Made by a program: the position numbers and the translations under genes | NCBI GenBank assembly: GCA_965644295.1 | Contig: CBFFRP010000280.1 | Coordinates: 166,399-230,398, forward strand | Length of the DNA stretch: 64,000 nt | Reading direction: 5' to 3' | Source: Paraphysomonas bandaiensis | Lineage: Eukaryota > Protista > Chrysophyceae | The notes under the pieces: generated by a model | What the model was told of the DNA's origin: nothing | The model's input: the letters and a program-made list of their open reading frames with translations, nothing else | Database searches by the model: none | Shown: one piece after another, positions 1-64,000 of the stretch | Numbering within the stretch: position 1 is the stretch's first letter | Layout: each line of letters begins with the position of its first letter

Positions 1-1458
1 AGATTGTAACTCAGAGGGTACATTTGAACCATTTGTAGAATGTGAAGTTTCAATAGCGCGGCCCTCCGCCTGCATAACACGTATCCACATATGCTCGATG
101 ACTGCAGAAGATCCAATATCCAGGCCTAAGCCCTGAGTCAATTGGGACAGATCCCTCTCTCCAACTGATAGCATGCGATATGCCTGCTCCAACTTCCAGT
201 TACCTGCAGTTAGCTTTGGTAACAGTACGGACCCAACAAGGGTACAAAGTCTCTGGGAGGGATTAGAGGTCAAGAGTTTTGCTACCTCGTCGAACATATA
301 TGTGTTCTGCTTGATAAAACCTTGAACATTGGGCAACAGAGGGTACCTACGAGGCAAATCGACCGTTGTGTCTTCCCCAGTCACCGGGCCAGTTGATCGG
401 GTATGGAATTGAAACCCAGGTGAGCGCAGTTGGCTCAGACGAATGTGAATGTGCCTGAGAACCGCTCTAGAATTTGGACAAGTTAACAGGATGGGAAAAT
501 GGGTCTCTCCTTCAATCATGGCAGTGAATAGGGCACGAATATGGAGCTGTACTTCCCAGTGCTGCTCCTGGAGCGTCACCACACTGGGCTGCTGAACGAG
601 CTCTTCTAGTCGTTCCATCAAAGACGTCTGAACAGAAGATGATAGACTATTTGAACCCTCGCGTATCGCATCGAAGACTCGCCTGCAAAATGTAACGCAT
701 TGGTTCAAGGTGCTGGTAAAGTGATCCGATCGCGACAACAGTAGAACCACATTACGAGTAACCCCACATGAACATTGGGCATTCCGTCCACGTAGCATAT
801 CGCCGGGATGAACCTCATCGCACCCAGGGCACTTCCATTCTGCCGACATATCTAGACAAGACACAGGTGGCACGTCAGCTTCAAGTTTGTGTCGACAAAG
901 CGGACATTCGTGACTATTTTTAAGCCATGATACAATACCGGCACAATCTTCCTCTTCTGCTGCCTCGACCTCGCCTTTGTGATGAAAGTAATGACCACAT
1001 GGTAAATGTGTCACTGATTCACCGGAAACAAAATCAACCTGGCATATCGCGCAGGATGCTTTCTCCGGATCAGATATTAGTCCGGGCCGCATTTTTTCAA
1101 TAGGAAGTGCATCAATCACACTCTGCTTTGTAGCCGCCTGTTTACTGCTCTGCTCAGCTGCACTTGCAATAGCCAGGCGTAAAGCGTCCAATATATCAGC
1201 CCCATCGATCCCCTGGGCTGCCCTGGCAGCACGTATTTGCTCTCTTTGAGTCCTTGTTTCCGCAGGAGTCATTGCGCGAGTATTATGTGTCCTCCTATGG
1301 CCATTGGTTTCTACGGAACGCCCAAAGCAAGTATCACAGAGGTCGTAATCTGGACACTCTGTACAGTGATATCTTGTGCCTGTGAAGTTACTATGAGATC
1401 TTCGGCACCCGTCGCAAATAATTCCCTGGTGATAATCGATATCCGCTGGCGCTGTCAT
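1..1458 (-). CDS. ZZ zinc finger + RING-H2 E3 ubiquitin ligase-like protein (3' end runs off the window)
   Basis: Not in the ORF track because it has no stop in the window. Hand translation from the ATG at 1458 gives MTAPADIDYHQGIICDGCRRSHSNFTGTRYHCTECPDYDLCDTCF (ZZ finger), then CAICQVDFVSGESVTHLPCGHYFH...C.GIVSWLKNSHECPLCR (RING-H2). The frame stays open to base 1. Confidence 0.85.
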   Translation of the reverse strand, partial: MTAPADIDYHQGIICDGCRRSHSNFTGTRYHCTECPDYDLCDTCFGRSVETNGHRRTHNTRAMTPAETRTQREQIRAARAAQGIDGADILDALRLAIASAAEQSSKQAATKQSVIDALPIEKMRPGLISDPEKASCAICQVDFVSGESVTHLPCGHYFHHKGEVEAAEEEDCAGIVSWLKNSHECPLCRHKLEADVPPVSCLDMSAEWKCPGCDEVHPGDMLRGRNAQCSCGVTRNVVLLLSRSDHFTSTLNQCVTFCRRVFDAIREGSNSLSSSVQTSLMERLEELVQQPSVVTLQEQHWEVQLHIRALFTAMIEGETHFPILLTCPNSRAVLRHIHIRLSQLRSPGFQFHTRSTGPVTGEDTTVDLPRRYPLLPNVQGFIKQNTYMFDEVAKLLTSNPSQRLCTLVGSVLLPKLTAGNWKLEQAYRMLSVGERDLSQLTQGLGLDIGSSAVIEHMWIRVMQAEGRAIETSHSTNGSNVPSELQS

Positions 1459-1809
1459 TCAATGTTATAGGATGAATAAAGCGAATAATATAATAGTATT
1501 TCTCTCTTTAGAATACTCTACGTTAAGATGATACTTATACTTATGTGTTGTGTGTTGTGTTTGGATTATGACTCTTATGAAAATTAGAAAGATCGAACGG
1601 GTCTTGAAGGAAAGATATACTCCGGACATTTCCGTGTCCTGCAGTTCTAGAGCTATAAGGAATACCCTCAGTATTCCTGCGGTGGAGTGGATAGCAGAGA
1701 AAAGTACAAGAATTCTTTTTTTGGAATAATATTTCCTTAGGAATTCCTATGATTCCAATTCTCCCGTTTGCGGGTGTCACTTTTTGCCCGTACCGGCCGT
1801 TGTATTGCA

Positions 1810-2011
1810 ATGTATGTAGGTATGTATGTATGTATGTATGTATGTATGTATGTATGTATGTATGTATGTATGTATGTATGTATGTATGTATGTATGTATG
1901 TATGTATGTATGTATGTATGTATGTATGTATGTATGTATGTATGTATGTATGTATGTATGTATGTATGTATGTATGTATGTATGTATGTATGTATGTATG
2001 TATGTATGTAT
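1810..2011. repeat. (TATG)n tetranucleotide microsatellite, ~200 bp
   Basis: Directly visible; it produces the spurious MYVC/HTYI ORFs. Confidence 0.99.
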
Positions 2012-2148
2012 AGGTATATGGTATATACGTTATACATACTGTAGGTGGTATTCTGACCAGTTGTATTTGTATGTCCAGGCAATCCACTCTCATCCAGTGC
2101 TTATGATCACAGAATAATTCACACACACTCTCATTTACATTTGATCGA

Positions 2149-3995
2149 ATGGAGGACTCCAAAGTCGTGACGATAGGAGAGTGGCCAGTATGGAACATAC
2201 ACAAGACCTCCCCCCCTGTGGTCACTATGGAGGGATACGATATACAGAGTGTTCTCAGTATGATTCATACTCAACTGGTAGGTCTTTATTCTAATCAATA
2301 TAATGCCCTGATCTCGTGCTATAGCACACTCTCCGTGGAATATGTGTTGATCAAGCTCACGAAATAGAGAAACTTAAGCTAGGATCAAAGAAATCGAAAG
2401 ATCTCGTAACGAATCTTAATGATAAGGTTGCTGAACTCAAAGTACAAGTTATTCAACAGCAACAGCAAATCCAGAAGCAGGAACAACTTATGCTTGGTCA
2501 ACCTGATGAGTCGGGCAATGAAATCAACTTTGCTGTATTGAATCAGAGAGTTGAAGTTATTGAAAGTACTTTACAGTCGAGTGATTCCCTGAGTGGTGTG
2601 AATTCTGAGCTAGAGCAGCAGAAATCGAAGCTACAAGCCCTAGAAAGACGAATGGAAAATATTTGGCGTAATGCACAATCCAGAGAGCAAACCACTGAAA
2701 AACTTGAAAATAAACTTGAGAAGTTGAATAATCAGAACACGACAGTAGTCGAGGAAATGAAAGAAGTACGAGGCACGATTAATACTATTCGCCAGGGTAT
2801 TAGTCGTGCACAATCGATGGAGCGTATATTCGACTGTCCCTCTGGAGTGCCTACTTCACCGGATGAATTGGCCCATTCAAGTCCTGTACCTGGACAAAGC
2901 CAATCAACACTTACCACTCCAGTTGCCGCTACCGCAGGAAACGTTAATTCTGTTCCGACCCTCACGAGTCAGTCATCTATTGTCCATTCTGCATCTGACC
3001 AAGCGAATGAAATGATGTCGGGATTCTCAACTCCAGTACTCTCATTGCCAGGATATGTGGCATCTCGTTCAATGTCCGATCACGCACCTGTTGTCTCTAA
3101 AGAAGCTGGAGTCGGTCAAACTCCTCCGGACAGTAGTCGGAGGCGTCCTATGAGTGCAAAAACCCGCTGTAACGCCTCGACTGTCATTGGAACTCCGTCT
3201 GAGGATATTTTAGAAGTTCTTCCGGAGGAAGAACGTTGTGCCACCGAAAAACTAGGGGCGGTTCATGATGGTGGCATTGATGGGGTCAGGCCGCAAAAGG
3301 AAGATACATGCGACCAGCGAAGACTTGCTGATAATAATGAATTGGTTGCAACAAGTGCATCGAGAGAGCGAATGATAGTGACTGATAACAGTGGTCGCTC
3401 ACCCCATGAGGCTGGTTCTACCACTTTATGTTTGTCACCGCCTCCAGAAGTAGTTGAAAAGAGCAGGTCACATGATCAACACCAGACTGTCAATGCACCT
3501 GCACAGGAGCAACCTTCAGCCTTGCCTATGGATGGGCAGGTCTCGTCAACAGGTTACCACGGCGATATGTGGCGACTTGAGGCCATGATTGATAACTTTG
3601 CCGATCGACTAAGGAATGTGGAAACAATGGGCAATACACGGCATGCTGAAGTCATGGAGCAAATAAAAACTATGAAGCAGAAGTGGAATAGAAAATTCCA
3701 GTCAATGCACGAATGGGTAAAAGGAAAGGTGGGTGCAGTGAGTGGAGGGGGAAAAGGAGGAGGGAATGAAGCAGGAGAAGAAACCGATTATACGGTCAGC
3801 ATATTTCAATGTCCAGAGTGCTTTCGTATTTCGAGGATGTCACTAGGAGGATGTCTCTCTGCCTGTGATCACAAAGTGCTATCAAGATCATCCATTGATT
3901 TGCCTCCTATTGATAAAATTGACCCAAAGTACAGATTAGATTATCGCCCCAATTCGCAATCAGGGGAGATGTGGTGGAATATGATTCCACGATAG
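2149..3995 (+). CDS. Coiled-coil protein with long disordered middle, unknown function (intron ~2278-2324)
   Basis: ORF 2149 splices (gtaggt...tatag) in frame into the region upstream of the 501-aa ORF. It has a heptad-rich N-terminal part, an S/P-rich middle and a Cys cluster (CPEC...CLSAC) near the C-terminus. Confidence 0.7.
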
Positions 3996-5387
3996 CTAAA
4001 TTGATGCGATTGTTTTATCGTTGACTCACGACAGATAGAATTCGCTCTATATTGTCGAGCTTGTAATCGAAGTATGGCATATACTCAATACATGGGTATT
4101 AAGTATGACAAAACCTATTTCTGGACAAACTATAGTGGAAATGCCCCTTTATTGTAAAACTATGATTTTTTATACTATAGTTGTATAGAATATTTTTATC
4201 TAGAATTGAGTAAACTATAATTATCAATATGTGTATATGGTGTTCTTAACTCCTGTGATATCTATTTGGTATAGAGTGTCTTTGCATTGAAGCGAAATTA
4301 TGAATATGGCAGTCAGTAGCTTCTAGTTCCTGTCGATTTTATAGTTTGTGTGGACATTCCCCATATTTTATAAGTGTGCGTTATTAGCAATTATTTTTGG
4401 ATGTTGAATTCTGCTATACGTTATATTGAAGTGAGCTAGCAGCGCCCAATATCCAATATGCATCTGGGCCTGGTAATCATTAATGGTAGTTCAGTTCCCG
4501 GCAATTATAATGGTCATTAATACCTAAGTAGATAATACCGCTCATAATAGATAATAGATAGTGCGGTGCTCCCTGTTAGAATTGGACATTTCACTGAAGT
4601 TTATTAGAATATGGGTCTTATTCTAGTATATTCAGTATGTCACTTGAAGACAATGTACGAGAATACAGCGAAATGTAGTGATGTACAAATGCTGTGATGA
4701 TATTGAGAAACTGAAATAGTTTGATCTTTCAAGATATGTTTAGTGTTTACTAATAGTAGTGTTAACTAATAGTAACGAGTGGTTTGCATTTGTAGGAGAT
4801 TATGCGTGGATTAAAATGAGTTTGTGTTGTTCATGACAACTTCGTGTAAACGATATTAATGAATCTATCTAGTCTAACGACAAATTCTCTCTGAGATCTA
4901 GTTAACAATGAGCAATTTCCAACAAAGTTAACTTTTTGCTCTACACGTAGATCTTATTCTTGCGTTGTTGAACACAATTCACTCTCAAGTAAGAATTTAT
5001 AATTATTAATCTGCACTTCGCTACATATATATTCGCGTAACATCTGTTCTTAGTAACATCCTTCTATCATATGTTCACCAATCACACCTATTTCATATAT
5101 AGTCACACATCAGTAAAACTGAATTTAATTCCTTAGTAACTATAATCAACCGTTACCCCTATGAGTTGATTTCACCTATTGCACACTATTAACTCACTTC
5201 AATTGCACGATATCTATCACATCATATTTCAGAACTCAACACTCTCTTTATAACTAATTTAGTTAAAATACTAGTGTCACTGTGAAATGAACTCGTAGTT
5301 GTCGTGTAAATTCAGATACTAATGTATGACTATATACTATATATTATATCTATGTATAGTATATGCGATGTAAGAACGTATGATGAA

Positions 5388-5672
5388 TGCTACCCTCAAT
5401 AAAGTCGGACTCGCACCTTTGCGTGGTGTTCTGGAGGATAAGTACCGGAGATATTTCTCCGGGAAACTAACGTGAGCAGATATTGTTCTGTCCACTCACA
5501 GCCTAATGCTTGTGTGGTACAAGGGACAGTAATTGGTGTCACTAGTGTAGACGTCTTCGGGCCTTGGCGAATAAAAAGGCATCCGGGAATGGGTCTACCA
5601 TAAGAACATCCGGGTATTGGGCTGCCTACTGTAGTCAAGTACACGTCTATTGCTAATAATCAATAATTAGAC
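5388..5672. mobile_element. Internally deleted copy of dispersed repeat family A
   Basis: The core aaagtcggact...gtaccggagatatttctccgggaaactaacgtgagc...tattgggctgcctactg.agtcaag matches ~25983-26230 and ~59683-59990. It is followed directly by acgtctattgctaataat, the outer end of the right TIR of the 59-60 kb copy. Confidence 0.75.
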
Positions 5673-6199
5673 GTTTGCCACTGATAAATGTTACTGAGAG
5701 CAGATGTTACATGAATATGTTTCGAAGACTTGAGTTTCATTGTATGTATGATTTGGTTGAATAATAAATAATATATCTCAATATATTTTATTTGCGAATA
5801 GGAGCTCTCAGTTGAACCCAAATCGGTTTGAATAGAGCGTTTTTGAGACTAATATATTATAAACAATTCTGTTATTAGTACTATCTAGTGTTGAATTTTA
5901 AAGTGACTGCTGGTGTCAACAAGTGTGATGAATAACATAAATAAACACAAATAAAGTGATCCATACCTAGCACTGTTAATGCAGCCCAGTTTTCATAAAC
6001 ACTTCCACGCATAGATGTTGTTCAACAATTTTCATAGCCACGTAAACAAACACAAACAATATCAATCATTGTCCATATATAATACTACAACACACATACG
6101 TCGCGAATATTAGCGAGTATTACTGGGTGTCGACTTGATGACTACTGCGTCGGCTAATACGTCATGCCGCAGTCATGGGGCGTCCGAGTCATGTTAAAT

Positions 6200-7417
6200 T
6201 TAATCAAAAATATCGCTGACATTATATTTCCTCACCGACTCCTCAACACTGCTGATACTCGCTGCACTGTTTGCTCTCGACTTTGCGTGCGATCCGTCTT
6301 CTGACAATTCTCTACTTGCAGTTTTTGATTTAGAACCGCTCAGGACTCCCCTCATTCTGTCTTTCCACGAAGTGGTATGGGAGAGAGGGGATGCTAGAGG
6401 AGGTGATGAACCAAGTGGTGAACGAGAGAGCGGGCTGTCGCCTGGAGGTGATGGCTTGTCTCGAGCCAACGCAATTCCTCTGGGAAGCGGAGACCCACAA
6501 ACTTCAGAACAAGAATTATTATGCAGTAACTCAGGCACATTGATTCCTCCATTTGGAGATGTCATACTCTTGTGGTCACCAGTTCCATATTGAGAATATC
6601 CCCGTTGCTCTAATTCATACACCTCATCACCGTGTGCAGCAAACTCACACTCTTCTAATGCCCTCGATATTCCACTAAGGGTCCGCGATGGCACTGTTTC
6701 AGTGGAGTTTGCCTCTTTCTTCCGAGACTCAAAGAACTTCCTTACATCATTTCGAGATGCTACGTCATACGGAGTACGTCCGTCATGCCCTGCCACATCA
6801 TCTCTCGCTGATACAACCAAGACAAGAAAAGTTACAGCCTGGAGCTTTCCACCGGCCGCAGCATGATGCAACGCCGTGTAGCCATCCTTTTCGCTGCAAC
6901 TATTCGCGTCTACACCAAACTTCATCGTCAGCTCCCGTATGATTTCTACATGTCCTCCTGCGCATGCATAGTCCAGGGGACTGCGGCTGTTCTCGTCACG
7001 ACGAGAGAGTACGTATTTTTGGTCCGTAAGAGCCGCAAGTTCTTTCCTCAATCCTTCTAGGTCACCTATTCTGGCCATTTCACATGTTAAGAGACTTGAG
7101 CTGCTGCCTACATGCTTCCGAGATATAGTCTTATGTCGACTTATCCCCTCCAAAGCGTCAGAATTATCAGAGTAATCAATCTCACCCATCCCATTTCGAA
7201 TCTCCCTTCCCATCGCACTTCGAATGCGAGGAGGCAATCGCCCATTTTCAGCTAAAAGTTTCGACGATATGAGTTCTTGAAAAGCAACGGTATCCACTGC
7301 AGACTTCGAATACGAAAATCCACCGCTGTGTTTCCCTTTGGGACCACTGGCGCCATCCCGTTGAGTCCGTGCCATGAGATTAATAGCGGAGAAAAAGCTT
7401 TCAAACATTGAGAGCAC
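6200..7417 (-). CDS. Ankyrin repeat protein (5' end uncertain)
   Basis: SPLDYACAGGH, GYTALHHAAAGG and GRTPYDVA ankyrin repeats, with a Ser/Pro-rich tail. Confidence 0.85.
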   Translation of the reverse strand: MLSMFESFFSAINLMARTQRDGASGPKGKHSGGFSYSKSAVDTVAFQELISSKLLAENGRLPPRIRSAMGREIRNGMGEIDYSDNSDALEGISRHKTISRKHVGSSSSLLTCEMARIGDLEGLRKELAALTDQKYVLSRRDENSRSPLDYACAGGHVEIIRELTMKFGVDANSCSEKDGYTALHHAAAGGKLQAVTFLVLVVSARDDVAGHDGRTPYDVASRNDVRKFFESRKKEANSTETVPSRTLSGISRALEECEFAAHGDEVYELEQRGYSQYGTGDHKSMTSPNGGINVPELLHNNSCSEVCGSPLPRGIALARDKPSPPGDSPLSRSPLGSSPPLASPLSHTTSWKDRMRGVLSGSKSKTASRELSEDGSHAKSRANSAASISSVEESVRKYNVSDIFD

Positions 7418-8218
7418 AACGTAATCCTATATAATAAGAACGTTAGTAACAAAACATACTGATATCTGTGTAGACACAGTGAATCGTTTCTTACCTTTGT
7501 TCCCAGCGATGCCTCATCTTCCTCAACCCTCTCCCTCAACACATGGTCGAGGTGTGCCAAATGAAGATAAATGAAGCTTGTATATTTTGATACAAAAGGG
7601 TCTGGACGAACCCCCGAGTCGCAGTCATTACATATATTACAATATCTTCTGACGGGAAGGGCCTTTGTCTCTGTCTCATATGAGGGGTTAGTACACTCAC
7701 TGATATCCGATACACTCATGATCACCACAGAGATCTATAGACTACAACAACATTACTATATAACTACAAGGAGTATTCGAGCGGTGGTATGATAATTACT
7801 TGGCTTAGAGTATAGCCATACACTTATAAAGGCCATGTGCCAAATCCTATACAAGAATTTGCAATGAATTGTTCCATAGAAAACTATATGTAGAAAGTGC
7901 GTAGGAAAACACCATACTTCGTACTCTGTTGTATAGATCGATATCCCAAATACAGCGTATATGTGATGTATACCGGTATACATAAAGCGAAGTGAAAGTC
8001 TGTATAGAACCGAGCTTCTCATTGGTGCCAATCGACCACTTCAGCACTTCGTATCCTTCAACTCTATCAGGTATTCATATATATTACACACACAGGAAGT
8101 ACTAGTAGAGATCTCTAACTAGATATATGTATGTTTAATCGAGGTTAAGCACTACTTACTGGACCTGTTCATCTCTACTCCTCGACTCTCTGCTGTGCAC
8201 ATTCTTCCAATTCTCGAA

Positions 8219-11200
8219 ATGCAGCAGAGTCACCTGGATAGTTGTGCAGTGGCTCATATCCCTCAGTCTCCTGGATACTTTAAAGCAGAGGTATTTGAAT
8301 GGCAACGGTTCGTTCCTCTATATAGATGGAGGTTTTTCAAGTACACGAACACGGCGGGTGTGACCCTCCACGAGACAGACCTGAGTAACACATCTCCTCC
8401 ACGAGATATGATGTGGGCGTCAGAGTGGAGACAGACAGCACAGAAGAGTGATGAGGGTGATGGATGGTCGTATATTGCTACTCTAGAGCAACCTGTGGAA
8501 GCTGGAAAGCGTTTTTCGCTGCCTCATCGCAGGGGTTATCGAAAGCGACTCTGGACTCGCTTAATTCGATTTTCGAGTGTGATATCATCGGCAGCCGAGG
8601 TATTCTAGCGTGATACTATATGTATCAAATATTTATTTTGATGTATAAATAATATATCGACAGAAACAAAGTATACCCGAGATTCCTTCGCCTTATACGT
8701 TTCACATTCGCAACTCGCGTGACCAAAAACTGAAAGGCGGCACAGCTATTTCACATCCGGAATCGCCGGAAATAATTTATGCTGTAGTTTATGAAAATCA
8801 ACGCCTTGGGCGGGAAGGTAGCGACTTGATATGGAGTGCCCGTTTTCTATCTGGGAATGATTGGCCTGCGTTTTCCAATGAATCTGGGACACACAAGGTA
8901 TGCTCTGCTCACTCGCCACAGTTTGATCGTTAGATATAATTTTATATGACTACAGCTACCCTCACTCAGTGAGGTTGCGGTCCAGTGGGGATACGTGTGG
9001 GATGAGCCGTGGGTAGTGGAGCAGTTGAAAGGGCGGACTGACTCAAAGGGATTTTTTTATGCCCAGAGCTTTGCTGAGATGCCGAGGGCGATGACAGAGT
9101 TGGGGACGATAAAATCTAAAACGTCTGTCTGGTGCCGTTCCAGAAAATGGCGTCGGCGAATGACGGTACTCGTTATTGTCTGTTGCAGTGATTCTGAAAT
9201 GTGTTGCCTACAAGGAGTATTAAGTCTTGTGGCATTTTTACAATACGCTTAAAGTGAGTACTAATATTTGTTGTTTTATTGCTCTTCGCAGAGGCTTCGA
9301 ATTGCCGAAGAAAAAGAAATTGCAGTAGCAGGATCTCTTGGGCCTCCTCCCTTTACGTTGATTATTCGATTATTGCGTATATCTGATACAGAGCTCTCAG
9401 ATGGAGTTAAAGTTGAGATATCCGTAGGAAATTCCATCGTCGGCATCACAGATGGGAGTGAGGATTGTGCATGGAAGAATCAGGGCGAATTTTCTGTGGC
9501 ATTAACATCGCTTGTACCAGTGAGTCTACGATTTACTGTGACGCAAGAAAGTTACAAAAACAGGCATCGATCAGGGCTCATTGGGCGCGCCGTAGACGAT
9601 AACCTCATGTACAATAAGTTGTGGACATGTGTCAACAGGTTTTATTTTGACGCTATATTGCATTCTTAACATGTGATATCAGGAAGGTTACCGTACGCCT
9701 TCCCATCTACCCTGAAAGTAATTTACGATCATCTGGTATTCTGGAGGTGGAGTTGGAGCTAAACGAGCGGTATTTATTTTATCTATCGTCGTCAACTGAT
9801 GCATTATCCACTGCTATCACTCATTTCCCTGAAATCGATCAATCTCCCCAAGACTACCTCGCCAGATTATTAAGTCAGTACTGTAAACATTTAGAATTTT
9901 TTCGAAAATATCCTGATAATGTATCATCTTGGATGAGAAGCCTAATACCACGTGCAGACGGAACGCCATTCCTTATGGCGACGTCTAGGTCTGACCTAGC
10001 TGATATATTTTCTCCCTCTCTGTATACAGATGTACATGACTTTGTATACCATCTTTTTCCGCTCTCTACGTTGGTGGTGAAGGAATCACTACTACAACTA
10101 ACAGAATTCGGTCTTTGCTCTGCTGATAATGAATTATGCGAGAACCGTGGTCTACAAGTACCAGTCTACCGCAGCTTATTTCATATTGCTCGCAGAGTTG
10201 AAGCAATTGACAGTGATAGTAGCCTGCAGTGGACATCAACGCTTGTTACTCAAGACAAACTGTCTCACACGTTTTGCTGGGATAATGAGTATGGATATTT
10301 GCGGTGGATGCGATTTATCGGAAACTCGTTACGCACACACACCGTAGATGTGGAAATAAGTTGCATGAAACTGAATTCAGAATTCGAACGTAAACCAGTA
10401 ATTCTGTGCTGCCGGGCAGCAGACGATGATTATACGGTGTCCTGGCGTGAATGTAAAACAGAAAATAATACTGGATCAGTTTCACGCTGCTACAGTGTCT
10501 CAGATATCCGATTGGTTAAATCAAGTTTAGACTATGAATACTTGACAACGTATGCTCTAGATGTCGACGTTACTTCGTTTGCCGTTTTAGAAGCTCCTCC
10601 GGGCGCAACTGTGATGATTACGTTACTATCACCGAATGGGCAAAGCCAACGTTTGTGCACCAGAAGTACTCATTCGCACGAAATGCCCAGTGCATACGAC
10701 GATAATGTTGGAAATGTGCGATTTTTTCTATCACCGGGTGATGTATGCGACGGTGACATCATAGCCTCTATCCATATTTGTTACAGTAGTAATATTGCTA
10801 TGCCCCATACAATTGGGGAACTTCGTGTTCCCATTCGCGAACTTGTACGAAATAGCCTTTTTGGATCTGATTGCTCCGATGCACCAAAGAAAGAAGCACA
10901 ATCTCAACCTGAAAAGTCCCAGCGATCAGGCTTTGATGACTCTCAACTGAGTTTGAATGTGCCAACTTACCACCACTATAGCTTAAGTCCTCCACGACAT
11001 GCTATTAGGTATGACGCTATTATGCTTTCATGACCTCACGCGTGTATCAGTTTTACGTTCGTGAAGGGAGAAAGATTGCTTGGAGTAAACTTGGATAAAA
11101 CATCGGATCCGTACTGCATTCTTCAGTTTACAGATTATATCGGAAATCCAGTATCTCAGAGAACATTCAAAACGAAAAGTATAGAAAGAAATTTGAATCC

Positions 11201-14200
11201 GGAGTGGAAGCAAACAGTTGTGTGTGGCTCTGAGTATGGCTTTTTAACTGCTGCATTTGCCCACATTGAGGTGAATATGAATACATTTAAATTTCCATAA
11301 AATAACAATCTATAGATATGGGACAAAGACATTGTGACATCAAACTCATGTTTGGGTGAAGTTTACATCCCGCTGCAAGAAATCTCTGAGGAAATGCGTG
11401 AAGTAAGATACGATATTCTTTGGAGCCCTAAAATGGGAAATCTTTCCCGTACAAGTGGGTAATTTTATCTAATTATATTTTGTATCACAGCTTTTATTTT
11501 ATAGAGGAGGCCTCTCTGGGTTCGTTGTACATTGGGAGTAAAGTTATTTATCCTTCGACATCTCTTCCGGGTATTATAAAGTTTTGTGTTGCTGACTGAT
11601 TAATATGCATGTAGGACACAGCAAGATTTCGTGTTACGGAGAAATAACCGTGTCGTCGAGTTTATCTGTGTGAGGCGTTTGTTTCATGTCACCATTTGGT
11701 ATCGTAACCTGTGATGTGTAGTCCTGTAGCCACATCCGCTATATGGATGTGCCGCGTAATTTCAGAACATCGATCATGTCGAATGTTACAAGATACGTCT
11801 TTAAATTTTTCCAAGTTGTTTGGGTGCATTGTTCGTCGAAATTCCCCTGGGCTGCGTATTGTTCCGTGTGATTCTTTTGCTAGACCTTCACATGGTGAAA
11901 AATATCGGCATGAACACAACAGGTTGAATGATAGCTATTACCCTTTGCGTATGGATGAGTTTCGTTGCAGAGTACATCCGCCACGAAAGCACACGTCACC
12001 TAAAGAAGACGATGGGGCAGCTGAGTATATTAGAAGCTGCAAGGAAGCAACTAAAGATGGGATTATAATTCCATGGTGCCAGGTTTTGTCTGTTGGATTG
12101 TGATGTTGTAGTTAATAACCTTTCAATTAGGTTTCTGATGTGGAACTTGTGTCGCCACACAGTGTTATTGTCACTGCTATTATTCACCGATGTTTTTCAC
12201 GTGAAACGGATTTGGTATATAGAGCAGCTAAGGTCGAATTTCTTGTAGGCCCTTGTCCAGCATATAGGTATGTATATGCACTCAGTTGATTGTGGCATGT
12301 GCTTACGGATCAACACTGGCAGCTTGAACTTGTTAATACAAGAGAGTATCAGTTGGGTGAGTCCTATTTATAGTGTTGGGAGCTGCCGGGATGATCGTGA
12401 AGGGGACAGGCAGATGTTGTGCGAAATAGCTGACGCAATTTACGAATCATTTTTGTACCTCAATCATCTTCGGAGCAAATGGAGTAATAATATTTCTGGC
12501 AGCAACAAAGCGATGCTATCACTGATGCAAAGACAGTATTTTCGCTGCAGCATGATTATAAATTCACGCAAACCTAGCTATTCCCAACTTCGCATCGCTG
12601 AGACATGGAGCTGTGGATTGTCACGGCACATCAGTTTATTGGTTGCACTATATTCGCTTATATATCAGTGCTCAACACTTGCTGGGTTTGAACCCAGTTA
12701 TAATGAAGACGCTATTGAAACCTGGGTCGACAGCAGTGGTGCGGCGTTTGGCTGTCAAGCATATGACGATGCGAACAGCAATCCGGAAATCATTGGGCGT
12801 CAGTCGAAGTTGTTAGAATCCGATATGGAGAAAGTTCGAGAGTTTATGAATGTTGTTGGTGGATATTTATTAGATCTTATATTATGCAGCTGGTTCCATT
12901 TAATTGAACCAAAAGCATCAACAGTCAGGGAAGAATTTGCGGATCGAATTTCTTTAGAATTTAATGCCCGCCCTCAACTGGCATCGCTGTTAGAAATTGG
13001 TATAAATGGGTGCTATAATAGAGTGGTTAGTCTCATCGGAAGGTTTGTTGATTCGGGAAACTTTGAGAAGCTATCCGGTCAACAGAGTAAATTGAGTTTA
13101 ATTGCGTTTGTAGTACACCAAAACAATGGACTAATGGACGTTTTGACTAATACTTTATCAGCTATTGGGCTACGCTTCTCTCAACAACCGAAATTATCTG
13201 TGGCACTAAATATAGAAAGCTTGTTAGGCCGTTTTGCGTATGTGCTATCCTCAGAGTTGAAGTTATATGTGTCACGTGCGTTGGAGCCGGAGTCAATGGA
13301 TTCACCTCTGCCGTGGTCCGTTGCTGCTATTGACGGTGCCGTCTATGTTGGGCCTCTACCTGAATCTATTAACAATCTTTTTCTAACGTATCTGCGCATG
13401 CTGACGCCCATGTCGATGTGCAGCAATTGCAGTAGTCTGACACACATATTGAAATTAAATCATCTTATTATAAAAGCTGTTTTGAATTCATATTTTTTAT
13501 TGACATGCCGATTGAGTGAGGTATTGAAGAACTGTGGAGATACAATTGGAGATAGCTTGGCCGACGTCAGCAGTGATACCGTTAGCGATTTTCTGTATTT
13601 TTTATGCAGTGTTGCTAATGACTGTTGTAGAGTGAGCAATACTCACTTATCATTGTTATTGAAGCAATATTCTCTTTGTTTAGCTGTTACGGATGAGTAT
13701 GACGATAATGAGCGCAATCTATCGTCTGAACTACAGGATGATATCAACAGTATTAGAAATGAATTACGGTCAGAGTTAGATCGCGTATGTTGGACAGCGG
13801 TAGAGCTTGTCACGAAAATGATATTTATGGATATAGGAGATCTATTTATCGATGGATTTGAGAGCATCTTAACTGAATCGTTTCCGTTGGAGTCGATATT
13901 AACAACTCTAGAAGATTATTTTGGAGACCTCAAAGTTTCCCTGATGCCTGATTGCATGTCGATGATGCTGCTCTCTTGTGGCCACAAGTTAGTTCACAGG
14001 TATGGACAATGCACGTTGTGCAGAGGATAAATTGTATTTATGGTAGGTACATATTATTTTTGTACGATTATGCGAGAGGAATAAAGAGAGTTCACGGTTA
14101 TGATACGAGCATGGTATGTATTTGGAATACTGTACTCACAGCTATCTTCAATCGTGAGTAATATTTGTTTGTGGTTTAGGTTTTTTTTCCAGTCTTAGCT

Positions 14201-16012
14201 GAAATTATACGTCGTAAGAAAATTAGAGGTGGAATCTCAAAGGAGAGTGGTGGTGCTATCAAAGAGGGTGATGCAGAGCTACAATCTCTTGATACCGAAT
14301 CTGTGCACAAAGTCCGCAAAGATACCCTATTCATAGCGAACATGCTAAAAAAGTTTTGTGTGGATAAATATCAAGTTTTTATTATAGATCTTGAATTTCA
14401 ACAGTTACATGTACGATGGTATACATCTTATTTTATTTTTCATTATGATATCATTCAGAGCCTCTTGGATGTTGTTGAGCATTCCGACTCGTCGACTGAT
14501 TTCTTTCAGTCATTAAGTGAGGTAAGAGTTAGAGTAGTAGTGATATGGACTCAGGCTGATGAAATGATATGATTCTAGTTCGGAAAGATGTGCAGTTATG
14601 AAGACGAAGCACTTTTATGCGCAGTTGTTTTGAGAGGCATGAATTTCCAACAGGCAAAAGCTTTTGTTGCCAGCGTTATTTCTGCTCATAAATCGTCATC
14701 CGCGGGTATTTTTATATTCACGATTACATCATATACTAGTTATTCTAGTTTACAGGAGCTAAGCCAATATCTTGGGAGTCTTGTGCGTTACGCTATGCCT
14801 TCACGGTAAGCTCGACTATTTTTTCAAACTGAACTCTTAGTCGTTGTCGTCTTAGAGCCATAGAGTGAATGCCGATGAAGTTGAAGGTTTAAACACCAAT
14901 TGTACAGCTGTCTTTTTATATCTTCGTGCAGAACCAAGTCCAGAAAATCGTTTTGAGAATTTAACGAAATTATTAGAGGAGCGGCAGGTATAGTTCATAT
15001 TTTGATTATTTTAGTATATCTTGACTGATCGTTCCGGCAGCGTGGAGAACTTGGACATTCGAATCTACGGAAGCTGCTTGGGCTGCACGGACCACTAATG
15101 GGGCTAAATAACTGCACATTAGTGCCGGCGAGTGACATTTCTCACAACCAGTCAACCTCAAGTTTGAAAATTAAGGTTTGCTAGCTGGCAAGGATATAAA
15201 TGACGTCAGAATTCTAATTCATTTCGCAGTTGTCAGACTTGCAGTGCAGAGGACTACCAGCAGTAACAAATAGAATTGGTACCACCTACCTTTTCCTGGT
15301 ATGTAAGTGTTCCGGGTAGAAGTAAAAGAATTGATAGTGAAAATGCAGCGGATAGGATGTAACCGACTCAATGGCCAACTGAAGACGGATCGTATTCTCA
15401 GTTGCGCCTCACCGAAGTGGACAGAGACATTTGACATGGATATTTCTACTCGCATGGTTACTGGTAATTTCCATCTGTTTTAATTTCTAATTATATAGTT
15501 AGGGCCAACTAGTCAGCCTTGTATTTGAAATTGTAGAAGTGAACAGTGTTGTTGCAAGGTGCGTTTCCCGAAGTACTATGGACACTAACTCCTCTGTATT
15601 ATTACTGCATATATGCAGATATATGCTGTGTAGAGAATTTGTACTAATGTAAATCTTATTGCCATTGCAGATATAATTCGTTGGGATCGTGTGAATTTGA
15701 TATGTCTCACGTAGCTACTGATCATTCGCATCTGAAGTTATGGTTGGATATACATGAGCCTATAAATGAGCAATCGGCACTGCGATATTTTCCAGTTATT
15801 TCAGGCATTGTAAGAGGTACTCAGTTGCTATCATGTAAGTGGGCACTTTAGTACATATCTTCCTATGTGATTTATTTGCAGTGAAAAGCACCAGATCAAT
15901 GAAATCATCTGGGTCAGAGGCCGAAGGTTTTCACAGTAGCAATGAGAGTGATATTGATCACAAGCGACCGTCAATGCAGCTTCATGTTAGCATCAGCTGG
16001 GAATATAGTTAA
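8219..16012 (+). CDS. Large multi-exon protein: DysF-like domains, several C2 domains and a MUN/Sec6-like helical region
   Basis: DysF-like motifs: EVFEWQRF...W...GDGWSY...RKRLWTR and YENQR...WDEPWVVE...GFFYA..F...RSRKWRR. A C2 domain reads SDPYC...KTKSIERNLNPEW...IWDKD...LGEV. The Sec6/MUN-like part includes ANDC and ESILTTLEDYFGDL. A final C2-like unit (~15170-16012) ends SISWEYS*. Exon boundaries are only partly resolved. Confidence 0.7.
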
Positions 16013-17713
16013 ATTAACTACTGTAAATATATTCGAATTCGGCCAATGTATTACATGTCGTACAAGGTAACACATTGTCTCACGGTGATCGCATATTCAT
16101 AGCATTCTACGAAATGTTGTATCATGTAACTCCACAAGATTCCACTATACATCATCAACTGGATTAATCTGCAATGAGTGCCTACGGATAAAAGCTTTAA
16201 ACGCTTGTTCTATATCTGGTACTGACATTGGGACGGTACAACTTAATAATTTAACATTAAAATTACTCATGAACAAATAGTTAAATATTGTGATAAACAT
16301 ATCTCATCTTATGTTGTCTTTCACTAAATTTATATCATCGCTAATACTAATCAATATTATTATCTTAGAATAATCAATATATTTCAATAACATAATTCAT
16401 ATAATTCATTTCTTCATTTAACACTGCGTTCAACTACTGTAGTCTTTAAGTAACAGTCATCGTTCAAATACCTTAAATACAGCGTTCAATTGCTACAAAA
16501 AAGCTAAGCTCAACATTATACTACTGCCTATCATATACATACACTGATAGGCTTTCCTCAGAGTGTACGTCCAAAGGATTCATCTACTTTATATGACAGA
16601 AAGGAATTAGGAAACTGTTGAGAACTAGCTTATGCCTTATATTAATCAGCATAACTGCTGCATTGTTATTACTTATTCTATTCCTTACTGTATACATATT
16701 GAATGTGCAGAAGTTTATGATACTAGTATGTCAATGACACTTCACCAGGGTGATATATAGAAGTTCCATCGGAATCTAATAAGTGTTTATTATAACAGCA
16801 AGTGAGTAATTGACCACGTTGACTCTTCTCTTCATACTAAAACTCCACAACATAAAACGTCCATAATTTCTTTATTCAGACGTGCCATGCAGCTGTTTGA
16901 TCACTGCGTTATGTGCTTATAAGAAATTATTCCGACTCATATGTGAATCGAAGAAACTGCTACTCTCACATATGATACTTACTATACTCACGGGGTGTGT
17001 TACGATTTCACTCTCTCGCAGTGAACTCCAACACTTGCTACCATGTCACAATCTTTCATACTGCTCTCCATCAAGAGCTTCATGGGAAAAATTAAAGGTT
17101 TTCAACTCCACGTCCACCACTAGGGTGCAGAGCATCTGTGTATGCATGCATGTCACCCATTTGGCCCACCCAGCCGTCATAGAGCTGCTATGATTGCCAT
17201 TTTTTTGCATTACTGTGTAGATATACGTATACGCTATGCTGCATGCAGTGTATCAGTGTCGGATGTATCATTCTTGATTTGCTCACAGACGCACAGAGAG
17301 TAGCTAACACTGTTATTGGGAAAACACGCGTCCCGAGCAGCACATCACAGTTGATATCTAGATATCTAAGATTTTTGTAGATTCTCCAGTTTTTCCACAA
17401 AATACTCTGAAATATAGATCCACTAAACTCCACTTTGTCAATATACAAAAAACTCCTTCTGGAATAAATCCAATGGACCAATTATATATTCGAACCGTAA
17501 ATCAATTGGACTACAATCGTGGGAGTGGGTCCGGGTGAGTATGATGATCTTCAGTGTCAGTATGACGTAAGAATCAGCTAATTTCCACACCTCTAATTTT
17601 TCATATACAAAAATACGTAAAGTCTTGACAGCATCTGCTCGTCACACATCTTGCTTATCACTATTAACAACTGCCATAATTACTGTCTTCCACACTCATT
17701 ACATAATAACAAC

Positions 17714-18806
17714 ATGAGAAAATCAGTACAGATTGTACGTAATCTTCCCCTGGGTATGACTGGATATCGAGGAGTGTGGAGGGGCTTATCTAGCTTCCCA
17801 GTTGATAGTAATGGAAAGGACTCATCTTGTTCGTGTTGCGGAGGGGATCATCCCACTCATCAACATAAATTCGACTCTTTTACGGCGGAGAAGAAAAATA
17901 GTCCTGTATGGGAGTCAGTCAGAGTAAGTGACTCCATTCATTCATATCACTTATGATTCTAACTGTATAATGCATACAGTCATTCAGTACCACAACTGAC
18001 TCATTTGATTCAGTGGCATCTGGTGCGCTGACTGGTAATGATGACACCTACACAACTTATGATGGCGAAACAATTGATATTTCAAATGTGGAGGATCCTG
18101 ACATCGCAAAATTGCTCCAGAATAATAGAGATTGGGTGGAGCGAGAAAAGAACAGTGATCCCAATTTTTTCAAGAAAATTGGAGCTAAACAAGTACCAAA
18201 GTATTTGTAAGTATTTAATAATATAGTGTTTGTGCGGAGACTTACTCGTCGATTTCAACTTGTAGGTATATCGGGTGTTCGGATAGCCGCGTTCCTGCTA
18301 ATCAAATCCTGGGTCTTGGTCCTGGGGAGGTATTCGTGCATCGCAACGTCGGAAATCTTGTTATTGGGTCTGATCTTAACGTTTTATCGGTCGTTGAGTT
18401 TGCGGTCAATGTTCTTGAGGTGCAACATATAATAGTAACTGGACATTACGACTGTGGAGCAGTCCGAGCGGCAATGACTACTCAGGATCTCGGCCTGCTG
18501 GAGAACTGGATTCGTCATATTCGAGATGTTCACCGCATGCATCACTCCAGCATGGATATGATTTCTGACGATGAACTCCGCCACAAGCGCCTTGTTGAGC
18601 TAAGTGTGATCGAGCAGTGCGTAAATCTTTTCAAAATCGCTGCTGTACAGAAAAAGCGTAAGGAGTACCACGGGAAGAAGGGTAGCCCTGTGTTCCCCAA
18701 AGTTCACGCCATGGTATTCGACCCTAAAGTGGGTTTGTTGAAAAAACTACCTGTCAATTTTAAGAACATTATCCGTAATTATCAGCACATATACAATCTT
18801 TACTAA
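17714..18806 (+). CDS. Beta-class carbonic anhydrase, probably mitochondrion-targeted (2 introns)
   Basis: The spliced product contains YIGCSDSRVPANQILGLGPGEVFVHRNVGN and VTGHYDCGAV, supplying the Zn ligands C, D, H and C. The Arg/Ser-rich N-terminus resembles a transit peptide. Confidence 0.93.
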
Positions 18807-20220
18807 TTCGATTGTGTGTTTGGGATGGCGTCGAGTACATTGACTGATTTTGGTATTGAATTGGTACTAAGAGGGAATTAATATCGTGCAATATTTTGAT
18901 ATATACTTTCTCTCTAATTAAAGGAAGATTTTCTTGACATGCCACTGATTTAAGTGTTTAACGCACCTACATATTGTTACTTCGATACTATACTAGATGT
19001 ATTTTCTGTAGGCTATCATTGTCATTTCATATTCTGATAACGAATTCGCAGATAATACAAATCGCCAAGTTTAACAATTTCTAACAAAGTGAGCAAAAGC
19101 ACAGCACTCAATTAAAATGGCGATGAACCTATCTTATCATTCGTTGAAACTCGCCACCTTAATTAGCTGCACCGCAATCACGCAATCACAATACTATTCC
19201 ATTTATCTTACACATTTCATAATACGTCGTCAAGTCTGTATAACGCAGCTTTCGACTTCTGAATTCATCACTAACAGTTATAAACCAGATCTCTTACACT
19301 ATAATGTTTACTTGCTCGACTTTAAGTCATAATTTACATTACAAAATTAACACGACTTTGTCGACCGAAACGCTATTGCGCAATTACCAACATTCTGCTG
19401 GCCTCAGCATAGATGAAACCTCAACACAATCCTCGTCGTCCAGAAGGGCTCTCTTGCAGAAGAAAATATGTATCTATATCTACAGTTTGATCGCCAGTCT
19501 ATGTGCTCTCTACCCAATGGTACTTCGCCTCTATTTGTTGTGAACGCTTTGATATACTGGATGAAGTGTTAAACTTCGTGCACTTTATCCATCTAGGAAG
19601 AATATAGCAGATAACGCCCCCACCAAGTGATACAACTTGTAGACTGCTGTAGACTCTAGATCATCATCATAGTCGCATTATCCCGCCATATGGTAACATA
19701 AGAGTCATTGGAATATACACTGCCAGTCTCATCCAACAGCATACGTACAGATAATTATAAACTCCCTCATGAGTGTCTTGCTCGGTGTATGTTGCTGACA
19801 GGGTCAAGGCAGAGGTGACCTCAACTGCCAGTATCTTCAGCATATCTGAACATGCGGCATACCTCCATATACAGTACTGTATACATGCGACACTGTACAT
19901 AGCATATACTGTCTGTATACTGTATACTACAACTGCATATGCTCCACACACACCACATATATACGTACCTACAGTATACTATGATCGTCCTGCTGTACAT
20001 ACAGCAGCCATATCATACAGTAGTATCCTGCCTGTTTAAACGTGTGTATCACATGAGTAGATGGTAGTGTTCATATATATCATACAGCAAGAGTCTCAAT
20101 GAAAGCTATGAGCAGTGGAATTAATATCTGTCTGAATGGAGTATCAGACAGTGTTTACATGTGAAGCGTTTAATCACAGTTGTTTGTATATCACTCTTCA
20201 ATCATCAGTACATCCACACA

Positions 20221-21757
20221 ATGAAATCCAGTGATATCATCTCATTATGTATTAACAGCCTGTTATTTGTGGCGTACATTACCATATCAATGTATTTGCT
20301 TCATTATTACCATTGTCGTCGTACTGAATATTATGTCAAGGCACGCGGTGTCAAAATGCTCATGCATTACGGTAAGTGTTTCATAGATCTTCGTGATGAT
20401 CGGCGTTATGTTTGTGTTTTTAGGTATAGTTAATACAATTGTAGTCAGTATTCTTATTGCTAGTGTACAGTGGAATGTATTCCCTTGCGAAGTAATTCAT
20501 ATAGTTGGTTTCTTATTCCCATCCCTCTTCATGGTACCAGTTATTATCCGTGCTATTAAAGTTATCGCCATATATGAAGATAATCGCCTTGTATTGAAAT
20601 ATATAAAATTTCGGTACATGTTTCCTATTATCGTAATACTCAATGGGAGTTTGGGGACAATTGGCTCAGTTACCAGTCGCAGTCTCAACGATGAGTTGGT
20701 TACCTACAACGATACGTGCATTATTTTTCATCATTGGATATATTTTGTCATCGTACTGGTATTTTTTAAAACAATTATGGTTAGCCTATATGTACGTTTG
20801 CGGACCGTTCATGACAGATTTCATGTCGCTCGGGAGCTGGCAGGCCACTTTCTAGTATTTACAACGTTTTCGGTGTGTTACATCACAGTAGTAGTTCTCG
20901 TTAACTTTCGGGTTGTAACTGCAATGGGGATCGCGAGAGTAGTTGCACCTCAGTACTGTGTCGTGGTGGTAGGAGTCGTGGGAATGTATCTTTCATTTGT
21001 GGAACCAATCCGAATGGGTTTTTACAACAGCAATATATCTGTTGGTAGCAACTCAGTATTAAATACTACTTCAACGTCGCCCATAATGTCACATGCATAC
21101 GATTATCCCCCTGAGACCTCTGTGAATATAGGTGACCTAATGCGTGACCCTCGTATGAAAGAAGGGCTATATATAGTTTCTAAACGTGCATTGTGCCCAG
21201 AGTTGATCCACTTCCTCGATGACACGATTGCATACAAGGATGAGGCGCTCTCATTGATGGAAGGTAGTAACCCACTATCTTTTCGGTCTGAGAGAGATTT
21301 GTCACCCTCGACGCCTCCTGATATCGAGAAGCCGTTGCAGTGTACGCCTCCCCGGGCTACTTTACACACTATTGAGTTAGAGGGCAGGGAAAGAGAAACT
21401 GTCCACAACAGGTCAGTTTCAATAATCGAGTTCGTGTCTCGGATACAGTCGCTGTCTAGCGCTGTTTCCTCCACTCAAAGAGAGGGAATTGAATTAGATT
21501 CTCTAACCGAAAATCTGCACGATAGTTATTTGAGCATTATTCACACTTATGTGGAAAGTAATTCTCCGCAGGAAGTAAATCTCAGTTTCGCCGCACGCAT
21601 GGATGCTAGCTCCTTGATGAGCAGAGCGGCATTCGCTGTTGCTACGAAATCACGGCGTTTAGATGTATTCGACAGTTCAATCAGTGAAATTCATTCTGTA
21701 GTTTATTCCAACTTATATTTGGACTTAAAGGCGTACCTGAATTCTGTTGACCAATAG
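20221..21757 (+). CDS. 7-transmembrane RGS protein (7TM-RGS), intron ~20372-20423
   Basis: Seven hydrophobic segments are followed by RGS-box motifs LMRDP...LCPELIHFL...YK and YLSIIHTYV..NSPQEVNLS...VFD....EIHSVVYSNLY. Confidence 0.8.
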
Positions 21758-22220
21758 TATTTCTCCTGATACAGACGAAGTAAGTATTATTTACTTCTAG
21801 TAGAATGGTGACTTTCCTGTTAAAAACTAAGACCTACTATGTGGATATGTTGTAACTGTAGTAATATATATTACCATGTAATTTATGCGACTTTTACCAA
21901 TTAGCACTGCAATTTTCTAGCTTGTATTAAGTCAGCATCATGGTGTGAAACATACAGGCACACATCTGAGGTATCGTCCTCTGAGGTGTTAAGGGTTGAC
22001 CATGATATAGAGAAATTTCAATATTAGCAATTCCTAGTTTAAACTACACACCAAAATACTTTAGTCTTGACACCACCAAGAGTGGTAGGAAGGTACCATA
22101 GTGTATGAAAATGTAAAAAAAGAGTGACAATTTGTATTGACAGAATATATTAGACATTAGTGCAAGAAATATAAGCCCCAACTCACTCATCAAGTCAAGA
22201 CATCAAAAACAGGGGGCATA

Positions 22221-22974
22221 TTAACTCTCTTTTTTGGGAGACAAGAGAAAGTCAGCTCTATTAGGTAAGCGCGATAACGGCTGCACAACACCAACAAATT
22301 CTTCAATATATTCTAGCACTCTCAAAGTCGTTTCGTCCATAGCCAGAGGGTGCTCACGCATTTGTCGCTTCTTCGCGAAAATAGTTACTTTTACTTGCAA
22401 CCCTTTGTCCAAAAATTCTTTTACTTTATTCATCTTAATACCCAAATCATGAGAAGCAATTAAAGCCTGACTCATAATTACAGAAGAAGAATTAAAGCAA
22501 CTCTTTGCTACTTACACCAACAATGACTTCCTTTACGACATTAGCTCTAGCCTGCTTCCGTGCCTCCGCCTCTCGCTTTTGAATGTCACCGACTACATTA
22601 GAATATAGATCCAGTTTGCATACAGGTGGCCTCGAGTTTTCATTAACTGCAAATAACATGTTAACCTCATCGTCATACTACAATACATAATACTGTGCAC
22701 CTAAAATTAAATCCATTGACTTGGACTGAGCAAACTGTATTGCCTTATCACGGGTGAGTATTTTCCACATATTCTCTCCATTTTCGTCATTATACACAAC
22801 TCTAACTTCTGGATATTGAATGCCTTCGTTCCGAACAACTTGAGGGACCTTTGAACGAGCAGTTTTCTTTGATTTGGACTTATAGAGAGCAAAGTAACGA
22901 ACATAACTATTTAAACTCTGAACAGATTGCACTGGTCGTATTAATGATCTGTGCATTCTCATCACATGTGCCAT
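22221..22974 (-). CDS. infC: Organellar (mitochondrial) translation initiation factor IF-3, 2 introns
   Basis: RNEGIQYPEVRVV, A..K.MDLILVNENSRPPVCKL, KEV..., IASHDLGIKMNKVKEFLDKGLQVKVTI, plus an N-terminal transit-like peptide. Confidence 0.85.
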
Positions 22975-23853
22975 GCCGAAAGGATATATATGGTAAAGGC
23001 AAATGTATGACGAGTGTGTTGATAGTAGTATGCACATGAAGCCCCTCTTTAACCATATATTTCTTATGCATTGTTCGGCGTACCATCCACATACTTTCCG
23101 TATATATTTTTGGAAGGGGATTTTTAGGTATTATATATTGAGAAATAACTTAAAACCACAGTTTTAAGCTATGTAATATATAAAAATTTGGATTTTTTAT
23201 GGAAAATATTGATATGTAGTATTGTGATAATACTGTGTATACTGCTCTACAAATACGTGCCCACAACATGAACACGAATTCAGATGATTTCGTATGAGAA
23301 ATAGTGTGAAATCATCTCATATCCCATCCGGATATATTACTGCTTAGAACGCAACTGCTCTGCATCTGAGATGCCAGTACATCTTTACGAACATGGTTCT
23401 CCAATAGCGTCAAGTGGTAGTGTACGTGGGGAATACTGATAGAATACAAGCGGAATACTTTACCTCGCACTCTCTTGACTTGTGGTATACAGGAGTATAC
23501 GGCCTGTATATTTGTGTACTCTATCAAACGGTTTTACGAGGTATACTCTATGTATGTATATATATGTATGTACAGAGATGTGGATATATGATCCATGTAC
23601 ACAGTAGTGTACTGAGCTGTAGATGTGCAGGATATGTCTATGTATGTATGTGTGTGTATGATGTATGTATGTATGTATGTATATGTATGTAAGCGTTAAC
23701 TGGATTCCAAGATGATTCACACCCATAACATACACATAACTCTCACCAGAACTACTGACCACACTCTACTATACGTTACACATCATAGTTTAGTGTTCAA
23801 TCTAATTACTATCACATCAACCCTCTTATCTAATCATCAGTGAGGTTGATAGA

Positions 23854-25443
23854 ATGAAAGCAAGTGGGAAGAAAGCAGAAATTCAAGTGATTGATGACAA
23901 ACTATTAGTGGAAGGAATCACAGTAAAGAAAACAGAATCAGGTGAAAGAAGAGGTGAACTCACACTAGTTGACATGTGTCCGATTGCGTCATCATTAGTG
24001 CTGTCGTTTAAAAGTATCGGAAGGATTGAAAACTTGGTTGGATTGGAGAGTCTCGTCAAACTCTGTTTAGATAACAACCAAATCAAAGAAATCATTAATC
24101 TTGAACACCTTGTCAACTTACGTTGGCTTGATTTGTCTTTTAATAATATTCAGAAAATTCAGGGATTAAAAACATTGAAACACTTAGAGGATTTGTCGCT
24201 GTACAGTAATAAAGTGTCCGTAATCGAGGGCTTGGAACAGTGTACCTCATTGCAGTGTCTATCTCTTGGTAACAACAAAATTGACTCTTTGGATCAAGTG
24301 ATGAGATTACGCCAACTTAGGAGTCTTCGGATGCTTACCCTAGCTGGAAATCCGATATGCGAGGAGTCGGAGTATAAGATGATTGTCCTTGCATATGTAG
24401 ATGCACTGAACTACTTGGACTACGCACTTGTGGGCAGCGCTGATATTAGCAATGCCAAGGAACAATATCATGATGATTTGCTTGATGTAGAAGAAAAAGA
24501 ATCAGTCGTAGCCGAAAAGTCTTCGCGAGACAAGGCAATGACCGACTTTCTCAAGCAGCTCGATGAGGCCGGAATTATATTTGCACATGTGTTATTTGAT
24601 GATATGTTCCTTGACGATCCAGACTTGGAAAAGCTTAAGCACTTGCCTGGAGCCAAAGAGCTTGTAGAAGTGTTCCGTACATCATTTAAGGCTCTTTCAG
24701 ATGAATTTATTCGTGGTGCCATGGAGAAATACGAAAAGAAGAAGAAAGAAGTCCGTGACTTTGAATCCGTGATTGAAGGAGTTCGCAAACGAGATGACGC
24801 AGAAAGCATTCATCTCATAGAGAACTTCAACAAATCGAAAAAGCAGGCTATTGCCAATTTGCATAAGACCGATGGTGACAAGCAAGAGGTGATGAAACAG
24901 TTGCAGGCGGAGCTTGAACGGGTGGCTGACGAACTTATGAGCATTGAAATCCGGCAAGTTGAAAAGTTTGAAGCACTCGTGGATGAGTTTGATAACCGGA
25001 TGAATGATCTCAAAAATCAATGCTTGGAAGCACAACAATTGTTTTTCAGAGCTGTGGAAGAGCTGGAGGATAAATTTTCGACCAATGTGAGGGCTGTAGC
25101 GACTGACCTGATTGACCGCCTAACTAAGGAAGAGTTGGCGGAGGATTATCTTGACGACGAAGCTATGGCTCTGGTTGTGGACAAAGATGCCAGCATGGGA
25201 ACACTCTCAGGATCTCATGATATGCACATCGGAAAAATTCTTAAGCGCGAAGACGAAGCACGCGCCACAGAAACGAGAAGATATCAGGAGCTCATATCAT
25301 CTTTCACCACGAATGAAAAGGCTCGTAATCGAGACCGGATTCTACAAATTCACGATTTCTCTAAGAACGCTACTGCTTCATTAAACAAAATTCTGGCACT
25401 AGAGGAGGAAGATGGTTACGATGATGAACCATCTGTATTTTAA
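23854..25443 (+). CDS. DRC3: Dynein regulatory complex subunit 3 (LRRC48)
   Basis: SDS22-like LRRs (LSFKSIGRIENL, LCLDNNQI, WLDLSFNNI), LAGNPIC and a long helical C-terminus with SHDMHIGKI..REDE and RNRDRI..I. The 529-aa length is typical. Confidence 0.9.
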   Translation: MKASGKKAEIQVIDDKLLVEGITVKKTESGERRGELTLVDMCPIASSLVLSFKSIGRIENLVGLESLVKLCLDNNQIKEIINLEHLVNLRWLDLSFNNIQKIQGLKTLKHLEDLSLYSNKVSVIEGLEQCTSLQCLSLGNNKIDSLDQVMRLRQLRSLRMLTLAGNPICEESEYKMIVLAYVDALNYLDYALVGSADISNAKEQYHDDLLDVEEKESVVAEKSSRDKAMTDFLKQLDEAGIIFAHVLFDDMFLDDPDLEKLKHLPGAKELVEVFRTSFKALSDEFIRGAMEKYEKKKKEVRDFESVIEGVRKRDDAESIHLIENFNKSKKQAIANLHKTDGDKQEVMKQLQAELERVADELMSIEIRQVEKFEALVDEFDNRMNDLKNQCLEAQQLFFRAVEELEDKFSTNVRAVATDLIDRLTKEELAEDYLDDEAMALVVDKDASMGTLSGSHDMHIGKILKREDEARATETRRYQELISSFTTNEKARNRDRILQIHDFSKNATASLNKILALEEEDGYDDEPSVF

Positions 25444-25982
25444 TTATCTTGAATATATATAAATGGATATTTATATTGTTCCGCTACGTAAATAAGCAAG
25501 GTTGTTTAAATGGCACTCAAGTATCACACAGTTGCATTTTTAAAATGATTTAGTGCATGACAACAGTTTCTGTTGTTATTATTTCCGACAAACGTCCTTC
25601 GCCTGTCATTAGCTCTATTCAAAAGCTCTTTCTAATTTCAGAATTCTTTCCTATCGACTTCCGCACCAGGTTGTTAGTGACAAGTTTTTGAATTTCTTTT
25701 GTTACAGTAATAATAAAACTTCACCGAAGGGCCTCTCTATATAGCGATAATGAATCGTGGTTGTTGTACATCTATAGTAAATTGTTCTATGATTATCATA
25801 ATGATATCCAATCGTACGTATCGCGAGTTAATGTCTCTCCCCACAACAGAGTCAGACTCTTACCTTTTCTAAGTAGTTTTGTTATAGTTATAAAGTTTCT
25901 TTTTCTATAGTAAGTGCATAAGCAATACTAACCATGGAGACGATCAAAGTCATTTTGCAATACTGTAGAGTTAACTGTAATT

Positions 25983-26430
25983 AACCCTCAACAAAGCCGG
26001 ACTTACACCTGTTTCGTTGTGTTCTAGGGAATAAGTACCGGAGATATTTCTCCGGGAAACTAACGTGAGCCGCATGTTATATATAATCAGTAGATATAAA
26101 TTGTTCTGCTCACTCATAGCCTTATGCTTGTGTGAAACATGGGACAGTAATTAATGTTACGTGTACAGACGTCTTTGGGACTCCAGGAATGGGCTTTCGG
26201 GGAATTGGGCTGCCTACTGAAGTCAAGCATCCGGGCTAGCTAAAAAAACTTAGAACCTTAAGACTCTAAAATCCTGAAGTGAGCAGATGTCAGGTATAAC
26301 AACATTATGTTCTCCTCTGCGTTAGCTTTGAGTGATGGAGCGAAAGTGGCTGCACCTTGGTGCTTGCAGTGATGCACAAGCAATTTTCGTATCGTTAAAT
26401 AGTAGGATATCAGATTTAAGCACTAGTTAG
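25983..26430. mobile_element. Copy of dispersed repeat family A (core plus part of right TIR)
   Basis: Core as at 5388 and 59683. Bases 26335-26410 (gagcgaaagtggctgcaccttggtgcttgc...cgttaaatagtaggata) match the right inverted arm at 60010-60085. Confidence 0.75.
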
Positions 26431-26707
26431 TTAAGCACTAACCCTAATGGAATAGTGTAATCCTCTCAATCAGATTTTAGAATAGATGAATATTAGTAGT
26501 GGCACGCTATGAGATTACTCAATGAAACTTATAATGTCCCACGACATCAATATTGAGTCAGGGCAATATAAGTGAAAACTGTCACTACTAGCCAGTATTA
26601 TTCTAATGTCACAGTTTGCTTATATATATAAATAACAAAATTATTCTAATTAAGCGGAAATAAGAACAGTCTACACCAAATTCGATCCACAAACACATAT
26701 CCAAAAA

Positions 26708-29700
26708 TCAAAAAAGGCCCACTTCTCGCTTCTTGGTAAGCTGTTTCCATTTCGGCAGAGCAGCAAACTCAAGTTTCGTAACACCCATTACACGTAGAAA
26801 TTCAGCATCACTTAGGTAGCTTTCCTTCTTTCCCATGTCGATATTCTGTACTAGATTGTCTCGAAGAGCGTCATATGAATAACAGTTAGAATATGAAACG
26901 GTTGCTGTGAGTGCATCAGTGGCCCTCGCCTTCTCAAAGTTAGCGGATCGCGACTTCACAAGAAGCGAACGCCTGTCAACCGAACCGTGAGATATCGATT
27001 CCGACCCGACAGAAGCAGGTTTATCGGTAGCACTTGAAGTATCTCTTTCGAAATACGCCGATCTGCTGCGCACAAAACCGAAGCGTTGCTCCGCCATACC
27101 AGAGGAGGATGGTATCGGTGCGGACTGACGCCTATCTTTATCTCCAATGGTGCGGGCGTTATCATTTCTTTCTGCTGCGTGTTCAAGTTTCGACTGTTCC
27201 TCCCCTACGTTTGAACGGCTTGCACGTTTAGCGCCATTCAGAGGTACACCATTCACAGGGACAGATGATGTAACAGGTGCCATGCTCACCCGTTGTAAAC
27301 TTATACTAACCTCAGGAAGTTCACCATGACCAGAGCCAGATCGTTCAAAACGGGCAGATCGCGATTTTATGAACTCGGAGCGTTTGTTCAATGAAGAAGG
27401 CGCTGATACCCTGCGATTATCACCTTGAGGAAGGTTGGTATGCATCTGGCTAGAGGATGCATCAGCCACAGGATGGACACCAGAAGTGCTCAACTTTTTT
27501 CGTTCAAACTTTTCAGATTGTTGCTGGACAAATCCTCCGCGAGAAACAACTTGCGGTTTGTGTGCACGTTCTACGTCAGGCAACTTAGGATTTTCTTCCG
27601 AGTTTCGGTGAAGCCTATCGGATAGTTCAATGTCATCTGGAGAAGGCCCATGCTGACCGGGAATAACCAGTTCCTTATCGTTTGAAGTAGAAATACTAGT
27701 CTCCTCTGAGTGTTCTAATTTCGCTGCTTGCTCCAAGTCTGGACTTGAGCGGCTTGTGGGTTGAGGTATTGCACTATGCTCCGCATCCAGTGATGATTCC
27801 TGTCTCAGTTCAAACTTTTCAGATTGTTGCTGGACAAATCCTCCGCGAGAAACAACTTGCGGTTTGTGTGCACGTTCTACGTCAGGCAACTTAGGATTTT
27901 CTTCCGAGTTTTGGTGAAGCCTATCGGATAGTTCAATGTCATCTGGAGAAGGCCCATGCTGACCGGGAATAACCAGTTCCTTATCGTTTGAAGTAGAAAT
28001 ACTAGTCTCCTCTGAGTGTTCTAATTTCGCTGCTTGCTCCAAGTCTGGACTTGAGCGGCTTGTGGGTTGAGGTATTGCACTATGCTCCGCATCCAGTGAT
28101 GATTCCTGTTTCAGTTCAAACTTTTCAGATTGTTGCTGGACAAATCCTCCGCGAGAAATAACTTGTGGTTCGTGTGCACGTTCTACGTCAGGCAACTTAG
28201 GATTTTCTTCCGAGTTTTGGTGAAGCCTATCGGATAGTTCAATGTCATCTGGAGAAGGCCCATGCTGACTGGGGATAACCAGTTCCTTATCGTTTGAAGT
28301 AGAAATTTTAGTCTCCTCTGAGTGTTCTAATTTCGCTGCTTGCTCCAAGTCTGGACTTGAGCGGCTTGCGGGTTGAGGTATTGCACTCTGCACCGCATCC
28401 AGTGATGATTCATTTGTCACATGTACTGGAGAGTCAGGTCCTTTCACAGGTACACCATTCACAGGGACAGATGATGTAACAGGTGCCATGCTCACCCGTT
28501 GTAAACTTATACTAACCTCAGGAAGTTCACCATGACCAGAGCCAGATCGTTCAAAACGGGCAGATCGCGATTTTATGAACTCGGAGCGTTTGTTCAATGA
28601 AGAAGGCGCTGATACCCTGCGATTATCACCTTGAGGAAGGTTGGTATGCATCTGGCTAGAGGATGCATCAGCCACAGGATGGACACCAGAAGTGCTCAAC
28701 TTTTTTCGTTCAAACTTTTCAGATTGTTGCTTGACAAACCCTCCGCGACGACCAACCGTGGAACGTTTTGACTCGTCCAGAACAACTGAACTTTCAGTGG
28801 CTACGTGACTGAGTATATAGTCTTCGCCGGATATTTTATCACTTGGTTCAACAACCGAAGGAGTGAATTCATTCGGTCCGACGGACTCCGGGGTATCGTT
28901 TCCGTGGCGGTCTACTACTGGGAGGCTAATTTCGGTCTCTTTTATATTTTGGGTGACAAGCGATGTGACATGCGAGCTCGGAGTTTCGAGTGCTTCGTTA
29001 GCAACCTGAAATTTCAATAATAACTACATTACCAACGGTTGGTTATACATTGCAATTAGCATACAAAGACGTATTCACTACCGGCTTCGCATCATCAATT
29101 AGAGACTCTTCGTGGTAGTCGCCAGAAATAGACGGTGGAACGACGTCAAGAGTGAAAGAACTGTGATCCACTGGGCAGCGCTTTTCCTGTGACGCGGTCA
29201 AATGGAGATAGTGAATGAAATATGTTCAAATAGAGGAATTCTCATACCTTCAGTAAAAGCTCTTCCACACGTGCCTGCTGCTTGTTCGATTCTCTCGTTA
29301 ACTTTGAAATCTGAGTTTCATACTTCCTCACTTTGGCCTCTAATTCCGCAAACTCGGACTTCGATATACTACTCTGCGGAAGCCTGGGAATGGTATCATC
29401 ATTTTTTTCTCGTACCGTTATTTCAGGACTCTCAGACAAAGTTAATGAGAGTTCCCCAACAGAATCATCCCAGCGTCGCACTTTATCCACTGTGCCAGTT
29501 GGATGAGGGGAAAAAATGTCGCTGAGGCGAAGATAGTCAGTACTACCCCAGCAATCAACCTGATACCGCCCCGACTCAATCATACTCCGCAACTGACGCA
29601 CTGCACTCAGACGAGTCATATTATTATGCTGCACCAAAATCGAAACTAGTGTCTCAAACACACACTCCACAGTCGTATTGCCCCCACTGACATACACCGA

Positions 29701-32700
29701 ACATGAGGAGTCTGACAATAGTTTTACAATATTTTCCCCAGCTAACTCCATCTTATCCACAATGTAAGACCGCGGTGGTAATGCAATGTGTACCTCAGAG
29801 AGGGCTCCCTCCTCAAGCCACAAGTTAAGCTCCTCTCCATACATCACCGAATTAGTGGAGAGAAACCCTGTGAAAACCAGGGCTGGACCAATGGGGCTCA
29901 CTGTGTCATCTTCAGGTATATATTGACAACGTTCCTCACAGAAAGCTGTCATTGGAGCGAGAGCAATCCCTCCGCCGATCATAAGCAGCGGTGCCTGCGG
30001 GTTCGCACATAATCTAAACGTCGACTTGCTTAGCGCCACCAATGCGCTGTCTCCAGCTGCCATATCGTTCAGCATAGCCGAAGCGTGTCCATACCGCTTC
30101 TGAGAGAATGCTGATGGTATAGAAACTAGACTCGCACATATGTACGCTTCATATGGGTGCACCAATGCCGAAGAAGCTATTGAATAATATCTCGGCTTAA
30201 GTGGACGAACAATTTGTAGCAGGTCTATGATAGTAATTGAACAGGTGGACGAGAACCTCTGAAGCATTGCCGAGATAGTGTAGTGCTCATCAATGATTTT
30301 ATTCATGAGTCTGTTGTACTTCTCTTTGTCGTCAGCATATTCTGCAAGTGTTTCGATCCACTCCTGTAACACAAAAAAATTGATGGATGTTTCATCCAAA
30401 CATTTATCTGCTAGTAAAGATATCAGTTTACTACAGACATCTGGTGTGAGTCGTATGTCTATATGAAATCGCAAAATATCACCAACTCTCGCTGGAAGCG
30501 GGACAAATAAAGACGCAGGCACTCGCTCCTGCCGTGATGGAATTACGTCCCAACCCATAACAACATCATCTAACTTCAAACCCAGGGAACTAGCGAGATT
30601 CTCGCATGCATTCACTGAATTTAATGGTAATACACAGAGTCTATCGCCAGTCTCGTAGCTGTCAGTCAACGGGGACACATCAAAGGCCACAACTCTTGCC
30701 GATAATGTTTCGCTTGACTTGAGCATGAGTTGATTGGATATTACACATTCACAACGAGTGAACCGTCCGAGCTTAGCCGGCACCCCATTCATATCAGTGT
30801 CGTAATTTCGTAGTTCAGTCACGCGATGGTCATTCGGCGGGACAACTTCACATTCTAGTCTTGGAATTGGTTCATCACTGCCTAAGAGTGACGTACTTAC
30901 TCTTGCTAACCATTCCTGTCATGACATATGTTATACTTAGCACTAGCACTAACGCTACAACACTATACCTCAAACGCACCATATTGGTTATTCAATTCGT
31001 CAGCTTTCATCGCAGCAAATAAACGATTTCCACCAGCATTAAGTAGAGCTTTATCCACTTCATGGCCATATCCACAGAAAATAGGAAACGCAGAGCATCC
31101 GACCAATAACACACTGAACGATGTGTGATTCAGGTCAGGTAAAGAACCATCACCATCCAAGAAACCGTGAGCATTGTATGGGCACTGTTTATGGTCTAAT
31201 GACGACGTGATGACGAGGATTGTGGAAAAAGTGGAAAGAGAAAGTCGTTTATCACGTGTGCCAAACTCTGACAAACGCGCTAGTGTTGGATGTAGTGAAC
31301 GTAGCTTCCTGACTGTGTGCTTCGCGTATACTTCACAGGTACCAGTTTCCGACCCATAGAGTACTATAACACCCCCACGCGGCATGTCCAATTCTAACAT
31401 CTCGCCTTTACCAGATTCAAGTGTGACTTTAACTGCCCATATGTCAGATTGACTGCGAAAGCGAGGAAACAATGGGAGCTGACGCATTTCGCGAGTCCAT
31501 AGTGGGCACTGCATACCTACGAAGCCTTTGAAATACAAGTGAGCTATTCGGTGACCACGAAATTTATAGAATTATACCTCCAATCCAATTCCACTCACCA
31601 GAGACTTCCCGCCCCTGCTTCTTTTCATTATTACAATGAGTAATAAATTCCGATGATGCTGTGTGATGGGTAGTGATCGGTACGCCGGATTTAATGTACG
31701 ATCGCGAAACTGCTGTGCTCAGAAGAGCAAAGCCGATTTCCTGCCAGTTTGATATATCGTCCCGTGTATTCAGGTCAAAGGATTCTGCAATCTCGAATTG
31801 GTTTTCAAGCTTCTCCCATAGGTACCTTGCTACCTCAAACTCAACGAAACCACGGCTAAATACACAACAGTTGTATTCCACACCACCTATCTCCATAGCG
31901 CGATTTGAAGAGGATAAAAGAGTGGCACAACGAAGGGCGAGGGCATTGAACTTCTCATTAGCGGGATGGGTAATCTGTACATCATATTGAGCTTTCATGG
32001 GTAGTTCGTAAAGTCTTGGAGGAGCACCATCCACCTCGACCACCAGAGGTAATATATCCCATGCAGTCCTCGGCTCAGGCGGATTCCACCCAAGTTTATC
32101 TATCATCATCTGGGTTAAGTGTTTGTTACCAGGATCCCCAAGATAAGTCCCGTCGGGCATTTCATAGCATGCGTACGACACAAGTGAGTTGTTCCATATA
32201 CGTATGCCCCATACTTCATTTGGACGACGGGGTCGGAATACTGTCATAGAGCAGATTTTATCGCTCTTCCTAGCTATGGCTGTGTCCAGATGATTCACAC
32301 ACACTCGAAATATCTCCTCAGGAGAGCAAATGTGTCGCCGATCTCGTACAGTAAGTGAGTCCCAATGCAACCTTCCAATGCATTTCGATGAGTTCCGCCA
32401 CGCCACCTAAAATACAGCATGAAGGGTGTCGTCGTGAAAATACCCACAACATACCCGGCAGCCATACTGAAGCTCTTCGTATGTATGGGTATAGGTCCCT
32501 GTAGCTGCAATCTCGGCTTCCACCTGGCGTAAAACAGTCAACGCATGTGTACGGCTTCATGTAAAAAAATACCTGAGATATTCGAGCTGTCAATTGGTCT
32601 TCTGGCCATCTCTGTTCCTTGGCTAGCAGTAGAAACCACTCCCGTGCCTTCATCAGCAACACTTCCCGCACCACAATCGGCTGCTTCACATGCAGTACCA

Positions 32701-33653
32701 ACAAATCAGCTAATCTCGTCAAGCCTGAACGAAGTTCGGTTGACACAGACTCTCCTGTTTTCTGAAGTGCAGTCAAGAGAGCCTCCGGGAGGTACGAAAA
32801 AGTTTCTATTGGAAATGTATACTCAGAACATATCTTTGCAAGGGGTTTGAAAGACATAGCGAGAGAACCAATTCCTGTTCCTTTCTCCAACCCTCGCACG
32901 ACGTTATTCAAAGTCTCTCCGACTGCTAGGGCGAGGTCGTCTACACTGGTGCTAGCTAAACATACTCTCAGCGTGTTGGAGCGCGCAAGGAGAACTTGAC
33001 AAACGACCTGTCCCACCTTGTCCATCCCCCCATTGGACAACACAGACGACAAGTGACGAGGTAGATGCTTTCGCATTAGAGACGAAGTGAAATATTCTTT
33101 CCTCGAAGCTATGGCTTTTTTTGCTTTGTTTTGGATGTGCAAAACAAAAAACCTCCACACAGCGCTAGAAACTGGGTCACTTTCAGCAGCTATTAAATCA
33201 TCAATTTCCTCTTCATTGAGATATAATGAATAGCATCCCAGACCAAAAAAAAATGCCTTGCGGAGGTGGGTCCATTGACGTGAGTCAATGCCAATATCAG
33301 CATAGTACGACATATATTCCTCTACTGTAGAGTACCTGCACCCTGGATTAGGTTGAGTGGATTCTGTACTCATATTCAGCGCTCGAACAGCAAGATCAAT
33401 AGTGAAAAATATATCTTCCCTCAAAGTCTCATGAAAGGCATATATCTGATACACACACACATACTATTACACTCATATACAATAAATATACATATAAACT
33501 ACATACCGTCTGTTGAACACTAGGACATGTTGCCATCCAACGATGATATATCGCCTCCATACACTGATCTTTCCACACCAGACTCTTGTTCCATATCTCC
33601 TTGACGGTCACGATATCCTCCTCACTGAGGATGGGGACATTATCTTTTGGCAT
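26708..33653 (-). CDS. Globin-coupled nitric oxide synthase-like protein fused to a villin headpiece (8 exons, 2181 aa)
   Basis: Exons are 33653-33507, 33445-32573, 32523-32455, 32406-31578, 31525-30969, 30915-29248, 29186-29082 and 29005-26708. All introns are GT..AG, 48-76 bp, and the frame is preserved (6546 nt). Motifs: [31 protein letters not shown] (NOS heme-thiolate), VLYGSETGT (FMN), PRYYSIASS (FAD) and YLSDAEF..VMG....F..LPKWKQ..KKREVGLF (villin headpiece). Confidence 0.88.
27242..28747 (-). repeat. Coding repeat array: three ~306-bp tandem units flanked by a ~300-bp direct duplication
   Basis: gttcaaacttttcagattg recurs at 27502, 27808 and 28114 (period 306). Blocks ~27242-27545 and ~28449-28747 are near identical. 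Confidence 0.95.
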
Positions 33654-34246
33654 GATACAGTCGTAGGTCCCAGATAATTATGTTCTCTTACACTAACTAA
33701 TAGACAGTCCACCTCAAGGAGGTGTTCTTAATATCTATGATATGAAATTGTGATACTTAAACTCTTCGTATGATTAACGCACACAAGATTGTACATATAC
33801 ACCATACTTCGCTCGTATACACTTCACACTGCACCCTGTACAGCAATATCCAGATATTGGATCTAGAAATAGGTGTTTTTTAGTAAACTGCGTGAAATAC
33901 TGGATATTTACAATACTATACCTCCAATTTTATCTTACAATATTCTAGAATTATGGGCATCCAGACATCACACAGAGCCATATGGTGTTTGATTGTATAT
34001 GGTATTGCAGTGGACCCTCATCATATACAGTACAACAGCACACATATACACCTACAGTGTGGTACAGTATGGCCAAAATCTCAATTCTATTCTGGACACA
34101 AGTCACTCTTGCCATATCCATTACATTGGACAGTCCTTGCACCAGCTAAGCCTTATCCAACACCATCATTATATATATTACTATGTTTATATCTATCCAT
34201 ACTAGAGCCAATACATAGCACCTTACCAACATATATATATATATAG

Positions 34247-35425
34247 ATGTCATCCGTGTGTTCAGATATCTCTAAAAGCGAATATGCTTTTAACATGCTA
34301 ACTGAAGAAGTGGATGAATACTTAGACCATTGCGGTCCTTGGGTTGAGGATTACAGACACGGTTATAGCGAATTAGTTAGAAAAAAACGTATGGTCGCAG
34401 TGCCTCATGTTGCTGGAATCTCTGATCGTATAGTGGGTATTGCCACTGTTTTTCTTTTGGCAATTGTATCAGATCGTGCATTTCAGATTGGACACATGCC
34501 TGAGTTGATTCGCTTCGAAACAGTGTTTCAAATTCCTCATGCCAATATCAGTAGAATATCAGGGGACATGCCAATTATTGAAAGAAGACTACGTGAGGAC
34601 AAATCGAAGAAAGTAGCAACGAGTCATACATATTTGGATCCTCCTGGATATTTTTTAGTTAATTCAATAAGCGATGGTCAATACCCATTGACTAAAACAT
34701 TTTTTGAATATGCGGTTGATAGCTCATTATCTGATGTAATGGTTTCCACTAACAGGGGACGAACCATTAAAATGTTCGACATTACCCACCTTAAGAAACC
34801 TCTTCGTAAAATGGGACTGCAATCAAGGACAGCTTTTGGTTGTGCTATCAACTTTTTGTTTAAACCAAAACCGGAGGCATTCGTTGGCCTGACGAATACT
34901 CTAGTCAAAATGGCTGACAAGCACACAATAAAAATTGCGATCCATATACGGACGGATGATAGAGTATTGATTAAAGGTGATGCAATTGACTTCTCAAAAT
35001 ATGAAAGTTATTTTGAGTGTGCTCGACGTATTGAGAGTTGGGCTGGCTCCACTGGTCGAAATATTGTGTGGTTTCTTTTCTCGGATTCCATAGAGATTAG
35101 ACGTGCTGCACAGAAGAGGTACGGTATCAACAAACTCATTACTGCCGTAGATGTGCCGATTGAGCACACCGCAAAGGAGATGGTGTGCCCACTTAAGCGG
35201 TGCGTGAGTGATGAGGGGTTCAGTGTTGCTGCCGCGGAATGGTGGTTAATGGGACATGCTGACTACTTTGTTGTCGGACTCAACTCTGGGTATGGTAAAA
35301 CTGCCGCAATGCGAACAGCTAAGTTAAATAAAACATATACTATTTATGGTCATCAAAGAAATATGTGCGATGACAATGATTATGCAAGGCTTAGACTTGT
35401 TAAAGAGGCGTATGCTGGAATATGA
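34247..35425 (+). CDS. GDP-fucose-type glycosyltransferase (alpha-1,2/1,6/O-fucosyltransferase superfamily); 5' exon may start near 33953
   Basis: Motifs AGISDR, IAIHIRTDD, WFLFSDS and AAAEWWLMGHADYFV...SGYGKTAA match the three conserved FucT motifs. Confidence 0.75.
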   Translation: MSSVCSDISKSEYAFNMLTEEVDEYLDHCGPWVEDYRHGYSELVRKKRMVAVPHVAGISDRIVGIATVFLLAIVSDRAFQIGHMPELIRFETVFQIPHANISRISGDMPIIERRLREDKSKKVATSHTYLDPPGYFLVNSISDGQYPLTKTFFEYAVDSSLSDVMVSTNRGRTIKMFDITHLKKPLRKMGLQSRTAFGCAINFLFKPKPEAFVGLTNTLVKMADKHTIKIAIHIRTDDRVLIKGDAIDFSKYESYFECARRIESWAGSTGRNIVWFLFSDSIEIRRAAQKRYGINKLITAVDVPIEHTAKEMVCPLKRCVSDEGFSVAAAEWWLMGHADYFVVGLNSGYGKTAAMRTAKLNKTYTIYGHQRNMCDDNDYARLRLVKEAYAGI

Positions 35426-36747
35426 ATTATGCTCTCTGACTATGTGTGTCAGGATTTGTCCAATATATATATAACGTGGAACTGCATGAACAATATATGT
35501 AAATATAATTAAGCTAAATCAAGGGCCCCGTTATACAACTGTTAATGAAATAGAGCACTTTAATTGAGGAGTACCTTAATCAGTTGTGCTTAGCGCACAC
35601 CAGAACAACATTCCGTTGAGTGAACAAATAGCAATCTATCGACAATTATACGCCTTTCAGTGAAGATAAATATGGAAATTAAATTTACTTTAATATTAAT
35701 GTTCAGCTATTACTGATATCTACTTTTTCTATAGGGAAAGAAAAGCTAACTTATGTAGATGGTCGATGTGATAAGTGGCAAAGTAAACTTCCTACTTGAT
35801 GCTTGAATCTTGAATCAGTAGTTTAGGCGCAAGAAAAAAGTTTTTTCGATAGATAATTAGTTGCAACCAGAAAGAAATTGGTTTTAAATTGATTTTAACA
35901 ATCTATGAAAGAAAGGGTGTAAGAGTAGAACATGTTGACTATTGCCTACCATAACAACATAAGAGTTATGTATGCCGCGTCAAAAAGGCGATACAGTCAA
36001 CTCGACGAATATAGTAGTCAACTTTGAATACATTTAATATATGTGCACGAATGACACTCGTAATACGATATTGCATCTGGAAAGATGATAGAGTAAAAAG
36101 TAATCTGCAAGGCAGGTAAAGGAACGAGGGAAGGGGGAGGGCGTTCCTTACTTCCCAACCCCACAAGGGGGCCTCTCCTTGATGATTTATCAATATACCG
36201 ACGGGGTGTGTATGTAAAAAATGTCACCCAGTTTATCACGCAAACAATGATTAACAGGTCCTAATGACTTTGTAATTGATTTACAATATTTATATAGCAT
36301 TAAAGAGTGAACATTATGTATGTACTTTAGTAGTCGTAAATATTTCCAAGTTATTTTCTATTGATATAGGTATCAAGAATCTAGGCTACATTCCTGCTGC
36401 AGAGATTAGTAGTTCCCTAGCTCTTCTCCAAAATATTACGATCTTCGCAATATGAATATGTTCTTTTATAAACAGGTGAAACAGTTTGACGTTGAACTCG
36501 ATTATTTTATGTGTCTTGTTGCTCAGTGACCCCGCTAAAATCTAAAATGTAATGCAAGCAAGGTACTAGAGAGTATTCGAGTTCTTATACCCTTCAGATT
36601 ATAGATGTCAAATCAGTAACACTATACTTCTGTATAGTTTACGACAAGTAATACAGAGAATGCAGAAAGTAGTAACCATAGACGGCACTTTGATTACACA
36701 GTTCAATATACAACAATATACAATACACTATGCACAGTGACATGCGC

Positions 36748-37177
36748 TCACAGACCGAGCTCCCGTTCTCGGATTCTGAGTTTAACCCACAAGGGGTCTT
36801 CAAAAGGTGTAGCATGATATCCTTTATTTACAGGTTGTAGCTTCACAAGGATTCTCTTACATCTCAGTGGCTTCGGGGGTCGCACTCTATTTACTCGTGT
36901 CCATGGATCATTTTCTCCATGAAGTCCGTTTAACCGGACAGGTGTATCATCATTTTGCCGAAGTGACAGAGTAACAGAGTTAATCGGAGTCAAGTATTTA
37001 TGCATAGGGCGCCGCTTATAACGAGGGGCATGTCTCACAACAGGAGCTGGAGACGAGAGCTCCAAGTGCAGTTTCGGGGGATCTAATGGGGAAAGCAATC
37101 GAGATCCCTCTGTACTGGACACATCTGTGTCACACCAAGTAGAGGAGTCGTCAGAATACTTCGATTTGTTGGGCATA
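36748..37177 (-). CDS. Hypothetical small basic protein
   Basis: ORF of ~140 aa with coding-like composition between AT-rich spacers; no recognisable domain. Confidence 0.45.
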
Positions 37178-37714
37178 ATAATATAAACGTCTGGACTCAA
37201 TGTTTACTTCAGCAATAGATGAGACTGAAAGCAGTGATTGAATCTCTCAATGACATATTCACAGTGACTGTATACGTATGTATTCAGTTGTCAGGTAGGT
37301 TACCAGGGTGATATATGTGCTTCTTATGGATATGGTGGTTGATGGAGTGTGTATATTATATATGCAAGTATAGCAGCATGTGACCCATGTAGTGTGTATA
37401 ATCCCCATATAGAAATCTATATATGGAAGTGTGGGTACAGCACTTCATATCTACACAGATATGTATAGCTATACATACTATCCCATCCATCTGACGTATA
37501 TCTAGAGGTACGTACATACGTAGACATCGCACGGATCACTTGATTGGCACTTATACGTCGTAGTATATGTCATACTACAGTCGTACCAGCATACATGTAC
37601 CTATCGATCCGTCCCTTTACACATTCATAGCAGGACAAGCCACCACATAATCATGCAGTACCCAGTAAGCAGTCACGCATATCATCAACTATCACCGATC
37701 AGATACTTACAATT

Positions 37715-39169
37715 ATGGAATCAGCTTTATCACAGCTGAAAGAAGCTGCATCAAACGACAATACACATCAAGTACGATCTCTAATAGAGGAGTATGGAGG
37801 TGATATGGTGCATAGTGCCCTCACTGATCAAGGTACATGACTGCATATATGTTGTTTCCTATATAACACATATTAGGCTCTACTGTGCTAATGGTATCAT
37901 GTGCTACGGGTTCGATGGGTGTTGTGAATTATCTTGTCAATGACTGTTGCACTGATGTCAATAAGGAGAACAGTAACGGAACCACAGCACTAGTTTTTGC
38001 ATGCAATTCCGGAAATTTAGACGCTGTGCGATGTCTTTGCGAACATGGGGCAGAAGTAAATCATCGTATTCATAGTGGAGATACCCCGCTAACTGTTGCA
38101 GCTGACGTGGGATTCACGGACATTGTTGAGTTTTTATGTCATTCTAAAGATCTGGAGATCGAGGGGCAGAATAATGAGGGCAGAAATGCACTGCACTGTG
38201 CAAGTACGGAGGGACATGTGGCTGTGGTATCTACCCTTCTGACGCATGGGGCCAATGTAGATGCCCTTGTTGGCTCGAGCTCAACGTCTGAAGACACGGT
38301 GCCAGTGCAACAGATGTGTACACCTCTAGTCCTTGCATGTATGCATGGTAACTCAGAGGTAGTATCTGTGCTCCTCGCTCATGGGGCGGACTACTCACTT
38401 ATAAGCGATTATATCATATGTCGGGCACACGCCGTGGAACATGAACGTGATAACGATATAAGCGCTGTAAAAGATACTATCTGCAGTATGCTTCGGAGAC
38501 AGGGGTGGCTCCCCAGACTTGATCTCAGACGGTGCTGTGAAACGGATGACCAGTCGCGCCTGCTGGAATTGCTTCAGAAACACCCAGGAAGTGCTGAAGT
38601 TTTGTTGTCTGAAGCTCTAGCAGGTGGTGGAGCCACAGGTCTTATGGTAGCTTGTCTGCATGGGGCGGAGTCTGTCGTACGAACCCTTCTCTCATTAGCT
38701 TCAGAGGCGCCCTACCAACACCGCAAACACACTACTAAGGTACATCGCTGACTACAGTTTTATGTCTTTATATATATTTATAATTCATGAACTTATGTAC
38801 CGTGTCCGTGTTATCGTTTTACATATTTATCTGGCATTGGACTCGTAGGTACGCAGTGGAGACGGAAGGACGGCTCTGTCCTACGCTGCCTGGGGAGGAA
38901 AAGCGGAAATAATAGAACTACTTGCACCTCACATTGCCAGTGGAGAACTGAACGTGAATGACAGAAATGACGAAGGGAAGAGTGCACTATACTTTGCTTG
39001 TTTGAATGGGCATCATGACGCTGTAAGTAGGCTGTTGAAATATGGGGCCACCTGTGACGACATCTCGGAAGATGATATCTGTAAGAATCTGTATTTAGTC
39101 AATTCTGAATCACTTGACAAGTTGAATGAGAGAAAAGCGGTAATATTAGATGCTCTTGGGTTTTGTTAA
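37715..39169 (+). CDS. Ankyrin repeat protein (2 introns)
   Basis: Repeats GTTALVFAC, GDTPLTVAA, GRNALHCAS, TPLVLAC, GRTALSYAA and GKSALYFAC. ATG at 37715; introns ~37832-37877 and ~38740-38848. Confidence 0.88.
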
Positions 39170-40054
39170 TGTATAAATAGTGTATCATTGACGATTTTGT
39201 TTATGCTCCGTCGATCCGTCGTCACTCGTCCGTTTTGAGTATTGGAGTTCATCTTGTCTGAAAAGTCGGTGTGATCGTGAAACCTGGTAAAGTGATTTCA
39301 CCAGGTTTCATATATGGAAAAGTGTCTTATATGTACTTATTTGAAGACTAGGGTTAATGTTAATTGCAATTTAGTTGTTGAATATTTTCAATTATATATA
39401 TTTTAAAAATACTTTACTAAAATATTGTATTAATTATAGTGTTACTTTTCATATAAATCTACTGTAATAATACTTATGAGAATCTCACATCAACGTAACT
39501 ATATATTATACACATACAACACATGATTAGACACTATATTACTTTAAATATATTACTATAAATGAAACACATTGTAGTTTCTAGCTACTTACGGCAGGTT
39601 AAAAGCTTACGTGAAATGCCTTTGAAGCACTAAGCTTTCGTAGTAACAGTCCTTTCTTCTGCATCATGTAATATACGCAGTCAATCATTCTGATATTGTA
39701 TTGTATATTGTAGACATAGACATATATTGAAGTGCAGTGTATGAGATCGTGTATCGTGATACATACCAGCAGCAGGTTTGGGCTCAGAGCAAAGATTAAT
39801 CGGTATTGGCTAGAGAAATAAAAAAGTGTTCTGTTATTTATATGTCAGTTATTGTTCTGATTTTAGTGTTAATGTATGGTTTACAGTCATGATATTTATT
39901 TTTGCAATACTAGTGTTGGTACTAGTTTTCGCAATACCATTTAATACAATTGTGTCCGGTTTTTGTTTCCTAATGATAAATGTTAGCAATGTACACAAAA
40001 GGGTAGGAAATGTCTGTTTATTGTTTATTTAGCAACAGACATTCAAGAGTCAGA

Positions 40055-40160
40055 ACCAGATTAGTAGCTAGATGGACAATCTAGTCAAGCTAGTGCACAC
40101 TCTGATATCCTACTATTTAGCGTTACGAGAACACGAGAACTGCTTGTGCGTCGCCGAAAA
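40055..40160. repeat. Solo fragment of the family A terminal inverted repeat
   Basis: ttagtagctagatg...tatcctactatttagcgttacga...ctgcttgtgcgtcgcc matches the arms at 58943-59130 and 59260-59443. Confidence 0.7.
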
Positions 40161-40303
40161 GGTAACTCAAGTTTGAATCACAACAAATTGACATTTCAAA
40201 GTATGGGTTACTTATTTTTTTAATTAGACTCTAATTTGCTATAAGAGGAAAAATACAAACACGATAAAAGGCTCTAATCACAACAAAAATAAACGCTCAA
40301 AAC

Positions 40304-43300
40304 TTATAACAACTGCGAAGTAGCAAATTCACGAGCTAGTTTCGCTATATCATCAGTATTGTCTACACCTTTGACGCTTCCCTGAGCAGCATCCGCTTTC
40401 CCTCCGCCCTTACCACCAAAGGGTCCTATGATATGTTTAATCCATTCCACAGCGTGTAATCTAGAGCTATTCGATTGCTGTGGTACACTTGCAGTGCATA
40501 AGATCCTTGAGCGTGCCCTAATTACGAGTACATAGGGTACTCCCGGACAGTTTTTGGCTATTTCTGTGTGAACTAATTTAACTACACTAGAGTCACTAAA
40601 TTCTTCTCCTGATAAGACAAAGACACCATACTTTGATCCAGCACACTTCCCTGCCTGTATCCCAATTTCTCCTATCACTTTCTCGGTGTCTTTCAATTGC
40701 GCCGCTTTTCGAGCTTTCTGTAATTGTTTTTGCATGCCTTCTAACGCAGCACGAATGTCATTCTTTACCAATACAGATATCACTGAAGACTCCATATCAG
40801 AGCTCAGCTGAACAACTTTATTCCTCAAATTATCCAGCTCTAGCACTGTTTGTGGAAGATCAGATGCTTGTACACTCCGCATTCGATCCAACAGCTCAAC
40901 AGCTCTGAGCCTAGCACACTTTGCAGAATCACCGGTAAGTGCTGCAATCCGTCGTACTCCCTTAGAAACAGCACTCTCCTCCGTCAACACAAAATCCTCC
41001 AACTGAGACGAACTACTCACATGATTTCCCCCGCAAAACTCGATAGAGCAATCCATCCACTTAGGGGAAGCGGGGTCATCAATAACGGCATCGACACTTG
41101 CGCCCACAGAGACAACTCGCACAGGATCTGGGTATGACTCACCCGCAACTGTGCGCAGACCATTGATCTGAACCGCGACACCTTTAGGCACCAATTTTGT
41201 GTCCACCTCCAGACCTTGCTGAATAAACTCATTCATTTGATATTCAACAGCTGCCAGCTGTGCATTGGTCAGTGCATGCGAGCTGGAGAAATCGAATCGC
41301 AACTTATCCTCAGATACCAGTGACCCCCGCTGTTCCACACTCGGTGCCACTACTTTCCTCAAAACATGATTCAATATATGAGTTGCAGTATGGTTGGGAA
41401 CTATTCGTTTCTTTCTCTCATTATCTACGACGGCAATTACAGATGACCCCACGGTAAGACACCATGAACGTACTTTGACAGAGTCAGGGAGGCAGCACGT
41501 GTGCAGAACATAGGAGCCGAATGACTGGACATCTGTTACTGGGAGTAAAATGAACTCACCACTCTCAGCAGCGACTTTTATGTAACCGGTATCACAAACT
41601 TGACCGCCAGACTCAGCGTAAAACGGGGTTTTGTCTAAAATAATACCACATCTCTTGCTGCTTATATTGGAATTAAGGATACCAGCGTCAATTCTTTCTA
41701 TGAGCTCATTACTGTCCGACAAAATGGCTCGCACATTGCAATTCAGATTGTTGGCAAACACATCTACATTGGTTTGAGTGTAGTTGTACTTATAAGAATC
41801 GTCCGTGGGAAGTACATCATTGCTCTTCAGGTCAGCTAAAAGATGAACTGAAAGTTGAAGGGGCTGACCATCACTACTCCTATCACCACGAGCTGAAATT
41901 TTGCTCTTTTCGCGCTGCAAATTCATTTCATTTTCATATCCCGCCATGTCTACCTCAAATCCTTTCTCGGCAGCTATCAAGCGAGTCAAATCGACAGGAA
42001 AACCCATCGTATCATACAAATAGAACACATCGCGTCCAGATATGAGAGCAGGCTGGTCTCTGGCCGTTTGTTCGCCCATACGCTCTTCTAAATACTTCAT
42101 TCCACGAGGGAGCACAGACGCAAATGACGTCTCTTCTTCAGCAATAGTGGAACATATCAGCGCTTCTTTATCGTGAAGTTCGGGGTATGCTGAACCAAGC
42201 ACACGGACGACCACTGGAACAAGACTTGATAATGTACCTGGAGGAGCATCCAAGACCATGCAATACCTATCACGCAATTGAAAAATTAAAAAAGGGAACG
42301 TGGTGAGCACAACATAGCCGGATAAAACTCATGTAGATAACCCATCTCAAATCAAAAGCTATATCTAAATTCATTTGGTCACATGTTTCCAATAATTGCA
42401 CACGTATCTATTTCAATGGAAGTCCCACAAAAGTAATTTTAACCACGTTGATGCTCTCAACCTACCTTAAGGCACGTCTAAGTATACGTCGTATAACATA
42501 TCCTCTTTTTTCACTTGATGGCACTACTCCATCCGCAATAGCTACACACAATGCCCTCATGTGATCAGCTACCACTCTGTACGCCATATCTCTACACCCC
42601 GCGTCGTCTGTCCCTGTTTTGCCCATGTACGGTATACAGTCAGGCCCAATTAACCTTGCTAGTTCATCAAATATAGGATAAAAGACATCAGTGTCGTAAT
42701 TAGAATTTTTATCTTGTAGGATAGAGGTAAGTCGTTCGAGCCCCATACCAGTATCCACATGAGCAGCCGGAAGCTTCTTGAGGTACACCTTACCACTTTC
42801 TTCGTCTTTCTCCCGATGATATTGCATGAACACCAAATTCCATATCTCTAATACAGTAGGATCATCGCAATTAACTAGTACTGCTGCATTTCGATTTCCA
42901 ATACGATCATAATGAATTTCAGAACACGGTCCACATGGACCGATGTCTCCCATCTCCCAAAAATTTTCCTTGGCTCCAAAAGGTAGCACACGGCTTGCTG
43001 GTAAATAATTTAACCAATAATCCCTTGCTTCAGTATCACATGGAACGCCCATTGCATCATCTCCCGCAAAATAAGTCACATACATGCGTTCTTTGTCTAG
43101 GTGATACTTGTTTACGAGCAAGTCATAAGCCCAGTCTATCGCTTCTTTTTTAAAGTAACACCCGAATGACCACGTGCCCAACATCTCAAAGAATGTATGA
43201 TGATAAGTATCCTTACCCACATCCTCAAGATCATTATGCTTCCCACCAGCACGAATGCATTTCTGACTATTGACAGCACGACGAACATCATTTAGAGGGG

Positions 43301-43544
43301 AATGAGGGTCTACAGTCCCTAAGAATATGGATTTAAATTGATTCATACCTGCATTAGTGAATAACAGGGAATCATCATTATATGGTACTACGGGGGATGA
43401 TTTGATGAACTGATGCGCTCTGTGCTCCACAAAATAATCCACAAAAGTGCGGCGAACATCATTCACCTTCCAGTTTGAAAATTGGCGTGCTATGAATAGC
43501 CTGGAGTTAACTACTCGTCTTATGGTAAACATATAGCTACTCAT
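40304..43544 (-). CDS. alaS: Alanyl-tRNA synthetase, probably mitochondrion-targeted (intron 42267-42465)
   Basis: [38 protein letters not shown] and DTGMGLER; editing motifs NHTATH and EFCGGNH; GKGGGK..AQG C-terminus; N-terminal presequence. Confidence 0.97.
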
Positions 43545-44973
43545 ATATATCGCCCTATATAAGAGGCATCGGCCTCATTGTACATGTATGTAGATTCACT
43601 TACTCTGTTCTGCAAACAACTTTCACTTCATATGGACCGCTTACATATGGGCTATTTTCACCACAGAGTAGCCAATATGTATACACGGAATACGTACCGT
43701 ATATCTATCTACATCCTACATCAGAGAGCGACTGTACGATTTTTTTGCATATCTACAGTTTATATCTAGGTATGAAAACTTCTGGATTTGCATACAAAAA
43801 TCCGGATTTGTTTTAGAGGTTTGGAAAAGGGAAAAACCAGAGGTTTTCTCAGAGGTGGGAGTTTCAAAGTCGATCACGAATCTTACGATACTCACATATG
43901 ACCTCAATAGTCATGTCTAGCATGGTCTTGGCCATATATGCGCACTTGGATCTTCAAGATTGTCTCTTACAGTATATAAGATTGTTGATGTTATCCGTCG
44001 GATTGTTTTTAGACCTTTGGAATGGACTCTCAAGCTGCCGAAAAATTTGTGAATGGCAACACAGACGCTACGGTGCGTAACAGCAGAAAACATAGATGCT
44101 TGACATCTGGGTTGCGAGATGGTTACAAACATCATAGTATGAACTGCCTAACATTTAAACCAGGGCTTCGTTCACTACTCTTCTCAATGCACTTATGCCT
44201 CGACTGAAGCTTTTATATCTAACTGTGATGTAATTGGAAAAGGCCACAGCATTTTCGGTGAAGTGCGTTTCTTATCCTCTTTTATTCGAAAGTGGGTGTT
44301 CCTTAAGAAAGTATCAGAAAATTGAGTATACTATAGCACAGAAGTCGTAGCACTTACTAGATGGCACCTATATCAGTTTCAAAACTCTCATTGACGATGT
44401 TATGTACTTAGACTACTTAGGAGGGCATGTGTACTAGCTACTTGTTGTAACGAGTCATAAAGATTTTAGACTTGGGAAAAAATACTATTTGTACCTCCCG
44501 GCAATACTTCCGACGCGGCAAGTTAGGTACATTACTTCATAACTCATTACTCAATTCAAGTTTTGTGGGATAGGGCCTGCTCCATACTCCGCCTCGAATT
44601 CGTATTAGTGGGGGTGCATTTATAGGACAACGCCACACCCTTCAATTTCGATCATAGTCGAAGTCGTATTGATTCTGAGAATGCAATTGAAGAGCTTAAA
44701 GAAATGCTTCTATCCGTGGACGTGGCACTATACCCACGTTTGTTTTATAATCAGAATATCAGAATACATTTGAGGGCGCTGTGTGTTGAGACTGACTAGT
44801 TTCCGTTCTATGACGGCATTGCATTCTTCTGACCAATAGTTATACAAACTAATAATAATGTATATGTTGACATACAACAGCTAGTATTGAGTATTTCCTT
44901 ATTCCAAAATAAAATAATTTTATTAATTTGATAAGAATATTCCCGATTTCCACTTTGTCCGTTCAGTTCCCAC

Positions 44974-46584
44974 TTACTTGTTTTCAAGCTGCGGCAAGCG
45001 ACTATCTGTATGATCATCAAGGGACATTACAACAGGAGAGAGATTTGAATTGAGACCATTATGACTTTGCATTGGTGAAGAATTAGTGTACCGCATACCA
45101 TTGACTCGAGAATCACAACTGATATAAGACAGGGAAGAAGCCAATTGTGCCTGCATTATTCGATGAGATTGAGCCATCATCTTAAATGTCTTGCACATAT
45201 CATGTACTGAATTTAAAATGCCTCTTAACAACTGCATTCTTTCTTCGTGTCTCTCATCTTCAATTTTACATCGCTTTTGAAAGAAATCGTTGATAACAAT
45301 TGAGTTAGCAAATACTTGAGAGGAGGAAGAGCGTCTTTTTCTCTCTCGAAGTCTGATTTTGGTGGCAATCTTACTGCTGTTAATAATCCATGCATAATAT
45401 GCCCTCCATTTGTTGACTTTGTACTTGTCACCTTTTTTCCAATCGTTATAAGGATTATCTCCGGGTGGGTGCAGAGGTTTGGTAGAATACACCTACAAGT
45501 ATTTTCGATTTAGGATACTACGTGGTTAGCGTACGTACTGTGCCTTACTTCCTGTCGTTCGTTAATGGGTTGTGCTGTCAAAGAGCGGATACTTTCAAAC
45601 CAAGTTTCTCGTGCGCTACGCTGAATAGAATCCAGAATACTTGCAGGAAGGTAGGGATAATCTTCATCACTTCCCCACGTATAACGATTTTCATTATACC
45701 GATGTAAGGCTTCTTCACATGGTTCAGCACAGAAGTGTGCTTTCGAACTTGTATATTTTCCTCGCACAACTCAGCGCACCTTTGTAACCAGAGTAATTTA
45801 ACTTTCTGTGCATACGCTTTGGCGGCTAGACACTGCAGTTAATGTATTTCATGTGTAGCATTACGTCACTCACCATTCCACTCTGTCAGTTGAAATGGTG
45901 GCATTTCAGGCAAAGAGGAGCACAGATCTGGTGACTGATAAGTAGGGCCACCTTCACTGTCTTTAGATATAATGCGTGCACAGAACAAACGCATGTTGTA
46001 AAGTATGCTGCAATAGCTGTAACTCTCGGACCGCGGCTTGTTGCCAATGTAACCCATATATGAGCCGACCTGAAGCAAAAGCAGTGTGGAAAGCCCAGCA
46101 GTTGGAATCTGTCATATATACTATTAATATCTTATATGCATGCGTACAGCAACTTACAACGAAGTCAACAACGATCTGCTCCTGTCGACTCAGTTCAGGT
46201 GGTCCTCTGTCTTCAAGAGTTCTTTTCGCTCTATGGATTTCTTCAACTATTGCTTTACTTTTCCAAGCAATCCACGCCTCTGCTACACACACTGCATCGA
46301 GAGTGGACATTACACCATTCAGATTAGATATGTTGAATGTCGTCGCAGTTACATCTCTACAAATCATAATAAGGAAAAATATCATCTGTGATTCTAACTT
46401 GCCTCAGTATCTTGATGAGCTTATGGGAATCACTGCCATTGTCGACAATGTACTGAACTGACTCTCTGTCTTCATCATACATGCCTTTGTCGAGGGCTGC
46501 TTCAAGCGCAGAAAGAAAGCGCTCATATTGCTCGGGATATGGCTCACATAAGGTTCGATCACTATCACTTCTTCTTCGTGGCAT
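44974..46584 (-). CDS. Hypothetical multi-exon protein
   Basis: A chain of same-strand ORFs (46584, 46385, 46078, 45767, 45492) separated by intron-like gaps with GT..AG ends; no domain recognised. Confidence 0.5.
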
Positions 46585-46881
46585 AGTTTTATGGTTATTG
46601 TTATTATGAGCACTCCTCTGTATACAGTATATAATATATGCGCTCTCATATCATAATATCTCGCTCTATCAGACCTTCACAGCTAAAACCACTTTACGCA
46701 CTTCAACTTCTTTTCGGAATCATCGAGTTCTAAATTAAGTTTTTCTTTCAAATTTTTTCACAGTTTGGACGCAAAAGAAGTTTTTCTTTAAGTTTTTCTC
46801 AAAGTTTTTTAAGGAGTTTGGACACGGCGGAAAAAACCTGGAGGTTTTTTGCAAACCATGGACGCCCCTTGGACATATTGG

Positions 46882-47147
46882 CGTATCGGCAGTCAGCATC
46901 TTATATTTCGGGAATATATTGAAGCAAAAATAGTCTATATTACTGCAGTATAACTATGGCTAGAATACACATAATTATTGTCTCAATATTAGAGGCATCT
47001 TTGAACAAAAATATACGAAGGATGCCAATAGGGGCATCTTTTGTTCAAAGGTGCCTCTAATATTGTTGAGATAATTATGTGTATTCCAGCCGCAGTTATA
47101 TTGCAGTGATATAAAGGATATTTGCTTCAATATATGCTGACTGCCGA
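46882..47147. repeat. Foldback (long imperfect palindrome), repeat family B
   Basis: Arm tcggcagtcagcat...ttgaacaaaa (46886-47010) is the reverse complement of ttttgttcaa...atgctgactgccga (47039-47147). There is an inner stem gatgcc/ggcatc. Confidence 0.85.
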
Positions 47148-48752
47148 CTTACTTCACTTGTAGCTATGTCCCTTTTTGCTAATGTTGCATTGTTGTTGTT
47201 GTTTATCTCTGCAACATATCATAGTTATACCAACGATGGAGTATGGAACCACTTCAACTTGTTCCTTAGATTATGATCTCGCAACTCTAGAAAAGAATAT
47301 TATATTCATTAGTGCCGACCTCAAATGAAAGCAGACAGTAGGTCAAGTTCATAGGAATACTGAAAAAGACTATCCAGATTTATTCACCTATATCGCTCAA
47401 CATGAAAATAAACCTTGTACGACTCGTTCTAAGGAGTTCATAATGAGAAGGACTTTTCTTCAGCGTATGTGCTGGATATTATATATATACAACAATGGGA
47501 GTGTAGTCAATATTTCCGGCAATTGTCAGACTGAAATAATCAATGACAGTCAGTTTTTCATTCCAAAATCTATCGAGCTTGGCCAAGTAAATAATTTGTC
47601 AGTCTCTACTGTTCAGAACAGGAGAGATGTTCAGAATTGACAGGGAAACCTACTGTGATAGCTCGTGACTTTAGTCCGGCCATTGGAGCGCTATATCGAG
47701 CTTTGGTCTTAATGTTTCACATATTTCTCCTTTTTCATCGGCGCTTTTTCTAATCAAGCTATACTGTCATTGTGTCAAGAATGTGTTGATCAAACTTGGG
47801 CGAATCGGATAACGAGTAGGACACTTGAGCTTATAAGTGCTATGGATCATGATAAGCTTCCTGAAGGCGATGAGCGTCACAGAGCACCAAAAGTATGTCG
47901 AAATTCCCGAATATCGCTAACAACTGGGTTCAATTTCTCATCGGTAGAGTGTTCCTGTGCCATATTAGCATTATTGTCTCTGAGGAAAAATAAGAACGCC
48001 ATATGGGTGAGTATTAATTCTCTTCAGATATCGAAGAAGAATTATGAACATCATCAACAACTGATTGAGAAATTTTCCAATCGTATCATGATCTCCATGC
48101 GATCCGTGTCATGATATTTCGGAACATGTAGTGATTTCACGTTGCTGCTATTTACTTGAAATAACATTACGTAAAAATCTATATGTGGTTAAAAATCAGT
48201 GATATCGTGTTAGATTTCTATTGTTTAAAGATTAAAGTGACCATTATTGCCACATAGTATCTGCTATGTTTTACTCTAACGAGAACATTGCTACATTGTT
48301 ACGTACTTGATTATAGTACTACTATAGCAGGGCACAATAATAACTAAAACTAACAACATATTATAAAGAGGTTACACCCTATTTCCTTTTGAAAATATTG
48401 AAGTGTAAAGAGCTAATCACCATGACGTGCAGGTGCCAAGTTTTCTAAAATCATAGTGTAATGAAGTTGGTGTGGGCATTTCAGGACTGCAGGGTTAATA
48501 TACGGTTACGTTTTCCTGGTGGTGATATGAGTGTTCTGCTCAATCAACAGCAGGTCAAAAATACATTTTAAAACAATAAGGGGATAACTGTATAATTGCT
48601 TATACCTACTTCAAAATTCCTTGGTATAAAATCCTTATCACTCTACCCTCCTTGCGACAGCACTTGAACTAGAATGACTAACATTTTCAAATACTACGCT
48701 CTGTATCCCGGAAATGGCAATTAAATGGTAACAAAATGAAAAGCATTACCTT

Positions 48753-49788
48753 TCAACCATTTTGTGTACTAACTTCAGAAACAGTAGAATTTTCTTTATC
48801 ATCAGGAAGCAGCTGAACAGTAGGCAGCACATATTTTTTTAGGTAACCAATTATCTCCAATGGTGAGCGCTCAGTAATCACAATAGGCCTATCTTGTGCA
48901 GTTGTAAATGATACCGGCTGCATGAAATCTAAAACCATATTGTATATATAATAGTAACTGACACCATGCAGGTTGGTCAGGACCGGAGTTAGGGTTGAAA
49001 GGAAATATTGGGTATCGTAGTTGGAGTACGAGGTCGGATATATACCCCATTTAGCAGCGTTCTCTTCCTCTCTAGGGATATCGTCATTAATAGGTCGATT
49101 CTCCCCAAAATTAAATTCGCACTGTCCCCAGTCTCCAATTTTAATAATGAAACTACTCTTGACCTGATTCTTAAACAGATCTTTACTACTTGGCAGATGC
49201 TTGATCCGTATATTATCATAGCGAAGGTCGAAGTGCTGCAATCCGAATGCTGTTGACAAGTGATGAACGGCATAGGCCACCTGATAGAATAAATTGTACA
49301 TGTGGATTGGCTCATTGAGGTCAATATCTTCTGCATCATCCTCCACGTACTCCATAAGTATGAAATAACTAGCAGCGGAATCCGTAAAACGACCCACGTC
49401 GAAACACCGAACGTAAAATGGGCCAGCTGTTTCAATTAATTTCGTAGCAATCACATTTCCACATATTTCATGAAAAGGCAAATCATCGAAGAGTTTAAGG
49501 ACACATTTGTCATTGTTAGTCGGTTCCTCTAACCTGTAGACTTCATCATCTGTCATACAGTAACAACTATGAGTTCAACAGATTTAATATTACTGTATTA
49601 GAAAACTCACCCTGTAAAGCCTCCCATATGACACCTTTTCCCTTTAGTTTTCTACATATCTGACTGTTCATAGCTCTGTCAGTCACTACGCTGTCCAATA
49701 GGTCTCTATTTCCACTTCGAATAGCGGCATGAATCGAATCGATTCGACTGTCGTTACGAAATATATTCACCTTGTTTCGCTTTTTCAT
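48753..49788 (-). CDS. Atypical (haspin-like) protein kinase, intron 49550-49610
   Basis: VLK, HE..., FILMEYV, QVAYAV, LQHFDLRYDNIRI, IKIGDWG and YDTQYF. ORF 49788 splices (gtgagt...acag, phase 1) into ORF 49556. Confidence 0.75.
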
Positions 49789-49891
49789 GATTTGGAATAA
49801 TATGCTTGTAATGGAGGTGCTTATATCCCTGTGCTGTGGGCTCTGTGGATGGGCACATACACATATATGACCACAGAGAGTATTCGTTGAT

Positions 49892-50025
49892 CGTATCGGC
49901 AGTCAGCATCTTATTTTTCGGAAATATATTGAAGCCAAATTTCGTTATATTGCTGCAATACAACTACGGCTGGAATACACATAATTATTGTCTCAATATT
50001 AGAGGCATCTGAGAACAAAATATAC
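49892..50025. repeat. Direct copy of the family B arm
   Basis: cgtatcggcagtcagcatctta...tctcaatattagaggcatct...gaacaaaa..tatac matches 46882-47015. Confidence 0.85.
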
Positions 50026-51251
50026 ATGCCGATATGATGATTTTGAAGCACCATCTCCATATCGCTGAAGTATCCTACACGGTATACAGCAGTATACGTT
50101 GTGCACATATCCAACACTGCCATACTGTGCATGATCGCTCGTCACAACTGCATCTGCATGAATCATATTTTGGAATTCAAGAATTTATATTAATGCAGAT
50201 TTGAAATGCACTTTATCATACATTATGATGAGAGTTGACTAGATATATCTGATACATGTGATATTTCTCAAAGTTTATGGCTGTCAACTATCATATCTCT
50301 AGTGGCCATTACGATAATGGTTATATCCAGACATCTATCATTCTATCCATCAACGACTCCCCTACGACTAATCAATTAACCCAGCTCTAGGCGGGTGAAC
50401 TTGGGAGGTAAACGTATAGATACCTAGCGCAGTACGTCTCCAGTGTGAATCTAATTTGTAGTATTATAGATATTGGTATATTATCCTATATCGCCCCATG
50501 ACATCCGATGATGAAAATGTGCATAATCATAGATTACTGTTTTGATGTTACTGCCTTGCTCATGCCAACGCTAGTAAGACGAATAAGTCGATATAACTTC
50601 ACTAGACTTGGTCGCAAGAGATTGTCCAATTCTCGTTTGATGCGAAGCTGCCTAAAGTGTGATTCATTTCATGTATGAGTCGTTTAGAATTAATAATTGC
50701 AAAGCAAGTCGATGTTGTTATGCGGCTTGTGTAGGAACAATTAGCTTGAATATCAAAGTTCACAGTCAACATTTCCTCGACAGAACTCAATTTATAAATA
50801 TTTTTGACAGGGGCTTTCCTCCACTTTAAGGTGGTAGTCTCACTAGAATTAAGAATTAGTATGACGAGATATTTCTACCGTTTCGACAAGTTTGACAACA
50901 TCCCAGTTTGCGTATTTTAAAGCTATTGTATTTCAGTTGTTCATTTATACAGTAACCCTCTGAACACCAGGGCTAATGCTATTGTAATTAGTTAATTTTA
51001 TTAATCAAAACTTTGCCTTCTACTCTTTCATACTTGTGAGAGGTCTTTGTGCTTTATAAATAGACCACTACCTAAAGCACCTGGTTCACATTTCATAATC
51101 AAGAATGATATTAGCATCCACACATTACTTATACTAGATTTACTTAGAATTGTTCAATAGTTCATGTAAATTCTACAGCTAATACAACATATGACAGGGC
51201 AAATTATTGATAAGTGGGATTGTGTGATATCTATGGCAAAGGAAAACCAAA

Positions 51252-52937
51252 CTACTTGGATTTTGACATATCATGACCAAAAGTAATATTTCCAGCACTA
51301 GATACGTGTGTTCGATCCATAACGCCGATGCTTCCTTTATTGAGCGCACTGATTGAAGCAGAGTCGCCACTTCCGACAGTATCTGCACCAAAGGTGACGC
51401 TTCCTGATCGCGATACCTCCGACCGAGACATGTGGTCTTTACTGCCAGCTGATATCTACATTAAGAGTTGTTAGAAATACACATAGGACAAGCGGAACGA
51501 AATGAAACAACTAATATTCATCGAATCCAAAACAGACAGGTTACCTTGGTCATTCCAGACTCGGCTCTTGCTTTGGCTAGCTGCTCCTCAGTGAATTCTC
51601 GTTTGTGAGCGTTAGCCATTCGTGGCCCCAGAGTGGGACCAGTGTACTCAGGGACAGTTCTCTGTATAGTTCTGCCGAGAGCGAATATGCACTGCACCAC
51701 TACATTCATATCTTTCTCCTCGAAAAGGTCTACAGTCTCAAATAGATCATGCTCAGACACACCAAGAGCACGACATGCCCTGCACGTAAGCAGCAATATA
51801 AAAGTCAGACACAATTGAGTAATAAATGCTCATACCTGAGAAAAGACGATATGTTTTCCATTTGCTTAAATGGCATAGCCGAAGAATTAATTTTTTTCAC
51901 ACTTCCTGGGCGGATAGCGTTCACCAGTTTGCATAAGACTTCTCCATTCTTGAGATAGGAAGCAAAAGGTTGGCTATTAAATGATTCACCAGTTACAGCT
52001 TCAATCCATTCCCTGGCTTGATTTTCAAGGGATACGTCGTACTTCTCCGCCTAGGTAGAAAGTGAATATTTTCAAGTTGCGAGATAACTACGGAGGGTAC
52101 CTGTTTCTTGGCTAGCTCCGCATCAAGTCCGAATCCTGCTCCCCTGGATCCAGTAGCTGCACGCTCTACTCCCGTGTTACTACTTGCAGTAGTTGTGCTC
52201 GGTGAAGCAGCACTAACAGCAGGCGTAGCAGCTGCACGGAATATAGTCGCTTGTGACACGTTACCAGAATCAGGATTCAGTTTTGAAGGTTTAGGTGGCG
52301 GGGAGGGAGGAACCGATGGTTTGAGAGAGACGCTCTCGACACCTGTGGTTACCTGGTTCTAAAATATCATAAGGCTAAGAATATTGTAAGCAAGGGAAGA
52401 ATTACCACTGCGGCATCTACAGCTACAGCAGCACGAGGGGAGTTAAACGTTGGGTCCAAATAGGGCCCATTAAAAGTTGGCACATTCTTCTGAACTGCTC
52501 GTGACAAGGCATGTAGGCAGGTCACAACCACTCCAAGATCCTGTGTCGTTACATGAAATATATACTATTCAAATACATCACACTATAACCTTCTCTTCAA
52601 ATAAATCAACAGTCTCGAAGAGCTCATACTCAGCTATTCCCACAGTTCTACAAGCCCTTAGAAAATTAGATATGTTCTCCATCTGTTTGAACGGCATCGC
52701 AGAAGTTTCAATCTTTCTAACACTCCCAGGCTTGATAGTATTGATTAATTTGCACAAAATTTGACCATTCTTTAAAGCTGGTCCAAAGTCTCCTTGTAGA
52801 GTCTCTCCGGTAACGGCCTCTAGCCACACACGAGCCATACGCTCTGCATTAGGATCATACTTCGCTGCTTGCTTCCGGGCAAGCTCTGCATCAAGACCAA
52901 ATCCGGCCCCACGAGTTCCTTGAGGTGTTTTACTCAT
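51252..52937 (-). CDS. Calponin/transgelin (MP20)-like protein with two tandem CH domains
   Basis: The unit GAGFGLDAELA.KQ..KY...W.EAVTG...LKNG..LCKL.N.I.PGSV.KI..SAMPFKQMENIS.FL.ACR..G....LFETVDLFE occurs twice. The C-terminus has two S..G.(V/I)TFG.D repeats; there are several short introns. Confidence 0.9.
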
Positions 52938-54104
52938 TATCAATGTCAAGTGTTGAAAATAATGAATAGAAATTTCATCATATCTCCAGCTACACTCTCC
53001 TACTGCATGAAATATACCTACATATAGGAGCTGTACGTATACCTCAACTGACTCAGTTGGCAGAATACGGAAATACATGAAATACAGTTCAGTTGTAGTA
53101 CAGGTAGAAATTCCTAGAATATATTCCGCAGATTGCATGAAAATTACTACTTTTCCATAAAAAATGATTTTTCTATAGATACTGCTGATATTCCAACCCT
53201 TAAAACTAGATTGTCATTACAATGTTGTGAGTGCAGGTAGAAGTCGTAAGCTGACTGCCAGTACTGCGTCTAACTTAGCAATGTCCTGCGATTACTACGA
53301 ATCATTGTATGTTAAGAAAAGTAATCGTCTACTACAATCAAAGTACCTTGCAATAGTCCATTTCGTTTGTCTATAGGACAATCATTGGCAGGGAGTGCCT
53401 CATACAACCTATGGAGAGCAAATTGCATAGATACTATCTTCAACGCAACTATATTAAACTAACATAGGCACACTGCTGATCTACATAACTGGCTTTATCA
53501 CACTACACAAAAACAATGTCACTCCTTGTACGCTGTGTATTCAACCTTCCACGGTAATTGAGTCTTCTTCGGCTCTGCTTTGTCTGTCTCTAATTATTTC
53601 AACGATTGTCTACATCCTCATACAGGGATATGTTTATTCATTGTCAATATTTGGGAATCGTACGCTTAACTTGTAGAGGTATGTATTACAGTTTATTGAA
53701 CACTTTCTCATAATAATATAATGAGAAAGTCCTTGGAGTGATTTTGAAAAGAAGCCGTAATAATACTTGTCCCTGACCGCAATGCAGTCGTCAAGGACAT
53801 GACATCAGTTATTCCACACGTTTTCTGTTTTTTTCAAAATAAAGTAAGCGTGTATAGTATAGTTTGTATGAGATCTATGTCTTCTAGAAAAAACGAAAGA
53901 TATCTATTTGCTTGTCAACACTATCGTCCAGCACATGATATGCAGTGAGACATTATACATTACACATGTGCGCACTTTCGGTATAAAATATTCTTCTTGC
54001 AATCGACAAGGTATCGAAACCAACTCATTCGAAGTTCCAAGCAATAAACTCTTAACTAGCGTATCATACTCACTCATAACAAAATTGTTAACCATACTAA
54101 AATA

Positions 54105-55812
54105 TCATTTTAGTGTTGACTCTTTGCGGCGCTCAAAAACGACGCTGCACAAGCCATCACGTTGCGCTAACGTTGCACGCTTGAAACACATTGGTGGAAT
54201 ATTCTTATCAGAGGGTACGTGTATATCATACTCCGCAAGTATCGCTACTACCATGAGACGAGTTGCCTTGAGGAGAATGTTACAAATAGTTAGCGACATA
54301 TGTAAGAGTACTTACAACAAGAGCCAAGTTGTAGCCAGGACACTGATGAACACCATACGAAAAAGTAGTGAAGTGGAGACGATCCTTTACTGATTCTCTC
54401 AGGCCTGCCCTATTTGGGTCAAACTCAGCACACGAGCTTCCCCATCTATCAGAATCCAGATGTGGAACAATATGAGATACTCCAACGTAGCTTCCACAAG
54501 GAATGACGTAAGACTTGCCATCACTCTTTAAAACCCACCCGTCAGGACTTAATACTTTCCTGACCGCCCCGATAGAGTGAGCGGTAAGCCGCAGGGTCTC
54601 AATTACCATTTTCGTGATCATCTCACAAGCCTCCAGATCATCTAGAATTGACGAGGCACCATGAGACCACTGCTCGCTACGACATAAAAAATTTACAGCC
54701 TCCGTAGACACCATAGAAGTCCAGGAGTCGTTAGAGGACGACACTGTAGATTCGTGCTCCAGAATAAATAAAATTGTCTGGAATGCAGCGATGGCTGTAC
54801 CGACATCGACATAAATGTGAGAGAATGTGATCAAACAAATTTACTCATACCGGCGTTTTTGTGAGCTGCAAATAACAATCCTACACAGAGCTCTGCTGCC
54901 TCCTCAGCGCTATGTCCGTCACTTCTCATTGCTCTCAGCCATATACCTTCTTCATTTTTACCCATTACTCCTGACAACACATCAAAAAGGCAGGTGTATG
55001 ATGAACCGAAACTCACCGGTGTCTACAGCAGTCCACAGTTTTTGAATAGAAGATGCTAGCTTCGTAACAAGTACCTTTCTATGGCTTGCCACTTTCCAGA
55101 GGCATACCGGCTTTGCTAGCCAAAGGGGAAGAACAGCCGCACTTGCAGTCGCATTCTCAACTTCATCTTGAAATTCCATGAACTCTCGGGCAAAATTCGA
55201 ACCGTTCAACTCATAATATAAGTCAACCAAAGATGTACTAATAAATGCTTGAGTCATAACCGTCAAAATACAACACCGAATAAAGAGCATAAAATCGTCT
55301 ACTCGAGCATGTTCGTTAATATTTTCTCTCAAATACGTTCGCATCAGGTTAAATAAGTTCTTTCCATACTCGCACATGTTATCGGTTGAAGAGAAATTAA
55401 ATTTGATAACACTTCGATGAAAATCTGTACCAGAGAAAACATTAAGATCGCCTAAAGTGTCTCTAAAACCAAAATCAGCAACGGCAGCTCTTGCAGAGAG
55501 AATTTCTTCTTGGGCAAGAGAAAACTGTTTCATTCCATCTCTAGAAGAGAGTATAGTAGTCTCTAATCCCGCTAAGTTAATAGTAAAAACAGGTCCCAGT
55601 TTCTTGGCTTGATCACATAAAAATCGATGAGGTTCATCTTTATATGCGAGTGCATTTCCCAGTAGTGGAAGGGACGGTTGTGCTCGTGGAACGGGAGTTG
55701 AATTCAATTCAGTCGGTGGGTTTGGGTGTCTGTTGCTATAGATGAACACAGCAGCGCCCAATAGCGCTATAAGTACTATCACATAGATCCAACCTACTGT
55801 TATGTCAATCAT
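54105..55812 (-). CDS. Cytochrome P450, CYP51/CYP7-clan-like, multi-exon
   Basis: N-terminal TM anchor, PLLGNAL, GPVFTINLAG, I-helix LLFAAHKN, ETLRL, FDPNR and heme signature FSYGVHQCPG. Confidence 0.9.
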
Positions 55813-56185
55813 AATTGCAAGTAAATAGAGTACGATGCAATGTTGACAGGCTATGAGCTTCTTGTACGAGGATCTTATTGTCACTTTGGCTACTTGTGGT
55901 TTATAGTACGAAGAACAACACGTTGCTTGCCCCTACACACTGCTCTATATATGTACATGCAGTGGCTATAACACAGATCTAGAATATACGGATCTCCGAA
56001 ATTATCATGTAGCCTGAATATACGGATCATGCCGAATCATGTAGCCGTGTATATAGACTATGCACTGCCTGCATGTACGTACTCCTTCAGCACTTGATTC
56101 TCATCTTACGACCCTCATGACTACGCATAAGATCTCATACATACATATCTTCCCTCCATCCATCAATGGAACACCGCATCAAATA

Positions 56186-58261
56186 ATGGTTACTCCACTT
56201 CTACTCTGCGTTATTCTAGGCGTTGTCTCCAGCCATCAGAGCGAGCTTCCTCCTTCATTCTTAGGCTTAATAAGGACTCATAGAGAGGTATGTATATACA
56301 ATTATATATTGTGTAATCACACCTAACTCTGTATATATAGCCTGTCTCACACGATGAAGATAGCAATACTGATCTGCGTTCAACAGGTGCGGTGTTAACT
56401 GCCAGTCCGAATGAGTTCATAGATACGGGAGAAGATATCACTGTGGAGTGGATCAATGTACCAGCTCCTGACTCCTACGACTGGATTGGCATGTATTGTG
56501 GTAGAGAATCGGGTGTGTCGCCTAATAATGTTCTTGATTGGATGTATGTGAATGATCTCAGCACGAATGGGAGTGTCATTTTTAGGAACCTTATCAATAT
56601 GCGCTGTAAATACTTTTTTCGTTATTATCGTGATATATCGTCTGGTGAGTATGCGCTCATCGCCGAAAGTAATGAAATATCTCCCATAAAAGGGACTAAT
56701 ACTCCTATGCATGGTCGACTAAGCTTGACTGATAATCTTGATGAGATGCAAGTTACATGGACATCAAATAGCCAATTACAGACGTTTCAGGAAGTTCGAT
56801 ACAGTAAGGATTGTGTGGAGTTTCCTACTGCATTCGTCACGGCTGTGAACCACTCCGCACCAACTACTTACAATGCCGAGGATATGTGTGGATCACCTGC
56901 AAATGTGACCTATCAGTATCTTTACCGCCCTGTTGGTTACTTTCATACTGTCCTTCTTGCTGATTTGGCTCCTGATACATTGTACTGTTACCAATACGGT
57001 AACGCTATCGACGGCTTCTCGGATGTTTTTTCATTTCGTACTCCTGGAGGGGTTGGGAAGGAGATAGGGGTGAAGTTTGTGGCTTACGGGGACATGGGTG
57101 TGAGTGCCTCAAACGGTGCAACGAGTACAGCATTACGAGTGTCACAGGTATTTCCCTTTCATCCTTCACTTATATGCTGATGTATTGTAATGATTTGGGA
57201 CTGCAGGAACTGGGTGACACTGATTTCTTGTTGCATTTTGGAGATATCAGCTATGCTCGTGGTTACGGATATATTTGGGAGCAGTTCCACTACATGATAG
57301 AGCCTTTATCCACAAGGCTGCCGTATATGGTTTCTGTTGGCAACCATGGTAAGCTTTTACTGTTATATATGGACTGCACTTGTATGTAATTGTAGACTCA
57401 AGCGGACTGTATATTCTTTAAAATTCTGAACACTTATCTGTAGAGTACGATCATATTTCTGGCGGCTGGAAGGACCCCTCAAATGCTACGGGGACAGGTT
57501 TCCATCCTGCCTGGGGTAATTACGGGGATGATTCGAGTGGAGAATGCAGCGTTCCTGTCTATCACCGGTTCAGATCTCCATCCAACGGGAAAGGAGTATA
57601 TTGGTATAGTTTTGATTATGGGAATATCCATGTCGTGCAGATAAGCAGCGAGCATGACTATACATATGACTCCGAGCAATGGAAGTGGCTTGATAGAGAT
57701 CTCGGAGCAACTGACCGAACAATAACACCATTTATTGTAAGTAGTAGAATGGTTATTGCTTTGTATATACGGGTAATGCTCGGAGTAGGTAGTAACAAGT
57801 CACCGCCCTATGTACAATTCCGAAAACTATGCAAGTGACTATGAAGTTTCGCTGCATCTACGAGAAGCACTTGAGCCACTTCTAGATATTTACAAAGTGG
57901 ATGTGTTCCTAGCTGGACATTATCACAGCTACGAAAGGACGTGCAGTGTATACAACGAAGAATGTTTTGAGCTCTCAGATGTTAGAGGTAACTCTTTAGT
58001 ATTTTATTCTGTTTGCGCAATATGTTTTGCATTTGCAGTGCTCAGTGCGACTGTGTTTCAGGGACTGTGCATATCACAGTTGGTAGCGCGGGGGCAAGTT
58101 TGGATTCTGCGGCGTGGATGAACAAACCTTGGCACAGCTACGGGGCTTATGAATTTGGGTATCTACGAGTATCTACAAATGAAGTTGCAATGACATTACA
58201 GTACGTGCGCAATGAAGATGGGTCGGTGGCAGACTCCATCACACTACCATCGAGGTTTTAG
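56186..58261 (+). CDS. Secreted purple acid phosphatase (PAP / nucleotide pyrophosphatase type), multi-exon
   Basis: Signal peptide, N-terminal DWIG FN3-like domain, and GDMG, GDISYA, GNHE, HRPMY and GHYHSYER metallophosphoesterase motifs. Confidence 0.93.
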
Positions 58262-58942
58262 CAGTTACTTGAAATTCGTCTAACAATAGTCGGCATTGCT
58301 GTAAACATATGTTGGTAGTTGGTTTATATCGTACCAATTAATTGAATTATATGTAATAATTATCGATATCTTGTAATGAAGTTCACTTCTCAAATTTGCT
58401 TTGAAAATTAATATCTTTTCCCCGTTCCAGATTAAATATTAATAACGATGTATGTATATATGTTTTCCACTTGCGATGATATTATCTTCAGCTTTGACTA
58501 ATATATAATAAAAATGATTTCTATTACACCAAATAGTCAACAGCTAATATAAATTACGCAACACAAGCTATAATATGCCTCTTCTGAAGTATTTTGATTT
58601 TTAGAGGGAACAACTGAACAGGTCAACGTATATGTATCAGCAACAACTGTGCGAGGATGGCTGGCAATTTGTCAAGGTATTTGGCTTTACAGGAGATCTG
58701 AAAATATTATTCCCACTTCTTGAATCGAATCTGCGTGAGTGGGAAAAGAAGTATACAGATTGAAATATTAAAAACATCGGTAAGCAATGACAAAGCTATT
58801 TTACTCAAACATTGACAGTAGTATATTTTAGTACAGTATTTGTGTCTGCCTGATGACAAAATTTGTTCTCCTTGCAAAGCTTTTAGATTTTAGATTTTAG
58901 ATGCGTCGACAGTAACTAAGTCTCCGCAGCAACATATTTATA

Positions 58943-60194
58943 AAAGTCTTATTATTAGCAAAAGGCGTCGATAATCAGCACAACATAAGTAGCTAGATGA
59001 AAACTAGTCAATCTAGATAGACTTCTACCTGTAACTAGCCAGTACAAATTCTCATATCCTACTATATAACGCTAGGAAAGTTGTTTGTGCGTCGCCACAA
59101 GCACCAAAGTGAGACCACTTCCGTTCTAAGCAGTTACATACATGAACTTCAATATGACAACATTGAGTACAATATTCTTCAGAAGAAGTTATTGTTACCT
59201 TATTGCAACTCAATCTGAGGGAAGGACATATTGGGAAAAAATAACAATGGGTAGTGAATGTCTGATTATTTAGCAATAGGCGTTGAGACCTTGCATCAAT
59301 TAGTGGCTAGAAGAATGCTAGTCATACTAGTTAGACCACTACCCGTAACTAATCAATACAAACTCTTTTATCCTACTATTTAACGCTACGAAAGCTGCTT
59401 GTGCGTCGCCGCAAGCACCAAGGTGCAACCACTTCCGTTCTAACAATGGGAAGGACATTATTCAAGACTTAGATTTTTTGATACCGCAAATGTACACAGG
59501 ACATTGGGCACGTCGGACATGTTCAATAATGGCAAAGGTGGGTTGCTATTTAAGTGAATGGACAGAACTCTAGAGAGAGATATTGGTCTGCAATCCCTAT
59601 CTATGAAGATAAAAGCGTCTGATTCTGTGCCATTGCAGGGGTTGTTCATAGATGTTGTGATTACTACAAAAAGCTATATGCGACTACTCTAAACAAAGTT
59701 GGACTAGCACCTTTTCGTGGTGTTCTGAGGGAAATTAAGTACCGGAGAGATTATCTCTGGGAAACTAACGTGAGCCGCAAACATAGTCAACAGATATTGT
59801 TCTGCCCACTCATAGCCGAATGCTAGTGTGGTACAAGGGACACCAATCAGTGTCACTTGTGTAGACGTCTTTGGGCCCTGACAAATAAACAGGCATCCGG
59901 GAATGGTCCCACCTCAAGGGCATCCGGGACAGGGCCCACCTGAAGGGTAGCCTGGGTATTGGGCTGTCTGCTGAAGTCAAGCATCCAGGGTGTTCACCTT
60001 AACAACTCAGAGCGGAAATGGTCGGACCTTGGCGCTTGTGGCGACGCACAAGCAGCTTCCGTAGCGTTAAATAGTAGTATAAAAGAAGTGTGTACTGAAT
60101 AGTTACAGGTAAAGGCCTAACTAGTTTGTCTAGCATTCATCTAGCTACTAAGTTGGTGCAGGTTTTTAACGTCTATTGCTAATAATAAGACTTT
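58943..60194. mobile_element. Family A non-autonomous element with ~185-bp terminal inverted repeats (59260-59443 / 60005-60194) and an extra tandem left arm (58943-59130)
   Basis: The left arm gtctgattatttagcaataggcgtt...tatcctactatttaacgctacgaaagctgcttgtgcgtcgccgcaagcaccaagg...ttccgttct is the reverse complement of the right arm. The core repeat lies between the arms. Confidence 0.8.
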
Positions 60195-60475
60195 CAATAT
60201 ATATGCGACTACGATTTGTCACATTCTCGGAAACGGAAACAAATATTTGCACAAATTCCAATATCCTTACGCGGAATAGTGGTGCAGTGTAGTTGCTGTG
60301 CTTGCTGTTTGAAAATGTATTGGTTTGATAAGTTGTCACTCCCATGTGTAGATGCAATTAATTAAACAATATTTGGAATTTTATTCTTTATTACTATTAA
60401 TAGTTAACAGCAGTAGCTACAAACATATTTTATGATTACATGTACTAAATACTTATCTTACTGGACGAGTGGCGT

Positions 60476-61479
60476 CTAATCGTTACTCATATAAACGTAC
60501 AGAACCACTAAAAGAAGAACTACGAGAGGCGTAACCTCGAGATCAGTCAGGCGGAAACTTCTCATCTTTTTCTCCGGTTCCGTTAATCTTTTATCATCAG
60601 TGTCGGTGTCACGAAAAGGAGCATATCCCCCGTTAAATTCATACTCATTATCCGCAAGTTCATTACCCGAATTATCTTCTGTATACTCACTTACATACTC
60701 ACAATCATCTGATGGAGCAGAGTCTGTTGAGTCAATAGCCGCAACAGGCTCACTCGTATCGAGCTCTTGCTGATCTGACACACTGACTTGAGCCCCATTC
60801 ATTTGACTCATCTCCATCAGATCGCGCTTTGATACCTTTGGAGGGGATGCAGGGTCAGCCTGCAACTGAATAAATTCTCGGTACACTCTCGATCGTCTCA
60901 AGAGGTGTTTGTTGGCATATAACTTCTGTAGATAAGCCTCAAGTGCCTTTGTGCGTTCCATTGTATACTGCTCGTCAAACCTACAACACGGGTAACAAGA
61001 ATGTAAATATAATTTATTATCAGCTAATCACCTGTTCAACCAACGCTGGAGTTCAAACCAGCGCTTTTTAGGCAGTTCAGGAATATCTGTTTCAGCAACT
61101 ATCGACTCATTCAATATATTTATGTGATTCTCTTCGAATTCGCTGTACCGCTTGCGAATATCCCACACATTACCCTTATGTTTAAACTATTGAAAAAATA
61201 TCAATAAAAATACCTCATATAATATGTTGTGTGACGTACCCGAACAGTGTACAGCACATGGTCCTACATAACACGCCAGTGTCAGTATGTCATATACACA
61301 CAGACACGACAATCACTTACATCTACAGTTTCTGCATTTATAATCCGAACATTGGCCCCTTTATCCTCATTATCCACTGTACCTGGCGCAAAACTAACAC
61401 GTTTCTTAGGTCTATTGCTTCGTTGTAAGCTGCTTGCGGATGAAACTAAAGCACTCTTCATTTGGATTAACTTATCCAT
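60476..61479 (-). CDS. PX-domain protein with C-terminal transmembrane anchor, multi-exon
   Basis: W.IRKRYSEF, PELPKKRWF and ERTKALEAYLQKL...REFI (PX domain); terminal VTPLVVLLLVVLYVYM hydrophobic tail. Confidence 0.85.
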
Positions 61480-61637
61480 AAATCAAATGAAATTCCAGAC
61501 ACAACAGATACTACGGTAGCATATTTGCAGTTGGAAGTGAGAGAAATCAGATATGGAAACTATGAACTCGCGTTAGGAGATATATTAAACTATACACACC
61601 CCAACATAATTCCACAGATACATTTCCATCTATAGAT

Positions 61638-63128
61638 CCATACATACATACATACATACATACATACATACATACATACATACATACATACATACATACA
61701 TACATACATACATACATACATACATACATACATACATACATACATACATACATACATACATACATACATACATACATACATACATACATACATACATACA
61801 TACATACATACATACATACATACATACATACATACATACATACATACATACATACATACATACATACATACATACATACATACATACATACATACATACA
61901 TACATACATACATACATACATACATACATACATACATACATACATACACACATACATACATACATACATACATACATACATACATACATACATACATACA
62001 TACATACATACATACATACATACATACATACATACATACATACATACATACATACATACATACATACATACATACATACATACATACATACATACATACA
62101 TACATACATACATACATACATACATACATACATACATACATACATACATACATACATACATACATACACATACATACATACATACATACATACATACATA
62201 CATACATACATACATACATACATACATACATACATACATACATACATACATACATACATACATACATACATACATACATACATACATACATACATACATA
62301 CATACATACATACATACATACATACATACATACATACATACATACATACATACATACATACATACATACATACATACATACATACATACATACATACATA
62401 CATACATACATACATACATACATACATACATACATACATACATACATACATACATACATACATACATACATACATACATACATACATACATACATACATA
62501 CATACATACATACATACATACATACATACATACATACATACATACATACATACATACATACATACATACATACATACATACATACATACATACATACATA
62601 CATACATACATACATACATACATACATACATACATACATACATACATACATACATACATACATACATACATACATACATACATACATACATACATACATA
62701 CATACATACATACATACATACATACATACATACATACATACATACATACATACATACATACATACATACATACATACATACATACATACATACATACATA
62801 CATACATACATACATACATACATACATACATACATACATACATACATACATACATACATACATACATACATACATACATACATACATACATACATACATA
62901 CATACATACATACATACATACATACATACATACATACATACATACATACATACATACATACATACATACATACATACATACATACATACATACATACATA
63001 CATACATACATACATACATACATACATACATACATACATACATACATACATACATACATACATACATACATACATACATACATACATACATACATACATA
63101 CATACATACATACATACATACATACATA
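61638..63128. repeat. (CATA)n microsatellite, ~1.5 kb with two CACA interruptions
   Basis: Directly visible; it is the source of the three ~500-aa MYVC ORFs. Confidence 0.99.
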
Positions 63129-64000
63129 ATGATGACAATGCAAGCAATCTATCTCAATAACTTCATAACCTGAACTCGAAACAATACTTCAAAATATTAC
63201 AGGAGAGTTAAATTCCGCATCTGATGCCTTTTAGGTGATTTGGAGCGATGGCACCCAGTCCCTTCAGAGTTTCGGTCATGTCGTGATTTTCAGGAATATG
63301 TGCCTCATATTATACACACACCATTCGAGTCAGTTACTAGCATGGGGGCTTAAGGGTGTTGTACATAAATGTAAGATGCCTATGAAAACAAGAATCCTCG
63401 TTCGACTACAATTCCAGTTTATTTTGATTTCAAGTTCATGATATTCCCTCAACATCCTTCTGTGGTGTGTGGTGAGGGTGTGACCCCATGTTGTTGAATT
63501 TGAGTTTATTCCTTGAGTTCATCCAAGACAATTCACATTTCCTAAGTTTATGTATAACCTTTTTAGTGAAATAATACTATTATTTTCATTTTTACTTAAT
63601 GATAATCGGAAGTACCTGCTTCCTTTGCATCAAGTACGTTCTGTATATATTAGATTTTAGCATCACGAGAATATGCTACAAGGGATAAGGTATATCGTCG
63701 CATGTCCAAAAATATTAAAATTCAGGCTTTTCGCCCTCGCTTCCTTGAAGGCAGAGCATGTCAACTAGATAAATATATTCTTGTAACTTGACCATTCAGC
63801 AAATATATATATGCTCTTTATCAAAACAGAGTTCTCTCTTAGTTTCAAGGTGTAAGATAAGTAAGAAAAAGCATTTCTGGCTCACATGCAGCATTGATTA
63901 CGCTACTCACCTTAACCTCATTCTATTTTAACAATCCAGTAATATTATAATCTAATTTATCAAAAAGTGTAGACTTAAATGATAAGTGTCGCCTCTTGAA

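Follow-up and report, generated by a model that had tools for sequence, protein, structure and literature searches.

A single gene of Paraphysomonas bandaiensis, on the minus strand of the window (the whole 64,000-nt stretch of DNA that was analysed), encodes a nitric oxide synthase (NOS) body of the syNOS family that is continued by splicing into a long low-complexity tail and a C-terminal villin headpiece (VHP). This domain combination is real and new, and its function is uncertain. The gene is expressed, and we lean towards the view that its product is tethered to actin and that its body is no longer a standard NO synthase but may act as a sensor or scaffold, or may have acquired a changed chemistry.

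One open frame across eight exons

Eight exons (E1–E8) of the minus strand, from 33653 to 26708, join into one 6546-nt frame of 2181 codons and a stop, with no internal stops. The introns 1–7 are 61, 49, 48, 52, 53, 61 and 76 bp long, and all seven have GT..AG borders. The frame has stops a short way 5' of the ATG at 33653, inside the transcribed leader. The exons and the parts of the protein that they encode are the following.

E1, 33653–33507, minus strand: 49 codons from the ATG at 33653; first part of the pseudoglobin (33507–33653) with the helix A/B motif VKEIWNK..WKD, for which the N-termini of NOS relatives have homologous sequence
E2, 33445–32573, minus strand: first ∼120 codons (33086–33445), rest of the pseudoglobin, equivalent to syNOS 179–339; last ∼170 codons (32573–33085), globin fold, equivalent to syNOS 340–473, and helix into the oxygenase
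E3, 32523–32455, minus strand: 23 codons for the N-terminal part of the NOS oxygenase, NO_synthase profile positions 35–56
E4, 32406–31578, minus strand: split codon; NOS oxygenase core, NO_synthase (PF02898) E 4e-75, profile positions 57–329
E5, 31525–30969, minus strand: C-terminal hairpin of the oxygenase and flavodoxin (FMN) domain, the flavodoxin at ∼30984–31364
E6, 30915–29248, minus strand: ends at the donor AAG/GT; codons 1–459 (29539–30915), FAD/NADPH reductase, FAD_binding_1 E 5.9e-18; last 97 codons (29248–29538), C-terminal-tail helix, in which the conserved Trp is present, followed by a heptad-rich helical region
E7, 29186–29082, minus strand: 35 codons, bridging exon, no ATG
E8, 29005–26708, minus strand: unbroken 766-codon frame; 26912–29005, Ser/Glu/Pro-rich low-complexity tail with no Pfam family; 26711–26911, complete villin-type headpiece (HP67-like), Pfam VHP core at 26711–26818; stop codon at 26708–26710

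The sequence-only reading had assembled this gene from six ORFs and two small exons joined by seven canonical introns of 48–76 bp, and every border that it used is present in the sequence. These include the end of the reductase ORF at a donor and the opening of the headpiece ORF at an acceptor, not at an ATG. Inspection of the sequence revealed no ATG in E7 or in the first ∼117 codons of E8. A TGA (29244–29242) lies within intron 6, two codons past the donor. Profile, homology and fold searches were run exon by exon, while the joined 2181-codon frame was used to check the frame, the stops, the strain differences and the primers.

Transcripts run from the reductase into the tail

All seven introns are absent from the transcript-type contigs of two runs (X1 and X4), including both introns that lie between the reductase exon and the tail. 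One 4651-nt contig of X1 extends from 33752 to 28702 without any of them, and a 1244-nt contig of X4 spans the joints 29247/29185 and 29080/29003. Intron 1 was spliced out in both runs, introns 2 and 3 were also removed in transcript contigs, and intron 5 was removed in X5, a seawater run labelled as a metatranscriptome. The DNA-type run X16, on the other hand, yielded one contig collinear with the genome and carrying no exon joints. Thus the reductase–E7 and E7–E8 junctions, where the earlier reading had proposed a transcript check, are both spliced in X1 and X4 and in no case joined in X16.

Bin depths (68.5/126 for X1 and 5.43/9.99 for X4) equal the values predicted for zero coverage of introns 6 and 7; in these two runs no retained-intron coverage was observed at either intron, and only spliced contigs were found there. 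Contigs are blind to transcript ends and rare isoforms, and read coverage was followed down to 28420. For the final 1.7 kb, which contain the VHP, transcription is suggested by loose ends that reach downstream repeat copies and by the unbroken frame of E8. These data support a single gene with a single spliced mRNA, which is expressed in cultures and in the seawater metatranscriptome. The strain differences, 3 nonsynonymous to 1 synonymous, are too few to test.

The body has the domain order of syNOS

From the N-terminus, the protein has a pseudoglobin, a globin fold, a NOS oxygenase, a flavodoxin, an FAD/NADPH reductase, a helical stretch, ∼700 low-complexity residues and the VHP. Pfam matched NO_synthase, Flavodoxin_1 (E 1.6e-11), FAD_binding_1 and VHP. 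The Globin family had no match in the translations of the exons, and NAD_binding_1 fell below the Pfam cut-off (E 0.12; 13.5 bits versus a cut-off of 22). An InterProScan forecast made from the sequence was therefore borne out for the four matched families and failed at the Pfam thresholds for these two. As Pfam left Globin unmatched, the globin folds are supported by homology and the structure model instead. With Pfam, homology and models taken together, the proposed order of two globin-like domains, NOS oxygenase, diflavin reductase and villin headpiece was supported.

Among proteins of solved structure, syNOS (9q05) is the best relative for each part of the body, in agreement with the relation suggested from the sequence. 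The pseudoglobin/globin part matched syNOS 255–500 (E 1.3e-7), E4 matched 531–806 (E 1.5e-67), E5 matched 812–993 and the reductase of E6 matched 1045–1443 (E 1.4e-40). The model of the pseudoglobin–globin part has a pLDDT of 91 and a TM of 0.77 to syNOS chains; comparison with single globins gave a TMt of 0.68–0.78 (neuroglobin). The second fold aligns to the Pfam Globin region of the relative P0003, and its proximal-His column holds a Cys; several relatives are also without this His. The claim of two globins thus stands as two globin-like folds, of which the first is the counterpart of the heme-free pseudoglobin of syNOS (PMC12922734). The aligned tails of NOS relatives end within the part encoded by the last 97 codons of E6, and the helical extension of this exon had only weak Pfam matches, to coiled-coil families.

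Replaced residues cluster at catalytic sites

Next, we compared the body with positions that are at least 90% conserved across 140–258 relatives. It differs at 33 of these 121 family-conserved positions (oxygenase 10/48, flavodoxin 6/27, reductase 17/46), against median deviations among relatives of 1, 1 and 0, respectively. The closest full-length relative, P0155, deviates at 2, 1 and 5 positions. The deviations cluster in the arginine pocket, the FMN loop and the NADPH 2'-phosphate/hydride site, the residues of which are retained in P0155, a protein that has no tail.

In the oxygenase, the heme-thiolate Cys is present in the WRN..C(I/V)GR motif (KCIGR), and the pterin-site Trp pair is kept (GEWNWIG aligns with QWSWI/DWVWI). 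The arginine pocket retains the substrate Glu and has lost residues of the W..P and FNGW motifs (W160C, P164L, N184S and G185R); a Trp column holds Gly and an Asp/Asn column holds Tyr. The pocket residues lost here are intact in all relatives shown. In the FMN domain, GSETGT is kept, the TSTFG.G..P loop reads TSSLDHKQCP (T108S, G112K) and the stacking Tyr is a Phe. The FAD site is kept (PRYYSIASS, RxYS). The NADPH site is changed at T317I and G318A (GTG), R352L (the Arg of GCR), S380P and R381P (Ser-Arg), and C410S and D412G (CGD), and it retains the D.W motif and the C-terminal aromatic residue.

Judged from these residues, canonical NOS activity is doubtful. The same applies to the earlier description of the protein as an NO/heme/redox enzyme: this protein alone has replacements in the arginine pocket, FMN loop and NADPH site, and a Cys takes the place of the proximal His in its globin. 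Some redox activity may nevertheless survive, as the heme Cys, substrate Glu, Trp pair, GSETG, RxYS and C-terminal aromatic residue are kept in an intact and expressed frame.

A repetitive tail and a complete villin headpiece

A basic motif, [RK]..F[VI]..[QR]S..FE, occurs eight times in the tail, along with three RRxS sites. The tail also has a tandem array of three 306-bp units at 27502–28411, and two identical 282-bp copies at 28448–28729 and 27242–27523 (no differences in 261 nt compared). The repeats are 98–100% identical, and the array units differ by 9:2, 12:2 and 5:0 nonsynonymous to synonymous changes. Such very recent duplications with mainly nonsynonymous differences fit weak constraint. 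The whole of E8 had no match at E ≤ 0.001 among 8000 scored candidates, and at E up to 10 the tail, E7 and the E6 extension gave only chance-level Pfam matches.

The VHP (PF02209) is at the extreme C-terminus, covers 36 of 36 profile positions (E 6.4e-15) and ends with GLF followed by the stop. Its invariant residues L, P, W, K, L and F are all present. The model, which includes the N-terminal subdomain, fits villin HP67 with a TMt of 0.77–0.80 and an rmsd of 2.0 Å at ∼40% identity over 63 columns, and also matches the dematin and abLIM headpieces. The cap Trp, the adjacent Lys, the KK patch and the C-terminal L-F of the villin headpiece are tied to F-actin binding; here they appear in LPKWKQ, KKRE and GLF. 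A predicted complex between the headpiece and the actin encoded by this genome scored 0.01, which speaks neither for nor against binding. The last 76 residues matched only one gelsolin-VHP and two TPR-VHP proteins, the matches in the ESM Atlas at 0.75 were all generic VHP clusters, and none of the eight exons has a Pfam gelsolin domain. Disordered VHP proteins are also encoded by stand-alone genes elsewhere in the genome.

Relatives and known systems

Neither among ∼270 NOS relatives nor in the literature did we find a NOS with a VHP, in line with the earlier statement that no such protein was known. The tail is absent from all relatives examined. P0155, a transcript-type contig with 33–46% identity over E2–E6, ends 75 residues past the reductase, and the contigs of the closest oxygenase relatives (P0001 and P0002) end before the tail region. 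A metagenome scan with the oxygenase alignment recovered four distant loci (33–38% identity) and no close relative with downstream flank.

The syNOS of Synechococcus sp. PCC 7335 (PDB 9q05/9q06; PMC6104048, PMC12922734) has the same order from the pseudoglobin to the FNR with its C-terminal tail helix, and neither protein has a calmodulin-binding insert. In contrast to syNOS, the present protein starts at the pseudoglobin without the N-terminal Ca-sensing C2 domain, has Cys for the proximal His and replaced arginine-pocket, FMN-loop and NADPH motifs, and carries ∼900 additional C-terminal residues ending in the headpiece. Removal of C2 abolishes NOS activity in syNOS (PMC12922734). The eukaryotic syNOS-like NOS (P0155, Phalansterium P0003, chytrid P0007, diplonemid P0017/P0154 and PmNOS) share the five-domain body without C2; unlike the present protein, they lack the tail and VHP and keep the canonical motifs. 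In the syNOS reductase, the tail helix locks the FMN domain.

Cyanobacterial-type NOS genes have been reported in diatoms, including PmNOS of Pseudo-nitzschia multistriata by Di Dato et al. 2015 (PMC4648414). Identity of our gene with PmNOS was rejected: against the spliced mRNA, each of the RT-PCR primers has 7 or more mismatches. The window contains neither primer, and the forward primer has no match in the genome either. The genome holds 15 silicon-transporter matches, which points to a silicifying host.

Dematin, abLIM and supervillin, which have a disordered region ahead of the headpiece, and villin itself are comparable in that an HP67-type headpiece closes the protein behind a long low-complexity segment, with RRxS sites close by. 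Instead of their gelsolin repeats, LIM domains or dematin core, there is a NOS body here. Mammalian nNOS is linked by its PDZ domain to the syntrophin/dystrophin complex and eNOS associates with actin; both are regulated via actin-linked complexes. They too are NOS proteins placed on the cortical actin network, the link there being made through partners or non-covalent contacts, whereas here the putative actin-binding module is in the same polypeptide and the enzyme looks degenerate.

Possible functions of the fusion

In the explanation towards which we lean, splicing continues the body, directly behind the regulatory C-terminal tail of the reductase, into the helical stretch, the fast-evolving and probably disordered ∼700-residue repeats and the headpiece, which would tie the protein to actin filaments. 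Since NOS bodies dimerise, a dimer would have a pair of headpieces, each on a long tether, and might bridge filaments as well. The arginine pocket, FMN loop and NADPH site have lost residues that the family conserves, and we infer from this that the body no longer works as a standard NADPH- and arginine-dependent NO synthase. It would more likely be a heme/flavin-binding sensor or scaffold, or have an altered chemistry, on the actin cytoskeleton.

The headpiece could also position on actin an NO synthase that is still fully active, possibly one whose globin has NO-dioxygenase chemistry, and that gives local NO signals. The regulation of mammalian eNOS and nNOS through actin-linked complexes, the kept residues of the heme, substrate, pterin, FMN and FAD sites with the terminal aromatic, and the intact, spliced gene expressed in cultures and seawater are in its favour, as are the cyanobacterial-type NOS genes of diatoms (PMC4648414). 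We regard it as unlikely, given that 33 of 121 conserved positions are changed at key sites that the closest relative keeps, that NAD_binding_1 is under the cut-off and that the globin proximal His is a Cys. The missing C2 also argues against it, as C2 removal kills syNOS activity (PMC12922734), yet eukaryotic relatives are without C2 as well. Actin binding or tension on the two headpieces could, in a further variant, control the flow of electrons through a heme-flavin body that is still active and has a changed preference for substrate or nucleotide, because the tail joins directly behind the C-terminal regulatory helix of the reductase; we give this only a slim chance.

It is quite improbable that the gene is a recent, lineage-specific fusion, in which a decaying NOS gene captured exons of a neighbouring disordered VHP gene and is spliced without a selected function. 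The absence of the tail from relatives (P0155 ends 75 residues past the reductase), the degraded catalytic motifs, the near-identical repeats with mostly nonsynonymous differences, the 3:1 strain differences (too few to test) and the stand-alone disordered VHP genes would fit such an origin. However, 2181 codons in eight exons have no stops or frameshifts, all splice sites are used with no retained-intron contigs, the headpiece keeps each invariant residue and a confident HP67 fold, and the pseudoglobin–globin model has high confidence. Very improbable indeed is a locus with two products, mainly a tail-less NOS that retains intron 6 and stops at 29242 and a VHP protein from E8, with the joined mRNA as a minor form. 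The stop codon two codons into intron 6 would allow it, and contigs cannot reveal transcript ends or rare isoforms. No contig supports this arrangement, which the sequence-only reading had named as the case against its model: depths over introns 6 and 7 in X1 and X4 match zero coverage, the contigs there are all spliced, and E7 and the beginning of E8 offer no ATG.

Which enzymes make NO in diatoms is still debated, and NOS genes are patchy there. The degraded catalytic motifs suggest that possession of a 'NOS gene' is not enough to make the present organism an NO producer. In one lineage, a syNOS-type body has become joined to a putative actin-binding module, so that the NOS family is linked directly to the cytoskeleton, a connection that elsewhere is made via adaptor proteins. 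If the body is still active, this would be the first filament-tethered NOS; if it is inactive, a large redox enzyme would have turned into a cytoskeletal pseudoenzyme. Should actin gate its electron flow, the protein might provide a cytoskeleton-gated NO or redox signal, for example on wounding or grazing.

Exon structure of the NOS-like gene

The gene model was read on the minus strand of 26500-33900, and the exons were joined computationally for a frame and stop check:

33653-33507 (-), exon 1
33445-32573 (-), exon 2
32523-32455 (-), exon 3
32406-31578 (-), exon 4
31525-30969 (-), exon 5
30915-29248 (-), exon 6
29186-29082 (-), exon 7 (bridging exon)
29005-26708 (-), exon 8

The structure that the sequence-only reading had claimed for this 2181-aa gene was exactly reproduced from the minus strand of the window. 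The spliced frame is 6546 nt long (2181 codons plus stop, no internal stops), and introns 1-7 (61, 49, 48, 52, 53, 61 and 76 bp) are all GT..AG. The TGA at 29244-29242, where the 'reductase ORF' ends, lies two codons inside intron 6, and neither exon 7 nor the initial ∼117 codons of exon 8 include an ATG. In-frame stops occur a short way 5' of the ATG at 33653. Exon 7 (29082-29186) codes for KRCPVDH, including one Cys-Pro dipeptide. The source assembly (62.6 Mb, 669 contigs) has this NOS locus only. Neighbouring ORFs for an LRR protein (23854-25443, +), an ankyrin-repeat protein (37885-38751, +) and the C-terminal part of alanyl-tRNA synthetase (40304-42310, -) have no evident link to it and are unrelated.

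The fusion is a genuine, expressed gene

This stretch of DNA is present, whole or in part, in 18 of the 20 public sequencing runs listed, and marine metatranscriptomes are among those containing the gene. We aligned contigs of four runs (X1, X4, X5 and X16) to 28420-34250. One 4651-nt contig of X1 runs from 33752 to 28702 without any of the seven introns. A 1244-nt contig of X4, which differs from X1 in organism label and study, carries both the exon 6/exon 7 and exon 7/exon 8 joints, and in X5 (labelled seawater metatranscriptome) intron 5 is spliced out. X16, in which 96% of the sampled words are present, behaves as genomic DNA and has one contig collinear with the genome, without splice joints. 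Thus, the predicted splicing across the exon 6/7 and 7/8 junctions was observed in the RNA-type runs X1 and X4 and was absent from the DNA-type X16.

The bin depths at introns 6 and 7 were 68.5 and 95.6 against 126 in X1, and 5.43 and 7.58 against 9.99 in X4. Since these match the prediction for zero intron coverage, there is no contig retaining intron 6 or 7 in either run. The contigs stop at 28702 because of repeats. In RNA-type runs, loose ends connect to repeat copies further downstream, near 27.5 and 27.2 kb; together with the open frame, these suggest that the last 1.7 kb, including the headpiece, is probably transcribed too.

Body domains and altered catalytic sites

Homology searches used single exons as queries, one by one. 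Of the domains forecast, Pfam matched NO_synthase (E 4e-75), Flavodoxin_1, FAD_binding_1 and VHP, while NAD_binding_1 in the reductase fell under the cut-off. The best solved relative of each body part is syNOS, the NOS of Synechococcus sp. PCC 7335: exon 2 corresponds to syNOS 255-500, the oxygenase to 531-806, the hairpin plus flavodoxin to 812-993 and the FAD/NADPH reductase part (FNR) to 1045-1443. syNOS has a C2 domain (1-134), a heme-free pseudoglobin (179-339) and an NO-dioxygenase globin (340-473), followed by oxygenase, flavodoxin and an FNR bearing a regulatory C-terminal tail (PMC12922734). An exon 2 model built with 39 relatives (pLDDT 91) gave TM 0.77 against syNOS chains and TMt 0.68-0.78 against single globins. 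From these definitions and matches, the 'globin-globin' of exons 1-2 is a pseudoglobin plus a globin fold. The proposed globin-globin-NOS-reductase order holds, with a pseudoglobin as its first globin. Unlike syNOS, this protein has no N-terminal C2 domain, a layout also found in other eukaryotes, namely Phalansterium, a chytrid and a diplonemid (source names), and in P0155, a syNOS-like protein that is the closest full-length relative.

We aligned the exons with relatives and scored columns at least 90% conserved.

Deviating columns in the window protein, the family (median) and P0155
Oxygenase: window protein 10/48; family median 1; P0155 2
Flavodoxin: window protein 6/27; family median 1; P0155 1
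Reductase: window protein 17/46; family median 0; P0155 5

The deviations are clustered rather than scattered. The arginine pocket has other residues in place of its W..P and FNGW motifs, and Tyr at the Asp/Asn position; the FMN loop TSTFG.G reads SSLDHKQ; and the NADPH site shows substitutions in each of GTG, the GCR arginine, the Ser-Arg pair and CGD. The globin proximal-His column is Cys. Retained are the heme Cys, substrate Glu, pterin Trp pair, GSETG, RxYS and the terminal D.W. Judged from these residues, canonical NADPH-to-arginine chemistry is probably lost or strongly altered. The closest oxygenase relative, P0001 (49% identity; 6001-7122 of L002, an ENA metagenome contig), has Ser at the heme-ligand Cys position (WRNSVKSIGR), and may for that reason be another eukaryotic NOS-like gene that has lost catalysis, by a different route.

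Cyanobacterial-type NOS genes have been described in diatoms (Di Dato et al., PMC4648414). The PmNOS primers of that study match neither the present gene nor its genome, which makes PmNOS a separate gene or one from another species. The assembly also has 15 silicon-transporter matches.

The tail and its villin headpiece

Past the reductase, the frame continues through the conserved tail helix, Trp included, and a heptad-rich helix into exon 7 and then ∼700 Ser/Glu/Pro-rich residues. This last stretch has no Pfam family; the basic motif [RK]..F[VI]..[QR]S..FE occurs in it eight times, alongside three RRxS sites. Exon 8 contains the following repeats:

27502-28411, tandem array, 306 bp x3, 98% identity
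28448-28729 and 27242-27523, 282-bp copies flanking the array, 0 differences in 261 nt compared

Loose ends of both repeat-junction types are seen in DNA-type runs as well as RNA-type ones, so the 282-bp duplication is real and very recent. The array units differ mainly by nonsynonymous changes, which indicates a young, weakly constrained tail.

The C-terminal villin headpiece was confirmed. The last 67 residues form a complete headpiece (Pfam VHP 36/36 positions, E 6.4e-15) with the invariant residues common to other headpieces, and its model matches the 67-residue villin headpiece HP67 (rmsd 2.0 Å) as well as those of dematin and abLIM. We infer that it binds actin. The assembly has four VHP loci and conventional actin genes, and in the host lineage the headpiece seems to behave as a C-terminal module that recombines freely. 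Locus L007 (1057-1674) encodes a TPR-repeat protein with a C-terminal headpiece that an intron interrupts; TPR-VHP relatives of 555 residues exist elsewhere (P0269, P0270). The proteins of L004 and L005, which are short or disordered, likewise have C-terminal headpieces. Contig C132 of the assembly (G000) carries two intronless conventional actin genes (9879-10997, +; 38218-39336, -) ∼27 kb apart in opposite orientation, and a partial third copy (36430-36948).

Proposed mechanism

As the most likely mechanism, which we favour with modest confidence, the NOS-derived body would form a dimeric heme/flavin protein whose two headpieces tether it to actin filaments and whose canonical NOS catalysis is impaired. 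An active NOS anchored on actin would share the tether and fits the retained heme, substrate and pterin residues; with the arginine pocket, FMN loop and NADPH site all altered, we consider it unlikely. A neutral recent fusion is consistent with the young tail, the complete headpiece with its invariant residues standing on the other side, and appears less probable still. Two separate products, as the TGA in intron 6 could suggest, are very improbable given the joints spanning exons 6-8.

A new member type of the syNOS family

There was no similarity to exons 7/8 among the 150 nearest NOS cluster representatives, no VHP in a Pfam scan of the nearest long ones, and no PF02209 in the precomputed Pfam lists of the best 120 of 348 syNOS-like matches (866-2756 residues), in which the extras were globin, protoglobin and EF-hand. 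P0155, a complete ORF on a transcript-type contig, stops 75 residues past the reductase. Literature full text on NOS with a villin headpiece or VHP gave nothing relevant. The earlier statement that no known NOS carries a villin headpiece thus held among the relatives examined and in the literature, where the combination was found nowhere else. The gene is best filed as a new member type inside the known syNOS-type NOS family. In the syNOS-like proteins P0176, P0251, P0172 and P0183, the additional domains are EF-hands, PF18599 or a protoglobin. This family gathers accessory sensor modules, which makes the gain of a headpiece less isolated as a phenomenon.
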